64,000 nucleotides of DNA, from positions 288,001-352,000 of the forward strand of contig CAWIIP010000004.1 in assembly GCA_963836235.1 (NCBI GenBank), given 5' to 3'. Below, one piece after another: positions 1-64,000 of this stretch. Origin of the DNA: an uncultured Pseudomonadota bacterium (GTDB lineage: Bacteria > Oederibacteriota > Muellerivitia > Muellerivitales > Muellerivitaceae). The position numbers and the translations under genes are program-made. The notes beneath the pieces are model-generated. The model worked only from the letters and a program-made list of their open reading frames with translations. It was not told where the DNA came from and made no database searches. Each line of letters starts with the position of its first letter. The stretch's first letter is position 1.

Positions 1-42
1 TCCGTTTTTTAAAAGGCTTTTAATGTTTAGCCGCTGATGAAT

Positions 43-67
43 GAATGTCCCCTCACTGGGGACATTC
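43..67. terminator. Stem-loop downstream of the cupredoxin gene
   Basis: Perfect 10-bp inverted repeat GAATGTCCCC-tcact-GGGGACATTC just past the stop at 85; no clear U-tract. Confidence 0.45.
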
Positions 68-774
68 CCGCTATGACCCCGAGTTTATTTTTTGTGAATG
101 TCGATATCCGCGCTGGTCTCCGCGCCGTCGGTAACGGTTACTTTTTGATCAACGGACACCAGTTTGCCGTTGCAAGCCTTTAAGGTGTAATCGCCCGCGG
201 GTACGCCCTTGATCGAGTAACTGGCGTATTGTTTCTTTTCCTCGTTATTGGTGACGAGGGAAGCTGTGGTGAAATAGGGGCTGTCCACGACTATCACGTA
301 AGCGCCCATCTCGGGGTGGAGGGTACAAAGAAGGGGGGCGGTGCCAACCGTGTCGAACTTATAGCTTTTCACCACTCCGTTGCCCCATTGGCCCAAGTCG
401 AAGGAACAGCAGGCGGCGGGGGAGGAGACGTTGTGGTTGACCGCGTCCTCGTTAAGGAAGTCGACCGTCGTGCCCTTTTGAACGGCCAAAATGTGGGGAA
501 CGAAATTGAGTTTGACTTGGTTCATTTTGGCGTGCTCCGTGGGAGCCGTAAAATCGCTCTTGGCAACCGGCACCAGGTACACCACCACGTCCTTGTCGCT
601 CTTGGGGCCGGTGGTTTCCACATAGGCCTTTTTCACGTGAATGGTTCCGCTGATCGTTCCGCCACCCGCCGCGAAGGCGAAGGAAGCCACGAAGAGGGCC
701 AGGGCCCCGCCGATGACCGCCTCACCCACTAAAACCCGGAGTGCTTGTTTTTTTCCGCCTTGAAATATTTTCTT

Positions 775-1829
775 GCCGAATTCACGGAGTAAGTGCAACA
801 CTTCGCCGGAAGACTTCCGCCGGAGTTTGAAAGCCCAAACATTTTTTGGGCCTGTTATTAAGCCATCTTTCAATGGCTTTGAGCTCTTTGAGAGACACTT
901 TAGCAAGGTCGGTCTTTTTAGGCAAATGGCGGCGGACAAGACCGATAGTATTTTCCACTGTGCCTTTTTCCCAACTGTGGAAAGGAACGCAGAAAAAGGA
1001 TTTTGTACCAAGCACATGGTTGGTTTCCAGGTGGTTGGTGTTTTCGGTTCCGTTGTCGTAGGTCAGGCTCAAACGAGCCTCTTGAGGAAAGCGGCATAAA
1101 GAGCGGTTGAGGCTGTGACTCATGTGGGAAGCGGTTTTTCGTTTCAGCTTTCCCAATTTGGAAAAACGGCTTTGACGCTCGACAAGTGCCCGGAGAGCAA
1201 CTTTACTTTGACGAGAAACCATCGTGTCCGTTTCCCAGTGGCCGAACTGCTTGCGTTGGTTGACGACCTTGGGCCTTTTGTCGATGGAAACTCGGCCTGG
1301 GATATGGTTTTTGGCGTGCCTGTGGCTGTGACCGAAGGTGAGCCGCCGCCGGTGGTGACGGACGAGGCAAGGAATCAGATCAGTGGCCTCAGCGTAAATC
1401 CACTGGTAGATGGCTTCGGGGCCAATGGTTTGCTTAGGCCGCAGGTGGCCTAAACGGCCTGAAATGAGTTCGGGAGACCAGACTCGTTTCAATTGGCGAC
1501 GGACGTAGGCACGAATTCGTTTTGTTTTCAGGCGTAAACGACAAGCCCGTTGTTGGTTGCGGGTCACATACCGTTGATGGGCCCGATGGGACAGATAGTA
1601 ACCCGAACGGATGGGGGGAGCGTTGCGCTTGAGTTCCCTGGAGAGGGTGGAAGGAGACCTCTTCAAGGCACGGGAAATGGCCCGAAGGCTGAGGCCCTTT
1701 CCCTTCAAGACGGATAAATGATCTCTTTCCTCAACACTTAAATGCTTGTAGTTCTTTTTCATGGCCGCATATCCTATTGATGCGGCCTTCTTCAGGCACT
1801 AAGTGTTGCACTTACTTATGGAACTCGGG
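775..1829 (-). mobile_element. IS30-family insertion sequence (1055 bp)
   Basis: Imperfect ~29-bp terminal IRs sharing AGTAAGTGCAACACTT (775-803 / 1801-1829); 3-bp CTT target duplication at 772-774 and 1830-1832; one transposase gene. Confidence 0.95.
782..1762 (-). CDS. IS30-family transposase
   Basis: N-terminal HTH (LSLRAISRALKRSPSTLSRELKRN); DDE motifs HWETDT, TYDNGTE, EKGTVEN. Confidence 0.95.
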   Translation of the reverse strand: MKKNYKHLSVEERDHLSVLKGKGLSLRAISRALKRSPSTLSRELKRNAPPIRSGYYLSHRAHQRYVTRNQQRACRLRLKTKRIRAYVRRQLKRVWSPELISGRLGHLRPKQTIGPEAIYQWIYAEATDLIPCLVRHHRRRLTFGHSHRHAKNHIPGRVSIDKRPKVVNQRKQFGHWETDTMVSRQSKVALRALVERQSRFSKLGKLKRKTASHMSHSLNRSLCRFPQEARLSLTYDNGTENTNHLETNHVLGTKSFFCVPFHSWEKGTVENTIGLVRRHLPKKTDLAKVSLKELKAIERWLNNRPKKCLGFQTPAEVFRRSVALTP

Positions 1830-1911
1830 CTTCTCGATCCTCATGGGAATCTCCTTTACCGATTTGGACTTGCGCTGCTTTGCAACAATAACTTCACGCC
1901 TTTAATCCCTC

Positions 1912-1974
1912 TATGACGGCCATCACCTAACTTGAATAACAACATGACGCCCGTCAGCTAACTTGAGTAACAAT
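1912..1974. repeat. 31-bp tandem duplication, each unit containing a degenerate TATGA-N6-TCATA box
   Basis: 1913-1943 vs 1944-1974 match at 26/31; boxes at 1912-1927 and 1943-1958. Confidence 0.8.
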
Positions 1975-1984
1975 GTCCTTTAGG

Positions 1985-1999
1985 GCAAGCGGCATGCCA
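1985..1999 (-). promoter_or_regulatory. Sigma-54 -24/-12 promoter of the cupredoxin gene
   Basis: Minus strand TGGCATGCCGCTTGC (GG-N10-GC). Confidence 0.8.
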
Positions 2000-2053
2000 G
2001 AAGGGAATGCTGAAAAAAGCTGATATTCAAGGCGCGGTTCTTGGGGGAAGTAT

Positions 2054-2090
2054 GGAGTTATGGCGGTGACGCCATAGCGTTGGTGCAATA
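2054..2090. promoter_or_regulatory. Putative enhancer (UAS) TATGGC-N6-GCCATA plus third half-site
   Basis: GGAGTTATGGC-ggtgac-GCCATAGC-N6-GCAATA; recurs at 6414 and 24962. Confidence 0.75.
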
Positions 2091-2177
2091 GTGGGAGTGA
2101 GATTTTTCGGGAAGAGAGGTGATTATTTTTGGGTAATGGAAACTTTGGCTTGGATTTTTTAAGCTTTTAAAAAAGCC

Positions 2178-2684
2178 CTAAATTCCTTGGTTATTTCGCC
2201 AAGATTCGGTCCTGGCTTCCGGCATCTTCTTATAAATATTGTTCAAGTGGGTTTTCAGTGTGGCCCTGGTAATGGACAGCTTGCGGACGATCTTGGAGTT
2301 TGTAAATCCTCGAATGCAAAGATTGGCGATTTCCAACTCTCTTTTGCTTAAATCCCTGTCCTTGAATCGTTGGAGCCAAGCGTCGTATTTCTTTTGCAAA
2401 GGATACAACATCACCATGCGGTAGGGAGCCGCGCTGAAAAAGAAGACGTCGAAAAATTGGTTTCCCACCTTTTGGTTGGAGAAGGAGCGGATACCCTCCT
2501 CTCCGATAGGCCGATTTAGGTTTTTTTCGCAGGATAAGACGCAGGTTTGAGGGCACTCCATTCCCGAAAAATTCCCGCAAAGTTTCTTGCAGGCCGAGTT
2601 TTGGAAATGAACATGATTTCCCATCCTCAAGAGGCAAATACTGGTGCGGTTCTTTCCTAAGGCTTCACTAAACCATGAGATCAT
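2178..2684 (-). CDS. LuxR-type HTH regulator with Cys-rich N-terminal domain
   Basis: C-terminal LSKRELEIANL...GFTNSKI...TLKTHLNNIYKK; N-terminal CxxxC...CxxxCxxxC. Confidence 0.85.
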   Translation of the reverse strand: MISWFSEALGKNRTSICLLRMGNHVHFQNSACKKLCGNFSGMECPQTCVLSCEKNLNRPIGEEGIRSFSNQKVGNQFFDVFFFSAAPYRMVMLYPLQKKYDAWLQRFKDRDLSKRELEIANLCIRGFTNSKIVRKLSITRATLKTHLNNIYKKMPEARTESWRNNQGI

Positions 2685-2773
2685 TTTCCACCCCGGGGGT
2701 TGATTGTGGGTTCATGCCTTTACAGGGAAAATGAACCTCCGTTGTATTAAACATTAAATGAACTTCGATGAAA

Positions 2774-2789
2774 TATGACCCGAATCATG
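2774..2789. promoter_or_regulatory. Crp/Fnr-type box TATGA-N6-TCATG
   Basis: 9/10 match to the island motif, between the divergent LuxR and hemolysin III genes. Confidence 0.6.
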
Positions 2790-2820
2790 TTCGGGATAAA
2801 ACCCGGTTGGGGAGGGCGAG

Positions 2821-3483
2821 ATGGCCGCCGTAACTTATGGAATATCCACTTATACCCCCCAACAGGAGTTGGCCAACCGCCTAACGGCGGGATTGGGAGC
2901 TGTCCTGGTGGGAGCTGGAACGGCATTGCTGATAGTCCTGGCCTGCCTCAAGGGAAACGCCTGGCATATTGTCAGTTTTAGCGTTTATGGCGGGACGCTT
3001 TTCCTGCTGTACCTGACCGCGACCCTTTATCACAGTTTCCGGTCACCGGGGGCCAGGAGATTTTTTGAGAAACTGGACCATTCGGCGATCTTTCTCTTAA
3101 TCGCAGGCACTTACACTCCTTTCACTTTGGTGACTTTAAGGGGAGCCTGGGGATGGTCGCTATTCGGCGTGGTGTGGGGAATCAGCCTTTTGGGTATTGT
3201 TTACAAACTCTTTTTCACGGGACGCCACCGGATTTTTTCAACCCTTCTCTATATAGGACTGGGTTGGATGGCGCTTTTGGCTTTTAAACCCCTAATATCC
3301 GCCCTCTCAATGGGCGGGATGGTTTTGCTGGTCTTAGGGGGAATCAGCTACAGTTTTGGGACGGTTTTTTACCACCGGGAAAGGCTTTATTACAGCCACG
3401 CTATTTGGCACCTCTTTGTGCTGGTGGGAAGCCTTTTCCATTACTTTGCCATTTTATATTACGTTTTGCCCGCAAAGGGATAG
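2821..3483 (+). CDS. Hemolysin III / PAQR family membrane protein (TrhA/YqfA-like)
   Basis: 7 TM segments; TLYH, KLDHSAIFLLIAGTYTPF, HAIWHLFV motifs. Confidence 0.92.
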   Translation: MAAVTYGISTYTPQQELANRLTAGLGAVLVGAGTALLIVLACLKGNAWHIVSFSVYGGTLFLLYLTATLYHSFRSPGARRFFEKLDHSAIFLLIAGTYTPFTLVTLRGAWGWSLFGVVWGISLLGIVYKLFFTGRHRIFSTLLYIGLGWMALLAFKPLISALSMGGMVLLVLGGISYSFGTVFYHRERLYYSHAIWHLFVLVGSLFHYFAILYYVLPAKG

Positions 3484-3572
3484 TTGGAAATTAATCTTAT
3501 TAGTTCTGACTAACTTGGAGGTCTTCGGGGTGCGGAAAAATATAATCAGCACCTCATAAACCCCACTTCTCT

Positions 3573-5203
3573 TCATTTCCCTTGTTGGTAAAGGTAGTTG
3601 GCCAAATCCTGAATCTGGGCTGGGGTTAATTGGTCTGAATAACCCTGCATGGCGGCGTCGGGGTTCAACTTGACCGGATCCTTGATATAGGCTGCTATAT
3701 AATCGGAATCTCGGACTCCGGCTATGTGGGTCAAATCGGGGCCTATTTCCTCGCCGACTCCATGGAATTTATGGCAGGTGGCGCAATTTTCCTCATAAAG
3801 TTTAGGGGCTGCGGCTGTGAAAGAACCGCCTCCCAGGCTGCTCATGTAAGCTACTAAGGCTTCCACTTCGCCGTCCAAAAGGTTGAAATTAGGCATCTTG
3901 GTGTTGGGTGTGATTTTCTTAGGGTTTCGGAAATGGTTGGCAAGCCAGTCCCGATTGCGGCGCACACCCACGTCATCCAAAACCGGACCCACGGTTCCAC
4001 CGTGGCCGTGCAGGGTATGGCAATATTCACAGTGAAGTTCCACGAAAAGCCGCTTTCCTTCCATGACCATGGGATCTTTTTCCCCTACCGGGTTGGTCAG
4101 GGGCGTTCGGGCGCCTTGAACGGTTAGGAATATCAGGCCTAGGACGGAAGTCCAACCGGCGGCCACCAGCCATTTGCGGTCGGCCGGATGGCGTTTGGGC
4201 CCCTTATCCAAAAAGGGAAGGGCGAATAAAGCGGAAACAACGATCAAGGGCAAAAGGACGATGGCGAAAGCCTCCAACTTGCCGGGAAAGTATTTCAGTA
4301 ACTGAAATACTGAAAGGAAATACCACTCGGGCCGGGGGTTGTAGGTCGTATCGGTGGGATTGGCTAAGTCCTCCAACTCCGCGCCTTTCCAAAGGGCGAC
4401 TCCCAGCACAATGAGAAAGACCAAGGTTACGGCCACTGTATCCTTGAAGATGATATAGGGCCAAAAGCTTTTGCCCTGCGCCTTGAGGTCCAGGTAACGG
4501 GCATTAAGCCGGGCCTTCCAATTGGGGTCTTTCGAGTCGGGCAAAGAAGCGCTGCGATCGGGGGGGCGGAGATGCCGTGCCAAACCACAAGAAACAAGTG
4601 GATGGCCATGAAAAGGACGGTCAGGACGGGGAAAACCAGCACGTGAATGGCGTAAAAACGGGCCAAGGTGATGGCGCCCAAATCCTGCCCGCCTTTCATG
4701 ACCCTGGAAAGAGCATCTCCGATGTAAGGAACTTGTTCCACCATGTGGGCCCCGACGGTGGTGGCCCAATAGGCTTTCTGGTCCCAAGGAAGAAGGTAAC
4801 CGGTGAATCCGAAACCGATCACGAAGAAAAAGAGCAGGATGCCGGAAAGCCAGGTGACTTCCCGCGGGTACTTATAGGCGCCCATGAAGAAAACCCGCAA
4901 AAGATGGAGGAACACCGAAACCACCATGCCGGTGGCGCCCCATTTATGGAGGCCCCTCAGCAATTTGCCCATGGGTACTTCGGAGGAAATGTATTTCACC
5001 GAGTCATAAGCGTGTTCAGGCGAGGGGGAATAATGCATAGCCAAAAGGATGCCGGTGACCACTTGAAGGAGAAAAAAGAAAAGGGTGACGCTTCCCAAGG
5101 TGTAACGCCAATCCACCCCCTTGGGGATGTGGCGGTCCAGGATGACTTCCTTCAGCTTTCTCCATCCGGTTCGTTCGTCGAGCCAATCCAGTATTGGTTT
5201 CAT
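3573..5203 (-). CDS. Fused cytochrome b - subunit IV - diheme cytochrome c of a Rieske/cyt b complex; 1-nt frameshift at 4560-4566
   Basis: Heme b His pairs (RGLHKWG..LHLLR; YAIH-x14-HLF), PEWY, two CxxCH (CEYCH, CATCH). The ORFs 4427-5203 and 3573-4787 join in frame if the C7 run is C8. Confidence 0.85.
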
Positions 5204-5706
5204 TAGGCGGTTACCTCCGGCAGGACATAAATCACCCCGCCTTCCACTTTCACCGGGAAACGGTTCAGGGGTTTGGGAGGAGGTCCGGAAATAACTTTGC
5301 CATCCTTGGCAAAGGTTCCGCCGTGGCAGGGGCAAAGGAAAGCTTGTTTGGTGGCGTCCCACCGATAGGGACATCCCAAGTGGGTACAGTGGGGATCATA
5401 GGCCACCCATTCCCCTTTTTGGAGGATGACCCATACCGAACTGGGGCTTTCAATGACTTCCCAGCCGTCCTTCTTTCGTTTGACGTAATCCAACTTGATC
5501 GGCTCGCCTTCCCTGACGCTGCTGACCGGGCCCACTTCAACCCAATCTTCCTTTTTTGCCCGCCAAGCGGGTGACAGGAAATATAAAAGGCCAGACCCAC
5601 CCAAAATAAAGCTGATGAAACTACCCATGGCCGTGATGAGAATGATGAGGAACGTCCGGCGTTGTGGATTTTCAGGCTCGCTTTGGGTTTTATTTTCTGG
5701 GCACAT
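5203..5706 (-). CDS. Rieske [2Fe-2S] subunit, low-potential type
   Basis: Tat motif RRTFL, TM helix, CTHLGC and CPCHGG(TF); stop overlaps the cytochrome b ATG (TAATG). Confidence 0.93.
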   Translation of the reverse strand: MCPENKTQSEPENPQRRTFLIILITAMGSFISFILGGSGLLYFLSPAWRAKKEDWVEVGPVSSVREGEPIKLDYVKRKKDGWEVIESPSSVWVILQKGEWVAYDPHCTHLGCPYRWDATKQAFLCPCHGGTFAKDGKVISGPPPKPLNRFPVKVEGGVIYVLPEVTA

Positions 5707-5826
5707 TCAAAACTCCTTGTGACGTTTTTCGAATTTTAAAGCGGCTGACGGATGATAAAGGCGAGGAGGTTCCCATAACCCCGGATTCCAAGATGGCCCC
5801 AAAAGGGGAATGGAAATTACCCAGGT

Positions 5827-6231
5827 TCATTTCGAGGCCGTGGATTGTAACGACTCCAGGTACTTAACGGCGGTTTTAATTTCCTCGTCCGTCAATTTGC
5901 CCTTGAATTTCGGCATTTTATTTTTGCCGTTAGTGACGGTCTTTACTTTGTCATCGGTTGTGAGTGTGACCGCGGCGGCCCGGGTGAGATCCACATTCAC
6001 GGGATCCACTTTAAGAACCTTGGCCATCTTGACGTTACCTTTGGCATCCTTGCCGTGACATTGGGCGCATTTGGCCTCAAAGAGCTTTTGTCCCGGTTGA
6101 GGCATGGCTTCCGCCGCGAAGGCGAAGGAGGCCAGAAATAGGGCCAAAGCCCCGCCAATGACGGCCTCACCCACCAAAACCCGAAGGCTTGGCTTATTTT
6201 CCTTTAAAGATGCTTTTTTGCTGATCCTCAT
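5827..6231 (-). CDS. Periplasmic monoheme cytochrome c (copy B)
   Basis: AAGGAG RBS before ATG 6231, signal peptide ending AFA, CAQCH, distal Met in KMPKF. Confidence 0.9.
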   Translation of the reverse strand: MRISKKASLKENKPSLRVLVGEAVIGGALALFLASFAFAAEAMPQPGQKLFEAKCAQCHGKDAKGNVKMAKVLKVDPVNVDLTRAAAVTLTTDDKVKTVTNGKNKMPKFKGKLTDEEIKTAVKYLESLQSTASK

Positions 6232-6294
6232 GGAAGTCTCCTTATTTCGATTGAACTCGTCCCCGGAAAGATATCTTTTAGGCCTCTTTTCCCG

Positions 6295-6310
6295 TATGAC
6301 GGCCGTCATA
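6295..6310. promoter_or_regulatory. Crp/Fnr-type box, class II position
   Basis: Perfect palindrome TATGACGGCCGTCATA; minus-strand -10 TATCTT at 6273-6268. Confidence 0.8.
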
Positions 6311-6344
6311 TAAGTTGTTCTTTCAAACAACCGCATTCCTTAGG

Positions 6345-6359
6345 GCAAGCGGCATGCCA
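6345..6359 (-). promoter_or_regulatory. Sigma-54 promoter of the cytochrome c B - Rieske - cytochrome b unit
   Basis: TGGCATGCCGCTTGC, identical to 1985-1999. Confidence 0.8.
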
Positions 6360-6413
6360 TTGGAAAAGCCTCTCAAAAAGCGGGTTTTCGAAACCATCGA
6401 ATTGGATAAGGCG

Positions 6414-6450
6414 GGAGTTATGGCATAGGCGCCATAGCAGCGCCGCAATA
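6414..6450. promoter_or_regulatory. Putative enhancer TATGGC-N6-GCCATA
   Basis: GGAGTTATGGC-ataggc-GCCATAGC-N6-GCAATA. Confidence 0.75.
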
Positions 6451-6477
6451 GGGGGAAAGGGGATTAAAAGTTGAAAA

Positions 6478-6513
6478 ATAAAAAAGGGGCCAGTTTTGGG
6501 CTAGCCCCTTTTC
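6478..6513 (-). terminator. Rho-independent terminator after cytochrome c A
   Basis: AAAAGGGGC...GCCCCTTTT stem followed by a U-tract on the minus strand. Confidence 0.65.
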
Positions 6514-6541
6514 AAAACTTAAGGAGAGAGGTGATGAGTTC

Positions 6542-6919
6542 TTATTTTGAGCCTGCGGCGTTAGCTTGCAAAGATTCCAGATACTTGACGGCGGTTTGAA
6601 TCTCATCATCCGTCAATTTGCCCTTGAACTTCGGCATCTTCTTGTTTCCGTTGGTGACCGTTTTAATTTTATCCGCCGTGGAGAGCGTGACCGCCGCCGC
6701 CCGGGTCAGGTCCACATTGACCGGGTCGACCTTGAGGACCTTGGCCATCTTGACGTTCCCCTTGGCGTCCTTGCCATGGCATTGGGCGCATTTGGACTCA
6801 AAAAGTTTTTGGCCCGGCGACAAGGCGTCGCCATCGGCCAAGGCGAAGGCGGTTACGAAGCAAAAGAGCGATAAAAAAATTCCCAAAAAGCCAACAATCT
6901 CTCTGACATGTCGTTTCAT
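6542..6919 (-). CDS. Periplasmic monoheme cytochrome c (copy A)
   Basis: GGAGG RBS, Sec signal, CAQCH, KMPKF. Confidence 0.9.
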   Translation of the reverse strand: MKRHVREIVGFLGIFLSLFCFVTAFALADGDALSPGQKLFESKCAQCHGKDAKGNVKMAKVLKVDPVNVDLTRAAAVTLSTADKIKTVTNGNKKMPKFKGKLTDDEIQTAVKYLESLQANAAGSK

Positions 6920-6984
6920 TTAATCCTCCGAAATTCAATAAATTTAGGGGCCGCTTTTGGAGCGGCCCTTTTCTCGCGCAATTC

Positions 6985-8241
6985 TTAAAAGAATACAGCC
7001 AAAGAATCTGAAAGGGCGTAGACATTGTTGTAACCAATGACTCCCTGATCCGTCCTGGTTAATTTAAACGTCGGGTTCATGTAAACCTGTTCCACGAAGG
7101 GGGTCAGGGCACCCAGGGTAAATACCTGCGTGTCCGTGTATTGCACGTTGAGATTGGAGGAGGTGTAGTCATAACGGAATACCAAAGGCGTTATTTCATC
7201 CATCTCGTAATCCAACTCCCCGAAGAAACCGCCGGTGGTCGGCCCGACGGGCCCAACAGTGCCTGTGCCCGAGAATATTCCCGTATTCGTCTGGCCCAGC
7301 TCGCCGCCTACCTTGATATCCAGGTTCTTGACGATGGGGGAACTCGCGAATAAGGCCGTGTTGTAGTATTCCTGGCCCACGATGTTGCCCGTCGCGCCTG
7401 GTACCACACCGGCGTTATAGCCATTATAGAAAGTGGCATTTACCGCCAACCCGTCGTCCCCGATAAATTGGTTGACGAAAAGCTGGATGTCCTTTGAGTT
7501 GTTGCTGTCGGAAGTGGGGGCCGCGAGGCTGGAGGTGGTGACGGCTTTTCCGTTGGACGTGTTGATCAAACCGGTGTCCTGGGCATTTTGAATCCCATCG
7601 TAAAAACCCAGGGTGACCCGGGTGTCCTGGTGGGTATATCCCAATTCCAATCCGGTGCCGGTGGGTTTCACGGCGGAAGCGATGCTTGCGTTTCCGATAG
7701 GGCCCCGGTCCGATCCCCCGAAACCGTCGGCGCTGAATTTACCGAGCCTTACGGTAAAGAACTCGTTTTCATTGCCGGTAACATATCCCATTTTCTGGCT
7801 GGACAAGCTGGGAACCGATCCCGGGAAGATACCGGTGCCGTTCCCTAAGCCCAATTCGCTATACGAGAAAAAGTTTTTACTTATCCCCCCGCCAATGAAA
7901 ATACTTCCACTCCCTAAGGTGAAACTTCCGTTGTCCGGAACGGCCGTTTTATTCGCGTCGGTCGTGGTAGTGGCGCTTGCGCCGGCGCTATACCGCGCCG
8001 CGATATATTTGGTAATCTCGAATTTCCCGTCGTTCATGTCCTTTCCGATGTCGCTGGGAATCCGGTATCCAGCCGCGCGGAAATTGTATCCGAACTTGTT
8101 CAACTGGCCGTAACCCGGGTCGTGGCATGTCGAGCAATTGTAACTATACATCCTGGCGAACATCGGAACGGCTTGTGCGACTGGCGAGAAGCACAGGAAC
8201 AAACCGATTCCCAAAAAAATCATCAAGGCCGACTTTTTCAT
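6985..8241 (-). CDS. Cyc2-like fused monoheme cytochrome c - outer membrane beta-barrel
   Basis: After the signal peptide: AVPMFARMY-x3-CSTCH-...QLNKFGYNFRAAGY, matching the AxPxFAR...CxxCH...xL..FG..F...GY signature; beta-rich body; C-terminal Phe. Confidence 0.8.
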   Translation of the reverse strand: MKKSALMIFLGIGLFLCFSPVAQAVPMFARMYSYNCSTCHDPGYGQLNKFGYNFRAAGYRIPSDIGKDMNDGKFEITKYIAARYSAGASATTTTDANKTAVPDNGSFTLGSGSIFIGGGISKNFFSYSELGLGNGTGIFPGSVPSLSSQKMGYVTGNENEFFTVRLGKFSADGFGGSDRGPIGNASIASAVKPTGTGLELGYTHQDTRVTLGFYDGIQNAQDTGLINTSNGKAVTTSSLAAPTSDSNNSKDIQLFVNQFIGDDGLAVNATFYNGYNAGVVPGATGNIVGQEYYNTALFASSPIVKNLDIKVGGELGQTNTGIFSGTGTVGPVGPTTGGFFGELDYEMDEITPLVFRYDYTSSNLNVQYTDTQVFTLGALTPFVEQVYMNPTFKLTRTDQGVIGYNNVYALSDSLAVFF

Positions 8242-8306
8242 TTTCTCTCCTCCTGAAAAAATTGAACGGATTTAATCCGTTCGAAAAGAAGGTTATTGCC
8301 TTTTCG

Positions 8307-8342
8307 AAATTCCTTGTATGACGAAGGTCATACAAGGAATTT
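8307..8342. promoter_or_regulatory. Crp/Fnr-type box (8317-8332) inside a perfect 16-bp inverted repeat
   Basis: AAATTCCTTG-TATGA-cgaagg-TCATA-CAAGGAATTT; minus-strand -10 TAACCT at 8295-8290. Confidence 0.8.
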
Positions 8343-8350
8343 GCTGAGTC

Positions 8351-9412
8351 TTATTTATTGGAAGAAGGTGTTGGCCGGGAGGTGGTAGCTTCTTTCCACA
8401 ATTGGAACAGGGTGCTCACCAAGCTTTTTCGAACCGCCAGGGGGTAGGGATTGCCAGGTGGCAATTGGCGCATCAGCCTGCGATGGGCCGCGCCGAGATG
8501 GTGGTAGGGCATGCCGGGAAAGAGGTGGTGGGTGGCGTGGAAGCGAAGGCCTACCGGGGCCCAAAGAGGCGTGGTGAGGCGGTTGCCAGGGATGTCGATG
8601 GAATCGAGGAATTGCTCCGAAAAGCTCATTTCATGGTTGGGCGGATTACGGTAGCAATGGGCCACCAGGGTGCGCAGGCCATTGGTGAAGAGGATGAAGA
8701 CCGCCGCCAGGTACCAAAGCGCCAGAACCTTCCAAGACAGGATTCCCAAGGCCATCAAGGTCATTCCCATGGCGGCATAGGCGAAGGTCATGAATTCCTG
8801 GGCCCACCAAATGTGTTTTTCCCTTTCGTCCGGCAGGGGGCGCTTAAAGCCCACCCCAACCGCCAATGACGAAGCCAGTTCCCAGAGGGGTTTCCTTAAA
8901 GGCTGGATACCGTAGGACAAGGGGGTCGCGACCAGAAACCGGATGAGGAACACCGCCGGGGCCAGAATCATCGTCAGCAAAAAGATCAATATCCGGTAAG
9001 GCTTTTCTAGGGCAAAGTCAAAATACTCGTGGTCGTCCTTGGTACCGTAAAGCCTCTGTTTGTGGTGGTCGATATGGACCCCCATGTAAAGCATGGAGGG
9101 AACCATGAGGGGAAAGCCACAGAGCAGGTTCCAAACCACGTGAAATGTCTGGAATGTTCCTTTTTTGAGGTGGGTCAGCTCGTGCACGAAGATGACCGCC
9201 CGGTAGAGGGCGAAACCAGCCACTAAAAAGGCCCCCCGTTGAATCAGAGAAAAATTGACGGACTTTACCGATATGACAAAAGCGGCCCATCCCAAAGCGA
9301 CGCTGAATAAAAAATCCACCCAATAAATCCAGGGGTTGGGGTTGAAAAGATCCTGGGTGATCCGCTTGGCTTCGGCCATAGGAAATTCAATAGAAGAGGT
9401 TTTTAGAACCAT
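8351..9412 (-). CDS. Membrane fatty acid desaturase-family di-iron enzyme
   Basis: His boxes HELTH, HIDHH, HATHH plus TM helices. Confidence 0.9.
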   Translation of the reverse strand: MVLKTSSIEFPMAEAKRITQDLFNPNPWIYWVDFLFSVALGWAAFVISVKSVNFSLIQRGAFLVAGFALYRAVIFVHELTHLKKGTFQTFHVVWNLLCGFPLMVPSMLYMGVHIDHHKQRLYGTKDDHEYFDFALEKPYRILIFLLTMILAPAVFLIRFLVATPLSYGIQPLRKPLWELASSLAVGVGFKRPLPDEREKHIWWAQEFMTFAYAAMGMTLMALGILSWKVLALWYLAAVFILFTNGLRTLVAHCYRNPPNHEMSFSEQFLDSIDIPGNRLTTPLWAPVGLRFHATHHLFPGMPYHHLGAAHRRLMRQLPPGNPYPLAVRKSLVSTLFQLWKEATTSRPTPSSNK

Positions 9413-9460
9413 GAGCCCTCCTAGGAGGGCTCACTCTAAAAGAAGGGTTCTCCTTCCCAC

Positions 9461-9531
9461 TATGATTCGGCTCACAAAACCCGCTATTTCCAGGCTTTCT
9501 TTGTCGTGAGCCTTCTATGAGCTGGATCATA
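9461..9531. promoter_or_regulatory. Two Crp/Fnr-type boxes serving divergent promoters
   Basis: TATGA-ttcggc-TCACA (9461-9476; minus -10 TAGAGT) and TATGA-gctgga-TCATA (9516-9531; plus -10 TATACT at 9553-9558). Confidence 0.8.
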
Positions 9532-9590
9532 TTGGGCCCGAGAGGCTCTTTTTATACTAATCAAACTTCCCGTCCTATTAAGGAGATTTT

Positions 9591-9890
9591 ATGGAATCGA
9601 AATCAACACCGATCAATCACGGCACGATTTTTTCATTGCTGGTGATATTTGTATTTTCTTCGGTAGGTTTGAGCCTTCTCCACCTTTCACCACTTTTGAA
9701 TAATCTGGGCATATTTGGAATCGCTACGATCATGGCCGGATTGGTGGTGTTTCAATATATGGGGTTGAGCTTAGAGGGGCCGCTCGTGGTGTGGCTTGTC
9801 ATCATTCCCTCGGTCCTCTTCGTCATTTTGGTATTTCTCCTGATGCCCGATATTGCCCATGTGCGGGTGGATTTCATCCGGAAGATTTGA
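9591..9890 (+). CDS. Cytochrome c oxidase subunit IV-like 3-TM protein (divergent)
   Basis: AAGGAG RBS; 3 TM segments; IATIMAGLVVFQYMGL...E...MPD resembles the CtaF pattern IA..KA.LV..FMHL..E. Confidence 0.6.
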   Translation: MESKSTPINHGTIFSLLVIFVFSSVGLSLLHLSPLLNNLGIFGIATIMAGLVVFQYMGLSLEGPLVVWLVIIPSVLFVILVFLLMPDIAHVRVDFIRKI

Positions 9891-9891
9891 G

Positions 9892-10059
9892 ATGAAGCCG
9901 GGGTGGGTTGGCCTTCTTGCCATACTTTCAGCAATTATCTTTCCCTTCACCACGGAGTTTCCGAGGCCAGCCTTTCTCCTTTCCCTTTTCGTTCTTTTTG
10001 CGCTCTTGGGTCTAAGGTGGCTGGGCCGTCTAATGAAACCTGTTTTCCCGCCCCTCTAA
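9892..10059 (+). CDS. Small 2-TM hypothetical protein (55 aa)
   Basis: ATG 1 nt after the upstream stop; hydrophobic; fills the operon gap. Confidence 0.55.
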   Translation: MKPGWVGLLAILSAIIFPFTTEFPRPAFLLSLFVLFALLGLRWLGRLMKPVFPPL

Positions 10060-10091
10060 GCGGGCTTTTCAAAAAAATAAAAGGAGACGGA

Positions 10092-10913
10092 ATGCCGACC
10101 ATCGAGAAAAACAAGAATTATGAAATCACGGATAAATCCGAAGGGTTGGACAAGCCCAGCGCCAAAACCTGGGACGGACTTTCGCGGATGGCTTTCGCCG
10201 CCAATTGGGACCCTGAAACGGCCGTCAATTGGAACCTGCCCATCGAGTTGGGAAACGTTAGGGAAGGCTGGATCAATATTCTCCATTACTTTTACGAGGG
10301 AGAATGGCAGGGGCTGGAAATCATCCAGCGGCTCATGAACAAGGCGGCGCATTTGTTTAATAAACCTGAAATGGTGACTTATTATTCAACCCAATGCGCT
10401 GATGAGGCGAAACACTTGCTGGTATTCCGGAAATATCTCCACAAATTGAACTCGCCGCCCGCCAAGCAAAAGGTTTTCGACATACTGGTTTGGCTGGCCA
10501 CCAGCGGACCTATGCCGGTGGAACGATGGATATTGGGAACCTATTTCACCGAGACCATGGCAGGGGCTATTTTCCAGAAGACCCTCGAACTTCCCGCCAT
10601 TGACCCCACAGGCAAAGAGATGATCCGGCTCCAGCTCAAGGACGAATCCCGGCATATCGCGGGCACCAAGCTGGGAGTCCAGACCCTGATGGACCATTGT
10701 GGACCTTTCAAGACCTGGATTTTAAAGGTCTGGTGGAAATTATTCGTGAAATTGGCGGTTAAGGAAATCCGCGCCCTGAAACCCTATGGGGATCAGGTAG
10801 GAATGGACCCGGAATATATCCTCCACAAATGCTTTTCCAAAATGGCCGAAATGAAGGAATTTGACCAAAAGTTCCTTTGCTTTTCCCAGGCTCAATCATT
10901 TTTGAGGAATTAA
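10092..10913 (+). CDS. Ferritin-like di-iron protein (AurF / aldehyde-deformylating oxygenase-like fold)
   Basis: AAGGAG RBS; ligand pattern EGE...DEAKH...TE...DESRH. Confidence 0.8.
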   Translation: MPTIEKNKNYEITDKSEGLDKPSAKTWDGLSRMAFAANWDPETAVNWNLPIELGNVREGWINILHYFYEGEWQGLEIIQRLMNKAAHLFNKPEMVTYYSTQCADEAKHLLVFRKYLHKLNSPPAKQKVFDILVWLATSGPMPVERWILGTYFTETMAGAIFQKTLELPAIDPTGKEMIRLQLKDESRHIAGTKLGVQTLMDHCGPFKTWILKVWWKLFVKLAVKEIRALKPYGDQVGMDPEYILHKCFSKMAEMKEFDQKFLCFSQAQSFLRN

Positions 10914-10932
10914 TTCCTTGGAGGCTGGTTCC

Positions 10933-12270
10933 TTGACAGAAGCTTTTTTCAAATTGACCAGCCAGATTACTCGTTGGTTTCCACGGAAGGGGGCAAAGGC
11001 TCTTGACCAAGTCCTTTTTCCTATTTTGGGAAACCAATGGCTGGTGGATTCTTTCCACAAGGCCAACCAAAGAAAATTGAAAAAGCTTTCCTCCTTCCAG
11101 CGCCTTCTCGTGATTTCGGATATCCATATTGGCGACTCGGTTTTGATCCAAACGGCGGTTTCGGCCCTGCGGGATTTTTTCCCAAATGCCCAAATCGACT
11201 ACATGGTCAAGAAGTCCGCGGCGTGCCTCCTGGAAGGGCACCCGGATGTCTCAGAACTGTGGCCTGTTTTCACGGGAGACAGGTTGCCCAATGAATCGGA
11301 TATTCGAAATATCCAAGAGCTGTCGGTGGAATATGACGCGGTTTTCAACTTTTGTCCCTTTATCAAGCCGGAATCCTTCTCTGAGAGATGGAAGACCTTT
11401 CATTTCATGACTTACGTGGCGGATTTTGCCCGAAACGAATGGAAAGGAACGGGGATAAACCATATTTCCTATCAATCCCATAAGTTTATTTACGATTTGT
11501 TTCATCCTCTTTTTTCGATTCAAAGGGCCAGGCCTTTTGAGGGGCCGGGATTATTTCTTTCCCCGGAAGCCATCCATGAAGCCCATGGCTTCATCGAAGG
11601 TACAATGGGGGAAGAAAAGGAAAAAATTGTTTTCCTGAATCCTGAAACGGCGTCCGCCTTTACCCAAATTCCCTTTGCCACCCAATCGGAGCTTCTGAAT
11701 GGCTTGGTGGAGATGCCCTGCCGGATTCTCGTTGGCGAGGGGAGGGTGGATAAGGAATTGGCCGAACGATTGCGGTTGACCGTCCCGATTTGGAAAAGGG
11801 ACCGGATAACCCTAGCCCCCGCCAGCATGTCCTTGGACACTTATGCGGCCCTTATTGATTGGAGCGATATTTTTGTTTCAGGGGACACGGGCCCCTTGCA
11901 TATGGCGGCGGCTTGGAAAAGGGACCGAAGTGCGCGTCATTCTTTTCGAAACGTGACCTCGGTCCTTAGCGTTTTTGGGGCGACCCCACCCCGTCTGTCC
12001 GGCTACGATTCTTTCCGATGGGACTTCCTGGAAGCGGAACAAAAATCCTGGTCCCACGCCTATCAATTTGAAAGTTCCTGCCGAAACATCACTTGTATGC
12101 ACAAAATGGCGAAAGTTTGTGACGCCAAAGGGTGTTTTCAATCACTGAAGATGGATAAAATCCTTTTCGACATCAAAGATATCCTTCGGGGACCCACTCT
12201 TACGTCCCCGGGAATTGAAAGGGATTCTCCTTGCTTCCCAAAGAACATGGCGCCTGGAATGCGCTTTTAG
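10933..12270 (+). CDS. Glycosyltransferase family 9 (heptosyltransferase-like)
   Basis: HIGDSVL...ALRDFFPNAQID and DTGPLHMAAA motifs; TTG start after GGAGG. Confidence 0.85.
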   Translation: MTEAFFKLTSQITRWFPRKGAKALDQVLFPILGNQWLVDSFHKANQRKLKKLSSFQRLLVISDIHIGDSVLIQTAVSALRDFFPNAQIDYMVKKSAACLLEGHPDVSELWPVFTGDRLPNESDIRNIQELSVEYDAVFNFCPFIKPESFSERWKTFHFMTYVADFARNEWKGTGINHISYQSHKFIYDLFHPLFSIQRARPFEGPGLFLSPEAIHEAHGFIEGTMGEEKEKIVFLNPETASAFTQIPFATQSELLNGLVEMPCRILVGEGRVDKELAERLRLTVPIWKRDRITLAPASMSLDTYAALIDWSDIFVSGDTGPLHMAAAWKRDRSARHSFRNVTSVLSVFGATPPRLSGYDSFRWDFLEAEQKSWSHAYQFESSCRNITCMHKMAKVCDAKGCFQSLKMDKILFDIKDILRGPTLTSPGIERDSPCFPKNMAPGMRF

Positions 12271-13019
12271 TTTCTCTCTTCGCGGGTTGGATAATCCTTG
12301 GAGAATGGAACATTGCCGCCCTGGCCGCCAGTTTTTTTTGGATTTCGGGATTCATCCTGAGGGGACCTTTTTCCACTTATTGCCAGTATAAGAAAGCCGA
12401 TCCCTTGAAGTCCCGGCTGGCTTTAGGATTCGCTGTTTTTCTGGTGGCTACCCTGGTTTTATCCGGCCTTGTTTTTTACCAAACGGCTCCGGTGGCGGAC
12501 ATTCGGTTGGTTGAATCGTTGGCCATTCCGTTAGGAGCGGTAATTTTTGTCCTGACAGTCTTTCATAGGTCTTTGCGATTTCTCGCGGCAGAAATTTTTG
12601 GTTTTGCCGGCATTTGCTTATTGGTGCCAACCTTGTTTCTCACAATCCCCAAGGCTGACCCAACGAAGGCCCTGTGGCTTTACGCCTTTTTTGCGGGATA
12701 CTTCATCCTTTCCCTTTTTTACGTCAAAACGCGGCAGGGATGGCTGGCACAATCGAGGAAGGGTGTGAATTTGAATTGGGCACAAAGGCTTTCAAAAGGC
12801 TGGATAATGGTTCTGATCCATTTCCTGCTTGTTCTCATAATCGTTTGGTTGGCACCATCCCGGCTATGGTTTCTTGGCCCCCTTTACGCCGGATTTAGGG
12901 TTTTGACGGGAGTTTTATGGGGAAAGATGGGATTGCCTATAATGAAACTTGGTGTCCGGGAGATGATCCATTCCCTTGTCTTTACGGTCATTGTTCTCGT
13001 CACCTGGAAGGTTTTTTAA
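12231..13019 (+). CDS. YwiC-like membrane protein
   Basis: N-terminal PKEHGAW signature, multi-TM, FYVK and C-terminal LGVREM. Confidence 0.8.
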   Translation: MLPKEHGAWNALLVSLFAGWIILGEWNIAALAASFFWISGFILRGPFSTYCQYKKADPLKSRLALGFAVFLVATLVLSGLVFYQTAPVADIRLVESLAIPLGAVIFVLTVFHRSLRFLAAEIFGFAGICLLVPTLFLTIPKADPTKALWLYAFFAGYFILSLFYVKTRQGWLAQSRKGVNLNWAQRLSKGWIMVLIHFLLVLIIVWLAPSRLWFLGPLYAGFRVLTGVLWGKMGLPIMKLGVREMIHSLVFTVIVLVTWKVF

Positions 13020-13773
13020 CGGGAGCAAGGGTTGTTTGGACCACTTGGTTTCGCCCTCTTTGCTTGGCTGCATAAAGGTTCTTGTCGGCCTCGTCGATCA
13101 TGAGGTGGTAATTGGATTCTAAGGGATCGTAAACGGTCGTCACCCCGACGCTTACCGTCACACTCACGTCGTGGGGTTCGGCACGGAATTTTTCCTTTTC
13201 CATTTCCTTGCGGATACGTTCCGCGACCATCAGGGCGTTGGCTTCGTCGCAATTGGGGAGAATGCAAAGAAATTCCTCCCCGCCATATCGCGTCGCAATA
13301 TCACCTTGCCGAACGGAATCCTCAATGATTTGGGCGAAAATTTTCAAGACCATATCTCCGAAAGGATGGCCATGGGCATCGTTAACCCGCTTGAACAGGT
13401 CCAAGTCCATCATGAGGCAGGAAATGGGTTGACGAGTGTCCAGGTGCTTGCGGAACTCGATTTTGAAAACTTCGTGCAGGAAGCGGTGGTTACCCAGACC
13501 CGTGAGGGGATCGGTTTGAGTCAATTTCTCCAATCTGATATTTTTGTTAATGATGGCATCGGATTTACGCCCCAAGAGATGGCCGAAAAGGCCGAAGGCC
13601 GAGCAGGTTCCAAGGGTCATGTAAGTATAGAAAAAAGAATAAAGATTCCATTCATCCCGGGAGGAAAAATCCAGGGAAAGGTTGGATGAGAAGGTGTGAA
13701 TCAGCAAGGCACCCAATGGGGCGCCCAAGCCGAGTAAAACGCCGATCAAAAGATAGGAAATGGATTTTTTCAT
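13000..13773 (-). CDS. Membrane-anchored diguanylate cyclase
   Basis: DPLTGLGN, DLDLFKRVND, RQGD I-site, GGEEF; 2 N-terminal TM segments. Confidence 0.92.
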   Translation of the reverse strand: MKKSISYLLIGVLLGLGAPLGALLIHTFSSNLSLDFSSRDEWNLYSFFYTYMTLGTCSAFGLFGHLLGRKSDAIINKNIRLEKLTQTDPLTGLGNHRFLHEVFKIEFRKHLDTRQPISCLMMDLDLFKRVNDAHGHPFGDMVLKIFAQIIEDSVRQGDIATRYGGEEFLCILPNCDEANALMVAERIRKEMEKEKFRAEPHDVSVTVSVGVTTVYDPLESNYHLMIDEADKNLYAAKQRGRNQVVQTTLAPVKKPSR

Positions 13774-13902
13774 AGCGATCAGCCTTGTCCGGTGGTAAAG
13801 GTTTCTCTACGGACCTACTCATGGCCACTGAATTGATCGGTGGCATTTTCCAATAGGCTCGCGACAAATCCAAAATTGTTCCTTCGCGCCAAGTGCCGAC
13901 CA

Positions 13903-14424
13903 TCATATACCAATTTCTTTTTTGGGTTTGGCGTCCTTTTCGAAAGAATCCATTGAAAAAGAAAGAAGCCGGCATAGGGCGGATTTTTCCTGGTCGCTGA
14001 TCACTCGGTCCAATTCGGGGTATAAAATCCGCTCCTCTCGAAGCGAATGGTGCTCTATGAATTTTTTGTAGTGGGCCTCGTCATCCATAACGGAAATGAT
14101 ATCTTTGGGATCGGGGATAAAGTTCAGGCGGGAAAGCCTCAGCTTGAGCCGACCCAGCCATTCGTTGATTTTTTGGTGCTCTTGAGTGAAAGTTTCCGGG
14201 TCGCCTCCTCTGATGGGGGTGGCCCTCTCGCGGTAGAGTGGCAAAAGGATCTCCTCCTCTTCCTTTAGATGGCTTCGAAGGCCCTCCGCGTAGGTTTGAA
14301 GCGAGGCCCGGGCTTCCCGGCCATCCGCTTTCAGGACGGCCACTTGATGACGGAAGAACAAGTCATCCAGTTCTTTGTGGATGTTGTTCAAGTCCGATAG
14401 GTTTTTCGGTGGGGAAGTCGTCAT
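13903..14424 (-). CDS. Hemerythrin / HHE cation-binding protein
   Basis: H...HLKEEEEILLP...EH...HSLREERILYP. Confidence 0.85.
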   Translation of the reverse strand: MTTSPPKNLSDLNNIHKELDDLFFRHQVAVLKADGREARASLQTYAEGLRSHLKEEEEILLPLYRERATPIRGGDPETFTQEHQKINEWLGRLKLRLSRLNFIPDPKDIISVMDDEAHYKKFIEHHSLREERILYPELDRVISDQEKSALCRLLSFSMDSFEKDAKPKKEIGI

Positions 14425-14484
14425 GATTTTTCCTTATTTTATTTATTCAGCAGTTTAATGATAATTTCGTCCTTCTTTGGCTGG

Positions 14485-14500
14485 TATGACCGCCCTCATA
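14485..14500. promoter_or_regulatory. Crp/Fnr-type box, class II position
   Basis: TATGA-ccgccc-TCATA; minus-strand -10 TATCAT at 14463-14458. Confidence 0.8.
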
Positions 14501-14648
14501 AAAAGGTTTTTGGATTGTTTAAAAATCTAAACATGTCGAGCCGGAAAATTGGATAAAAGAATCATTGTTTTGAGGGGGAAATAAACGATTTGTCTAACCC
14601 AATACCAAAGATAGAGAAACTTAGGACGGGTTGTTTTTAAGAGGGAGG

Positions 14649-15756
14649 CTAATTCAGTGTCTGCCGGAACCGCCGGGAGCTGACCCAAACCATAAAAACC
14701 GCCATGACGAATAGGATTCCCGTATAGGTAGCCCACTAGGGTGGGGTCTCCTCCTTTGAGCATTATGTTTCTCAAGAGCGCCACGAAATACATTACCGGG
14801 TCCACATAAGCGAAGGGCTTGAGGATCCAGGGCATGTTCTCGATCGGGTAGATGAGGCCTGAAAGCTGGATGGCGGGGAAAATGAAAAGAAACCCGAACA
14901 TGGCCGATTGCTGCATGTTTTGGACGAAACTGGAAAGAAGCACCCCCAGGCTCACTGTGTTGATCACGAAGGCCAGGGCCGCCAGCAACAGCATCCAAAG
15001 CGGCCCCCGCATGGGAACTTGGAATCCAAAAACGGCAACCGCCAAAACCAGGCACATATCCACCATTCCAAAGATCACATAAGGAACCGTTTTGCCCAAG
15101 AGGATTTCATAAGGCTTAGCCGGGGAAGCGATGAGGGTTTCGAAGGTTCCTAGTTCTTTCTCCCTGGCGATGGAAGAACTGGTCAGGACTACCGTGATGA
15201 TGACCAACACCATGCAAAGCACGCCCGGTACCATGAAAACGGACGTTACCAATTCGGGGTTGTAAAGGTAACGGACGGAGAACTGCACTGGCGGTGGCCG
15301 GGGCGACCGGTTGGTTTGTTCCTGTACCGCTTCCCCCAGCACCGCCTGCACATAGCCTTCGATGCTTTGGGCCTTCACGATATTCTCCGCGTCCACCAAA
15401 AGCTGGACCCGGCCCTTACCATCTTCCAGGGCCCGAGTCAGGCCGCCTTCCGGAGCGATCAAGACCGCGTCGGCCCGGCCGGATTGGATCAGATGGAAAG
15501 GATTGTCGTCCTCGCGGGGAGCGGGGATAAACCAGCCCGACCCCTTGCACCGGTCCTCGATCTTTCGCATCAGAACGTCGTTGGGCTTGTAGACGAAAGA
15601 CAGCTTGATGTTGTTCACGTCGGTATTGATGGCCAGGCCAAAAAGGGTCAGTTGGATGATAGGAGCCACGAACAACAGGATGCGCATGCGGGGGTCCCGC
15701 AGGGTCTGGGCCGTTTCTTTTTTGATGAATCCGATGAGGATGGGGTTGATTTTCAT
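14649..15756 (-). CDS. ABC-2 permease (YbhR-like); 1-nt frameshift near 14733
   Basis: IAREKELGTFETLIASP, LSGLIYPIENMP. Removing one G restores the last TM helix ATYTGILFVMAVFMVWVSSRRFRQTLN*. Confidence 0.85.
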
Positions 15757-15777
15757 AGCCGACACCTAAGGCTGTTT

Positions 15778-15881
15778 AACCACGAAGGCACCAAGAACAA
15801 CGAAGAATCAAGACGTTTTAAATATAATGAAAATCCAATCTTTGCTTTGTCTTTCTTGGTGCCCTTGGTGTCTTGGTGGTT
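15778..15881. repeat. Intergenic REP-like inverted-repeat element
   Basis: AACCACGAAGGCACCAAG...CTTGGTGCCCTTGGTGTCTTGGTGGTT, with internal ~9-bp periodicity. Confidence 0.65.
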
Positions 15882-15907
15882 CAAATTATCTTTCTTTTTT
15901 GGTTTTC

Positions 15908-17029
15908 TCATGGTTCCACGTCCTTCTTGAAGAGCCTGGCGGCAAGGGCGATGAAAAAGACGTCCATGGCCAGGAGCACCAAAAGGGGTCCGGCCAGTTC
16001 AGCCCATCCGGCGCCCCTGAGGAAAAGGCCCCGCATGACCACCATGAACCACCGCGCGGGAAAGATCATGGTGAAGTACTGGAAAAAAACCGGCATGCTT
16101 TCGATCGGAAAAATAAAACCGGAAAGCATGAGGGAAGGCAGTTGACCCGCCATTTGGGAAAATTGGATAGCCGCGATCTGGTGCCGGGTGGTGACCGAAA
16201 TGATGAGACCCTGGGCCAGGTTGGCCGACAGGAAAAGAAGGGTCCCCGCGAAAAGCAGCAAGTGGCTGCCCTGAAAGGGTACCCCGAAAAGGAGACGGGC
16301 CGCCAGGTAGATGATGGCCTGGCCGATGAAACCCATGGCCAGGTAGGGCGCCAATTTGCCGGTGATGATTTCCAGGGATGAAACGGGCGTGGAGAGGAGC
16401 ATCTCCATTGAGCCGTTCTCCCATTCCCGGGCCACCGTCAGGGCGGTCAGCATGATGCTGATGATCGCCAGCACGACCACCGACAGGCCGGGGACAGTGA
16501 ACCACCGGCTGTTGAGCTCACCGTTGAAAAGGTAGCGGGTAACCAAGCTTACGGGCTGGGCGGCGCTTTGCCCCGTGATCCTTTGGGCAGCCGCCATTTG
16601 GATGCCCGAGAGGTAGCCACCGATGACACCGGCTGTAGAATTGTCCGAACCATCGATCAAAACCTGGGCCGTGGCCGTTCCTTCCCGGTCAATGTCCCGT
16701 GCGAAATGGGGGTCGATAAAAAGGGCCGCCTTGGCCGCTCCGGAATCCAGCGTGGCGGCGGGGTTAAGGTCCAGGCTCCGGTAATGAAGGTTGAAATAGC
16801 CGGAGGATTGGAAGGCCTCCGCCAATTGGCGGGAGGCGCGGCTATGGTCCTGGTCGTACACCGTCAGGTCGATATCGTGCACGTTGAAGTCGATGGCATA
16901 GCCGAAGAAAAGCACCATGAGCAGGGGAAGTCCTATGGCCAACCCCAGGGTGAAGGGGTCCCGCACAATATGGCGGACTTCCTTACGGGCGATGGAAAAA
17001 GCCCTTCTGATATTGAAAAAGCCGTTCAT
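15908..17029 (-). CDS. ABC-2 permease (YbhS-like)
   Basis: RKEVRHIVRD, VAREWENGSMEMLLSTP, LSGFIFPIESMP. Confidence 0.9.
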   Translation of the reverse strand: MNGFFNIRRAFSIARKEVRHIVRDPFTLGLAIGLPLLMVLFFGYAIDFNVHDIDLTVYDQDHSRASRQLAEAFQSSGYFNLHYRSLDLNPAATLDSGAAKAALFIDPHFARDIDREGTATAQVLIDGSDNSTAGVIGGYLSGIQMAAAQRITGQSAAQPVSLVTRYLFNGELNSRWFTVPGLSVVVLAIISIMLTALTVAREWENGSMEMLLSTPVSSLEIITGKLAPYLAMGFIGQAIIYLAARLLFGVPFQGSHLLLFAGTLLFLSANLAQGLIISVTTRHQIAAIQFSQMAGQLPSLMLSGFIFPIESMPVFFQYFTMIFPARWFMVVMRGLFLRGAGWAELAGPLLVLLAMDVFFIALAARLFKKDVEP

Positions 17030-17943
17030 TTTTGCGCCCCTTCCACCAGGCGGATGAAGACATCTTCCAGCGAAGGGGCGATAGGCCTATTTTCAAAATC
17101 TTTGGACATGCGGGAAGCCGTACGGCGCCAAGAGGCAGCGGTCTTGACTACCACGTGGTAGCGCATACCATAGGGATTCACTTCCTCCACGGAGCTTTCC
17201 TTCTTCAGTTTCTCCAGCCAATGGCGGGAATGGGTCCGGGGGGTGATTTCGTAAATGGGTTCGGGAAAGGCTTGGCGTTTCAGCTTCGCAGGGCTTCCGA
17301 TAGCGATGATTCGGCCGTCCCGCATGAGGGCGATGCGACCGCATTGCTCCGCCTCATCCATGTAATGGGTGGTCACGAAAACCGTCTTGCCCCTCTTGGA
17401 TAGGCCCTGAATGATCGACCAGAAGCGGCTGCGGGAAACGGGGGAAACCCCAGCGGTAGGCTCGTCCAGAAAGACGATGTCGGGATCATGCAAGAGTGCG
17501 GCGACCAGGGAGACCTCCTGTTTGGTGCCCCCGGAGAGTTCCCGCACCAGCCGGTCCTCCCTTTCCTTGAAGGCGATGAAGCCCAGCCATTCCTTCCGAC
17601 GCTTGAGGTAGAGGTTCTTGGGTATCTTGTGAAGGGCCGCGGTGAAATCCAGGTTTTCATCGACCGTCATGTCCTGGTAAAGCGTGAACTTCTGGGACAT
17701 GTAGCCCACCTTGGCCTTGACGGCCTCCAGTCCCTTTTTGGGGTTCAGCCCCGCCACCGCCACCTCACCCGAAGTGGGGATGAGCAGGCCGCAAAGCACC
17801 CGGATGGTAGTCGTCTTGCCCGCCCCGTTGGCTCCCAGGAAGCCGAAGATCTCGCCCTGGTTGACGGCAAAGGAGATGTTATCCACCGCCGTGAAGGCGC
17901 CGAATTTGACGGTTAGGTTTTTTACTTCCACCGAATAAGCCAT
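17026..17943 (-). CDS. ABC transporter ATP-binding protein (YbhF C-half-like)
   Basis: GANGAGKTT, LSGG, LDEPT, TTHYMDEAE. Confidence 0.93.
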   Translation of the reverse strand: MAYSVEVKNLTVKFGAFTAVDNISFAVNQGEIFGFLGANGAGKTTTIRVLCGLLIPTSGEVAVAGLNPKKGLEAVKAKVGYMSQKFTLYQDMTVDENLDFTAALHKIPKNLYLKRRKEWLGFIAFKEREDRLVRELSGGTKQEVSLVAALLHDPDIVFLDEPTAGVSPVSRSRFWSIIQGLSKRGKTVFVTTHYMDEAEQCGRIALMRDGRIIAIGSPAKLKRQAFPEPIYEITPRTHSRHWLEKLKKESSVEEVNPYGMRYHVVVKTAASWRRTASRMSKDFENRPIAPSLEDVFIRLVEGAQK

Positions 17944-17945
17944 TC

Positions 17946-18722
17946 TTATCCCTTAGCCGATCCCTGACCGGCCGTCAGTTGTTTTTTCGTCTCTTGGATG
18001 TCGTATTTGAGGAACAGCTTCTCGAAGCTTTCCACCTTTTCCTTCTCCAGTATTGCCTTGGGCTCACCCGTGGCTAAAAGCCTGCCCTGCTCCAACACAT
18101 GCACCCGGTCGCATCGCTCGGCCTCGTCCATATAGGCGGTGGTGATGACGATGAGGATGCCTTCTTCCCGCAGTCGGTAGAGCATTTCCCAGAATTCCCT
18201 GCGGCTGATGGGGTCCACTCCGGTAGTTGGTTCGTCCAAAAGCACCAGGTTGGGGGATTGCAGCAGGGCGCACATGAGGCCCAGTTTTTTGTACATTCCG
18301 CCGGAAAGCTGGCCGGCGGGACGGTCTTGGAAGGGTTCCAAGCGGGTGATGTGCAGCAGCTCCTGACGGCGTTCCCGGTAGGTTTTTTCTGGTATTTGGT
18401 AGAGGTCCCGGAAAAAATCCAGGTGTTCGGACACGGACAAATCGGCGTAAAGGCTTTGAAGCTGGGGCATATAGGCCATGAGGGGCCGGATATTCTTAAA
18501 TGCCGTGGGTTTTCCATGGTCCCGGAAAATCACACGGCCCTCGGTGGGCTTCAAAAGCCCGATAAGGTGCCGCAACAGCGTGGTTTTGCCCGAACCTTCG
18601 GGGCCGATGAGGCCATGTAGTTGGCCTGGTTCCAAGGAAAGGCTCACGCCCTGAAGGGCCTGATGGGAGCCCATGAGTTTGGTGAGGTTCTCGATTTGAA
18701 TGCTGATCTTGGGATTTTTCAT
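17946..18722 (-). CDS. ABC transporter ATP-binding protein (YbhF N-half-like)
   Basis: GPEGSGKTT, LSGGM, LDEPTTGVDP, TTAYMDEAE. Confidence 0.93.
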   Translation of the reverse strand: MKNPKISIQIENLTKLMGSHQALQGVSLSLEPGQLHGLIGPEGSGKTTLLRHLIGLLKPTEGRVIFRDHGKPTAFKNIRPLMAYMPQLQSLYADLSVSEHLDFFRDLYQIPEKTYRERRQELLHITRLEPFQDRPAGQLSGGMYKKLGLMCALLQSPNLVLLDEPTTGVDPISRREFWEMLYRLREEGILIVITTAYMDEAERCDRVHVLEQGRLLATGEPKAILEKEKVESFEKLFLKYDIQETKKQLTAGQGSAKG

Positions 18723-18770
18723 GTAACCCTTTTCACCACCGAGGGGCAGTGGGCCTGCTTTTAAAAGAAC

Positions 18771-19502
18771 TCATTCCTTCGGCAAGCCTGCCTCCAAGGT
18801 CATGCCGGGTTTTAACAAGCCATCCGGATTATCAAAAGTAATCTTGACGGCGTAGACCAGGTTGGTTCTTTCCGTTTCGGTTTGCACGTTCTTGGGTGTG
18901 AATTCGGCCTCGTCGTTGATATGGGTGATCGCCCCTTGAAAAGTTTTCCCCTTCATCTCCGGTAAAGAGGCGTTCACTTTTTGGCCGTAGGAAAGCTTTG
19001 CCAGGATCGGCTGGGGCACGTAAAAGTAGCACCAAACCTGCCGCAGATCGGCCAAGGTAAAGAGTTTGGCGCCGGGGCCCACCCAATCGCCCGGTTCGTG
19101 GTATTTGGTGAGGATGGTGGCCGTCAAGGGGGCGGTGACGGAACACCACTGGACATGCAAATCCGCCAGCGCTTTTTGAGTTTTCAAGTGATTGAAGGTT
19201 TCCACCGGCATGGATCCCGCCTGGTAAAGCTTCAAACCCCTGGCGTAATCATCATTGGCGCTTTCTTGGGCCACTTTGTAATCCGGCCCGTCTAGCGTGA
19301 CCAGCGACTGTCCCAACGTGACGGCCTGCCCCTCGTCGGCCTGCAGGGAATTGACCGTGGAAGAAACCTGGGAGGCCACATCCACCTCGGTGGCTTCCAC
19401 CGTTCCGGCGTAAGCGAATTTGTTGTTTTGGATTCTCCAGTAAATCAGCGCCCCCAACCCTATAACGGCCAGGGGAATAATGAACTTCAGCCTTTTTTTC
19501 AT
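18771..19502 (-). CDS. HlyD/YbhG-type membrane fusion protein
   Basis: GTVEATEV and AEFTPKNVQT motifs. Confidence 0.9.
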   Translation of the reverse strand: MKKRLKFIIPLAVIGLGALIYWRIQNNKFAYAGTVEATEVDVASQVSSTVNSLQADEGQAVTLGQSLVTLDGPDYKVAQESANDDYARGLKLYQAGSMPVETFNHLKTQKALADLHVQWCSVTAPLTATILTKYHEPGDWVGPGAKLFTLADLRQVWCYFYVPQPILAKLSYGQKVNASLPEMKGKTFQGAITHINDEAEFTPKNVQTETERTNLVYAVKITFDNPDGLLKPGMTLEAGLPKE

Positions 19503-19506
19503 TTAT

Positions 19507-20958
19507 TTACTCCTTTCCCGCGAGGGACGATAAAACAGATAACTGCATCAGTATTTGAACATCGTTGGAAGCATCCTGGATCTTGGCGTCCAAAGCTTGA
19601 AAATTAGCCGTCTGGACTTCCAGGAAACGGACTGTCCCGGCTTTATAAGCCCCATAGGTAAGGTTGGCCAGTTGCTGCGTCTCGGACACGGCAGTTTCAT
19701 TCAAGGTTTGTTGGTATACCAGTGACCTTAAAGAATCGCCCGCCTTGTTCCAGTCCCTCCAAAGGTCGGATTTGGCCTGGTCTAGGTCCGCCAGATAGGC
19801 TTCGGATTGTTGGCGCTTGGAATCCGAATCTTTCACGATGGCCCCCCAATCGAAAAGGGGCATGCTGGCTGAAACCGAAATAATATTTTGTTGGATGGTT
19901 TCCAATATCGGGCCATCGGGATTTTCAAAACCGGCCTGGGCCGATAACGTAATTTTGGGCAAAAGCTCCGAACTTATCGCGTTTGCCGCGAAACGGGTGG
20001 AATCAGCCAGGTAAGCGTAGGTCTTGAGCTGGGGGACCGATTCGTCGGGTGGAACGGTGGCTTCCTTTTGAAGGGAATTTAGCGAATCCTTCACGGAATC
20101 CGTGGAAAGCCAAGCCGTGGGGTTTGGAACTCCCTCCGGGAGTCCCCCTTCCATATGACTATCGAGAGGCCGGGTAAAATCCGCCGGTTCTTTTTCTCCC
20201 ACCAAATCGAAAAGATTTCTTAAGGATTGGGCCAGGTTGGCTTGTGCCTGGATAAACTGCCGCTGGTAATTCAATACCTCTTGATGGGAAGACAACTGAT
20301 CCAGGCGGCTGGCCGTGCCAAAATGCGCTTGGTGGACAATGTCGGCATACTGGGCCTGGGCCACCTTGAGCGAATCCCCCAGGAGACGGACCTGTTCCAG
20401 GTTGATCTTCGATTGGAAATAGGCCAACCGGACGGCCAAGCGCAACTGCCGCTGGGCGGCTAGATATTGTTGTTCCTGCGATTGGGAAGCCGCCGTGGAG
20501 CTGTTGGCCAGGTTGTGTTGGGAACGGAAGTCCCACAGGTTCCAGTTCAAAGTGGCCTCGGCGCTCCAGTTATTGGCTTTCCCAAAAGGTTCCTGGGGGC
20601 CTTTCGGAATGATGGATAATTCGGGGACATAAGTTTGGTAGAAGTAGTTTCCGCTCAACCCCAGCCGGGGTAACTCGGCCGCACCCATGGAACCGGCTTC
20701 ACTTCGGGCGGTTTCGTAGCCCAACCTAGCCGCCTGAAGTTGGGTGGAATTTTTAAAAGCGAGTTGAACCAAATCGGAAAGCGACAGGGCCATACGGGTG
20801 GCGGGCCTTTGATTTGGGTTGTTTTGAGGGGCAAAGGCCTCCACCTGACCCATCGGGATGAAGGGAGCGGGAGTGGAAATTTCAGTCGGGTTGGGATGGA
20901 TTTGAGCCCAAACCCGAACCGGGAAGATCAAGATCAGAAATGCCAGTGTTTTTTTCAT
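19507..20958 (-). CDS. TolC-family outer membrane efflux protein
   Basis: Signal peptide, two OEP repeats (LPRLGLS...WNLWD; LPKITLS...MPLFD). Confidence 0.9.
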   Translation of the reverse strand: MKKTLAFLILIFPVRVWAQIHPNPTEISTPAPFIPMGQVEAFAPQNNPNQRPATRMALSLSDLVQLAFKNSTQLQAARLGYETARSEAGSMGAAELPRLGLSGNYFYQTYVPELSIIPKGPQEPFGKANNWSAEATLNWNLWDFRSQHNLANSSTAASQSQEQQYLAAQRQLRLAVRLAYFQSKINLEQVRLLGDSLKVAQAQYADIVHQAHFGTASRLDQLSSHQEVLNYQRQFIQAQANLAQSLRNLFDLVGEKEPADFTRPLDSHMEGGLPEGVPNPTAWLSTDSVKDSLNSLQKEATVPPDESVPQLKTYAYLADSTRFAANAISSELLPKITLSAQAGFENPDGPILETIQQNIISVSASMPLFDWGAIVKDSDSKRQQSEAYLADLDQAKSDLWRDWNKAGDSLRSLVYQQTLNETAVSETQQLANLTYGAYKAGTVRFLEVQTANFQALDAKIQDASNDVQILMQLSVLSSLAGKE

Positions 20959-21602
20959 GACTTCGGTCCTTTCCGAGGGGCGAGCGATTCCAGCATCAGA
21001 TCTATCCTGGCCGCTAGCGCCTTATCCGAGGCGATGGCGACTTTGACCACCGCCAGGGGGATGAAACGCAAACTTTTTACCTCCAGGTGCTCCAGCAGGG
21101 CCACCATGATCAACGGAAAAAGACAAGCCCCCATGAGCACCGGCATGATGGAAGGCAGGGCCATTTTGCGAAGCGAACCTTCCTTTTGGCATTGCCTCAC
21201 CAGTCCCACGATGACCAGGCCGTGACGGGGAGCGTTGGATTTCACAAAGTCCAAAACCACCCGGTTCTTGTTCAATATGTCGTGAAGGATTCCCAGGAGC
21301 ATCCGGCGATTCGCACCCACGAAATGGCCCAAGGTCAGGAGGGCGGAGCGGAGCCTTTCCAGGGCAGGGCTATCCCCTGAGGTTTCCAGGGAAAACTCGC
21401 GAAAAAACTTCTCGTAAGTGTCCTGTAAAACCGTCCGGGTGAACTGGTCCTTGGTCTTGAAGTGATAGTGGAACATGCCCAAGTTGACGCCGGCTTTTTT
21501 AGCAACCTGGCGAAGGTTCATCCCGGTGATGCCGGATTGGGATAGAAGGTTCCTGGCGGCCTCGATGAGCCGCTGGTCGGTGTTTCCAGAAGGTCTCGAC
21601 AT
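20955..21602 (-). CDS. TetR/AcrR-family regulator
   Basis: LRQVAKKAGVNLGMFHYHFKTKD; GAGG RBS before ATG 21602. Confidence 0.92.
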   Translation of the reverse strand: MSRPSGNTDQRLIEAARNLLSQSGITGMNLRQVAKKAGVNLGMFHYHFKTKDQFTRTVLQDTYEKFFREFSLETSGDSPALERLRSALLTLGHFVGANRRMLLGILHDILNKNRVVLDFVKSNAPRHGLVIVGLVRQCQKEGSLRKMALPSIMPVLMGACLFPLIMVALLEHLEVKSLRFIPLAVVKVAIASDKALAARIDLMLESLAPRKGPKS

Positions 21603-21630
21603 TTTTTCCTCTTTGAGCCTATAAAGAATT

Positions 21631-21662
21631 CTATACGATTGTATAGTTATACAACTGTATAG
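21631..21662. promoter_or_regulatory. Tandem putative TetR operators TATAC-N4-GTATA
   Basis: Two adjacent palindromes, 21632-21645 and 21648-21661, just upstream of the TetR gene. Confidence 0.7.
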
Positions 21663-21753
21663 AAAAAAGCAAGAATGATTCAAAATATTGATTCGCGACT
21701 AGTTTTTTAAATATCCTCGGTGAATTTAATCATCTTGAGCGTCGCCCTATGTT

Positions 21754-22410
21754 TTAGGGAACGGGAGTTGTTTCGGTCTGTCTGGCCAGTTGGACCGGTT
21801 GCGGGCGTTCTTTCAATGCTTCGGCTTGGCGGCGCAGGATTTCCCGCCGCACGGCGTCCAATAAATCCTTCACACCACCGCGCATGTAATCGCCCGCGAA
21901 AGGAGCGTCGAAGTTTTGCTTGGCTTTCAAGCTATAAATGATTTCCAATCCCTTGACGGGGTCGGGAACCAATTGCCAGGAGCCCTCGTAAAACGCGAAG
22001 TCCTTGTGGTCGGTATCGGTGAAATTGATCGATTGGTACCAGGATTCGTGGACGTCCAAGAGGACGTGGACCCGCTTGGTGAAGAAAAGGAAGCCGCCCT
22101 CAAAATCCTGTTCCAAAAGGAAATGGTAGGGGCCTAAATCCTCGGTTACATGGCTTTTTTTCAGGCTTCCCACGAACTTGGGAATATGTTCGTAACCTGT
22201 CAAAACATCCCAAACGGAGGGGGTATCGTTGGCGACATAAAAAGAACCGTTGATGTCATAAGCATGGTCCTTTTCCTGGAAGGCGAGTGACACGGGATCG
22301 GCGGCTTGGCCTGCGCCGCAGGAGAGGGCGACGCAGACGGCCACCATCGCAGCCCTGAGAAGAAGCTGACGATGAATTCTTTTTGTTGTCGTGGAGGGCA
22401 TTGTTTTCAT
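21754..22410 (-). CDS. Exported SRPBCC/START (polyketide cyclase / Coq10-like) protein
   Basis: Signal peptide; VWDVLTGYEHIPKFV and DFAFYEGSWQL. Confidence 0.8.
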   Translation of the reverse strand: MKTMPSTTTKRIHRQLLLRAAMVAVCVALSCGAGQAADPVSLAFQEKDHAYDINGSFYVANDTPSVWDVLTGYEHIPKFVGSLKKSHVTEDLGPYHFLLEQDFEGGFLFFTKRVHVLLDVHESWYQSINFTDTDHKDFAFYEGSWQLVPDPVKGLEIIYSLKAKQNFDAPFAGDYMRGGVKDLLDAVRREILRRQAEALKERPQPVQLARQTETTPVP

Positions 22411-22505
22411 TCTCTCTTATTTTTCCCCTAAAGGGGAGCCCTTCCGAAGAGGGGCCCTCCATTAGGGGCCCCGGCTATCCCGCCGGGGCGCCTTTCAACC
22501 CAGCC

Positions 22506-23936
22506 TTAGAACTGCAACTGGAGCTGCATCCGACCCACGGGCACGAAGCCAATGCGGGTGTTGGGGCTGTTGATGCCGGAGTTGGCTGATCCGGGCATTT
22601 CGGCCACCAGGTACTTGCCGTCGTCGCTGTGCACTTCCGGCGTGTTGAACATGAACAGGGTCTCGGCCACTAGTTTCAAGTCGCTGTTGACGTGCAGGGT
22701 GATGGACGGCAGGGTCAGGTCAAAGATGGGGTCGCTGTTCACGAAGATCGGGGCGTAGAAGGTGCCGGCAATCGGGGTCCCATTCAAATTCCGCTTCGTG
22801 TAAGTGCCCACCATGTTGGTGTCGGGAACGACGACGGAGAGACGGCCGGCCACTTCCCAGGGGTTGTCGCCCACGGAGACGATGACTTCGCCGCCGCCGA
22901 TGTTGATGGAGTTTTGCTGGCCGGCGGTCACTGGAACGCCGTTGACCGCCGCCGGGGCGGCCTCATAAGGGATGGCCGAGGTAACGGTCATGTCATAATG
23001 CGCGACCATGACTTGGCCCGTCGCGGTGAAGGTCGTATCCGCCAAGGGAGCCCGGATTTGGAGGTCCGCCCCATATTGCCAATAGTTGGCGTGGACGGGA
23101 TTGGCTCCGGCGTTCCCCAGGTAGGGGTTGAACACCGAGGAAATCAAGACGTTCCCGTATTGGCTGTTGGCGTTGTAGGTGGCCAGGTAACCGCCACCCA
23201 AGGCCAAATCGTCGCTATGTCCCGCGTTGCTGTCCGCCGCCAAATAACCGGTCAGATGGCCGGCCCATTCCAGCTTGGTCGGCTTGTCGAAACCGGTTTG
23301 TTTGGGATGGAAGGGGTCGTCGGTGATCCCGTCGTTGATCCCAACCCGCAGGAACATGGGGGTGGGGAAGTTCAAGACTTCCGGCAAGTAGCGTTGAACC
23401 ACATCCGGCCCGCCTTGGACCAAACCAAACTGCCCGTCCAAGCTGCCCAGGTGCCCAAAGAGGGCCACGCCCGTGTCATAGCCTTGGTTGAAGAACAGGT
23501 TGAACATCGGGTCCTTTTCGCTGAAAAGCTGGTTGCCCTCATAGACAGCGCTTTCCAGGTTTCCCGGCACCTTGAACTGCCCGACTTTCCCGGTGATCAT
23601 ATCGGGGATAATCGGCAGGTCGATACTGGCATCCAACAGGTTCAACTGGTTGTTGCTGCTGTTGATGGCTTCGCCGCCGAAGGCTACCTCGAAGTTCCAC
23701 TTGATGTCTTTATAAGTTCCGCTGGTGAAGAGGCGGTCTTCCTCATCCCACAGGTATAACCGGAAATGGTCCCGGACATTGTCATCCGATACGATTTCCG
23801 CATCGCCCATGACCTGGATCCGTCCGCCGAACGACAGGTCAAGATCGTCGTTCTTAAAGATTTCGGCCGCTTTCCCGTGGGTGGTGAAGCCCAGAAGCAT
23901 CACCAACGCCATCATCCATTTCTTAAAGTGTTTCAT
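22506..23936 (-). CDS. Outer membrane beta-barrel (porin O/P-like)
   Basis: Signal peptide; GRIQ, LLDASID, KVGQFKVP, GYDTGV; C-terminal LQLQF; AGGAGG RBS. Confidence 0.75.
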   Translation of the reverse strand: MKHFKKWMMALVMLLGFTTHGKAAEIFKNDDLDLSFGGRIQVMGDAEIVSDDNVRDHFRLYLWDEEDRLFTSGTYKDIKWNFEVAFGGEAINSSNNQLNLLDASIDLPIIPDMITGKVGQFKVPGNLESAVYEGNQLFSEKDPMFNLFFNQGYDTGVALFGHLGSLDGQFGLVQGGPDVVQRYLPEVLNFPTPMFLRVGINDGITDDPFHPKQTGFDKPTKLEWAGHLTGYLAADSNAGHSDDLALGGGYLATYNANSQYGNVLISSVFNPYLGNAGANPVHANYWQYGADLQIRAPLADTTFTATGQVMVAHYDMTVTSAIPYEAAPAAVNGVPVTAGQQNSINIGGGEVIVSVGDNPWEVAGRLSVVVPDTNMVGTYTKRNLNGTPIAGTFYAPIFVNSDPIFDLTLPSITLHVNSDLKLVAETLFMFNTPEVHSDDGKYLVAEMPGSANSGINSPNTRIGFVPVGRMQLQLQF

Positions 23937-24036
23937 AACCACTCCTCCTTTTTATTTAACTGCAGCAACTTTTTAAACTTCCCTACAACTCAACTTCCGC
24001 CGGTTACCCGGAGTCAAACCTTTCCGCCCTGGTCGC

Positions 24037-24750
24037 TTATTTCGTGGCGGGCGCGAAAACAACGTCGTAATGGATCTCAATCTCATCCGTGCAGGTGATA
24101 GACGTCACCAGCAGGGAGATAGACGGGGGTTTCACCTTGTAATCCGACATTTTCAGTTTCTGTACCCCTTTGAGATGTATCTGATTCCCTTTAATCTCCG
24201 TTTCGGCGGACAAGGTAACGGGAGCCGTGGCCCCGGCGATCGTCAAGTTTCCCTCCGCGGTCATGAGATTATCCTTGAGGGTCTCATTTTCGAGTTCGAA
24301 TTCGATGGAGGGATTATCTTTGGCTAGGAGAGCTTTGTAGGCATTGTCATCCAATCCTGATTCCCGAGATTTCAAGTTAGTCACAGGAACCACTAATGTC
24401 ATCGAATCCACCCCATCGTTCTTAAGGGATTTGGCTAGATCCCCCTTGGGGGATTTCAAGACCGCTGAGCCTAAAAGGCTATTGGCGTGCATTTGGTATT
24501 TGTGAAGGGTTGAATCGCCTTCCAAATAGAGCACGCTTCCCGCTTGGAGGACCAATCCTTCCTTGGACTGGGAATCAGCGGGACCCACAATTGTGGCCGC
24601 CTTTTCGTACCAAGGGGTATAGCCCTGCATCAGCTGGTTTCCGCTGGAGGAGGCCGCCCCCGGGGTGGTTTGGCCTTCGGCCAAAACCGTCAAAGCTGAG
24701 GCCGTTGCCAGGCCCATCGTCGTGATTAAAGTCAGTGTTAATCTTTTCAT
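24037..24750 (-). CDS. YceI-family periplasmic lipid/polyisoprenoid-binding protein
   Basis: GDSTLH, VPVTNLKS...LD, GNLTIAG, KMSDYKVKPP. Confidence 0.85.
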   Translation of the reverse strand: MKRLTLTLITTMGLATASALTVLAEGQTTPGAASSSGNQLMQGYTPWYEKAATIVGPADSQSKEGLVLQAGSVLYLEGDSTLHKYQMHANSLLGSAVLKSPKGDLAKSLKNDGVDSMTLVVPVTNLKSRESGLDDNAYKALLAKDNPSIEFELENETLKDNLMTAEGNLTIAGATAPVTLSAETEIKGNQIHLKGVQKLKMSDYKVKPPSISLLVTSITCTDEIEIHYDVVFAPATK

Positions 24751-24831
24751 TGTGTCTCCTCTTTTGTAATTAATGGTACCGAAAATTTTTTATCGACACT
24801 GCGCATCATGCCGACGATCTCAAAATTTATT

Positions 24832-24847
24832 TATGAGCTAAGTCATA
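24832..24847. promoter_or_regulatory. Crp/Fnr-type box
   Basis: TATGA-gctaag-TCATA; minus-strand CATGAT at the class II -10 position (24810-24805). Confidence 0.75.
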
Positions 24848-24892
24848 TAAAAAATTTATTTCGCTTGTTCTCCGTCGGCATTAAATTGAAAA

Positions 24893-24907
24893 GCAAGGGA
24901 AGTGCCA
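24893..24907 (-). promoter_or_regulatory. Sigma-54 promoter of the yceI-porin-SRPBCC unit
   Basis: TGGCACTTCCCTTGC(T), matching the consensus TGGCAC-N5-TTGCW. Confidence 0.85.
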
Positions 24908-24961
24908 GTCGAATAAGGTTGAAATTGCGGGTTTTAAAGGAGAATCGAGTTTTATATTTAT

Positions 24962-24998
24962 GGAGTTATGGCATCCCCGCCATAGCGTTCACGCCATA
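24962..24998. promoter_or_regulatory. Putative enhancer TATGGC-N6-GCCATA
   Basis: GGAGTTATGGC-atcccc-GCCATAGC-N6-GCCATA. Confidence 0.75.
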
Positions 24999-25045
24999 AT
25001 GACTTGCGGTTGGATAAAAAAGTCTGTCCCCATAAAAATAATTTA

Positions 25046-25061
25046 TATGATCTGCGTCATA
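25046..25061. promoter_or_regulatory. Crp/Fnr-type box
   Basis: TATGA-tctgcg-TCATA. Confidence 0.7.
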
Positions 25062-25310
25062 GATTCCGGTCTGAAAAAGCGAAAATTGAATCGGAATGCA
25101 CTTAGAAGTAAACCTCCGTCGGGCAATATGGAAAGTCCTTGGGTTATGTGCGGATAAATTATTTGGCGCTTTCGATTTCCCGGGGGAGGCCACCCGCCAC
25201 CAATCAATCAAGGTTTGTCATGCGAAAACCCGACTTGGTTCGTCCATTTTCCACAACCGATTTTTCATAATGAAGTCAAAACAACATGATGAAGAAAGAA
25301 AACAAGACAA

Positions 25311-25326
25311 TATGATCTCCGTCATA
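25311..25326. promoter_or_regulatory. Crp/Fnr-type box upstream of the kinase gene
   Basis: GACAA-TATGA-tctccg-TCATA-TTGTC extended palindrome. Confidence 0.75.
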
Positions 25327-25391
25327 TTGTCGCTCTGCTTTTGTAGGATCATATTCCTGGACGATATTCACAATTCAAGTGGAGGAAGTCT

Positions 25392-26771
25392 GTGCCGCCA
25401 TTTTGGGGAGAAGGAATTTACGCTAAAAAAGGCGGCTGGTTCATCGGATTGAGATGGATGGCTATCGCCGGTGGATTGTTGATCCTGCTAATCGCCCCCT
25501 TTTTGGTTCCTTTGAATATTAGATATGAAAGGCTTGTGGCTGTTCTCCTTTTTGGGGGAGTGTTGAATGGACTTTATCTTTGGTACTGGAATCGCTTAAA
25601 GCAAAGGGGCTTTCTCCAAACGGAATGGACTAAAAAGGCGGAATGGTTCCTCCATATTCAAATGGGTGGGGATCTTTTAGCCCTCACCTTGCTCCTTTTT
25701 TTCAGTGGTGGTTCCAACAATCCCCTCGTTTTTTTCTTTCTTTTTCACCTCGCTATTGGCGCCATTCTTTTCGACCGCAAGCAGAGCTTGCCTTATGCCC
25801 TGGCCGCTCTTGCCATCCCCTGGATGCTTTATTGGGTAGAACCCTTGACCAATCCAACACAGAATCTTTGGAAAGGACTCGGGGAAATACAACCTGAGCA
25901 CCAAAAGGCAATTCTTTTAGCCTATTCCCTGACCGTGGCTGGCCTTTGGTTTTTCCTGGCTAACTTGGCTGAGGACCTTCGGGAAAAGGAACGGAACCTA
26001 TGGGAGACGGGGGAAAAGCTGCATTTGGCCAATGAGGAACTAAAAGAACTGGATGTTTTTAAAAACCGCTTCCTCAAACAAGTGGTAATGCAGGTTAAGG
26101 ATCCCTTAATGGAAGTGGGGTTGGAATTGGGAAAAGTAGAGAAATCTTTGACTCATCCCGATGATCCTTCTTTAAAAGCGTTGGATACGGCCAAAAAGCA
26201 AATTTGGGCGCTTTTGCAGCTGATCGAGGATTTGGTTTGGATTTCCAGGACCCGGGCCCAGGACAGTTCCTTCAAAAGGAATTGGGTGGATGTTTACGAA
26301 ACGTTAAGGAAATGCATTCAGTCGAAAGAAGCCGAGGTAGAAGCAAAAGGAATTCATTTCCAACTTCACGGTGAGCCTCAAGTCCGATTAAGGGCCGATC
26401 AGGAATCTTTTCAGAAAGTCGCGGATAATTTGATCGCCAACGCTGTCCAATATACTCCGGAAGGTTGGGGGGATATTCTCGTGGAGTTTAAGATGGAGGG
26501 GGACTGGATGGAGTTTGCCGTGGAAGACCAAGGCATAGGCATTTCTCCCAAAAACCAGAAAAATTTATTCCAAGAGTTCTATCGTGGCTCCAACGCCAAG
26601 CGACAGGAGAAATTTGGAACGGGTTTAGGACTTTCCATCGTCAAATCGATAATCGACTTGCACGGGGGAAAGATTCAGGTGCGTAGCGAACCCAAGAAGG
26701 GAACCAGGGTGGATACCTGGTGGCCTCATGTTCATGAAGAGCCCAGTCCGGAACCGATCAAGATTACTTAG
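25392..26771 (+). CDS. Membrane sensor histidine kinase-like protein lacking the phospho-acceptor His
   Basis: TM N-terminus (LRWMAI); intact N, G1, F and G2 boxes; H-box reads FLKQVVMQVKDPL. Confidence 0.85.
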   Translation: MPPFWGEGIYAKKGGWFIGLRWMAIAGGLLILLIAPFLVPLNIRYERLVAVLLFGGVLNGLYLWYWNRLKQRGFLQTEWTKKAEWFLHIQMGGDLLALTLLLFFSGGSNNPLVFFFLFHLAIGAILFDRKQSLPYALAALAIPWMLYWVEPLTNPTQNLWKGLGEIQPEHQKAILLAYSLTVAGLWFFLANLAEDLREKERNLWETGEKLHLANEELKELDVFKNRFLKQVVMQVKDPLMEVGLELGKVEKSLTHPDDPSLKALDTAKKQIWALLQLIEDLVWISRTRAQDSSFKRNWVDVYETLRKCIQSKEAEVEAKGIHFQLHGEPQVRLRADQESFQKVADNLIANAVQYTPEGWGDILVEFKMEGDWMEFAVEDQGIGISPKNQKNLFQEFYRGSNAKRQEKFGTGLGLSIVKSIIDLHGGKIQVRSEPKKGTRVDTWWPHVHEEPSPEPIKIT

Positions 26772-26788
26772 ATTTATTAAAAAATATT

Positions 26789-27793
26789 CTAGTCTTCTAT
26801 TTTTAAAACGGCGGCCCCTTCTAAACGTCCGGCACGGAGGTCCGCAAGGGCTTCATTGGCCATTTCCAAGGGATAAACCCTAACATGGGTTTCGACGGGA
26901 ATTTGAGGAGCCAGATTCAGGAATTCCTCTCCGTCCTGACGGGTCAAATTGGCGACCGATCGGATTTGCCGCTCGCCCCACAAGATGGAATAAGGGAAAG
27001 AGGGAATCTCACTCATGTGAATTCCGGCGCAGACAACCACTCCTCCCTTGGCAACCGACCTTAGGGCCATGGGAACCAATTCTCCGATGGGGGCGAAAAT
27101 AATTGCGGCATCCAAAGGTTCGGGTGGGGTATCACCCGATGCCCCTACCCAATCCGCTCCCAGCTTTTTCGCGAAGGCCTGGCTTCCGAAATCGCCTTGA
27201 CGGGTGAAGACGTAAACATCACGATTCTGATGTTTCGCGACCTGAATCAAAAGATGGGCCGCCGCTCCGAAGCCATAAAATCCCAGCCGCTTTCCTTCAC
27301 CCGCCATCCGTAAGGACCGATAACCAATCAAACCGGCACAGAGCAGGGGCGCCGCCTGTATGTTGGGATAGCTTTTGGGAATAGGAAAAGAAAAACGCTC
27401 ATCCGCTAGGCAGTACTCCGCAAAGCCACCATCCAATTGATAACCAGTGTAACGGGCGAGGTCACACAAGTTTTCATGGCCGCTTCTGCAGTAATCGCAG
27501 GTACCACAGCAGCCGCCCAACCAAGGAATTCCCACCCGATCCTTAACCTTAATCGTTTTTACCCCCGGGCCTAATGCCTCCACCACGCCCACCACCTGAT
27601 GGCCGGGAACCAAGGGCAATTTAGGCTCTTTAAGGTCTCCATCTACCACATGAAGATCGGTACGGCACACCCCGCAGGCCTTAACCCGGACAAGGACTTG
27701 GCCGGTCATGGGGATGGGTTTGGGAATGGTAGCCGCTTTTAAGGGCATTCCTTGGGATTTCAGTACCATAGCTTTTATGACATTTTGATCCAT
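26789..27793 (-). CDS. Zinc-dependent alcohol dehydrogenase (AdhP-like)
   Basis: GVCRTDLH, PGHQ, CGTCDYCRSGHENLC, APLLCAG. Confidence 0.92.
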   Translation of the reverse strand: MDQNVIKAMVLKSQGMPLKAATIPKPIPMTGQVLVRVKACGVCRTDLHVVDGDLKEPKLPLVPGHQVVGVVEALGPGVKTIKVKDRVGIPWLGGCCGTCDYCRSGHENLCDLARYTGYQLDGGFAEYCLADERFSFPIPKSYPNIQAAPLLCAGLIGYRSLRMAGEGKRLGFYGFGAAAHLLIQVAKHQNRDVYVFTRQGDFGSQAFAKKLGADWVGASGDTPPEPLDAAIIFAPIGELVPMALRSVAKGGVVVCAGIHMSEIPSFPYSILWGERQIRSVANLTRQDGEEFLNLAPQIPVETHVRVYPLEMANEALADLRAGRLEGAAVLKIED

Positions 27794-27935
27794 GAAATTA
27801 TTTTAACAGCGACAAGCCGTTCTTTTGTAATGAAGGAGTTCTTGAATATTTCCTTTATGGTTTTATCGGGTCTTTTTGTCGATTGGAACAGCCGAAGACG
27901 CAATTGGGGGCATTGTCCGGTTCTTTTTAGCCTTC

Positions 27936-27951
27936 TATGACGGGGGTCATA
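27936..27951. promoter_or_regulatory. Crp/Fnr-type box upstream of the Crp/Fnr gene (autoregulation)
   Basis: TATGA-cggggg-TCATA; -10-like TAATTT at 27973-27978. Confidence 0.8.
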
Positions 27952-28032
27952 AAGGACCTATGAGAGGCCACTTAATTTGATTCAAGTGAAGGTGGCCAAA
28001 TGAGGCACTTTTTCACGCAAAAAGGTGGATCT

Positions 28033-28695
28033 ATGAATGCGAAAAGCTTTCTTTCAACCATGGAAGTACTAAAGAATCTGCCGGCGGATCGGTTGGCCGA
28101 ATTCGAGAAAAAGATGATCGAAAAAAAGTACCCCAAAGGGGCTCCGATATTTCTGGAAGGTGACCCGGCGGAATATGTTTGGTTTGTGAAGGAAGGGCAT
28201 GTGAAGGCGGTCATCCATTCCGCGGGGGGCAAGGACATGACCCTCTGCATGGTGGGTGCCAACAGTATGTTCGGGACGTGCTGCTGTTTCGGGGGTGGTC
28301 AATATCCCTGTAATAGCATGGCCGAAACTGACACCACGGTGGTGGCTTATCCCATGAGAGATTTCTTGGATCTGCTGGAAAAATACCCAGGGATGGCTAA
28401 GGCGGTTGTTCGGGCGCTTTCGGAGAGGTTGCGTCAATCCAAAGATATGCAGGTTTTTGATCAAGAAAGCGTGGAAAAGCGGATACTTCATGTTTTGGTC
28501 GGCCTCGTGTCAGAATTCGGAAACACGATCCCTTTGACCCGCCGGGAGATTGCGGAGATGTGCGGCACGACGGTGGAGACCTGTATTCGGACCTTTTCCC
28601 ATTTGGAAAAAGAAGGACTGGTTTCGAGTACCCGCGGAAAAATTACGGTGCGTAATGTTCGGGATCTCATGGACCGGCAAGGGACAATTCAATAA
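28033..28695 (+). CDS. Crp/Fnr-family transcriptional regulator, Cys-rich
   Basis: IFLEGDPAEYVWFVKEG beta-roll; HTH LTRREIAEMCGTTVETCIRTF. Confidence 0.93.
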   Translation: MNAKSFLSTMEVLKNLPADRLAEFEKKMIEKKYPKGAPIFLEGDPAEYVWFVKEGHVKAVIHSAGGKDMTLCMVGANSMFGTCCCFGGGQYPCNSMAETDTTVVAYPMRDFLDLLEKYPGMAKAVVRALSERLRQSKDMQVFDQESVEKRILHVLVGLVSEFGNTIPLTRREIAEMCGTTVETCIRTFSHLEKEGLVSSTRGKITVRNVRDLMDRQGTIQ

Positions 28696-28725
28696 ACCAG
28701 ACCGATTGGTTCATTTCACCTTTGG

Positions 28726-31464
28726 TTATTTCAGATCAAGGTAGGCTGTTACGTAGTCATCGTCTGGTTTTTGCGTTTCCTTGAAGTTGAATTTCCGACA
28801 GACGGCGCGCATGGCCTGGTTTTCCGGAAGAATATAGGCGAAAACCCCCTCGATTTTCTCGGCACGGCCCGCCTTCAACAGCGACCCCAGGATCTCCGTT
28901 CCCAGCCCTATCTTGTGCCAGCGGTCCTCCACCAGGGTGGCAAACTCGGCGTCGGGGCCGAACTTGGAACGGCTCAAGCGGCCGATGGCGGCGATTTCCT
29001 TAGCGCCTTGCGGATTTTCCCATTCGGCCACCAGCACGATCTCCCGGTCGTAATCGACGTAACAGGTCCGGGTCAGCCTTTCATGAGTGGTGCGGGTGCT
29101 TAACTTGATGTCCTGAAAATACCTCATATAAACACTTTGGGCAGAGAGGGTCTCGTGGAATTTCACCAGCATGGGTTCATCCTCGGGGCGGATGGGGCGC
29201 AAGGTAAAAGACTTTCCGTCCTTCGATTTCCAGGGGGCGACATATTGGCTGGGATAGGGGCGGATCGCGAGACGGGGAAGTTTTTCAATCGGTGTAGCCG
29301 GGTCGTGTAGAACCACCCGGGCGTCCAGGGCGACCAGTGCTTGGGGGGAGGCCAGGAGGGGGTTAATGTCCAATTCCTTTATCAGCGGCTGTTCGGCGAT
29401 CAGGCGGCTGAAGCGAACCAGCAGTTGTTCTAGGGCCGCCAGATCAACGGGTTCCCGGCCCCGAACGCCTTGTAGTGCCCCATAAATTTTCGTGCGTTCC
29501 ATGAGCCGGCGGGCCAGAGTTGTGTTCAAGGGAGGAAGCGCCAAGGCCCGATCCTTATAAACCTCAACCAGCTGTCCGCCGGAACCGAAGAGCAAAACCG
29601 GACCCACCTGCGGGTCCAGGCTGCTGCCAAGGATAATTTCATACCCTTCCAGCGAAACCATGGGCTGGACCGTCACGCCTTGGAAATGCTCACTCCCCTT
29701 CAGGCTTGTTACCGAATTCTTGATACCGTCGAAGGCTTGTCTGACCTCGGTTTCGCTTTTCAAGTTCAGCTTCACGCCGCCCACATCGGTTTTGTGGGTC
29801 AGGGTGAGGGAATGCAACTTCAACACCACGGGATATCCCAATTCGGAAGCGGTTTTGGCCGCTTCTTCCGCGCTTTGGGCCAAAAGAGTCTTTGTGGTCG
29901 GGATTCCATAAGCCGCCAAAAGCAATTTGGATTCCAATTCGGTCAAGAGGGTACGGCCTTCCTGTCGGGCCTTCGTCAAAAGAGCGTGGGCCCCTTCGGG
30001 GTCGGGGGAAGGACCGCCTTCCAAAAGGCCGGGGGTTTCGTAGAGCGCCTTCAAGTTGTAACTGTACTGCCACATGTAATTGAACATCCGGCAGGCGGTA
30101 TCCGGAAAAGGGAAACAGGGCAGATTGGCCTGGCTAAGGATCGTTCGCCCCGCTTCCACGTCCGCACCTCCCATCCAACTGGCGAAAATGGGCCGGTCGC
30201 CCAACTTCGCATAGGCCGCCACCTGTTTGGCGGTTTCAGTGGGGTCGGTCATGGCCTGGGGGGTCAGAATGACCAAAAGCCCGTCGTTGCCCGAATCTTT
30301 GGACAGGATTTGAACCGATTTGGCGAAGCGCCCTGGGTCTGCATCACCCAACACGTCCACCGGATTGCCATGGCTCCAAGCGGAAGGCAGGAAGGAGGAT
30401 AAGGTTTCCTTTGTTTCTAGAGAAAGTTCCGCCAATTGGCCCCGGCCTTCAATGAGGGCATCGGTGGCCAGGACTCCCGGCCCGCCTGCGTTGGTGACCA
30501 GGCAAAGGCGTCGGCCTTTGGGGTGGGGCTGTTTGGAAAGGATGTCCGCCATGTAGAAAAGGTGGGAGATGTGATCCACACTCAAGACCCCGCAGCGGCG
30601 GAAGGCAGCCTCCAAAACCTCGTCGCTTCCGGCCAGCGACCCAGTGTGGGAAGCGGCGGCTTTGGCGGCGGCCTCCGTACGGCCCGCTTTAATAACAATA
30701 ATGGGCTTAGTGAGGGCTACTTCCCTTGCCGCAGAGAGGAAAGCCCTGGCATCGCCAATTGTTTCCATATATAGGACGATACTCTGGGTTTTGGGGTCAT
30801 TTCCCAAGTAGTCAATCATGTCCCCCCAGCCCACGTCCAGCATGGAGCCTAGAGAAACAATGGAGCTAAAACCTACGTTCTCCTGGAAACTCCAGTCCAA
30901 TACGGCGGTTAAGAGCGCGCCGCTTTGGCTCACAAAGGCCACGTTTCCAGGCCGTGCTATGGTATTGGCGAAGGTGGCGTTCAATCCCGAAAGGGGATTC
31001 ATAATCCCCAGGCAGTTGGGGCCAATGATGCGCATTCTGGCGGGTTTGGCTTTTGCGAGCACTTGTTGTTCCAATTCGGCACCCGAGGGGCCTACTTCCT
31101 TGAAGCCGGCTGAGATGATAATGGCGGCCTTCACCCCCACTTCCACGCACTGGGTAACTAAGTCAGGAACAGTGGGCGCCGGCGTCATGATGACTGCCAG
31201 GTCGATTGGATCGTGTAAATCAGAAATTCGGGGAACAGCTTTGACTCCTAGGACGCTGGGGTGGTTTGGATTGATGGGAAACACAGCTCCACCAAAAGGT
31301 GTCTTTAGCAGGTTAGAAAGAAGGGTTCGGCCAACGGTCCCGGGTTTTTCGGTGGCCCCGATGACGGCCACGTTCTTTGGGCGGAAAAAAGCCTCCAGGG
31401 GATTGGGCTGGGTACGCAAAAAGTCATGGGAACGGTCGGCGAGGGGTTTGGAGTCCATATTCAT
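28726..31464 (-). CDS. Acetate-CoA ligase (ADP-forming)-family / GNAT fusion (Pat/YfiQ-like)
   Basis: [41 protein letters not shown]; C-terminal GNAT domain. Confidence 0.92.
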
Positions 31465-31839
31465 GGCAACATCCTAAGGGGCTCTTATTCGAAAAGAAAG
31501 CATAGGATCGTTGGCGTTCGATAAAACACAGGTCGATATCGAACCCTAAGACCCATTTTGTCATTGGGAGATGTCTTCAAGTGAGCCGGGGTGGACCGCC
31601 ATATAGACTTGGAAAAGTGGAAAGTTTGATTGACACGCATATGACACTCGTGGAAAATCAATCTCCCTTTGGAGAAAGCAAGTATGTAAAGCCCTTTCGT
31701 CGAAAGGGTTTTATTAATATCCGCCTTGAAGTTCGAAAAGGTAAGTATCTTGCTGGTGGGTGATGGGTAGCTTGTTCGATTCCAGCTATCTGGCCCATTT
31801 TTTTGGGGGGAAAAGACTCGGCTTTTCGTGAGGGTTAGT

Positions 31840-31927
31840 GGACAGGTGCCCGAGGGGTCAATGGGAGCAGACTGTAAATCTGCCGGCCGTCCGGCCTACG
31901 CAGGTTCGAATCCTGCCCTGTCCACCA
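31840..31927 (+). tRNA. tRNA-Tyr(GTA)
   Basis: Cloverleaf with long variable arm, CT-GTA-AA loop, GTTCGAATC, 3' CCA. Confidence 0.96.
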
Positions 31928-32038
31928 TATTTTTTGGCCAAAGGGAAACGGATAGTCCGATTCTCTTGCGGTTTTATGCACCAACTGGGAGCATCTTTAC
32001 TGTTATAGCGAAAACTGGGATACTTTTGGCTCATCGGT

Positions 32039-32113
32039 GCGGGAGTAATTCAGTGGTAGAATGCCACCCTTCCAAGGTGGACGTCGCCGGTTCGAATCCG
32101 GTCTCCCGCTCCA
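32039..32113 (+). tRNA. tRNA-Gly(TCC)
   Basis: GCGGGAG acceptor stem, CT-TCC-AA loop, CCA end. Confidence 0.97.
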
Positions 32114-32190
32114 TTATTTTTTAAGTCGAGGGATGAAACCTAAACCTTCCATAACTTGTTTCCCTTGTCAATCGATTGGAAATTGAAAAA

Positions 32191-33996
32191 ATGAAAGATA
32201 CTTTCGCCACCAGTAACCCATCGGAAGCCATTCCAGGGAACCCGAATCCCGTTACAGAAATGAATACCTTCATGGATGACAGGGTTATCCTTTACGGGCA
32301 TCCGGGTTTATGCCGTACTCCGGAAGAACTCCTTTCGAGCGACGGGTTTCAAATGATCCTGAAACATTTTCTGAAAAAAATGACCACCCAAGATTCTCCT
32401 ATATTGAACTGTATCTCGTCCTTCAAGACGGGTGGCGAATACGACACCCCTAAATTGGCCGGGTTTTTGAAGGACCTTTTGACTAAGGATGTGCAGGAGA
32501 CTGTTTTCGCCAATACCGACTTGGTCTTGTTGAAGGATTTCGTTGAAGAGCTCTACAGCTATTGGCGCCGCCGTGAACGCTTCGTTATTTTCGACCGGGA
32601 TGTGGAGGATGGCGGGATTGACCTGAAGGAATACCACCAAATCTTTGTCCGCGCTAATGAGGAATTTAAGAGTTTGGTGCTTGGTACTTACCGGCATATT
32701 TCCGCCCATGTGGCGGGAGATTGGTTTAAGGTTTATCGCCAGTTGCCCGCAGGTGTTGGCGTTGGTTTCTTGGCTGAAAAAATAAGTTGGAAATTTCCTT
32801 CAGAGACTTACCAAAAACTCAAGAACATCCCTTTCATCCGGCTGTCGCTCATCTATCCCCCTCTTATTTATTATACGAAGAGCAACAAACGCAAAGGCAA
32901 GTTCAATCCTTTGGCCAAAAATCCGATGGAATCAGTCAAACTCGATTCCTCCCGCTGGCTTTGTTTCCCGGCCAAAATCGGAACCCTTATTGTCTTTATT
33001 TATTTTCATAAAGATTTCATTTCGCACGCGGCGGGCCTTTCCAACCTTTTCGAGTTAGCCAGCGCGCAGGAGATCGCGAACCACAAACCCGATGGAATCA
33101 TGTTGTTCGGAGTTGATCCGTTGCTGATGGACAATCAGTTGGTCGGCTATTACGAAGACATTGCCAGTGGAGTATTGGTGGGCGCTGTGGCCTACCAAAC
33201 CCCGGATGTGGATTACTTCGGGTATTTTAAAAAAATGGCCCTAACCATCCACAATTTGATCATGATCGAAAGAGGAAACCTTCCTATTCATGGCGCCATG
33301 GCTAAGATCGACTTAAAGTCGGGTAAAAGCGCCCATGTGGTAATCGTTGGCGATTCTGGAGCGGGGAAGTCCGAATCCTTAGAAGCCTTCCGAATTCTGG
33401 CCGACAAATATATTCGTCAATTGACGGTTATTTTTGATGACATGGGTTCATTAAGTATCAATCCGGATGGACAAGTGGTGGGGCGTGGGACCGAAGTGGG
33501 GGCTTTTGTCAGATTGGATGATTTGCATCCTGGCTATGCCTATACCGAAATTGACAGGTCCGTTTTCATGAATCCCCATTTAAATAATGCCCGATTGGTT
33601 ATGCCGATTACCGAATACCGTCATGTGGTCGCGGGTTACCCCGTGGATCTCTTTTTGTACGCGAACAATTACGACAACGTGGATGAGGAGCATACTCATT
33701 TAGAATTGATGACAGATGAGGCTGCTTCCTATGAAGTCTTTGCCAATGGAGCTCGCTTAGCAAAAGGAACCACCGATGAAAAAGGACTGGTTCACACTTA
33801 TTTCGCCAATCCTTTTGGGGCGCCACAGAAGAAAGATAAACACGAGCCTTTGGCCAAAAAATTCCTGGGTCAATTGTTAAAGAATGGGAAAAAAGTCGGC
33901 CAATTACGGACCCGTTTGGGGATTTCAGGTTTCGAAACCAAGGGCCCCGAAGAAGCTGCCCAGTCCCTATTCCAATACATCACCAAAAATCTTTAA
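32191..33996 (+). CDS. Phosphoenolpyruvate carboxykinase-like P-loop protein
   Basis: YFGYFKK, PIHGA, GDSGAGKSE, IFDD, YFANPFG; start codon uncertain. Confidence 0.75.
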   Translation: MKDTFATSNPSEAIPGNPNPVTEMNTFMDDRVILYGHPGLCRTPEELLSSDGFQMILKHFLKKMTTQDSPILNCISSFKTGGEYDTPKLAGFLKDLLTKDVQETVFANTDLVLLKDFVEELYSYWRRRERFVIFDRDVEDGGIDLKEYHQIFVRANEEFKSLVLGTYRHISAHVAGDWFKVYRQLPAGVGVGFLAEKISWKFPSETYQKLKNIPFIRLSLIYPPLIYYTKSNKRKGKFNPLAKNPMESVKLDSSRWLCFPAKIGTLIVFIYFHKDFISHAAGLSNLFELASAQEIANHKPDGIMLFGVDPLLMDNQLVGYYEDIASGVLVGAVAYQTPDVDYFGYFKKMALTIHNLIMIERGNLPIHGAMAKIDLKSGKSAHVVIVGDSGAGKSESLEAFRILADKYIRQLTVIFDDMGSLSINPDGQVVGRGTEVGAFVRLDDLHPGYAYTEIDRSVFMNPHLNNARLVMPITEYRHVVAGYPVDLFLYANNYDNVDEEHTHLELMTDEAASYEVFANGARLAKGTTDEKGLVHTYFANPFGAPQKKDKHEPLAKKFLGQLLKNGKKVGQLRTRLGISGFETKGPEEAAQSLFQYITKNL

Positions 33997-34009
33997 CCGC
34001 AATTGACAA

Positions 34010-34025
34010 GCTGACGGTCGTCATA
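34010..34025. promoter_or_regulatory. Degenerate Crp/Fnr-type box at class II position
   Basis: GCTGA-cggtcg-TCATA; -10 TAGACT at 34047-34052. Confidence 0.6.
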
Positions 34026-34097
34026 AAGATCTCGGCTTCGGTTGGCTAGACTTCGTACTCGGATAAATCCGTAAAAATTCATTCTTGGAGGTGGGTT

Positions 34098-35501
34098 TTG
34101 AATTTTCGAATCGAACATGATTCCATCGGTGAGTTGAAAGTGCCCGAAGAGGCTTTGTGGGGAGTACAGGCCGAAAGGGCGGTTCAAAATTTTCCCATCA
34201 GCGGCATCAAACCCCATAGGGTGTTTATCCAAGCGACGGTTCATATCAAGAAAGCGGCGGCGAGATTTCACGCCGAGGTAGTGATGCTGGATAAGAAAAA
34301 GGCCGAAGCCATTGCCGCGGCCTCCGATGAAATTTTAAAGCAGGACAAATGGTTGGATCATTTCGTGGTGGACGTGTACCAAGCCGGCGCCGGTACCAGC
34401 CACAACATGAATACGAATGAGGTTTTGGCCAACCGAGCGATAGAGTTGTTAGGGGGGAAGCGGGGAGACTACAAACTTATCCACCCGAACGATATGGTGA
34501 ATATGGGCCAATCCACCAACGACGTGATTCCAACCGCTATCCGCCTCTCGGGACTCCTGCTAACTCGGGATTTTCTTCCCGTCCTTAAGAAATTAGCCTC
34601 TACTTTTCGAAATAAAGGGAAGGAATTTGGGAAAGTCTTTAAATCGGGACGCACGCACTTACAAGACGCGGCTCTTATGACATTAGGCCAGGAATTCAAT
34701 GCTTATGCCGAAAACCTGGAAAGGCATTGCCTGAGAATCGAAAGGGCGTCCGGGGATTTAACTGAACTCGGTATTGGCGGTTCGGCGGTGGGCACCGGAC
34801 TTAACACTCATAAGGATTATTGCAAGGGAATGGCTACGTTGCTTTCCGAACAGACGGGATTGCAATTGACGCCCCATCCCAACCTCTTTGAAGCGATGCA
34901 GAGTATGTCTCCCTTTGTATCCCTTTCCAATGCTTACCGGAACTTGGCCTTGGACTTGATTCGTATTGCCAACGATTTCCGCTTGATGACGAGTGGTCCG
35001 GCCACCGGTTTTGGGGAAATCCTTTTGCCGGTGATGCAGCCAGGATCGTCGATTATGCCTGGCAAGGTTAATCCGGTGATGGCTGAGTGCCTTAATATGG
35101 TTTGTTACCAGGTATTGGGACACGATACGACAGTTGCTTTTGCCGCCCAAGCGGGTCAAATGGAATTGAATGTGATGATGCCTGTTTTGGCCTATAACTT
35201 GAACCAGGAAATTACTCTTTTGACCAATATGCTCAAAGCCTTTGATGAAAAATGCGTTTCAGGTGTGAAAGCCGAAGAAGCCAGGTGCCGCTACTATGCG
35301 GATCAGAGTACTCAGGTGGCCACGGCCTTGAACCCTGTTATTGGATACGAGAAAGCGGCTGAAGTGGTAAAAGCCGCATTGAAAGAGGGGAAGACAGTTC
35401 GCCAGGTCGTTTTGGAGAAAAAAATATTGACCGAGGAAAAATATAATCAAGCGGTTCAATTGGAAAAAATAGTCGATCCGCACGGAAGGGCCGGGGAATG
35501 A
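34098..35501 (+). CDS. aspA: Aspartate ammonia-lyase / class II fumarase family
   Basis: GRTHLQDA, GSSIMPGKVNP; DVYQAGAGTS is aspartase-like. TTG start after GGAGG. Confidence 0.8.
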   Translation: MNFRIEHDSIGELKVPEEALWGVQAERAVQNFPISGIKPHRVFIQATVHIKKAAARFHAEVVMLDKKKAEAIAAASDEILKQDKWLDHFVVDVYQAGAGTSHNMNTNEVLANRAIELLGGKRGDYKLIHPNDMVNMGQSTNDVIPTAIRLSGLLLTRDFLPVLKKLASTFRNKGKEFGKVFKSGRTHLQDAALMTLGQEFNAYAENLERHCLRIERASGDLTELGIGGSAVGTGLNTHKDYCKGMATLLSEQTGLQLTPHPNLFEAMQSMSPFVSLSNAYRNLALDLIRIANDFRLMTSGPATGFGEILLPVMQPGSSIMPGKVNPVMAECLNMVCYQVLGHDTTVAFAAQAGQMELNVMMPVLAYNLNQEITLLTNMLKAFDEKCVSGVKAEEARCRYYADQSTQVATALNPVIGYEKAAEVVKAALKEGKTVRQVVLEKKILTEEKYNQAVQLEKIVDPHGRAGE

Positions 35502-35586
35502 CGGAGTATATTTTGATGTTACCTTCTAATGGGGGATGGTGTTATCCGAAAGCGGGAAAAACGGCCTGAAATATAGCCATTTCTCC

Positions 35587-35614
35587 TTGACAGGTAACCT
35601 TTCAAACGTACAAT
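35587..35614 (+). promoter_or_regulatory. Sigma-70 promoter of tRNA-Thr-tuf
   Basis: TTGACA-N16-TACAAT. Confidence 0.7.
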
Positions 35615-35637
35615 ACCTTACTCTTGTATGACCCCCC

Positions 35638-35713
<76 letters not shown>

Positions 35714-35759
35714 TGTTATGTGGTAACCCAAAGTTTATATTTTTTTGGAGGAACGGAAG

Positions 35760-36950
35760 ATGTCAAAAGAGAAATTCGTACGCAATAAGCCGCACGTGAA
35801 TATTGGGACGATCGGGCACGTCGATCATGGAAAGACGACGCTGACGGCGGCAATCACGACAGTTTTGGCGAAGAAGGGTTGGGCGACCGCGAAGGGATAT
35901 GCGGACATCGATAACGCCCCGGAAGAAAGGGAGCGTGGAGTTACCATTAATACCTCGCACGTGGAGTACCAAACAGCAAATAGACATTACGCCCACGTGG
36001 ACTGTCCAGGGCACGCGGACTATATCAAGAACATGGTGACGGGAGCGGCGCAGATGGACGGTGCGATTCTGGTGGTCTCGGCCGCCGATGGCCCGATGCC
36101 GCAGACAAGGGAACACATTTTGCTGGCCCGCCAGGTAGGGGTACCATTTATGGTTGTTTTCCTGAACAAGTGCGACATGGTGGATGATAAAGAACTGTTG
36201 GAATTGGTGGAAGTTGAAGTGCGTGAACTCTTGACCAAGTATGGATTCCCTGGAGACAAGACGCCGGTGATTAAAGGCTCGGCGACGAAGGCCTTGGAAG
36301 GGGATACTAGTGAGCTTGGGGAACCAGCGATTTTCAAATTGATGGAAGCGGTAGATGCCTATATTCCCGAGCCAAAGAGAGATGTGGACAAGGACTTCCT
36401 GATGGCGGTGGAGGACGTGTTCCTGATCACTGGCCGTGGAACGGTAGCGACGGGTCGTGTTGAAAGAGGCCGGGTGAAGGTTGGGGAAGCGGTGGAGATT
36501 GTCGGGATCAAGCCGACGAAGGACACGGTTGTGACGGGTGTTGAAATGTTCCGCAAATTGCTGGATGAAGCCCAAGCGGGAGACAACATCGGCGTACTCT
36601 TAAGAGGTGTGGAGAAGAAGGATATTGAGCGGGGACAGGTTTTGGCCAAGCCCAAGAGCATCCTGCCGCACGCGAAGTTCAAGGGAGAGGTTTACGTGTT
36701 GACGAAAGAGGAAGGCGGGAGGCATACGCCGTTTTTCAACGGGTACAAGCCGCAATTCTTCTTCCGTACGACGGACGTGACGGGATCGGTGCAACTGCCG
36801 CAAGGGGTGGAGATGTGCATGCCGGGGGACAATATCACGATGGACATCGAGTTGATCGTGCCGGTGGCGATGGAAAAAGAGCTGAGGTTCGCGATCCGAG
36901 AAGGCGGCCACACGGTAGGCGCCGGCGTCGTAACCCAGATCGTTGAATAA
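35760..36950 (+). CDS. tuf: Elongation factor Tu
   Basis: [21 protein letters not shown]. Confidence 0.99.
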
Positions 36951-36973
36951 AGAAACCGAAGGAATAGACACCC

Positions 36974-37123
36974 ATGCGTGAACAAATTACATTGGCTTGT
37001 TCGGACTGCAAACGCCGCAATTACCATAAGACGCGGGATAAAAGGAAGACTCCGGATAAGCTGGAGGTCAAGAAGTACTGTCGGTGGTGCCGCAAGCACA
37101 CCTTGCATAAGGAAACCAAATAA
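36974..37123 (+). CDS. rpmG: 50S ribosomal protein L33 (Zn-ribbon form)
   Basis: Manual translation [17 protein letters not shown]...[17 protein letters not shown] (49 aa, absent from the ORF track). Confidence 0.96.
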
Positions 37124-37136
37124 GCCGAAATTTCTT

Positions 37137-37212
37137 AGGGCAGTAGCTCTAATGGTAGAGCGGCGGTCTCCAAAACCGCGCGTTGAAGGTTCGAATCCTT
37201 CCTGCCCTGCCA
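37137..37212 (+). tRNA. tRNA-Trp(CCA)
   Basis: CT-CCA-AA loop; canonical position before secE. Confidence 0.96.
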
Positions 37213-37296
37213 GCTATGTAAATTATTAAATTGAGCAGGAAGCCAATGGCCGCCCTGCCATTGGGATGAAAGAACAGACGGTTAAAAAGGTGAGGA

Positions 37297-37491
37297 ATGT
37301 TCGAGAACTTAAAGGTTTTTTTCGCGGAAGCGAAGTCGGAATTTAAGAAAATCTCTTGGCCCAATTGGGATGAGATCAAAGGCTCCACGGCCGTGGTTTG
37401 CGTCACGATCATTTTTTTGATGGTTGTGCTATTTACATATGACACTGTTATTGAGCCTTGTGTTAATTTTGTTATGAGAGTTCCTAAGTAA
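37297..37491 (+). CDS. secE: Preprotein translocase subunit SecE
   Basis: EFKKISWP plus one TM helix. Confidence 0.95.
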   Translation: MFENLKVFFAEAKSEFKKISWPNWDEIKGSTAVVCVTIIFLMVVLFTYDTVIEPCVNFVMRVPK

Positions 37492-37514
37492 ATTAAAGAG
37501 AGGTAGTCTTGCAA

Positions 37515-38045
37515 ATGTCCAAGCGCTGGTACGTGATCAATACTTATTCCGGGTATGAGGCCAAGGTGAAGACCAACCTGGAAAATCGGATTAAGAGCAT
37601 GAAAATGGAAGACAAGATCTTCCAGATCCTGATCCCCTCGGAGGAAGTCACCGAGACCCGTGCCGGCAAGAAACGCATCACGAATAAGAAATTTTTCCCC
37701 GGATATATTCTGGTGGAAATGGATATGGATGAGAATTCCTGGTCGGTCGTCCGCAACACCCCTAAGGTAACTAGTTTCGTGGGGTCGGGTAATAAGCCCA
37801 TTCCGCTTCCTGACGAGGAAGTGACGGCTATCTTGGAACACATTGGCAAGCGTCGTGAGCGCAGGGCCTTGAAGAGCCAATTTGATAAGGGTGATTTAGT
37901 AAAGGTGATGGATGGACCTTTCGCGAATTTCTCGGGTTCGGTTGAGGAAATCAACCCGGAGCGTGAGAGGGTGAAGGTCATGGTGACCATCTTTGGCCGG
38001 CAGACGCCGGTGGAACTGGAATTCCATCAAATCGAAAAAGAATAG
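37515..38045 (+). CDS. nusG: Transcription factor NusG
   Basis: [21 protein letters not shown] motif, [10 protein letters not shown]. Confidence 0.98.
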
Positions 38046-38086
38046 CTTGCTTTTAAGAAGCAAGTAGAAGGAATAAGGAAAAGGTT

Positions 38087-38512
38087 ATGGCAAAAGAATT
38101 AAACGCGATGGTAAAGCTTCAAATCCCGGCCGGTAAGGCGAATCCGGCTCCTCCCGTTGGCCCGGCTTTGGGCCAGCACGGTGTCAATATCATGGAGTTC
38201 TGCAAGCAATTCAACGCGGCAACCCAAAAGCAGGACGGCTTGATCATTCCGGTGGTTATCTCTATCTATAAGGATCGTTCCTTTACTTTTATCACCAAGA
38301 CGCCCCCGGCTTCCGTTCTCTTGTTGAAGGCGGCGGGATTGGCTAAGGGGTCGCCGGTCCCCAACAAGCAAAAAGTCGCGAAAGTGACTTTGAAGCAGGT
38401 TGAGGAAATCGCAAGAACTAAAATGCCGGATTTAAACGCGCAAAAGCTGGACTCCGCCATGCGAATGGTGGAAGGAACGGCTCGCAGCATGGGAATCGAA
38501 ATTCAAAGGTAA
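38087..38512 (+). CDS. rplK: 50S ribosomal protein L11
   Basis: [12 protein letters not shown]. Confidence 0.98.
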
Positions 38513-38591
38513 CCTTCGGGTTTCTTTTGGTTTAAAATAACTGTGGGAGCTTCATCGATAGGGTGGGGCGCTTGAACCACGGGAGGAAAAT

Positions 38592-39302
38592 ATGGCTAAG
38601 AAGGCAAGCAAAAGGCATCGCAAGAATGTCGAGTTGGTGGATAAAACCAAGTCTTATGTCCTGACCGAAGCGGTCGGGCTCCTCAAGAAGGCGGCTCCCG
38701 CCAAGTTCAATGAGACGGTCGAGCTTCATATCAAGCTCGGAGTGGATCCCAAGAAAGCCGACCAACAGGTTCGCGGCACGGTTTCCCTTCCTCACGGCAC
38801 AGGTAAAACTCTCAAAGTCGCGGTTTTGGCCAAGGGTGAAAAAATTAAAGAAGCCGAAGCGGCCGGCGCTGATTTTGCTGGTGACACCGATTTAATTGAA
38901 AAAATCGCGGGTGGTTTCCTGGATTTCGACGTCTTGGTGGCTACGCCCGATATCATGCGTGAAACCGGTAAATTGGGTAAGGTGTTGGGCCCCAAGGGTC
39001 TGATGCCCAATCCGAAAGCTGGAACGGTGACTCCCAACGTGGCCCAAGCGGTCAAGGAAATCAAAGCTGGTAAGATCGAATATCGTGTGGATGACCAAGG
39101 AATTTGCCACGCCGGAGTCGGTAAAATTAAGTTCGAAGAGAAGCAGATCCTGGAAAATGCCCAGGCCCTGATCAGAACCCTGGTGTCAGTAAAACCCGCC
39201 TCGGCTAAGGGGACCTACTTGATTTCGGCCCATTTGACATCAAGTATGGGTCCTGGAATTAAAGTGGACACTGGGGAGTTTACAAAAACCGTAGCAAAGT
39301 GA
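38592..39302 (+). CDS. rplA: 50S ribosomal protein L1
   Basis: [18 protein letters not shown]. Confidence 0.98.
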
Positions 39303-39354
39303 TAGTATTCAACGCTCCCCGACCTTCGGGTTGGGGCGTTTCTGTGGCAGTGAA

Positions 39355-39478
39355 GTAGTCTAAGACAGCGGGCGTCCTGAAAGGGACTTAATGCAAGCCC
39401 GCCGAGACGAATCGGAAGATAAAGAGTATTCCAATACCCTTCATCCGGTCGTTTCGGATGAGGGGTTTTTCTTTTTGC
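39355..39478 (+). ncRNA. L10 leader with downstream attenuator-like hairpin
   Basis: TAAGACAGCGGG...TTAA...CCCGCCGAGAC motif upstream of rplJ, then CCTTCATCCG...CGGATGAGG followed by a U-rich tract. Confidence 0.75.
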
Positions 39479-39560
39479 GGCCTTGGATTTGATGAAGCGA
39501 ATCCGGTCCAAAATTCCCTTATCCCAAGTTTGAAAATTGATTCGAGAGGTGGTGATTTTT

Positions 39561-40106
39561 TTGACAGAACATAAGAAGCGCGAACCAAAGGCGGAAAAGG
39601 TTCAAGTGGTGGAAGATTTCACCAAGAGGGTCCAGGCGTCTAAATCAGCGGTCATCACGGGTTACACCGGGTTGACGGTGGAGGAAGTCACGGACTTACG
39701 CGCCAAGCTCTTTCATGCCAAGGTGGAATACCATGTCGTGAAAAACAACCTGGCCCGTATCGCCTTGAACCAGTGCAATATCACGGTTCTCGACGATCTC
39801 TTGACCGGCCCCACGGCCATCGCTTTGGCGATGGAAGACGCGGTGGCTCCGGCACGAGTTCTTTCCAAGTTCGCTAAGGACCACGAAAAGTTGTCCGTCA
39901 AGGGCGGATGGATGGAAGGGAAGAAGATCACTGTTCAGGATATCAAGGCCTTGGCTAATTTGCCGAGCCGCGAAGTCCTGTTGGCGAAAGCCTTGGGCAG
40001 CATGAAGTCGCCCATTTCAGGAATTGTCCGGGTTTTGGCCGGTCCCGCAAGCAAATTGGTTTATGCCCTCAATGCCGTCGCTCAGGCGAAGGAAAAAACA
40101 GCCTGA
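39561..40106 (+). CDS. rplJ: 50S ribosomal protein L10
   Basis: YTGLTV, VVKNNL, LPSREVLLA; TTG start after GAGGT. Confidence 0.96.
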   Translation: MTEHKKREPKAEKVQVVEDFTKRVQASKSAVITGYTGLTVEEVTDLRAKLFHAKVEYHVVKNNLARIALNQCNITVLDDLLTGPTAIALAMEDAVAPARVLSKFAKDHEKLSVKGGWMEGKKITVQDIKALANLPSREVLLAKALGSMKSPISGIVRVLAGPASKLVYALNAVAQAKEKTA

Positions 40107-40172
40107 TCTTAATCACCCACTCTGGCTTTTTTGGCCGGATACAAGAAAAATAAAATTTGGAGGAAGTTTCAA

Positions 40173-40550
40173 ATGCCTACTTTAACGAAAGATGAGTTTA
40201 TCGCCGCCATCGAGCAAATGAGCGTTCTGGACTTGAACGAACTCGTGAAAGCCCTCGAGACCAAGTTTGGCGTGTCTGCCGCCGCTCCCGTAGCTGTTGC
40301 CGCTGGTGGAGCCGCTGCCGCCGCTGTCGAGGAAAAGACCTCGTTCGACGTGAATTTGAAGACGGTCGATGCCGCCAAGAAAATCAACGTCATTAAGGTC
40401 GTCCGCGAAGTCACTGGATTGGGCTTGAAGGAAGCCAAGGATTTGGTCGATGGAGCCCCGAAACCCATCAAGACCGGCGTTTCCAAGGCTGAGGCCGATG
40501 GAATCGTCGCCAAGTTCAAGGATTCCGGCGCCGAAGTCGAAATCAAGTAA
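40173..40550 (+). CDS. rplL: 50S ribosomal protein L7/L12
   Basis: [23 protein letters not shown]. Confidence 0.98.
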
Positions 40551-40560
40551 GAAGCTTTTT

Positions 40561-40600
40561 AAAGCCCTGTTCCGCGAGAGCGGGGCAGGGCTTTTTGTTT
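40561..40600 (+). terminator. Rho-independent terminator after rplL
   Basis: AAAGCCCTGTTCCGC-gaga-GCGGGGCAGGGCTTTTT. Confidence 0.85.
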
Positions 40601-40761
40601 TCCGGCCCCGGGGGTTTAAGGGGCAGCGCCCCTTAGGTTTTTGAGTGGGGTTCACAGGGGGAAACTCCACTGTGAGCGGAGCGGGGCAGGGCTTTTTTGT
40701 TTTGTGGTCTTGTTAAAAAAGGTAACATAGGCCACCCTTACAAAAACGGGGAGGTAAAATC

Positions 40762-41253
40762 ATGGAAGACGCTCTCTTAAAACAAATCCGTAAAAATTTC
40801 GAATACGATTATTGGGCTAACGACCAATACCTAAAGGCCCTTTTGGTAATGCCCCAGCCGCCTGAAAAGGCCGTTAAAATGTTCGCTCACATCTTATTCG
40901 CGTTGGACGTTTGGCTGGCCCGGTTGATGAAGGAGGACCTTTCCCAATTCACCGACCCTAACCCTTCCTACACACTGGCTGAATGCCGTAAAAAATTGGA
41001 CGACCTTCATGAAAAATGGAAAGGGTATTTGTCGTCTTTGGCGCCGGAGGAGTTGACGGGAAAGTTCTCCGCCCCAAACACTCAGGGAAAACTTTCCGAG
41101 CACATGGTTCAAAACGTTCTGTTTCAGGTAATCACCCATTCGCACTATCATCGCGGCCAATTGGCGCCTCTCGTGCACCAGGGAGGGGGCAAACGCCCCG
41201 GGACCGATTACATCGGTTATGCCTACGCGATCGGAGAGTCCAAATTCGTATGA
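40762..41253 (+). CDS. DinB/YfiT-family protein
   Basis: YDYWAN, AHI...W, HSHYHRGQL. Confidence 0.88.
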   Translation: MEDALLKQIRKNFEYDYWANDQYLKALLVMPQPPEKAVKMFAHILFALDVWLARLMKEDLSQFTDPNPSYTLAECRKKLDDLHEKWKGYLSSLAPEELTGKFSAPNTQGKLSEHMVQNVLFQVITHSHYHRGQLAPLVHQGGGKRPGTDYIGYAYAIGESKFV

Positions 41254-41900
41254 ACAAAGGCCTGTTTATTACATTCGAAGGCACGGAAGGTTCCGGTAAA
41301 AGCACCCAGTTGCACCTGCTGGCCGCCGTCCTCAAGGAATACCGAATCCCCCACATTGTTACACGTGAGCCAGGTGGATCGAGCTTGAGCACCCAGTTGC
41401 GGCATTGGATTCTGAACAAACTGGAATACAACCTGATGCCTCGTACTGAATTGTTATTGTTCCTGGCGGACCGGGCTCAGCACGTGGGAGAAGTGATCGA
41501 ACCCGCCTTGAAACAGGGAAAAGTGGTCCTTTGCGACCGTTACTCCGATTCCACCTTGGCCTACCAAGGCGGGGGCCGGGGTTTCCAGATGAAGTTATTA
41601 AAAACACTGAATCAAACCGCGAGCGAATTAAAGCCGGACTTGACCCTTCTTTTCGACTTGCCGGTGGAAGTAGGACTCAGGCGGGCACTGGGTCGAGGCA
41701 AGGGGAAGGACCGCATGGAAAGCGAGGGCCTGAGATTCCACCGGGCGGTCCGCCGGGTTTACTTGGAAACCGCCCGCAAGGAAAAGGGCCGGTTTATTGT
41801 CGTTAACGCCAACCAAAGCCGGGAATTCGCGTACCAGGAAATGTTGGAAGGCTTGATTGACCGGCTGCCTTTGCGAAAAAAAGGCGGGCAACGTGGCTGA
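41250..41900 (+). CDS. tmk: Thymidylate kinase
   Basis: FEGTEGSGKSTQ, TREPGG, CDRYSDSTLAYQG. Confidence 0.96.
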   Translation: MNKGLFITFEGTEGSGKSTQLHLLAAVLKEYRIPHIVTREPGGSSLSTQLRHWILNKLEYNLMPRTELLLFLADRAQHVGEVIEPALKQGKVVLCDRYSDSTLAYQGGGRGFQMKLLKTLNQTASELKPDLTLLFDLPVEVGLRRALGRGKGKDRMESEGLRFHRAVRRVYLETARKEKGRFIVVNANQSREFAYQEMLEGLIDRLPLRKKGGQRG

Positions 41901-42963
41901 ATATTCCATTCCCCGTTTGGAAAAACTTAACTCCCAACCGGAAGTCCAGAAGCTTTTAAAGGGCCTTCTGGACCATCCCGGCGTCCAAACCTTTCTTTGG
42001 GTTGGGCCGGAAGGGGTTGGCAAGAAAACCTACGCCCTTTCCCTGGTGCGAAGCCTTTTCTGCAAGGAGGGGGTGGATTGCGAAGGTTGCGCAACCTGCA
42101 AGCAGGTTCTCAGCAAAGGCCATCCCGATCTGTTTTGGGTCCATCGGGACCATTTCTGGAGCGATGATCCGGACGATAAGAAAAAACAAGGGATCGTGGT
42201 GGATGTGGCTAAACGCCTTTCGGAAAAGCTCAACCGGGCGCCTTTCTCGGGGCCTTTCAATGTTGCCGTCATTCCCAATGCGGAGGAATTAAACAAGGAC
42301 GCCCAAAATGTCCTTTTGAAAACCCTCGAGGAACCACCGGCCAACTCTCTTGTGATTTTATTGGCCGAAAAGACGGGCGAATTCCTTCCTACTGTTCTTT
42401 CTCGTTGCCGTTTGGTGCGTTTTCCCGCTGTGCACACAAAGACCATCGAGGAAATCTTGGTGAGGGATTATGGATGGAAAAAGCCCGAGGCGTTGAAAAC
42501 GTCCGAGGAAGCCAATGGCAATTTGGCCCTGGCGTTGAAATTGGCTGATGAAAACTGGGCCGAATTTCGGGATAAGGTATGCGGGGATTTTGACAAGGCT
42601 CTCCAAGGGCCGGATGAGGAGTGGCTTTCCTTGGTCAGTGAATATGACCAGTGGGAACCCGACTTTTTAGGCGATAGGGAAATGACGGCCACTCAACGAA
42701 AGGGCGAGGTGTTGACGGCGGCGTTCCAGGTTTACTTGGCCTTGTGGTCCCGACGCTTGTCGGGTGGCGCGGAAATCCCCGCCCGATTAGTTTCCTTGCC
42801 ATCGGATGTAGTCTTAAAGTGCCTGCAAAAACACCAAGATATGATACCGACTAATTTGAATTCGAGGATGATACTGGATCACTTATTCATGGAATTACGG
42901 GAAGGATTCAAGAGGGGCGAACTTCTTAATCGTTCCTTTTCGGAAATGTCGGTTCAACTTTAG
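41893..42963 (+). CDS. holB: DNA polymerase III delta' subunit
   Basis: GPEGVGK, Zn cluster, HPD, NVLLKTLEEPP, TVLSRC; synteny with tmk. Confidence 0.9.
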   Translation: MAEYSIPRLEKLNSQPEVQKLLKGLLDHPGVQTFLWVGPEGVGKKTYALSLVRSLFCKEGVDCEGCATCKQVLSKGHPDLFWVHRDHFWSDDPDDKKKQGIVVDVAKRLSEKLNRAPFSGPFNVAVIPNAEELNKDAQNVLLKTLEEPPANSLVILLAEKTGEFLPTVLSRCRLVRFPAVHTKTIEEILVRDYGWKKPEALKTSEEANGNLALALKLADENWAEFRDKVCGDFDKALQGPDEEWLSLVSEYDQWEPDFLGDREMTATQRKGEVLTAAFQVYLALWSRRLSGGAEIPARLVSLPSDVVLKCLQKHQDMIPTNLNSRMILDHLFMELREGFKRGELLNRSFSEMSVQL

Positions 42964-42985
42964 CATAATCTAAACGGAGAACAGG

Positions 42986-44542
42986 ATGTCTGAAACCAAA
43001 AAAACCTTTTACGTCACTACTCCCATTTACTATGTGAACGACGTGCCCCACATCGGGCATGCCTATTCCACCGTGGGTGCGGATGCCCTTGCCCGATTCA
43101 AACGTATGGATGGGTACGATGTCTTCTTCTTGACAGGCACGGACGAGCACGGCCAGAAGATCGCCAAGACCGCCCAAGAGGAAGGTTTGGAACCCAAACA
43201 ATTGGCCGACCGAGTTGTGGAAAGATTCAAGGAAGCCTGGGTTAAACTAGGCATTTCAAATGATTCTTTCATCCGGACGACCGATGAAAATCACGTGAGG
43301 GCCGCCCAAGCTTTCTTCAAAAAAGTGATGGATGCGGGGTTTATCTACAAGGCTGATTATGAGGGGTGGTATTGTCTCCCCGATGAGAAATTCCTGTTAG
43401 ATTCCGAGGTGGTGGATGGAAAGTGCCCGGATTGCGGTCGGCCAGTGGAACGGATCAAGGAACAAAATTATTTCTTCAAGATGTCGGCCTTTCAGAAACA
43501 ATTGGAACGACATTTAGAAGAACACCCTGAATTTCTCCAGCCTGCGTCCCGTAAAAATGAACTCATTAATAATTTCATCAAACCAGGATTGGCCGACGTA
43601 TCCATTACCCGGTCCTCTGTTAAATGGGGCGTAAAGGCTCCCGTGCCGGAAACCGCGGTCATTTATGTTTGGTTTGACGCTCTGGTGAACTACCTTTCGG
43701 CATTGGGTTGGCCGGATGGGGAAAATTATAAGAAATTCTGGCCCGCCGATGTCCATATTATTGGAAAGGACATCCTGCGGTTCCATACCACTATCTGGCC
43801 GACCGCCCTCATGGCCGCGGGCATACCGCTTCCGAAGAAAGTTTTTGGGACAGGGTATATCAACAAAGACGGCAAGAAGATGTCTAAAAGTCTTGGGAAC
43901 GTGGTGGACCCTTTCGAATTGGTGGCCGCCTATGGTCCGGACGCCTTGCGCTATTACTTGCTTCGAGAAATAGCGTTCGGTTTGGATGGAAACTATACCG
44001 ACGAATCCTTCCAATTGCGTTTCAACGGCGACCTGGCCAATGACCTGGGTAATCTGGTGAGTCGTAGTCTTACCATGTTGGAGAAGTATTTTGAAGGCGT
44101 TGTCCCTAAACCGGGATCTTCGGGAGAATTTGAAAACCAATTAGCCGCAATTGCCAAGGCCTATCCTTCCAAATCGAGGACAGCTATGGATAATCTGGAA
44201 TTTCACACCACTTTGACCCAGGCTTGGGACTTGGTCAAACGCTCCAACAAGTACATTGAGGAAACGTCACCTTGGAAGGTGGCCAAAGAAGGGGATGTGA
44301 GCAAAGAAAAGCTGGCAACGATCCTATATTCACTCATGGAATCTTTGCGGGTAACGGCTATTTCCATTGCGCCTTTTTTGCCTTTTACGGCCCAGGCCAT
44401 TTGGAGCCAATTGGGTTATAGGGATGATGTGCACAAACATTCGCTCAAAGAAACCGAAGAATGGGGCCTGATTCCGGTTGGACAAAAGATTGTCAAGGGA
44501 CCGCCTCTGTTTCCGCGTATTGAAAAGGAAAAGAAGAAATAA
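42986..44542 (+). CDS. metG: Methionyl-tRNA synthetase (short form)
   Basis: HIGH, YVWFDAL, KMSKS. Confidence 0.97.
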   Translation: MSETKKTFYVTTPIYYVNDVPHIGHAYSTVGADALARFKRMDGYDVFFLTGTDEHGQKIAKTAQEEGLEPKQLADRVVERFKEAWVKLGISNDSFIRTTDENHVRAAQAFFKKVMDAGFIYKADYEGWYCLPDEKFLLDSEVVDGKCPDCGRPVERIKEQNYFFKMSAFQKQLERHLEEHPEFLQPASRKNELINNFIKPGLADVSITRSSVKWGVKAPVPETAVIYVWFDALVNYLSALGWPDGENYKKFWPADVHIIGKDILRFHTTIWPTALMAAGIPLPKKVFGTGYINKDGKKMSKSLGNVVDPFELVAAYGPDALRYYLLREIAFGLDGNYTDESFQLRFNGDLANDLGNLVSRSLTMLEKYFEGVVPKPGSSGEFENQLAAIAKAYPSKSRTAMDNLEFHTTLTQAWDLVKRSNKYIEETSPWKVAKEGDVSKEKLATILYSLMESLRVTAISIAPFLPFTAQAIWSQLGYRDDVHKHSLKETEEWGLIPVGQKIVKGPPLFPRIEKEKKK

Positions 44543-45309
44543 TGACAGTTCTCGTTGATTCACACTGCCATTTGGATGACGAGCGCCTCTTGGCCGACGA
44601 GGAAACTATCCTCCGGAAAGCCAAGGAATTCGGGGTGGAATTCCTCGTGACCATCGGCACGGACGAGAAGACTTCGGCGGCGGCGGCCCAGATTGCTTCC
44701 CGCCATAATGGCAGGGTCTACCACACGGTAGGAGCGCATCCCTCCGATGTGGATCGGTTTGGAGAGGCCGAATTGGTTGAGATCGAAAGGCTGGCGAGGG
44801 AAACGAAGCCTAAGGCAATCGGCGAAATCGGATTGGATTATTACCATGATTCCAACCGGGAAAAGCAGGCCGTGGTTTTTGAACGAATGATCCATCTGGC
44901 CCGGAGTTTATCCCTTCCCATCGTTATTCATGACCGGGACGCTCACGAGGATATCCATCGAATCCTGAGTGATAAGGCGAAAGGCTTGAAAATCATGATG
45001 CATTGTTATTCCGCGGGGCCGGGTTTCGTGGACCGGTTTATGGATTTAGGCTGTCTTTTCTCTATCGCGGGACCGGTAACCTTTAAGAACGGCCAGGACC
45101 ACCGGGACGCCGTGGTGAAAATTCCCCTGGATCGATTGGTGGTTGAAACCGATTCTCCCTATTTAACCCCGCATCCTTTCCGGGGTCAGCGTAACGAACC
45201 GGCTTACGTGAAGTTCACCGCCGAGAAAGTCGCCGAAGTTAAAGGGGTGAGTCTTGAGGAATTGGCCGATGCCACCACCCAAAACGCCAGGAAATTTTTC
45301 GGAATCTGA
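44542..45309 (+). CDS. TatD-family hydrolase
   Basis: DSHCH, GEIGLDY, ETDSPYL. Confidence 0.95.
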   Translation: MTVLVDSHCHLDDERLLADEETILRKAKEFGVEFLVTIGTDEKTSAAAAQIASRHNGRVYHTVGAHPSDVDRFGEAELVEIERLARETKPKAIGEIGLDYYHDSNREKQAVVFERMIHLARSLSLPIVIHDRDAHEDIHRILSDKAKGLKIMMHCYSAGPGFVDRFMDLGCLFSIAGPVTFKNGQDHRDAVVKIPLDRLVVETDSPYLTPHPFRGQRNEPAYVKFTAEKVAEVKGVSLEELADATTQNARKFFGI

Positions 45310-45312
45310 GAA

Positions 45313-47241
45313 CTATTGTGGCGAGAGGGATTGTACCATTTGAAGGGCAACGGGATTTTGGGGTCGGTCCCTTAAGACTCGCCTCATACAAGTAAGTGCC
45401 TCGTTGTACCGTTTGCCATAGTAATAAAGACAACCCAAATTGTAGTAATAGTCGTAATACCGGCCTTGAGTCCGTTGAATCCCCTCCAACAGACATGTTT
45501 CCGCCACTTCGGGGTGACCGGTGTAGGTTGTGAAAATCCCAAGGTTCAAAAGGCCGTTGGAATAAGTCGAAGGTTCGTAAAAGTCCCTCCCAAAACAGCT
45601 CAAGTCCGAAGCTGGAGTCGCCGAAAGTAGGGATGGGGCTTGGGAGATAATGGTTTTGGAAAGTCCCCTCTCTGCCAAAAGCCGGTCGTAATCCAGCCCC
45701 GTTATTTGGTCCATATAGCTTTTACGAAGATAGAGTGCGGTACATTCATCCAGGTAGACCAGTCTCCAATCGGGACTTTGGTTGAGATAGACTATCCATT
45801 GCATAGCATAGAGCGGGTTGAAGAAAAAAATGTCGGGTTTGTACTTTTCGATCAGGGCTTGCGGGCCCGCTTCGCCTAACGATGCCGAATATTCCCCAAG
45901 GAATTCTCCGCCCATCACGTCCAAACGGCCATCCATAAAGGTTTTTTGCGGCCCCTGCCAGTCCAGCCAATCGCCCGCGTCCAGGGTATTGATAATCCTT
46001 CCGTCCAAATGGTTTTGGGCCAGGAACTGACAGGCCCGGACCGGCAAGGTTTCCTGATCCAGCCCAAGCCCAAAACGGTCGGAAAGCCTGTCCGAAACAT
46101 AATGGGCATTAGTGAGCACCCGAAGTCCGAACCCCAAAAGAAACAGCGCTAAGACCCAGGCGGTGAAGGGCAGGGCTATAAAGCGATCCTGCAATTTTTG
46201 AAGCCAGGGCCATTCCAAGTCTGTCCAGCAAACAGTCGCCAGCGGGACGGAGGAGATCATGAATAAAGGGATGTTCCGCACGGCGACAACCGACAGACCG
46301 AAGAAAAAGACAACAAGAAGCCATTCACGAATTTTCCGGCGGCGGAAGGTGGCGGCCAGCAAGGCCAGCAAAAAGAGGCTGAAAGTCTTGTAGGCGAACA
46401 GATATAGGGCCGGTACCCAGGAAGAGGGGTCGTGAATGGACCAGGGCGGCTGGAATTCTTTGGCCATAAATTTGTAGATTTCGGATGAACCAAGGGTGCC
46501 GAGGAAAGAAAAGGGGAAAAGAAATCCCCGGATAAAATGAGGGTTCATAAGGCATAAGGCCAGCGATAGGAAGAAATATTTTAGGAGTTTCCTATCGGTT
46601 TTGGAGGAGGGGGAGAGTCCTGAAAGGGCGTAAAATCCCATTACCGCCCAACCAATGAAGAAAAGCCCCTCGGTATTGACCCAAATCCATTGAATCAGGG
46701 GAAGTAAGAATAAGAGGTCTTTCTTGGCCGTTGTCCTCCATTCCAATATCAAAAGCGTTAAGCCTAGAAGAACCCAACTGAGGACTTCCGGCCTCACCCT
46801 GATACGGGTTTCGGAAGCCAAAACAGCCGCCGCGAACAGGAGGACACATAGGCCAAAGGGGGTGGACTTTTCCCGCAAACGAATCCAAACAAGGAAAAAA
46901 GCGGCGATGGCCAAGAGGATGTGGGAAAGGGAAAGGCATTCATATCCACCTAGCCGGTAAAGAAGGTAGAGCGATACCTGGTAAAGGGATTCCATGTCCA
47001 GATATTCGTGACCGGCGACGGTATAAGTGTAGGTATCGATATTTGGAAATCGGTGGTTTTGTAATATCCATTGGCCGGTTCGCAAATGGAAGCCCACATC
47101 GGAATCGTTGAGGCGATGGGTTCCAAAAAGAATCAGCAAAAGAAAAGAACCTAGAAGGGGTAAAAGCCAAGGGGTTAAGTATGGAAACCGGTTAGAAGAA
47201 GTTGGAGAAATCGGAACCGGGATTGAGGGTGTTGAATTCAT
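45313..47241 (-). CDS. Polytopic membrane protein (GT-C-like) with C-terminal TPR
   Basis: DVGFHLRTGQWI, RPE, FMDGRLD; many TM segments; TPR-like tail. Confidence 0.7.
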   Translation of the reverse strand: MNSTPSIPVPISPTSSNRFPYLTPWLLPLLGSFLLLILFGTHRLNDSDVGFHLRTGQWILQNHRFPNIDTYTYTVAGHEYLDMESLYQVSLYLLYRLGGYECLSLSHILLAIAAFFLVWIRLREKSTPFGLCVLLFAAAVLASETRIRVRPEVLSWVLLGLTLLILEWRTTAKKDLLFLLPLIQWIWVNTEGLFFIGWAVMGFYALSGLSPSSKTDRKLLKYFFLSLALCLMNPHFIRGFLFPFSFLGTLGSSEIYKFMAKEFQPPWSIHDPSSWVPALYLFAYKTFSLFLLALLAATFRRRKIREWLLVVFFFGLSVVAVRNIPLFMISSVPLATVCWTDLEWPWLQKLQDRFIALPFTAWVLALFLLGFGLRVLTNAHYVSDRLSDRFGLGLDQETLPVRACQFLAQNHLDGRIINTLDAGDWLDWQGPQKTFMDGRLDVMGGEFLGEYSASLGEAGPQALIEKYKPDIFFFNPLYAMQWIVYLNQSPDWRLVYLDECTALYLRKSYMDQITGLDYDRLLAERGLSKTIISQAPSLLSATPASDLSCFGRDFYEPSTYSNGLLNLGIFTTYTGHPEVAETCLLEGIQRTQGRYYDYYYNLGCLYYYGKRYNEALTCMRRVLRDRPQNPVALQMVQSLSPQ

Positions 47242-47505
47242 CGGCCAATTATAACAAAGGGGATTTTTTCGGTGATTTTGGCTTTTCGTGTTTCGAAAGG
47301 CGATTATGTTGTTTTTGCCGCTTTTTACCAATCCTCCTATTGGCTTTGAAGCCCTTCCGAGTAAAATAACCCTCCCATTTACGCAGTTCTTCGATTGTGA
47401 ATGGGGCCCCCGGCCCCAAATTGAGAACTGTGTCACCCTCATTCCTTTAATCGGGCTTTGCCCGATATGGTTAGGAAAAACGAGGGTACCCTGAAAGGCT
47501 GGGCC

Positions 47506-48531
47506 ATGATTCGTGAATCTTTAGTCAAACTATCGCAAAAGCAATCTCTCGCCGAAAAAGAGACCTACGATTGCATGCTGGAAATATTGGAGGGCCATGC
47601 CACGCCGGCTCAAGTGGCGGGTTATCTTTCTTTTTTAAATTACAAAGGTGAAACAGCCGCGGAAGTGGTGGGGAGCGTCAAGGCCATGCGGGAAAAGATG
47701 GTCCGGGTCAACGCCGAAGGGCTCGCGGCCATCGATGTTTGCGGGACCGGGGGCGACCACCGGGGGACCTTCAATATTTCAACCTGCGCGGCCCTCGTAC
47801 TGGCCGGGGGGGATGTGGTGGTGGCCAAACACGGCAATCGGGCGGCATCCAGCCAATGCGGCAGCGCGGAAGTCCTGGACACCCTGGGGGTCAAAATCGA
47901 CCCGACCACCCATGTCATCGAGAAATGCCTGCAAGAGGCGAAGATCGCCTTTCTGTTCGCGCCTCATTTTCATCCGGCCATGAAGAACGTCGGAGCGGTT
48001 CGCAAAGAATTGGGCATTCGCACCTTGTTTAACATTTTGGGTCCCATGTGCAATCCGGCCTTGGTCAAGCGCCAGGTCATCGGGGTATTCGACCTGGAAA
48101 AGGCCAAGCTGATGGCCGAAGTCCTGGTGAAGGCCGGAAGCGACCGGGTCATCACACTTCATAGTCAGGAAGGGTTGGATGAAGTCTCCTGCGCGGGCCC
48201 GACCTCACTTTTCTTGGCCGAGAAGGGACCGGATTCTTCGGTTGATGTCACGGAAATGGTCATCCAGCCGGAGTCCTTCGGCTTTCAACGTCACGATCTG
48301 CAAGAACTGAAGGGAAGTGACGCGTCCGCCAATGCGAAGATTCTTACGGAAATTCTCCATGGCGAAAAGGGACCGCGCCGGGAAGCGGTTGTCATGAACG
48401 CGGCCATTGGCTTTTATGTCGCCGGCAAAGGCCCCACTTTTAAAGCCGGTCGGGAATTAGCCGAGGAATCCCTGGATTCGGGCAAGGCTTTGCAGGCCCT
48501 TGAAACCCTGAAGAAAGTATCCCATTCATGA
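47506..48531 (+). CDS. trpD: Anthranilate phosphoribosyltransferase
   Basis: DVCGTGGD, FNIST, KHGNR. Confidence 0.96.
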   Translation: MIRESLVKLSQKQSLAEKETYDCMLEILEGHATPAQVAGYLSFLNYKGETAAEVVGSVKAMREKMVRVNAEGLAAIDVCGTGGDHRGTFNISTCAALVLAGGDVVVAKHGNRAASSQCGSAEVLDTLGVKIDPTTHVIEKCLQEAKIAFLFAPHFHPAMKNVGAVRKELGIRTLFNILGPMCNPALVKRQVIGVFDLEKAKLMAEVLVKAGSDRVITLHSQEGLDEVSCAGPTSLFLAEKGPDSSVDVTEMVIQPESFGFQRHDLQELKGSDASANAKILTEILHGEKGPRREAVVMNAAIGFYVAGKGPTFKAGRELAEESLDSGKALQALETLKKVSHS

Positions 48532-49313
48532 GCATCCTTCAAAAAATCGCCGAAACCAAAAGAACGGAAATCGCCGAACTGAAAAAGACTCGGGGATTGT
48601 CCTCCCTGAAGGAAGGCGCTAAATCCAAAATGGCTCCCCGCGATTTTTTGAAAGCCGTCCACCGGCCCGGGAAGCTGTCCCTGATCGGCGAACTTAAAAA
48701 AGCGAGTCCTTCCAAAGGGGTATTGAGACAAGATTTTCAAATCGAACCTTTGGCGAAGTCCTATGCCAAGGCGGGTGTGGACGCTCTTTCGGTCCTGACG
48801 GATGTACAGTATTTTCAAGGTCACCTTTCTTATTTAAGAAAGGCCAAAGAAGTGTCGGGTCTGCCCGTTTTGCGGAAAGATTTCCTGATCGACGAGCATC
48901 AAATCTACGAGTCGCGTGAAGCGGGCGCGGATGCCATCCTCCTGATTGTGGCCATGATGCCCTCCGCTAAATTAAAAGAGCTGTTGGCGGTGGCAGATGA
49001 ATTGAAGATGACGACCTTAGTCGAAGTGCATGATGAAAGGGAGTTGGAGGTCGCGCTTCGTGTCGGAACCAAATTGATGGGGATCAATAACCGGAATCTG
49101 AATGATTTCACAGTGACCCTCCAAACCACCCTTGATTTAATCAAGAAATGTCCAAAGGATTTACCCATCGTCAGTGAAAGCGGTATCTTCACCCGGGAGG
49201 ATTGTTTGTTGCTGAAAGAGTCGGGGGCTTCGACTCTTCTCATTGGCGAGGCCTTCATGAGCGCTCCTGACGTGGAAGCCGCGGTAAAGGCTTTGTTCCC
49301 CCTGGAGGGTTGA
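48528..49313 (+). CDS. trpC: Indole-3-glycerol phosphate synthase
   Basis: ELKKASPSKG, LRKDF, GINNRNL. Confidence 0.96.
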   Translation: MSILQKIAETKRTEIAELKKTRGLSSLKEGAKSKMAPRDFLKAVHRPGKLSLIGELKKASPSKGVLRQDFQIEPLAKSYAKAGVDALSVLTDVQYFQGHLSYLRKAKEVSGLPVLRKDFLIDEHQIYESREAGADAILLIVAMMPSAKLKELLAVADELKMTTLVEVHDERELEVALRVGTKLMGINNRNLNDFTVTLQTTLDLIKKCPKDLPIVSESGIFTREDCLLLKESGASTLLIGEAFMSAPDVEAAVKALFPLEG

Positions 49314-49949
49314 ATGTTTCGAGTCAAGATTTGCGGGGTCACCCGCCCGATCGACGTTCAAATGATCGCCAAAGCCGGGGCGGATGCCATTGGGTTCCAA
49401 ATGTCCATGGGCCCCCGCAAGATTACCCCATTGCAGGCCAAGCGGTTGATCAAGCGGATTCCGCCTTGGGTGACGCCCGTCGGTGTTTTCGTTAACGAAG
49501 CGCTTTCCAAGGTAAAAAGGTTGATTAAACTTTGCGGTTTCCAAGTTGTCCAATTACACGGAGAGGAAACGGAGTCCTATTGCGAGAAAATCAATGTTCC
49601 CGTCATCAAGGTCATTCGGATGAAAAATGCAATGGCTTACAATGATTTCCAGGGCTTTCGGGTTGCGGCCTTTTTGTTGGACTCCTATAATAAAAACATT
49701 CCCGGTGGAACCGGACAAATGTTTCAGTTCTCATGGGCCCGGAAGGCCGTTCAAAAACTTCCAGCCCCGGTTTTGATAGCGGGTGGTTTAACATCTGACA
49801 ATGTCCAAAAGGCTATCCGGTTTTCCCGTGCTTTTGGAGTGGATGTTTCCAGCGGTGTGGAAGCCCGGCCCGGCCTCAAAGATCCCCGTAAAGTTTCCCT
49901 TTTCATTCGTCGCGCGCAAAGTGCCTTTCGTACTCTTAAAGGAAATTGA
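49314..49949 (+). CDS. trpF: Phosphoribosylanthranilate isomerase
   Basis: VKICG, QLHG, GGTG, DVSSGVE. Confidence 0.95.
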   Translation: MFRVKICGVTRPIDVQMIAKAGADAIGFQMSMGPRKITPLQAKRLIKRIPPWVTPVGVFVNEALSKVKRLIKLCGFQVVQLHGEETESYCEKINVPVIKVIRMKNAMAYNDFQGFRVAAFLLDSYNKNIPGGTGQMFQFSWARKAVQKLPAPVLIAGGLTSDNVQKAIRFSRAFGVDVSSGVEARPGLKDPRKVSLFIRRAQSAFRTLKGN

Positions 49950-49955
49950 GGCTCC

Positions 49956-50534
49956 ATGGCCGACCAGAAGTCGCTCACCATCAAATTGGCACATATTTAC
50001 TATCACACGGGCAGTTGGGACAAAGCCATTGTGGAGTACGAGAAGATTATCGCCATGGACCCCGCCGACTTTAATGTCCACGTGACCTTGGGTGAGTTGT
50101 ATTTAAAAAAAGGGGATTTGGAAAGATCTTTCAAGGAATTCGAACTTTCCGCCAATGGGTATTTGCGGGAAAAGAACGTCAAGAAAGCCGCGGGCGCTTA
50201 TCGTGAGATGGCCAATTTGATCCAGAAAATGATTGAACCCCAAGATTTGGAAAAGGCTATTGTCTTGTATAAAGAAATTTTAGTAAAAATGCCGGAGTCG
50301 ACGGAGACCATGACCAATCTGCGTGATCTTTACCTGAGACATAACCAAATTGCCGAAGCGATTTCCTATACCCTTTCCTTGGGCGATCTTTATAATCGCC
50401 TGGATTACGTGGACAAGGCCGAAAATGAATATGTCAAAGCGGCCACCTTGGATCCGGCCCATGAGGGCGCCAAGGGGAAACTGGAACAATTGCGAAATGA
50501 ACTCAAGCAAACCAAGCCTCCAGGAGATGGGTAA
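49956..50534 (+). CDS. Tetratricopeptide repeat protein
   Basis: Repeated LG.LY...A...Y helical motifs. Confidence 0.85.
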
Positions 50535-51744
50535 GGTGGCCTCCATCCCGAACGATCAAGGTTACTTCGGACCCTATGGGGGTCAGTATGTGCCTGAAAC
50601 TCTGATGGTGGCTTTGCGCGAATTGATCACCGCCTATGACCAATCTCGCCGAGACCCCCGATTCAAGAAAGAAATCCAGTATTACCTGTCCGAATATGAT
50701 GGAAGGCCCACACCTCTTACTTTCGCGGCGAATTTGACACGGCTTCTCAAGGGAGGCCGGATTTATCTGAAAAGGGAGGATTTGAACCACACTGGGGCCC
50801 ATAAAATAAATAATTGCCTTGGCCAAATCCTTTTAGCCCGTCGAATGGGAAAAAAACGCGTCATTGCCGAGACCGGAGCGGGCCAGCATGGGGTGGCCAC
50901 CGCCACCGTTTGCGCTTTGTTTGGAATGCGATGCGAAGTCTATATGGGTGAGGAAGATGTCCGCCGCCAGGCCTTGAATGTTTTTCGCATGAAGCTATTA
51001 GGAGCCCAGGTCCACGCTGTTTCCGCCGGCACCAAAACCCTCAAAGACGCCATGAGCGAGGCTATCCGGGATTGGGTAACCAATGTTAGGACGACCTATT
51101 ACCTGATCGGTTCCACCGCTGGTCCCCATCCCTATCCGATGATTGTGCGGGATTTCCAGAAGGTGATCGGTCAGGAAGCCCGCCGCCAGATTTTAATGCA
51201 GGCAGGAAAGCTACCGGATACTTTAGTGGCTTGTGTCAACGGCGGTTCAAACGCAATCGGATTGTTTTATCCCTTTATTCGGGATAAGAAGGTGAAAATG
51301 ATTGGGGTAGAAGCCGCTGGTGACGGGGTCAAAACCCGCCGGCATGCCGCCACCATGGAGAAAGGGAAGCCCGGCGTTCTGCATGGCAGCTATAGCTATG
51401 TGCTGCAGGACAAAGACGGCCAGATTGCCGAGACCCATTCCATCTCAGCGGGGTTGGATTATCCCGGGGTGGGACCTGAACACGCCTGGTTGAAAGATAC
51501 GAAGAGAGCATCTTATGTTTCGGTGACGGATAAACAGGCTTTGGAAGCTTTTCAAATATTGGCCCGCAATGAAGGCATCCTTCCGGCTTTGGAAAGCGCC
51601 CATGCGGTCTACCAGGCCATGAAAATAGCGCCCCGGATGAAAAAAAACTCGATTCTGATCGTGAACCTTTCAGGACGGGGGGATAAAGATGTTAATACCG
51701 TTCTGGAACGCCTAGGTCCCGGTTTTCAAGGTGGAAAGAAGTGA
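50527..51744 (+). CDS. trpB: Tryptophan synthase beta chain
   Basis: [26 protein letters not shown]. Confidence 0.98.
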
Positions 51745-52547
51745 GCCGCCGACTCCATCGCCTGTTCCAAGAGGCAAAAGATCATCATAAGCCTCTTTTT
51801 TTACCTTATATCTGTTTGGGGTATCCTAACTATAAGGCATCTTTGGAATCCGCAAAAGCGGCTCTGGAAGCCGGTGCCGCAGCATTGGAATTGGGAGTAC
51901 CCTTTTCCGATCCGATCGCGGATGGACCCACGCTTCAAAAAGCTACCCACCTTTCTCTCAAAAACGGAACCCGTTTCTCAGATGTCTTCCGAATGATCAA
52001 AGATTTGCGAAAGAGTAATTTTTCCCAACCCCTGTTGGTCATGACTTATTTAAACTTGGTGGAACAAATGGGCCGTGAAAAATTCGCCGAAGTTCTTTCG
52101 AACTCTGGGGGCGATGGAGCAATTATTCCTGACTTGCCTCTGGAACAATTTGCCCCTCTTCGTTTATTGCTGCGCCGAAAAAACCTAGCCTTAATCCCCT
52201 TTATTGCCCCCACTTCCAATGATGAAAGGATCAAAAAGGCCGATGCCCAAGGGGCTCCTTTTTTGTATTATGTCTCGGTTACCGGGGTTACCGGGGCCCG
52301 CAAAAGGCTGGCGCCTGATCTTTTGGCGACCTTGGGACGTTTACGGCACCAGTTGAGGACGCCGTTGGTAGTTGGATTCGGCATCTCCACGCCGGCCCAG
52401 GCGGCGCAGGTTGGAAAGACTGCGGATGGAGTGATCATCGCGAGTGCGTTGGTGCAATTGATTTCAAAAACCAAGCTCCCCGAAATCGGAAGAGCCGTTG
52501 GCGTATTTTGTCGGCAGGTCGTAAAACAATTATCGGCAGGCAGTTGA
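51741..52547 (+). CDS. trpA: Tryptophan synthase alpha chain
   Basis: [23 protein letters not shown]. Confidence 0.97.
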
Positions 52548-52579
52548 CGGTTTTTAGTTAAGGTTTGAAGGAGCGTTTC

Positions 52580-53419
52580 GTGGCCTGGTATCAAAAGCCC
52601 AAAAAAGAAATCACCAAAGTCCAAGGGAAAAAGCAGGTCCAAGTTCCCCAAGGCCTCTACGCAAAATGTAAAGGCTGCTCGGCGATTCTCTATAACAAAG
52701 ACCTGGATAAGAACTATAAGGTTTGTCCTAAGTGTGGTTATCACTACCAGCTTTCCGCCTTGGAGCGCCTTTATTTGACCTTGGATTCGGGATTTTTCGA
52801 GGAATTTGACGAAAAAATGCTTTCAGAGAATCCCCTGGGTTTTCCTGAATACGATGACAAACTCAAAAAAGGCCAGGAAAAGGTCAAAATGAACGACGCG
52901 GTGATTACCGGGTTGGGTGAAATTAACGGCCAACCTGTCTCGATTGCGATTATGGATTTTCAGTTTATGGGCGGAAGTTTGGGCAGCGTAGTGGGTGAGA
53001 AAATCACGCGCACCGTTGAACGCGCCATCGAAAAAAAAATCGGGGTTATCATTGTTTCGACTTCGGGCGGTGCTCGTATGCAGGAGGGAATTTTTTCTCT
53101 GATGCAAATGGCCAAGACCTCGGCCGCTTTGGCGCGCCTGGGTGAGGCGGGACTGCCTTATATCTCCGTTTTGACGGACCCCACCACCGGCGGGGTGGCG
53201 GCTTCTTACAGTATGTTGGGCGACGTAAACTTGGCCGAACCGGGGGCCATGGTCGGTTTCGCTGGGCCGCGGGTTATCGAGCAAACTATTCGGCAGAAAC
53301 TTCCCAAAGGTTTTCAACGCGCGGAATTCCTTGTTGATCACGGTTTTGTGGATGTCATCGTTCCCCGTAGTGAAATGAAGCAAACCCTTGGAAAGTACCT
53401 GAAGTTCTTCCGGTCTTGA
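52580..53419 (+). CDS. accD: Acetyl-CoA carboxylase carboxyltransferase beta subunit
   Basis: Zn ribbon, GGSLGSVVGEK, SGGARMQEG. Confidence 0.97.
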   Translation: MAWYQKPKKEITKVQGKKQVQVPQGLYAKCKGCSAILYNKDLDKNYKVCPKCGYHYQLSALERLYLTLDSGFFEEFDEKMLSENPLGFPEYDDKLKKGQEKVKMNDAVITGLGEINGQPVSIAIMDFQFMGGSLGSVVGEKITRTVERAIEKKIGVIIVSTSGGARMQEGIFSLMQMAKTSAALARLGEAGLPYISVLTDPTTGGVAASYSMLGDVNLAEPGAMVGFAGPRVIEQTIRQKLPKGFQRAEFLVDHGFVDVIVPRSEMKQTLGKYLKFFRS

Positions 53420-54708
53420 AACCGAAGCTCCACTTAGAATCCCTTGAACAATTAGGCTGGCGGTTTGGCCTTCAAACCATCCAAGCCCTCTTGGATGAAT
53501 TAAGCCATCCTGAGCTCACCCTTCAAGTTGTTCATGTGGCCGGTTCCAATGGCAAGGGCTCTACCTGCGCTTTTATGGCTTCCTTCCTTAAACTTTGTGG
53601 CTATAAAACCGGTCTTTATACCTCCCCCCATTTGTGTGATGTCCGCGAACGGTTTCGTTTGAACGGCGAATGGATTTCCCAAAATGATTTTAACCGCCAT
53701 GCCCAGAGGGTTTTGCGGGCTTGTCTTCAAGTCCAAAAAAAACTGGGCCATCTTCCGACGCATTTCGAGGCTTTAACCGCAATCGCTTTTTCGTGGTTCG
53801 AAGAACAAAAAGTGGACTGGGTGGTTTTAGAAGTGGGTCTTGGCGGAAGACTAGACGCGACCAATATTATTCCGTCCCCGGCAGTCTCGCTCATTGCGCC
53901 TGTAGGCTTAGAACACGAAAACATACTTGGAAAAACTCTCGGAAAGATCGCGAGAGAGAAAGCCGGTATTTTGAAAGAAGGCTGTTTGGCCGCCACGGTT
54001 CAGTACCATCAGGAAGCCGCCAAAGCTATCGACGGGACAGCCAGGGAAAAAGGCGCCAAACTTTGGCTGGCTGGGCGTGACTTCATTTTTCGTAAAGAGT
54101 CGGAAGGCTTTTCTTGGGAGGGGCCGGGTTTGATACGCCGGTTCAAACTCCCCGAGATTGACGATTTTCAACTGCCCAATGCCGCCCTGGCAGTGGCAGG
54201 GATTCAATGTTTGAAAACTTTTGGGATTTCCCAAGGGTCCGGAATAATAGAAAAATCGCTTGAAGCTATGCGTTGGCCTGGCCGAGTGGAAGAAGTGAGT
54301 CGAAAACCTTTAGTTGTCCTGGATGGGGCTCATAATCCTCAAGCGGCAAAAGCTCTTTTGCTGTCTATCCGAAATCGGTACCCGAATAAGCATTGGGTGG
54401 TTTTGAGCGGTTTTTTGAGCGATAAAAACTATCGGTCTTTTACCAAGATACTGGCGCCGCTAACAGACTTGTCGATTGTAACCGCGCCTTTCAGCGAGCG
54501 CGCGGAAAAGGGAAGTAACGTTTTTCAAGCCTGGGAAAAATCCGGGGTCAAAACTATTCTGATCCAGAATTGGGAAAAAGCGTTTGCTTTTTCATTGTCT
54601 AAAACGCGACAAGCCAATAATTTAGGACTCTTGATCACGGGATCACTTTATTTAGTGGGGGCATGCCGGAAATGCTTGGTGGGATTAAAAGGGCTGAAGA
54701 CAATTTAA
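53416..54708 (+). CDS. folC: Folylpolyglutamate / dihydrofolate synthase
   Basis: HVAGSNGKGS, EVGLGGRLDATN, DGAHN. Confidence 0.96.
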   Translation: MKPKLHLESLEQLGWRFGLQTIQALLDELSHPELTLQVVHVAGSNGKGSTCAFMASFLKLCGYKTGLYTSPHLCDVRERFRLNGEWISQNDFNRHAQRVLRACLQVQKKLGHLPTHFEALTAIAFSWFEEQKVDWVVLEVGLGGRLDATNIIPSPAVSLIAPVGLEHENILGKTLGKIAREKAGILKEGCLAATVQYHQEAAKAIDGTAREKGAKLWLAGRDFIFRKESEGFSWEGPGLIRRFKLPEIDDFQLPNAALAVAGIQCLKTFGISQGSGIIEKSLEAMRWPGRVEEVSRKPLVVLDGAHNPQAAKALLLSIRNRYPNKHWVVLSGFLSDKNYRSFTKILAPLTDLSIVTAPFSERAEKGSNVFQAWEKSGVKTILIQNWEKAFAFSLSKTRQANNLGLLITGSLYLVGACRKCLVGLKGLKTI

Positions 54709-56165
54709 CGTCAGCTGGTGGTCGTACCAATGTCAGGTACAGGTCATGGGTGGATTACGCAATCCTCGCCCTCATCACCGTGTTGATTGTCCTATTCAAT
54801 GATCGGTGGATAAGCGAGGAAACCCGCCCGCCCCATTGGGATATGGGCTGGCATCTTTCCAACAGCCTTAGTTACCTGGCGACGCTTCATTTAAGGACGT
54901 TTTACAGGCTTTGGACGGATTACCTTTTTTACCCGCCGTTCCGCTATTGGACGACCCTCCCTTTTTACCTGGTTTTCGGAAAGACCGTGCGGGTGGCTGT
55001 GGATACCAACATTCTTTTCATCTCCCTCTTGGCCTTTTCGATTTACGGCATCGGCCGGGAATTGTGGAACCGTTGGACCGGTCTCTTGGCTTCGGTTTTC
55101 ATCCTAGCCTCCCCTTTTTATGTTTCACAGTTTAAGGAGTATCAATTGGATGCCCCCCTGGGGGCAATGGCGGCTTTCAGCCTTTATCTCCTCATTAAAA
55201 CCAACGATTTTTCCGAAAAAAGAACTTCCCGGCTTTTTGGCCTTTCGTTCGCGCTGGGAATGTTGACGAAGTGGGTGTTCTTCCTCTGCATGGCTTTCCC
55301 CCTTTTGGATGTTGTCATCCGGATTTGGAGTAAAAATCAAGATTCAAAAAAACAAAAGCTCTTGAACCTGAGGGATGCCGCCGTTATCGCTTCGGTTCTA
55401 TCGCTTTTTTTCTGGTACGCCCATCATCCGCCAAAATTGCTTTATGACATGTATCACTTTAGAACCTCGGGCGATCCGCCCGTTTATTACTGGTATTCGA
55501 TTTCATACTATTGGCGTTCATTGTGGTACCAGCTTTACCTGATCCCTTTTTGCCTTTTTATTCTGGGGCTTTTTATCACCCTTTTGTGGAAAGAGGCGCG
55601 GGTCCGGAACCGCCCCCTTTTGCTTTTTCTTATCGGGAATTATCTCCTCTTCACCCCGCTTCATAAGGATCCGCGTTACACGATGCCGATGCTGGTGGGC
55701 GTATCTTTGATCGCGGTTTTTCCCTTGAGCCTGATTAAAAATGGGATGCTGAAAATGGCGTCATCCCTTTTGCTTTTCATTTATTGCGCCTTCGCTTTCT
55801 ATTTCATCAGCTTTGGGCAAGGGAACCTGGCTTTTAAAGGGATAACCTTCCTTTCCGCCCACGGCTATCTCATCGGCGCGCCTACCCATGAAAATTGGCA
55901 CCAGGAAGAAATCATCCAGGCCATCGCCAGCTATCCCCCCGAGGAGAGGGAAGAGGCGTTCCCGGGCCCGGAAACGCTGTGGTTTAACGGCTGCGGCATG
56001 GGCTTTTACGCGAAGAAATATGGTGTTCAAACCAGGTCGATCGAGGACAGGCCGGCCTTCCTAGTGTTGAGGGGCGCAACCGAACCCACCGTGCCCGAAG
56101 GTTATTATTTAATTCAAAAGTACGTTTTGCCCGATGGAAGCCTGGTGGAATTATGCAAACGCTGA
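54663..56165 (+). CDS. Glycosyltransferase family 39 / ArnT-like (GT-C)
   Basis: PPHWD, YPP, QLD, LTKW, DPRY; multi-TM; start uncertain. Confidence 0.75.
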   Translation: MPEMLGGIKRAEDNLTSAGGRTNVRYRSWVDYAILALITVLIVLFNDRWISEETRPPHWDMGWHLSNSLSYLATLHLRTFYRLWTDYLFYPPFRYWTTLPFYLVFGKTVRVAVDTNILFISLLAFSIYGIGRELWNRWTGLLASVFILASPFYVSQFKEYQLDAPLGAMAAFSLYLLIKTNDFSEKRTSRLFGLSFALGMLTKWVFFLCMAFPLLDVVIRIWSKNQDSKKQKLLNLRDAAVIASVLSLFFWYAHHPPKLLYDMYHFRTSGDPPVYYWYSISYYWRSLWYQLYLIPFCLFILGLFITLLWKEARVRNRPLLLFLIGNYLLFTPLHKDPRYTMPMLVGVSLIAVFPLSLIKNGMLKMASSLLLFIYCAFAFYFISFGQGNLAFKGITFLSAHGYLIGAPTHENWHQEEIIQAIASYPPEEREEAFPGPETLWFNGCGMGFYAKKYGVQTRSIEDRPAFLVLRGATEPTVPEGYYLIQKYVLPDGSLVELCKR

Positions 56166-57331
56166 GCGGCAATCCGCGGTTGCCATAGACCAGTCTGTAA
56201 TCCCAATAGGAAAAACTGGACGTTCATGAATTGATGGCTGAAGGTATATTCGGTCATCCCCCAGACCAAGATCGCGGTGAAGACACATAAAAAGGTCCAG
56301 TTCAGGGTTTGGGCTTTTAAGTCGTCAGATTGAAAGCGCAAAGCGGTTCCGTAATAAACGGCTATCCAAAAAAAGTAGGCCGCCAGTCCGATCCAACCAT
56401 TTTGGGCCAGGATTTGGAGAAAATTATTGTGAAGATGGGGAATGATCCATTCTGTGGAATTAGGATTGCGATACTTCGGAAAAATATCTTCCATATTTCC
56501 TTGGCCAATTCCCCAGGGATAATCCTTAATGATTTTAAATCCCGATGTCCATATGAAAACCCGTTCGTTATTGGCGCTTTGAACTTGGTGATCGGATCCG
56601 AAATGGACCCATATATCGCCGATGCTCTTGAACCTTTGTTGGAGAGCCGAAGGCAATAAAAAAGGAAGACACACTAGGATGACCCCTCCCGCCAGGAGCC
56701 ACTTCTTGTTGAAACGCCAGGCCCAAAAGGCGAAGCCGACGACTAAACCTAGCCAAGCGCCGCGGGTTTGGGTTAGGAGCAGTGCGGTTCCTAAAAGAGG
56801 CACCATAGCCCACCAGATGATGGTTCTTGGGTTGTTTTTCAAAAAATAGGCCAAGATCAAGAACGAGACCATTAAAAGGCCGCCGAAAACCATTTTGTCC
56901 CCGGAGAAGGAATCGATCCTGTCCTGATGAAGAGTAAAGTGTTTTCCAATTCCGAAAATGGCACAAACGGAACTTCCGTAAAGAAAGAACGACAAAATCT
57001 TTTCAATTTCCCTTGAATTTAGGGTGATGGCCCCGATAGGAAAGATCATTAGAAAGGTCAGGTATTTATGAACACGCCCGGCATGAAAACTGTTATAGGG
57101 GTTGACGCCTAAAACGGCGCCAAGAAAAAAAGTGAAAAGAAAAATAAGCGTAGCAATGGCAAAAAGCCCTTTGGGCCACTCGAATTTTTTTTTATTTTTA
57201 TAGTGGTCAAAAAGAAAAAGAACGACCGCGATCCAAATAATGTTTTGCAAAGCAATAGAGGCGACTGAAGTGGCCGCAAAGGCCAGAAGCAACCAAAAAA
57301 GGGGACGGGTGTAGGAAAGTTGGTTTTCCAT
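56114..57331 (-). CDS. O-antigen ligase (WaaL-like)
   Basis: TQTRGAW, ERVFIW, GIG, HLHNNFLQ..G.IG. Confidence 0.88.
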   Translation of the reverse strand: MENQLSYTRPLFWLLLAFAATSVASIALQNIIWIAVVLFLFDHYKNKKKFEWPKGLFAIATLIFLFTFFLGAVLGVNPYNSFHAGRVHKYLTFLMIFPIGAITLNSREIEKILSFFLYGSSVCAIFGIGKHFTLHQDRIDSFSGDKMVFGGLLMVSFLILAYFLKNNPRTIIWWAMVPLLGTALLLTQTRGAWLGLVVGFAFWAWRFNKKWLLAGGVILVCLPFLLPSALQQRFKSIGDIWVHFGSDHQVQSANNERVFIWTSGFKIIKDYPWGIGQGNMEDIFPKYRNPNSTEWIIPHLHNNFLQILAQNGWIGLAAYFFWIAVYYGTALRFQSDDLKAQTLNWTFLCVFTAILVWGMTEYTFSHQFMNVQFFLLGLQTGLWQPRIAAQRLHNSTRLPSGKTYF

Positions 57332-57585
57332 CGGGTTGATTATAAAACTCGCCAACCTTCTTCGGTTAAAAAACCCCATAAATTGAACCGCTTGTTCGTT
57401 GACAGGCCTAACCTTCGATGTTTAAATAACGGTGCTTTTGGTCGTCTTCCCCGCTTCATTCGTTGTTTGGTGATGCGGGCTCCCTTTTAGGAGCGGCGGA
57501 AATAAGTGCCGGTGGCGAATTTGGTTCTGACCCGTTCCCGCGTTTTTTCGAGACGGTTTGGTCCCTGGTCATGGAGGATATTGAA

Positions 57586-58692
57586 ATGTCGAAAGTTGTC
57601 CTTAAAAGCGTGAATAAGGTTTACGCAAATAATGTCGTAGCTGTCAATAATGTTAACATTGAAATTGCTGACAAGGAATTTCTGGTTCTCGTGGGTCCCT
57701 CGGGTTGTGGAAAGTCCACGACTCTTCGTATGGTGGCCGGCCTGGAAGAACTTTCCGGTGGCGAGATTCGAATCGACGACGTCCTGGTGAACGACGTTCC
57801 TCCCAAAGACCGCGATATTGCGATGGTTTTCCAAAATTACGCCTTGTATCCCCACATGACCGTGTTCGATAACATGGCTTTTGGATTGAAGCTCCGCAAG
57901 TATCCCAAGGAAGAAATCAAGCAACGTGTTTACGAGGCGGCCAACATCCTGGGCATCCAAGAACTATTGAATCGCCGCCCGAAGGAACTCTCCGGTGGTC
58001 AAAGGCAGCGCGTGGCGGTCGGACGGGCCATTGTTCGTAAACCTAAAGTGTTCCTTTTCGACGAGCCCCTTTCAAACCTGGACGCCAAATTGCGTGTTCA
58101 AATGCGGGCCGAAATCTCCAAGCTTCATACCCGCCTTCAAGCGACCATGATTTACGTTACGCATGATCAGCTGGAAGCCATGACGATGGGCGACCGTATT
58201 GCTGTCATGAAGGACGGTTACGTCCAACAGATCGCCGATCCCATTACCCTTTACGAAAAACCCGTCAATAAATTCGTGGCTGGATTCATCGGAACGCCCG
58301 CGATGAATTTCATGGAAGGGACGCTTAATAAGAAACGAATGGGTATCTTCTTCAATGAGGAAAACTTCGAAATTAAGCTTCCGGACAGTTTTACCGCACA
58401 GGTGGAGAGCCATGTGGGGCGTGAAGTTATCCTGGGAGTCAGGCCGGAGGACATCCACGATAAGATGGACGCCGCCAACGCTTCTCCCGACAACACGATC
58501 AGCGCAACCGTCGAAATAATCGAGCCTTTGGGAGCGGAAGCTTATCTTTACCTGACGACGGGTAAAAGTCCCTTTATCGCCAAGGTTGACAGCCACGAGC
58601 AAATTGAGATCAACCAGGACATCGAGTTGGTGTTCAACATGCAAAAGGCGCACATTTTCGATAAAGAAACGGAAAAGTGTCTGACCAATTGA
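57586..58692 (+). CDS. Carbohydrate ABC ATPase (MalK/UgpC/MsiK-like), orphan
   Basis: GPSGCGKST, VFQNYALYPH, LSGGQRQR, TOBE domain. Confidence 0.95.
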   Translation: MSKVVLKSVNKVYANNVVAVNNVNIEIADKEFLVLVGPSGCGKSTTLRMVAGLEELSGGEIRIDDVLVNDVPPKDRDIAMVFQNYALYPHMTVFDNMAFGLKLRKYPKEEIKQRVYEAANILGIQELLNRRPKELSGGQRQRVAVGRAIVRKPKVFLFDEPLSNLDAKLRVQMRAEISKLHTRLQATMIYVTHDQLEAMTMGDRIAVMKDGYVQQIADPITLYEKPVNKFVAGFIGTPAMNFMEGTLNKKRMGIFFNEENFEIKLPDSFTAQVESHVGREVILGVRPEDIHDKMDAANASPDNTISATVEIIEPLGAEAYLYLTTGKSPFIAKVDSHEQIEINQDIELVFNMQKAHIFDKETEKCLTN

Positions 58693-58719
58693 TGCTGGGT
58701 TTTAACCTGAAGTTATTTT

Positions 58720-58753
58720 TAAAAACCGGGGCGGCTTTCCGTCCCGGTTTTTG
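58720..58753 (+). terminator. Rho-independent terminator
   Basis: AAAAACCGGG...CCCGGTTTTT. Confidence 0.75.
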
Positions 58754-58803
58754 AGTTTTATGGTAACTTTGACCTTCCCTAAGCGTTACGCCAAGGAGAA
58801 CTC

Positions 58804-60108
58804 ATGAAAATCGCGGTAGTTGGAACTGGCTACGTGGGCTTGGTCACGGGTGCTTGTTTCGCGGACCTGGGCAACATCGTAACCTGTGTGGATGTGAATC
58901 GTGAGAAGATCCAACAGCTCAAAAAAGGTTACGTACCCCTTTTTGAGCCTGGGCTTGAGGAGATTATTCGGCGTAACCGAGGCAAAAGGCTGGCCTTCAC
59001 GACGGATTTATCCAAAGCCGTTCAATCCTCAGATTTTATTTTTATCGCAGTTAGTACTCCCGCTGGGAAAAGTGGCGAAGCCGATATATCCAGTGTGAAG
59101 GCAGTGGCCTTAGGAATCGCCAAAGCCATTCATAAGTACAAAATCATTATCAATAAAAGCACTGTCCCTATCGGCATGGGAGATATTGTCACTCAAATCA
59201 TCATCAAGCACGGCCCCAAAGATGTATCTTTCGACATGGTTTCCAACCCTGAGTTCCTTAGGGAAGGCTCAGCGGTGGCCGATCTCCTTCGGCCCGAAAG
59301 GATCGTCATCGGCGCCACCCGGCGCACCGCCGCCCAAAAGGTGGCGGAGATTTACAAACCTCTCCATTGTCCTATCTTGATCACGGATTTAAAAAGCGCA
59401 GAAATGATCAAGTACGCTTCCAACGCTTTTCTCGCCACGAAAATTTCCTTTATCAATGAAATAGCCAATCTCTGCGATAAGGTTGGAGCGGATGTCCTGC
59501 AAGTTACCCGGGGCATGAGTTACGATTCACGAATCGGTGGCCAGTTCTTTAATCCAGGCCTGGGGTTCGGGGGAAGCTGTTTCCCGAAAGATGTGGCCGC
59601 CTTGATCCATATCGGCAAAACGAACCGTTACCCCTTTCGTATTCTCCCCGATGTTTTGGAGATCAACGGTCACCAGCGGAAGTTATTCGTCCAAAAAGTC
59701 CAAAAAACCTTGGGAAACTTAAAAGGAAAGACCCTGGCGGTATGGGGGCTTTCTTTTAAACCGAATACGGACGATATGCGGGAGGCGCCTTCCCTCACCA
59801 TTCTTCCCGCTTTGCTATCCAAGGGAGCCAAGCTTCGAGCTTACGATCCGGTTTCCATGGGTAAGGCCCGGAAGCTTTTTAAAAATATGAAATTCTGCCG
59901 GACCCCCTACGAGGCCGCCCAAGGGGCGGACGCGGTGCTGATCCTGACGGAATGGAATGAATTCAAGCAGATTGATTTTCAAAAATTACGAACGATTGTA
60001 CAACAACCCATCCTCATTGACGGACGGAACATGTATGACGCCCAAGAGATGGCGGAGAAAGGCTTTACCTATCACGGCATGGGGCGGGGCGAGGTTTCGC
60101 AGTTTTGA
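58804..60108 (+). CDS. ugd: UDP-glucose 6-dehydrogenase
   Basis: GTGYVGL, NPEFLREG, GGSCFPKD. Confidence 0.95.
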   Translation: MKIAVVGTGYVGLVTGACFADLGNIVTCVDVNREKIQQLKKGYVPLFEPGLEEIIRRNRGKRLAFTTDLSKAVQSSDFIFIAVSTPAGKSGEADISSVKAVALGIAKAIHKYKIIINKSTVPIGMGDIVTQIIIKHGPKDVSFDMVSNPEFLREGSAVADLLRPERIVIGATRRTAAQKVAEIYKPLHCPILITDLKSAEMIKYASNAFLATKISFINEIANLCDKVGADVLQVTRGMSYDSRIGGQFFNPGLGFGGSCFPKDVAALIHIGKTNRYPFRILPDVLEINGHQRKLFVQKVQKTLGNLKGKTLAVWGLSFKPNTDDMREAPSLTILPALLSKGAKLRAYDPVSMGKARKLFKNMKFCRTPYEAAQGADAVLILTEWNEFKQIDFQKLRTIVQQPILIDGRNMYDAQEMAEKGFTYHGMGRGEVSQF

Positions 60109-60178
60109 ACTTGAGCCGTTTACGATCGGCCATTAGCCGTCCGGCAAGGGTTCAAATCCGGCCTGCGGGAGTTTCGAA

Positions 60179-61048
60179 GTGAAAATAGCCTTACTAGGTT
60201 CCACCGGAATGCTGGGCTCGAAAACAGCGGAGTTTTTGAGAGCTCGAGGCCACGAACTGCTGACGCCCGGTCGTTTGGACGCCGATTTGCAATATCCCCA
60301 TACCCTGGAAAAATTCTTTCAGTCTAATTCTTTTGAGGCGCTCATCAATTGCGCCGGATTTACCCGAGTGGACGCCTGTGAGGAACCGGCCAAGTTTTCC
60401 ATGGCCCTTAATACCAATGGAACGTCCGTGGGATGGCTGGCTCAATTTTGCAAAAAAGAAAATCGGATTCTCGTCCATTATTCCACGGATTACGTTTTCG
60501 ACGGTTTGAAGAAAGAACCTTACTTGGAAACGGATCCAACTGATCCCCTTAATGTTTATGGAAAAACCAAGAGGCAGGGCGAAAAGCTGATCGAAATGGA
60601 AAAACCTTTTTATTACCTCATCCGGTCCTCCTGGGTTTTCGGGCCTCATGGGGACAACTTCGTCAATAAGATCGCTGGGATTATGAAAATGAAGCCAAGG
60701 CTTGAGGTCGTTGGCGACCAAGTGGGTGGCCCCACTTATACAGGCGATTTGGCCCAATTTACCCTTGAACTGTTGGAAAAGAAGGCGGAGCCGGGACTTT
60801 ATCATTTCGCGAACGAAGGGTATGTTTCGTGGCATGGTTTCGCCAAGGAAATTCAGAAACAGCTGGGATTCTCTTCCTGTGAAGTAGCTCCGGTTTTAAG
60901 CGCGAACGTTTTTCGGCCCGCCCGGCGACCGGCCAATTCCCGCTTCAACTTGGAGAAAGCCGTAAAGGCGGTCGGACATCCCATTCGCTCCTGGCAGGAA
61001 GCCTTGAGGGAATATTTGGCGAAGGAATACAAAAGTGAAACGGCCTGA
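60179..61048 (+). CDS. rfbD: dTDP-4-dehydrorhamnose reductase
   Basis: GSTGMLG, STDYVFDG, YGKTK. Confidence 0.94.
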   Translation: MKIALLGSTGMLGSKTAEFLRARGHELLTPGRLDADLQYPHTLEKFFQSNSFEALINCAGFTRVDACEEPAKFSMALNTNGTSVGWLAQFCKKENRILVHYSTDYVFDGLKKEPYLETDPTDPLNVYGKTKRQGEKLIEMEKPFYYLIRSSWVFGPHGDNFVNKIAGIMKMKPRLEVVGDQVGGPTYTGDLAQFTLELLEKKAEPGLYHFANEGYVSWHGFAKEIQKQLGFSSCEVAPVLSANVFRPARRPANSRFNLEKAVKAVGHPIRSWQEALREYLAKEYKSETA

Positions 61049-61784
61049 ACTTTCAGTAGTCATTCCCGTCTACAACGAAGAATCTCGGGTGGGTAAGACC
61101 CTTGAGGATTCCTTGGCTTATCTAAAAAAGAGGAAAATCCGGGCCGAGATCCTGGTGGTGGATGACGGTTCCAAAGATAAAACTCTGGAAGTGGTTTACG
61201 GAATCAAACGAAAAATAAGAGGGGTTACATTAAAAATTCTTCAACATGAGGTTAATCGGGGCAAGGGAGCGGCTGTTCAAACGGGGGCCCTCGTCGCCCA
61301 AGGTGATACTGTTCTCTTCATGGACGCGGACAACGCGACGCCGCTTTCGGAGTTCGATAAATTCAGGCTTCTTTTGAAAGAAGGGGTTGAAGTTATTGTG
61401 GGAAGCCGGGCGGTGAATCGGAAAGAAGTGAAAGTTCCCCAGCCACTTTATCGCCAGGCCTTGGGAAGGATGGCCAATCTTTTGATCCAGGTAATGGTGG
61501 TTCCCGGCATTTGGGACACCCAATGCGGATTCAAAGCTTTCAGCCGTAAAGCGTCCCTTCGCATTTTCCCCCTTCAAACGATCAACCGCTTCGGGTTTGA
61601 TTTTGAACTGCTTTTTCTCGCCCACAAGCTGGGCTTTTCCATGAAGGAAATTTCGGTGCAGTGGTTCAACTCCCCCTTTTCTAAAGTGAGGATGGGGGAT
61701 TATGTCCTGACCCTCATCGAGCTCATTTCCATTCGTTGGAATGATCTTAAGGGACGCTACGAGCCTAAGCCGACGGCGAAATAA
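61035..61784 (+). CDS. GT2 polyprenol-phosphate glycosyltransferase
   Basis: VIPVYNEE, DDGS, NRGKG, DAD, DTQCGFK. Confidence 0.9.
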   Translation: MKRPELSVVIPVYNEESRVGKTLEDSLAYLKKRKIRAEILVVDDGSKDKTLEVVYGIKRKIRGVTLKILQHEVNRGKGAAVQTGALVAQGDTVLFMDADNATPLSEFDKFRLLLKEGVEVIVGSRAVNRKEVKVPQPLYRQALGRMANLLIQVMVVPGIWDTQCGFKAFSRKASLRIFPLQTINRFGFDFELLFLAHKLGFSMKEISVQWFNSPFSKVRMGDYVLTLIELISIRWNDLKGRYEPKPTAK

Positions 61785-61793
61785 GGAACATCG

Positions 61794-63236
61794 TTGAAGT
61801 CCTCCCGACCAGGCGGCGCGCGTCGAATAGCTCATAACACCTTTTTTCTTGGACTGAGTGAAATCATAGCCCGCTTTTCCACTTGGGCCCTCATCGCTTT
61901 TCTGGGGCGCCATTGGGCGGTTTCCCTTTACGGCCAATACGCGGTGGCCATTAATTGGGTGGCCATTTTCGCGGTGGCCAGCGAATTGGGCTTAAACGCC
62001 CTTACGGTCCGGGAGGTGGCCCACCGGAAGCAAAAAGCCTCCTTCTTCCTTCGCCATGTCCTGGTTCTTCGCTCGACTTTTTCATTTCTCTTTTGGGGGA
62101 TTCTCATCGGCATTTCCCTGGTGCTTCATTATGAGCCGCTCCTGACGATGGCTATGGGGGTGATGGGATTAAGGCTCATCCTGGATTCGATGGAAGGCGG
62201 CTATATCTACCTCTTTCAAGCCCATCAAGAAATGGGGCCTTACGCGCTAGTGAATATCCTGGGCGCGGCCATCCGGCTCACCGGGATTATCCTGGTCGTG
62301 TCGGCGGGCGCCCAGATCGTGGGGGCCAGTTCCATTTGGGTGCTGGCGAGCGCGGTGGCTTTCCTGATGATGTGGTTTATGGGTCGCAAAAGGGGGTGGA
62401 AACCGGGGTTAAAAGAATACAATCTGAATGATTCATGGAAAGTATTGAAGATGGCTTTTCCGCTGGCCACTTTTGGCGCTTTGCAGACGCTCTATTACCG
62501 GGTCGATGCGGTCATTTTGAAAAGCTTGTCGGGCAACGAAGCGGTCGGTTATTACGACATGGCGACGAGGGTTTTGCTCGTCACATTGTCTTTGTCCCAA
62601 CTTTACTCCCAAGCGGTTTACCCGGTCTTTTCCTCGGTTCAGGATAAACCGAAGGATTTTGGCATGTTGGCTTTCAAGTGTTCCAAGTTCCTTTTCTTCT
62701 TGGGCCTTCCCGTTACGGTAGGCGGTTACTTTTTGGCTGGACCACTCTTGGTCCTGATCGCGGGTCCGCAATATGTTGCCTCGGGCCCGGCCTTTTCGGT
62801 CCTGGCTCTTTCCGTCCTTCCCTTTTTTCTCGCCAATATTTACGTAGACGTCTTGGCGGTGAAGAATACTGTCCGACTCAATTTCCAATTTGTCCTATTA
62901 TTCCTACTCAACGTGGTCCTGAATTTTATTTTCATCCCCCGTTGGCAATTCGTAGGTGCGGCCTGGGCTACGGTTATTTGCGAATATTTGGGGGTATTCC
63001 TAGGGTTTGCCCTGGCGGCGCCTTATATGAAACAAATGGGGAAGGTTACCTGGGTGAAGCCCTTGCTGGCATCCATGACAGCCTGCCTCGTCATGGGATT
63101 GGGGATCTACTATTCGCCCTATCTTTATTGGCTCGTCCTGGGACCGATTGTTTATGCTATAGGCCTCTTTGTTTTCCGGGCACTTGAGCCCGAGGATTGG
63201 GCGGGTTTGAAGTCGATCCTGCGAATTTCAAATTGA
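61794..63236 (+). CDS. Wzx-like flippase
   Basis: Multi-TM MOP pattern; ELGL...REVA, VGYY, LNFIFIP...GAAWAT. Confidence 0.88.
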   Translation: MKSSRPGGARRIAHNTFFLGLSEIIARFSTWALIAFLGRHWAVSLYGQYAVAINWVAIFAVASELGLNALTVREVAHRKQKASFFLRHVLVLRSTFSFLFWGILIGISLVLHYEPLLTMAMGVMGLRLILDSMEGGYIYLFQAHQEMGPYALVNILGAAIRLTGIILVVSAGAQIVGASSIWVLASAVAFLMMWFMGRKRGWKPGLKEYNLNDSWKVLKMAFPLATFGALQTLYYRVDAVILKSLSGNEAVGYYDMATRVLLVTLSLSQLYSQAVYPVFSSVQDKPKDFGMLAFKCSKFLFFLGLPVTVGGYFLAGPLLVLIAGPQYVASGPAFSVLALSVLPFFLANIYVDVLAVKNTVRLNFQFVLLFLLNVVLNFIFIPRWQFVGAAWATVICEYLGVFLGFALAAPYMKQMGKVTWVKPLLASMTACLVMGLGIYYSPYLYWLVLGPIVYAIGLFVFRALEPEDWAGLKSILRISN

Positions 63237-63245
63237 GGAAAAAGA

Positions 63246-64000
63246 ATGAAGCTTAAAGTTCTTTCGGTCTTCGGCACCAGGCCCGAGGCCATCAAGATGG
63301 CTCCTGTCGTGGAACGCCTCAAAGCGGCAAAGGGCATCCAATCTTATGTTTGCGTGACCGCCCAGCACCGGCACATGCTGGACCAAGTCCTGGATCTTTT
63401 TAAGATCAAGCCGGACTACGACCTGAATCTCATGAAGCCGGGGCAGGACCTGACGGATATCACGACCGGTGTTTTGAGTGGCTTAAGACCGGTGCTGAAA
63501 CAATTAAAACCGGACCTGATTCTGGCGCAGGGCGATACTACCACCGTCTTCGCGGCTTCCTTGGCGGCTTTCTATGAAAAGATTCCCATGGGCCATGTGG
63601 AGGCGGGTTTGCGAACGGGAAATGTTTATTCACCTTGGCCGGAGGAGATGAACCGTAAATTGGCCACCGCCATCGCCCGGCTTCATTTCGCGCCGACTTC
63701 CAAGGCAAAGGCCAATCTTTTGAAGGAAGGAGTCCGAAAGAAGAGTATCTTCGTGACGGGAAACACGGTCATTGACGCTCTTTTAGAAGTCGTGGTAAGG
63801 CTCAAGAAAAACCCGGACCTTCATAAATCCTTCGCCAAGCGCTTTCCTTATCTGGACCCGAAACGCAAACTTATCCTAGTCACCGGACACCGGCGGGAGA
63901 ATTTCGGGAAGGGCTTCGAGGACATTTGCCGGGCCTTGGGTGAATTGGCTCAAAGGGAAGACATTCAGATCGTCTATCCCGTTCATTTAAATCCTAATGT
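63246..64000 (+). CDS. wecB: UDP-N-acetylglucosamine 2-epimerase (partial, runs off the window)
   Basis: Manual translation: [37 protein letters not shown]. Confidence 0.95.

Follow-up and report, generated by a model that had tools for sequence, protein, structure and literature searches.

Do the five genes between positions 3573 and 8241 of the window (the whole 64,000-nucleotide stretch analysed) encode one electron path between menaquinone and the outside of the cell, and in which direction would electrons travel along it? The preliminary description had read them as an extracellular electron transfer chain around a Cyc2-like porin-cytochrome and had left the direction open; the sequence comparisons described here support such a reading.

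The five genes and their surroundings

All five genes were found at the positions first given for them, co-oriented on the minus strand. The features of the locus and its neighbourhood are as follows.

6985 to 8241, minus strand: Cyc2-family fused cytochrome-porin of the FARMY clade, 418 aa (motif, predicted fold, hhalign)
6542 to 6919, minus strand: monohaem class I cytochrome c A (Pfam, CXXCH)
5827 to 6234, minus strand: monohaem class I cytochrome c B, tandem paralogue of A (Pfam, nucleotide identity)
5203 to 5706, minus strand: Rieske [2Fe-2S] subunit (Pfam Rieske E=1e-14, boxes)
3573 to 5206, minus strand: cytochrome b with a C-terminal dihaem cytochrome c, fused in one gene (Pfam, NCBIfam)
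6414 to 6456, no strand assigned: 43-nt element with an internal palindrome, 5' of cytochrome c B and repeated at 2054 to 2096
2178 to 2684, minus strand: LuxR/GerE-type regulator with a Cys-rich N-terminal part (Pfam GerE E=4.7e-11)
788 to 1816, minus strand: IS30-family insertion sequence in the copper-protein gene, with 16-bp terminal inverted repeats
85 to 787, minus strand: body of a type-1 copper protein, a cupredoxin plus a CarboxypepD_reg-like domain (Pfam Copper-bind E=7.5e-5)

Both small cytochromes c match the Pfam family Cytochrome_CBB3 (A, E=1.8e-14; B, E=6.8e-15), and A also matches Cytochrom_C (E=2.8e-10). Cytochrome c A has a signal-like stretch at its N terminus and CAQCH at residue 44, cytochrome c B starts with the ATG at 6234, and the two genes are 81% identical across 261 nt. 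The Rieske protein carries the twin-arginine motif RRTFL and the boxes CTHLGC and CPCHGGTF, and matches the NCBIfam b6f and bc1 Rieske models with scores below cutoff. High-potential Rieske proteins as a rule have Ser and Tyr in this box; both are absent from the window protein and present in the genome's other, housekeeping Rieske (CPCHGSGY), which agrees with the menaquinone-type box proposed earlier and suggests a low-potential chain. The link to menaquinone also gains from two MqnA/MqnD-family genes for menaquinone synthesis in the genome.

The cytochrome b is composed of a b6-like N-terminal part and a subunit-IV-like part, has PEWY, and matches Cytochrome_B (E=1.8e-51), Cytochrom_B_C (E=1.6e-10) and two cytochrome c domains, the dihaem part showing CEYCH and CATCH. 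Second among the NCBIfam matches of the cytochrome b comes ExtP, on which the N-terminal part scores 232.6 bits (cutoff 290); the c domain has an ExtS match with E=9.4e-10 whose score is under the curated cutoff of 100. In helices B and D, 13 and 14 residues separate the histidines that bind haem, as in the b6c-type complexes of Firmicutes and heliobacteria, which likewise join a subunit-IV-like part to a cytochrome c and use menaquinol as substrate. The window protein differs from these complexes in having cytochrome b6 and subunit IV in one polypeptide and a dihaem c part, and in lacking the haem ci Cys, where the YTLG string reads as first reported, like the CPCHGGTF box.

In the assembly, the reading frame of the cytochrome b gene is interrupted at a C7 run (4560-4566), giving two frames that overlap. 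Run X2 contains a 176-nt contig, with a depth of only 2.4, that spans 4453-4627 and is identical except for one extra base at the C7 run, and four of five relatives read through (L004 to L007, with ...HGISAPPER... uninterrupted in a single ORF of about 544 aa), the fifth, L003, having its own, different frame break. The split is thus a one-base assembly artefact, and cytochrome b is one gene. Both halves are 86-90% identical to intact relatives, and other stops are absent. The coxB gene of the genome, likewise a respiratory gene, has a break in a homopolymer of its own (G6A4), indicating assembly error.

A terminator-like hairpin (6481..6513, minus strand), with a stem of 13 bp and a T run after it, lies directly 3' of cytochrome c A. 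Since the terminator scan overall is not enriched (10 sites against 9.3 expected), the hairpin is at most suggestive of attenuation or of two separate transcription units. The sequence scan resolved no promoter for the five-gene locus.

The copper protein that had been noticed nearby is confirmed by its Copper-bind match. Its gene (85-1017, with a legible CTLHPEM site) is interrupted by the IS30-family element, which severs the start codon (1846-1844) from the body 27 nt past the ATG. The transposase ORF (782-1762) has HTH_38 and rve domains, and the inverted repeats lie at 788-803 and 1801-1816. The shared promoter architecture suggested for this gene has a counterpart in four collinear blocks common to its leader and that of cytochrome c B: the 43-nt element (repeat D3), whose copy at 2054-2096 5' of the copper-protein gene is 77% identical, is collinear with three more shared blocks. 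Homologues of the copper protein adjoin the Cyc2/bc loci L017, L026, L085, L086, and L088. The LuxR/GerE-type regulator, a homologue of which (39% identical) follows the operon in locus L019, could possibly control the module. The interrupted copper-protein gene, the artefactual split of cytochrome b, and the accessory nature of the bc complex are additions to the preliminary description.

The outer-membrane porin-cytochrome

The Cyc2-like protein yields no match in Pfam and NCBIfam searches; its database copy (P0001) begins six codons later (412 aa). Its single CXXCH, at residue 36, belongs to the N-terminal motif AVPMFARMY-SYN-CSTCH, so that the PxFAR...CXXCH motif is present in variant form (FARMY), and hhalign against the genome's own canonical Cyc2 gives a probability of 96.6% over 48 N-terminal columns. 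The AF2 model (pLDDT 73.7, pTM 0.73) has strands in residues 80-417, which are predicted to fold into a porin-like barrel akin to those of OprP and OprO, with about 16 strands. The Foldseek matches are PorB, Omp38, OprP (2o4v, rank 4), and OprO (4rjw, rank 6), with E values of about 1e-10, and the barrel that the preliminary description had proposed to look for is therefore predicted, in the form of the 16-strand porins.

The available text of PMC8406198 describes Cyc2 as a protein of >365 aa with a signal-like start, a CXXCH near the N terminus after PxFAR, and, at the C terminus, an OprP/OprO-like barrel with about 16 strands, and with a motif that its authors call unique to Cyc2. The window protein shares this architecture with Cyc2PV-1 of Mariprofundus, Cyc2 of Acidithiobacillus ferrooxidans, and Cyt572 of Leptospirillum, but its motif shows two departures from the published consensus. 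Met stands where [Q/K] is expected, as in ten of ten close metagenome loci, and a one-residue insertion is followed by G-Q-L in place of PXL. The published screen, as given there, demanded PXFAR[Q/K][T/Y] (PMC8406198) and may therefore have kept the FARMY clade from entering the published Cyc2 tree. Unlike those cyc2 genes, the window gene shares its operon with Rieske/cytochrome b and not with cyc1/cox genes, and in contrast to their hosts, no RuBisCO or ACS gene was detected in the window host.

Conservation of the gene order and an accessory bc complex

The gene order is kept in all five loci on genome contigs (genome_contigs) that are long enough to judge and in five of the six decidable close metagenome loci, and this recurrence indicates that the arrangement is more than chance. 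In one close locus (L018), the Cyc2-like and cytochrome c genes are found with the Rieske gene absent within 3.4 kb.

Among 31 genomes of the bacterial family f1 (candidate phylum FCPU426), 18 have a bc complex of the window type. A Cyc2-type gene lies directly upstream of it in 14 of these 18, being of the FARMY type in nine and of a different, canonical Cyc2 clade in five more, while no adjacent Cyc2 was detected in the other four; the conserved neighbourhood anticipated in the preliminary description is thus found. Of 20 decidable loci with more distant Cyc2 relatives (26-32% identity), 6 have a Rieske protein together with a cytochrome b:c fusion next to the Cyc2 gene, the pairing occurring at five places on the tree. 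A second bc complex is present in 21 of the 31 genomes, 83-100% identical between genomes, and COX1 in 29. The window bc is the accessory complex of the two. In the same-genus genome G054, the flanks are retained and the operon is absent.

Direction of electron flow and its partner

The host, a soil bacterium of a little-known phylum, is probably an organoheterotroph. RuBisCO, CdhC, and NiFe hydrogenase were not found in the 99.4%-complete genome; in the search for ATP-citrate lyase, the control gave no match anywhere. A CuA-type cytochrome c oxidase (A-type, with a CuA subunit II) is encoded on another contig, and the 25-kb stretch in which the five genes lie encodes, besides the type-1 copper protein, CuA-type cupredoxins and another Cyc2 of the canonical kind.

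We consider it quite probable that the five genes form one menaquinone-to-Cyc2 path, whichever its direction. Our tentative preference, held with somewhat less than even confidence, is for an accessory outward branch. Menaquinol would be oxidised by the Rieske/cytochrome b complex with its own dihaem cytochrome c, at which energy would be conserved, and the electrons would travel through the pair of small periplasmic cytochromes c to the single haem of the outer-membrane porin-cytochrome, and from there to Fe(III) in soluble or complexed form or to a different dissolved oxidant, iron being the most likely partner. This direction is favoured by the linkage of Cyc2 to the bc complex and not to an oxidase, by CPCHGGTF against the housekeeping CPCHGSGY together with the menaquinone genes, and by the missing RuBisCO, CdhC, and NiFe hydrogenase, without which reverse electron flow would serve no purpose that we can see. 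Published precedents, as far as the available texts go, are the A. ferrooxidans model from bc1 through c4, rusticyanin, and Cyc2 to Fe(III) (PMC7735108) and the Geobacter cluster of a porin with Rieske/cytochrome b (PMC5877670).

The A. ferrooxidans rus and petI/petII operons have the same cast of Cyc2, small cytochromes c, type-1 copper protein, and bc complex, with one of two bc complexes devoted to the iron branch as at the window locus, and both flow directions have been proposed in the texts available (PMC13741234, PMC7735108, PMC10654088). There, however, cyc2 lies in the rus operon with oxidase genes and bc1 in separate pet operons (PMC10654088), whereas Cyc2 and bc are adjacent in the window; the quinone is ubiquinone and not menaquinone, c1 is separate where the window cytochrome b has b6-type histidine spacing and a fused dihaem c, and the window host, unlike A. 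ferrooxidans, is probably organoheterotrophic. The extHIJKLMNOPQS genes of Geobacter sulfurreducens likewise cluster a phosphate-porin-like protein (ExtI) with c-type cytochromes, the Rieske protein ExtO, cytochrome b ExtP, and the cytochrome c lipoprotein ExtS (PMC5877670). The accessible text describes ExtI as porin-like and mentions no haem motif. The cytochromes there are multihaem (4 to 12 haems) and the function of the cluster itself is unsettled, whereas the window porin itself has one haem, its carriers are monohaem, and the ExtP/ExtS scores are below the family cutoffs. In Gallionellaceae of culture KS, Cytc1-Cytc2-Cytbc by mtoAB comprises two small periplasmic cytochromes c and a cytochrome b-dihaem c fusion adjoining an outer-membrane conduit, as here, and is proposed to link the conduit to quinone; its cytochrome b, according to the part available, is of b561 type without a Rieske partner, and the conduit is the decahaem MtoA/MtoB, not Cyc2 (PMC5566968).

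Flow in the opposite direction is rather unlikely. In its favour, every Cyc2 tested biochemically is described as an Fe(II) oxidase in the texts available (PMC8406198; PMC13647500), and in vitro Fe(III) reduction by a Cyc2 was not found in the literature covered by our search. Here the Cyc2-like protein would oxidise dissolved Fe(II) and pass electrons via the small cytochromes c to the aa3-type cytochrome c oxidase or, when reductant is needed, through a reversed bc complex to menaquinone, as in the A. ferrooxidans rus/petI model. Electrons drawn from Fe(II) could reach the genome's CuA-type oxidase through these cytochromes c, the copper protein, cupredoxins, and canonical Cyc2 are close by, and models in a review, as far as its text is available, place Cyc2, periplasmic c, and bc1 in the uphill branch (PMC13741234). 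Uphill flow has no evident need in this genome, though, and downhill Fe(II) oxidation would do without the bc complex to which Cyc2 is tied in 14 of 18 genomes; the oxidase is on another contig, and the Rieske signature suggests a low-potential chain. A path ending in a soluble partner other than iron (humic quinones, for example, Mn(III) complexes, or the oxyanions selenite and tellurite proposed for Geobacter ext), outside the cell or in the periplasm, is improbable. The ExtP and ExtS matches point that way, as do the clustering of ExtI with Rieske and cytochrome b and its link to selenite and tellurite reduction (PMC5877670) and the remark of Keffer et al. that Cyc2 may have additional functions (PMC8406198). 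Both matches are under their cutoffs, however, the outer-membrane protein carries the motif termed unique to Cyc2, and ExtI is described without one for haem.

Slightly less probable still is that bc and cytochromes c are a second aerobic complex III and the Cyc2-like gene is separate, for example a porin or sensor. The four genomes without an adjacent Cyc2, the hairpin that stands between the first two genes (Cyc2-like and cytochrome c A) and the other three, and the promoter scan would fit this, but two unrelated Cyc2 clades take up one and the same position upstream of this bc, distant lineages show the pairing again, and the second bc complex, close to universal in the family, is better suited to a housekeeping role. 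That the module is decaying in this strain, with the frameshift and the IS30 insertion as real lesions, is very improbable: the operon is absent from the close relative G054 and the copper-protein gene is split, but the restoring base is found in the independent, shallow X2 contig, coxB points to assembly error, and both cytochrome b halves remain close to intact relatives. If the outward branch is real, the module would be an anaerobic outlet for a heterotrophic soil bacterium short of oxygen.

The operon and its Cyc2-like protein

The five co-oriented genes noted in the preliminary description are real, as judged from their open reading frames, the Pfam and NCBIfam matches of four of them and their conserved order, and lie in the window at G000:C4:288001-352000, within a host genome of 3.97 Mb (5 contigs, 99.4% complete).

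Genes of the operon, in transcription order
6985-8241, minus strand, Cyc2-like ORF: 418 aa, first in transcription order, without a match in Pfam or NCBIfam
6542-6919, minus strand, cytochrome c A: CAQCH, class I cytochrome c (Pfam, NCBIfam)
5827-6234, minus strand, cytochrome c B: CAQCH, class I cytochrome c (Pfam, NCBIfam)
5203-5706, minus strand, Rieske protein: 167 aa (Pfam, NCBIfam)
3573-5206, minus strand, cytochrome b:dihaem c: cytochrome b N part, subunit IV-like C part and two cytochrome c domains, in two overlapping frames

The genes for cytochromes c A and B are a tandem duplication, with 81% identity across 261 nt. A scan for sigma-70-like promoters gave 0 sites against 3.8 expected, and terminator-like sites showed no enrichment in the same scan. 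Upstream of the operon (8351-10913) lie a membrane fatty-acid desaturase and an AurF-like di-iron oxygenase, the latter on the opposite strand, both from families of oxygen-dependent enzymes. A LuxR/GerE regulator (2178-2684) carries several cysteines in its N-terminal half (CKKLC...C...CVLSC), possible ligands of a metal or an Fe-S cluster; its homologue is found downstream of the operon in the related locus L019, while the related locus L004 has a NarX/NarL-like two-component pair upstream of the operon instead.

The criteria for Cyc2, as given in the part of the source available (PMC8406198), are a signal peptide, one CXXCH, AXPXFAR[Q/K][T/Y] upstream of it and PXL four residues downstream, a length of at least 365 aa, and a 16-stranded porin when modelled on OprO/OprP (PDB ID 4RJW, 2O4V). 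The N-terminal region of the window protein reads ...AQAVPMFARMYSYNCSTCHDPGYGQLNKFG..., where MKKSALMIFLGIGLFLCFSPVAQA stands before the motif (by eye) and the AF2 model places a helix at residues 2-17. The single CXXCH is CSTCH, at residue 36 of 418, and C36, C39 and H40 are invariant in the alignment of 36 homologues. The upstream motif, A-V-P-M-F-A-R-M-Y, fits the published pattern except for a Met at [Q/K], which counts as one mismatch if the pattern is applied strictly; the PxFAR core is retained, P26, F28 and R30 are invariant, and distant members carry FAR[K/R]. The PXL motif is missing, the window reading H-D-P-G-Y-G-Q-L with Pro replaced by Gly and a one-residue insertion compared with the distant H-T-S-P-P-R-L, and the L47 of the PXL position is invariant. 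The length is 418 aa, or 412 aa from an alternative start.

The AF2 model, built on the 36-homologue alignment (pLDDT 73.7, pTM 0.73), begins with a short helical part and continues in strands between residues 80 and 417 (DSSP), which count as 16 when three pairs of short adjacent segments are merged. The predicted fold is a barrel, as the preliminary description called for, and the Foldseek search against the PDB agrees, with 16-strand porins matching at E values of about 1e-10, among them OprP (PDB ID 2o4v, rank 4, E=1.5e-10) and OprO (PDB ID 4rjw, rank 6, E=5.2e-10). By sequence, no relative with a solved structure was found, the sole match being a HORMA protein at chance level (E=0.18). 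The alignment of the window family profile with the canonical Cyc2 protein P0055 by hhalign reached 96.6% probability over only 48 N-terminal columns, and phmmer connects the window protein to the FAR[K/R]-type proteins. The nearest ESM Atlas clusters are unnamed or have a generic automatic name, with Nitrospirota and Acidobacteriota as the commonest phyla, which is a lead only; one of them has Porin_O_P on 20% of its members.

The clade of the window protein, which we call FARMY after its motif, is small: of 585 phmmer matches among 1.84 billion cluster representatives, 4 reach E<=1e-30. A tree of 71 Cyc2-type sequences places its 14 rows together, fully supported and on a long stem. We read the window protein as a divergent Cyc2 family member. 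Since the published screen required FAR[Q/K][T/Y], it may have removed the FARMY clade from the published Cyc2 tree.

The Rieske/cytochrome b complex and the break in cytochrome b

Both Rieske boxes, CxHxGC and CxCH, are present (CTHLGC...CPCHGGTF; Pfam Rieske, E=1e-14). The cytochrome b (Pfam Cytochrome_B, E=1.8e-51) has the Qo-site PEWY, and its histidine pairs in helices B and D, read from the sequence, have 13 and 14 residues between them. The C-terminal 150 aa include CEYCH and CATCH in two Pfam Cytochrom_C stretches. The N-terminal Cys of cytochrome b6 that binds haem ci is absent from the window and four relatives, where the site that we take to correspond to it reads RYTLGS, with Thr.

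The genome has two bc complexes, the second being located on contig C2 (C2:1047367-1053225, that is L012:1367-7225) and composed of an unusually long Rieske protein of 343 aa, a split cytochrome b (276 and 364 aa) and a 944-aa cytochrome c with 8 CXXCH. This second complex looks like the housekeeping one, because 21 of the 31 genomes of the family share its cytochrome b at 83-100% identity and 29 of them have COX1. The bc complex of the window is accessory, occurring in 18 of the 31 genomes at 59-88% identity. Its Rieske box is CPCHGG[V/T/I]F in 10 of 11 loci and CPCHNGVF in the related locus L006, compared with CPCHGSGY in the housekeeping protein; Ser and Tyr are known from mutant studies of the bc1 complex to raise the potential of the Rieske cluster.

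The two cytochrome b frames meet where the gene's strand has seven consecutive C (4560-4566), and the two pieces join exactly at SAPP|DRS. Four relatives have a single ORF of about 544 aa that reads ...VVWHGISAPPER... unbroken at the junction, and a fifth, L003, has its own frame break at another place. Three DNA runs, with contigs from one study, partially cover the window; a 176-nt contig from run X2 spans 4453-4627 and has one extra base in the C run, being otherwise identical, and with its depth of only 2.4 it gives modest backing for an intact cytochrome b. In the same assembly, coxB is likewise broken at a homopolymer, G6A4. Because the relatives read through, X2 has the extra base and coxB has a homopolymer break of its own, we conclude that the cytochrome b and dihaem cytochrome c parts are one gene and that the split is an artefact. 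A programmed frameshift or a natural split into cytochrome b6 and subunit IV was also considered and is ruled out by the single ORF in four of the five relatives together with the extra base in the X2 contig.

This coxB, which encodes the CuA subunit II of the A-type oxidase (G000:C2:1861780-1862465 in the host genome G000, that is L010:4780-5465), stands in two frames, split at its G6A4 run. As a second case besides cytochrome b, it suggests that homopolymer errors occur throughout the assembly, and other apparent pseudogenes of this genome therefore need careful reading.

Pairing of Cyc2-type genes with bc complexes

The preliminary description had treated the five genes as a unit, and the neighbourhood is indeed conserved. 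In all five genome_contigs loci with enough sequence, one of them named candidate division FCPU426, a Cyc2-like gene, one to three cytochromes c, Rieske and cytochrome b:c2 follow in the same order; a sixth locus, of 1.7 kb, is too short for judgement. All 10 close metagenome loci are of the FARMY type, with Rieske/cytochrome b downstream in 5, while 4 are too short and one, L018, has the Cyc2-like gene and two cytochromes c without a Rieske gene within 3.4 kb.

We surveyed 99 genomes of the phylum, 31 of them from the family of the host, f1. A FARMY-type protein (E<=1e-80) is found in 9 of the 99, every one in f1, and orthologues of the cytochrome b:c2 (E<=1e-130) in 18 of the 31 f1 genomes, including all 9 with FARMY. 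Five of the other nine (G067, G053, G052, G050 and G049) have a canonical, P0055-type Cyc2, 40-49% identical, directly upstream of the bc genes, usually with a cytochrome c before it; in the remaining four no Cyc2 was found. A Cyc2-type gene thus adjoins the accessory bc complex in 14 of 18 copies, from two different Cyc2 clades. Of the four genomes without a Cyc2 there, G071 (L096:1139-3641) and G051 (L099:4694-7244) have this slot filled by a multihaem c7/c3-like cytochrome, a 4Fe-4S dicluster protein and an NrfD-like membrane protein.

The pairing extends to distant Cyc2 relatives (26-32% identity, FAR[K/R] motif), where Rieske and a cytochrome b carrying one fused cytochrome c are adjacent in 6 of 20 decidable loci, 5 of the 6 paired sequences being distinct. 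These pairings stand at five places on the tree, whose starred branches force at least six changes of state; the tree was made by a quick method and has one very long outgroup branch, leaving its deep branches uncertain. The operon can also be absent from its site: G054, from the same genus (80% complete, 77-79% nucleotide identity), keeps the flanking desaturase, the downstream genes and a stretch matching window 9597-12185, with only a stand-alone dihaem c at the operon site.

A further cluster with a Cyc2 gene lies next to the window.

Second iron-type cluster
G000:C4:283020-288000 (= L009:15020-19992), minus strand, just before window position 1

Its order is a CuA-like cupredoxin (177 aa), a rubrerythrin/ferritin-like protein, a NapH/MauN-like Fe-S membrane protein (506 aa), a CuA-cupredoxin:cytochrome c fusion (323 aa, with a weak cytochrome 579 match, E=2.7e-4) and the canonical Cyc2 P0055 (C4:283020-284420, 466 aa), with the textbook motif ALPSFARQT...CSACHTIFPEL. 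This cluster may be a second outer-membrane-to-quinone route. Among the related loci, L017 (6991-8403) and L026 (13301-14569) have two Cyc2-type genes in one cluster with a Cu/CarboxypepD_reg protein, parallel to the two-Cyc2 layout around the window.

Near the operon, an IS30-family element (788-1816) with 16-bp inverted repeats is found 27 nt past the ATG (1844-1846) of the type-1 Cu protein gene, so that the body of the gene (85-787) is detached from its start codon and its leader. That leader and the one of cytochrome c B are paralogous copies, with four collinear blocks in common.

Proposed direction of electron flow and possible meaning for iron metabolism

Two MqnA/MqnD-family genes in the genome indicate menaquinone synthesis by the futalosine route. 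Cytochrome bd, an A-type oxidase with COX3, COX4 and the CuA subunit II, and a qNOR-like enzyme are present. The search of the 99.4% complete genome found no RuBisCO, CdhC or NiFe hydrogenase; of carbon-fixation markers it covered RuBisCO and acetyl-CoA synthase, and neither turned up. The genome is poor in haem proteins, with only 2 ORFs that have at least three CXXCH and only 2 that have the Cyc2 motif. This kit is unlike that of a haem-rich Geobacter-type reducer.

The preliminary description had proposed a chain from Cyc2 to the quinone pool with its direction left open, and that interpretation is upheld; the analysis shows the parts, the fold, their linkage, the accessory status of this bc complex and the menaquinone genes, and from these we infer the electron path. 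Electrons would leave the menaquinone pool at the Rieske/cytochrome b, cross its dihaem c domain, reach cytochromes c A and B and then go through the Cyc2 haem to a dissolved partner outside. Cyc2, with one haem in a narrow barrel, is predicted to handle dissolved iron only, in the part of the source available (PMC8406198).

We favour outward flow tentatively, giving it somewhat less than an even chance. Downhill oxidation of Fe(II) to oxygen requires no bc complex, and the genes linked to Cyc2 here are those of a bc complex, not those of an oxidase. Reverse electron flow through bc is useful to autotrophs for NAD(P)H, and no sign of autotrophy was found with the markers searched, which likewise argues for the outward direction. 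The dedicated Rieske protein is without the two high-potential residues, suiting an acceptor weaker than oxygen. An outward route has also already been proposed from omics for A. ferrooxidans, running bc1 -> c4 -> rusticyanin -> Cyc2 -> Fe(III) in the consulted part of the report (PMC7735108).

Inward flow, meaning Fe(II) oxidation through Cyc2, keeps a smaller but appreciable chance in our estimate, because the assayed Cyc2 proteins are all reported as Fe(II) oxidases in the portions of the papers available (PMC8406198; PMC13647500), the genome has a cytochrome c oxidase, and the type-1 Cu protein and the CuA proteins lie close by, as in iron oxidisers. The missing carbon-fixation markers and the link of Cyc2 to bc instead of an oxidase speak against it. 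A more speculative reading, which we hold to be improbable, puts an iron gate on each of the two Cyc2 clades. The FARMY Cyc2 with the accessory low-potential bc would be a multihaem-free, energy-conserving menaquinol:Fe(III) outlet, and the canonical Cyc2, 8 kb away, would be an Fe(II) inlet with its CuA-type cupredoxins, cytochrome c fusion and NapH-like membrane protein, so that soil and peat heterotrophs of FCPU426 would use iron both ways as redox conditions swing. Returning to the pairing itself, a Cyc2-bc operon in a menaquinone-making host in which RuBisCO and acetyl-CoA synthase genes were not found is no less compatible with iron reduction than with iron oxidation.

The operon is composed of known kinds of parts in a new combination. 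The rus and pet operons of A. ferrooxidans have the same parts list; there, according to the part of the source seen (PMC10654088), cyc2 stands with oxidase genes and the bc1 genes are in separate operons, whereas in the window Cyc2 stands beside bc. The nearest precedents at the operon level are the Geobacter ext cluster, with the phosphate-porin-like ExtI, the Rieske protein ExtO, the cytochrome b ExtP and multihaem cytochromes (PMC5877670, in part), and culture KS, where an operon of two cytochromes c and Cytbc adjoins mtoAB (PMC5566968, in part). The curated cutoffs for Geobacter ExtP (NF040969) and ExtS (NF040971) were not reached, at 232.6 against 290 bits, the score of the window cytochrome b with the ExtP model, and 38.2 against 100 bits. 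Full-text literature searches, together with the available parts of PMC10654088, PMC13741234 and PMC5566968, gave no account of an operon that unites Cyc2 with Rieske/cytochrome b; supplements or figshare files of Cyc2 papers may hold such neighbourhoods.

Cyc2 genes are widely used as a marker of microbial iron oxidation, and what divergent homologues do in organisms without known iron oxidation is a question that the accessible text of PMC8406198 acknowledges as open. The gene order hints at the inner-membrane partner of Cyc2, a dedicated Rieske/cytochrome b, for two Cyc2 clades in one family and for distant soil lineages. If the two-gate reading were true, it could extend to other soil lineages that show the pairing, and Cyc2 would cease to mark iron oxidation exclusively. 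Should outward flow hold, gene surveys overcount the iron oxidisers of soil and peat and overlook multihaem-free iron reduction. For FCPU426, which in the literature searched on iron came up in taxon lists only and which is hardly represented in genome collections (eight nucleotide sequences in NCBI by a 2023 count, in the part of PMC10434106 available), the operon and its genome provide the first respiratory information.
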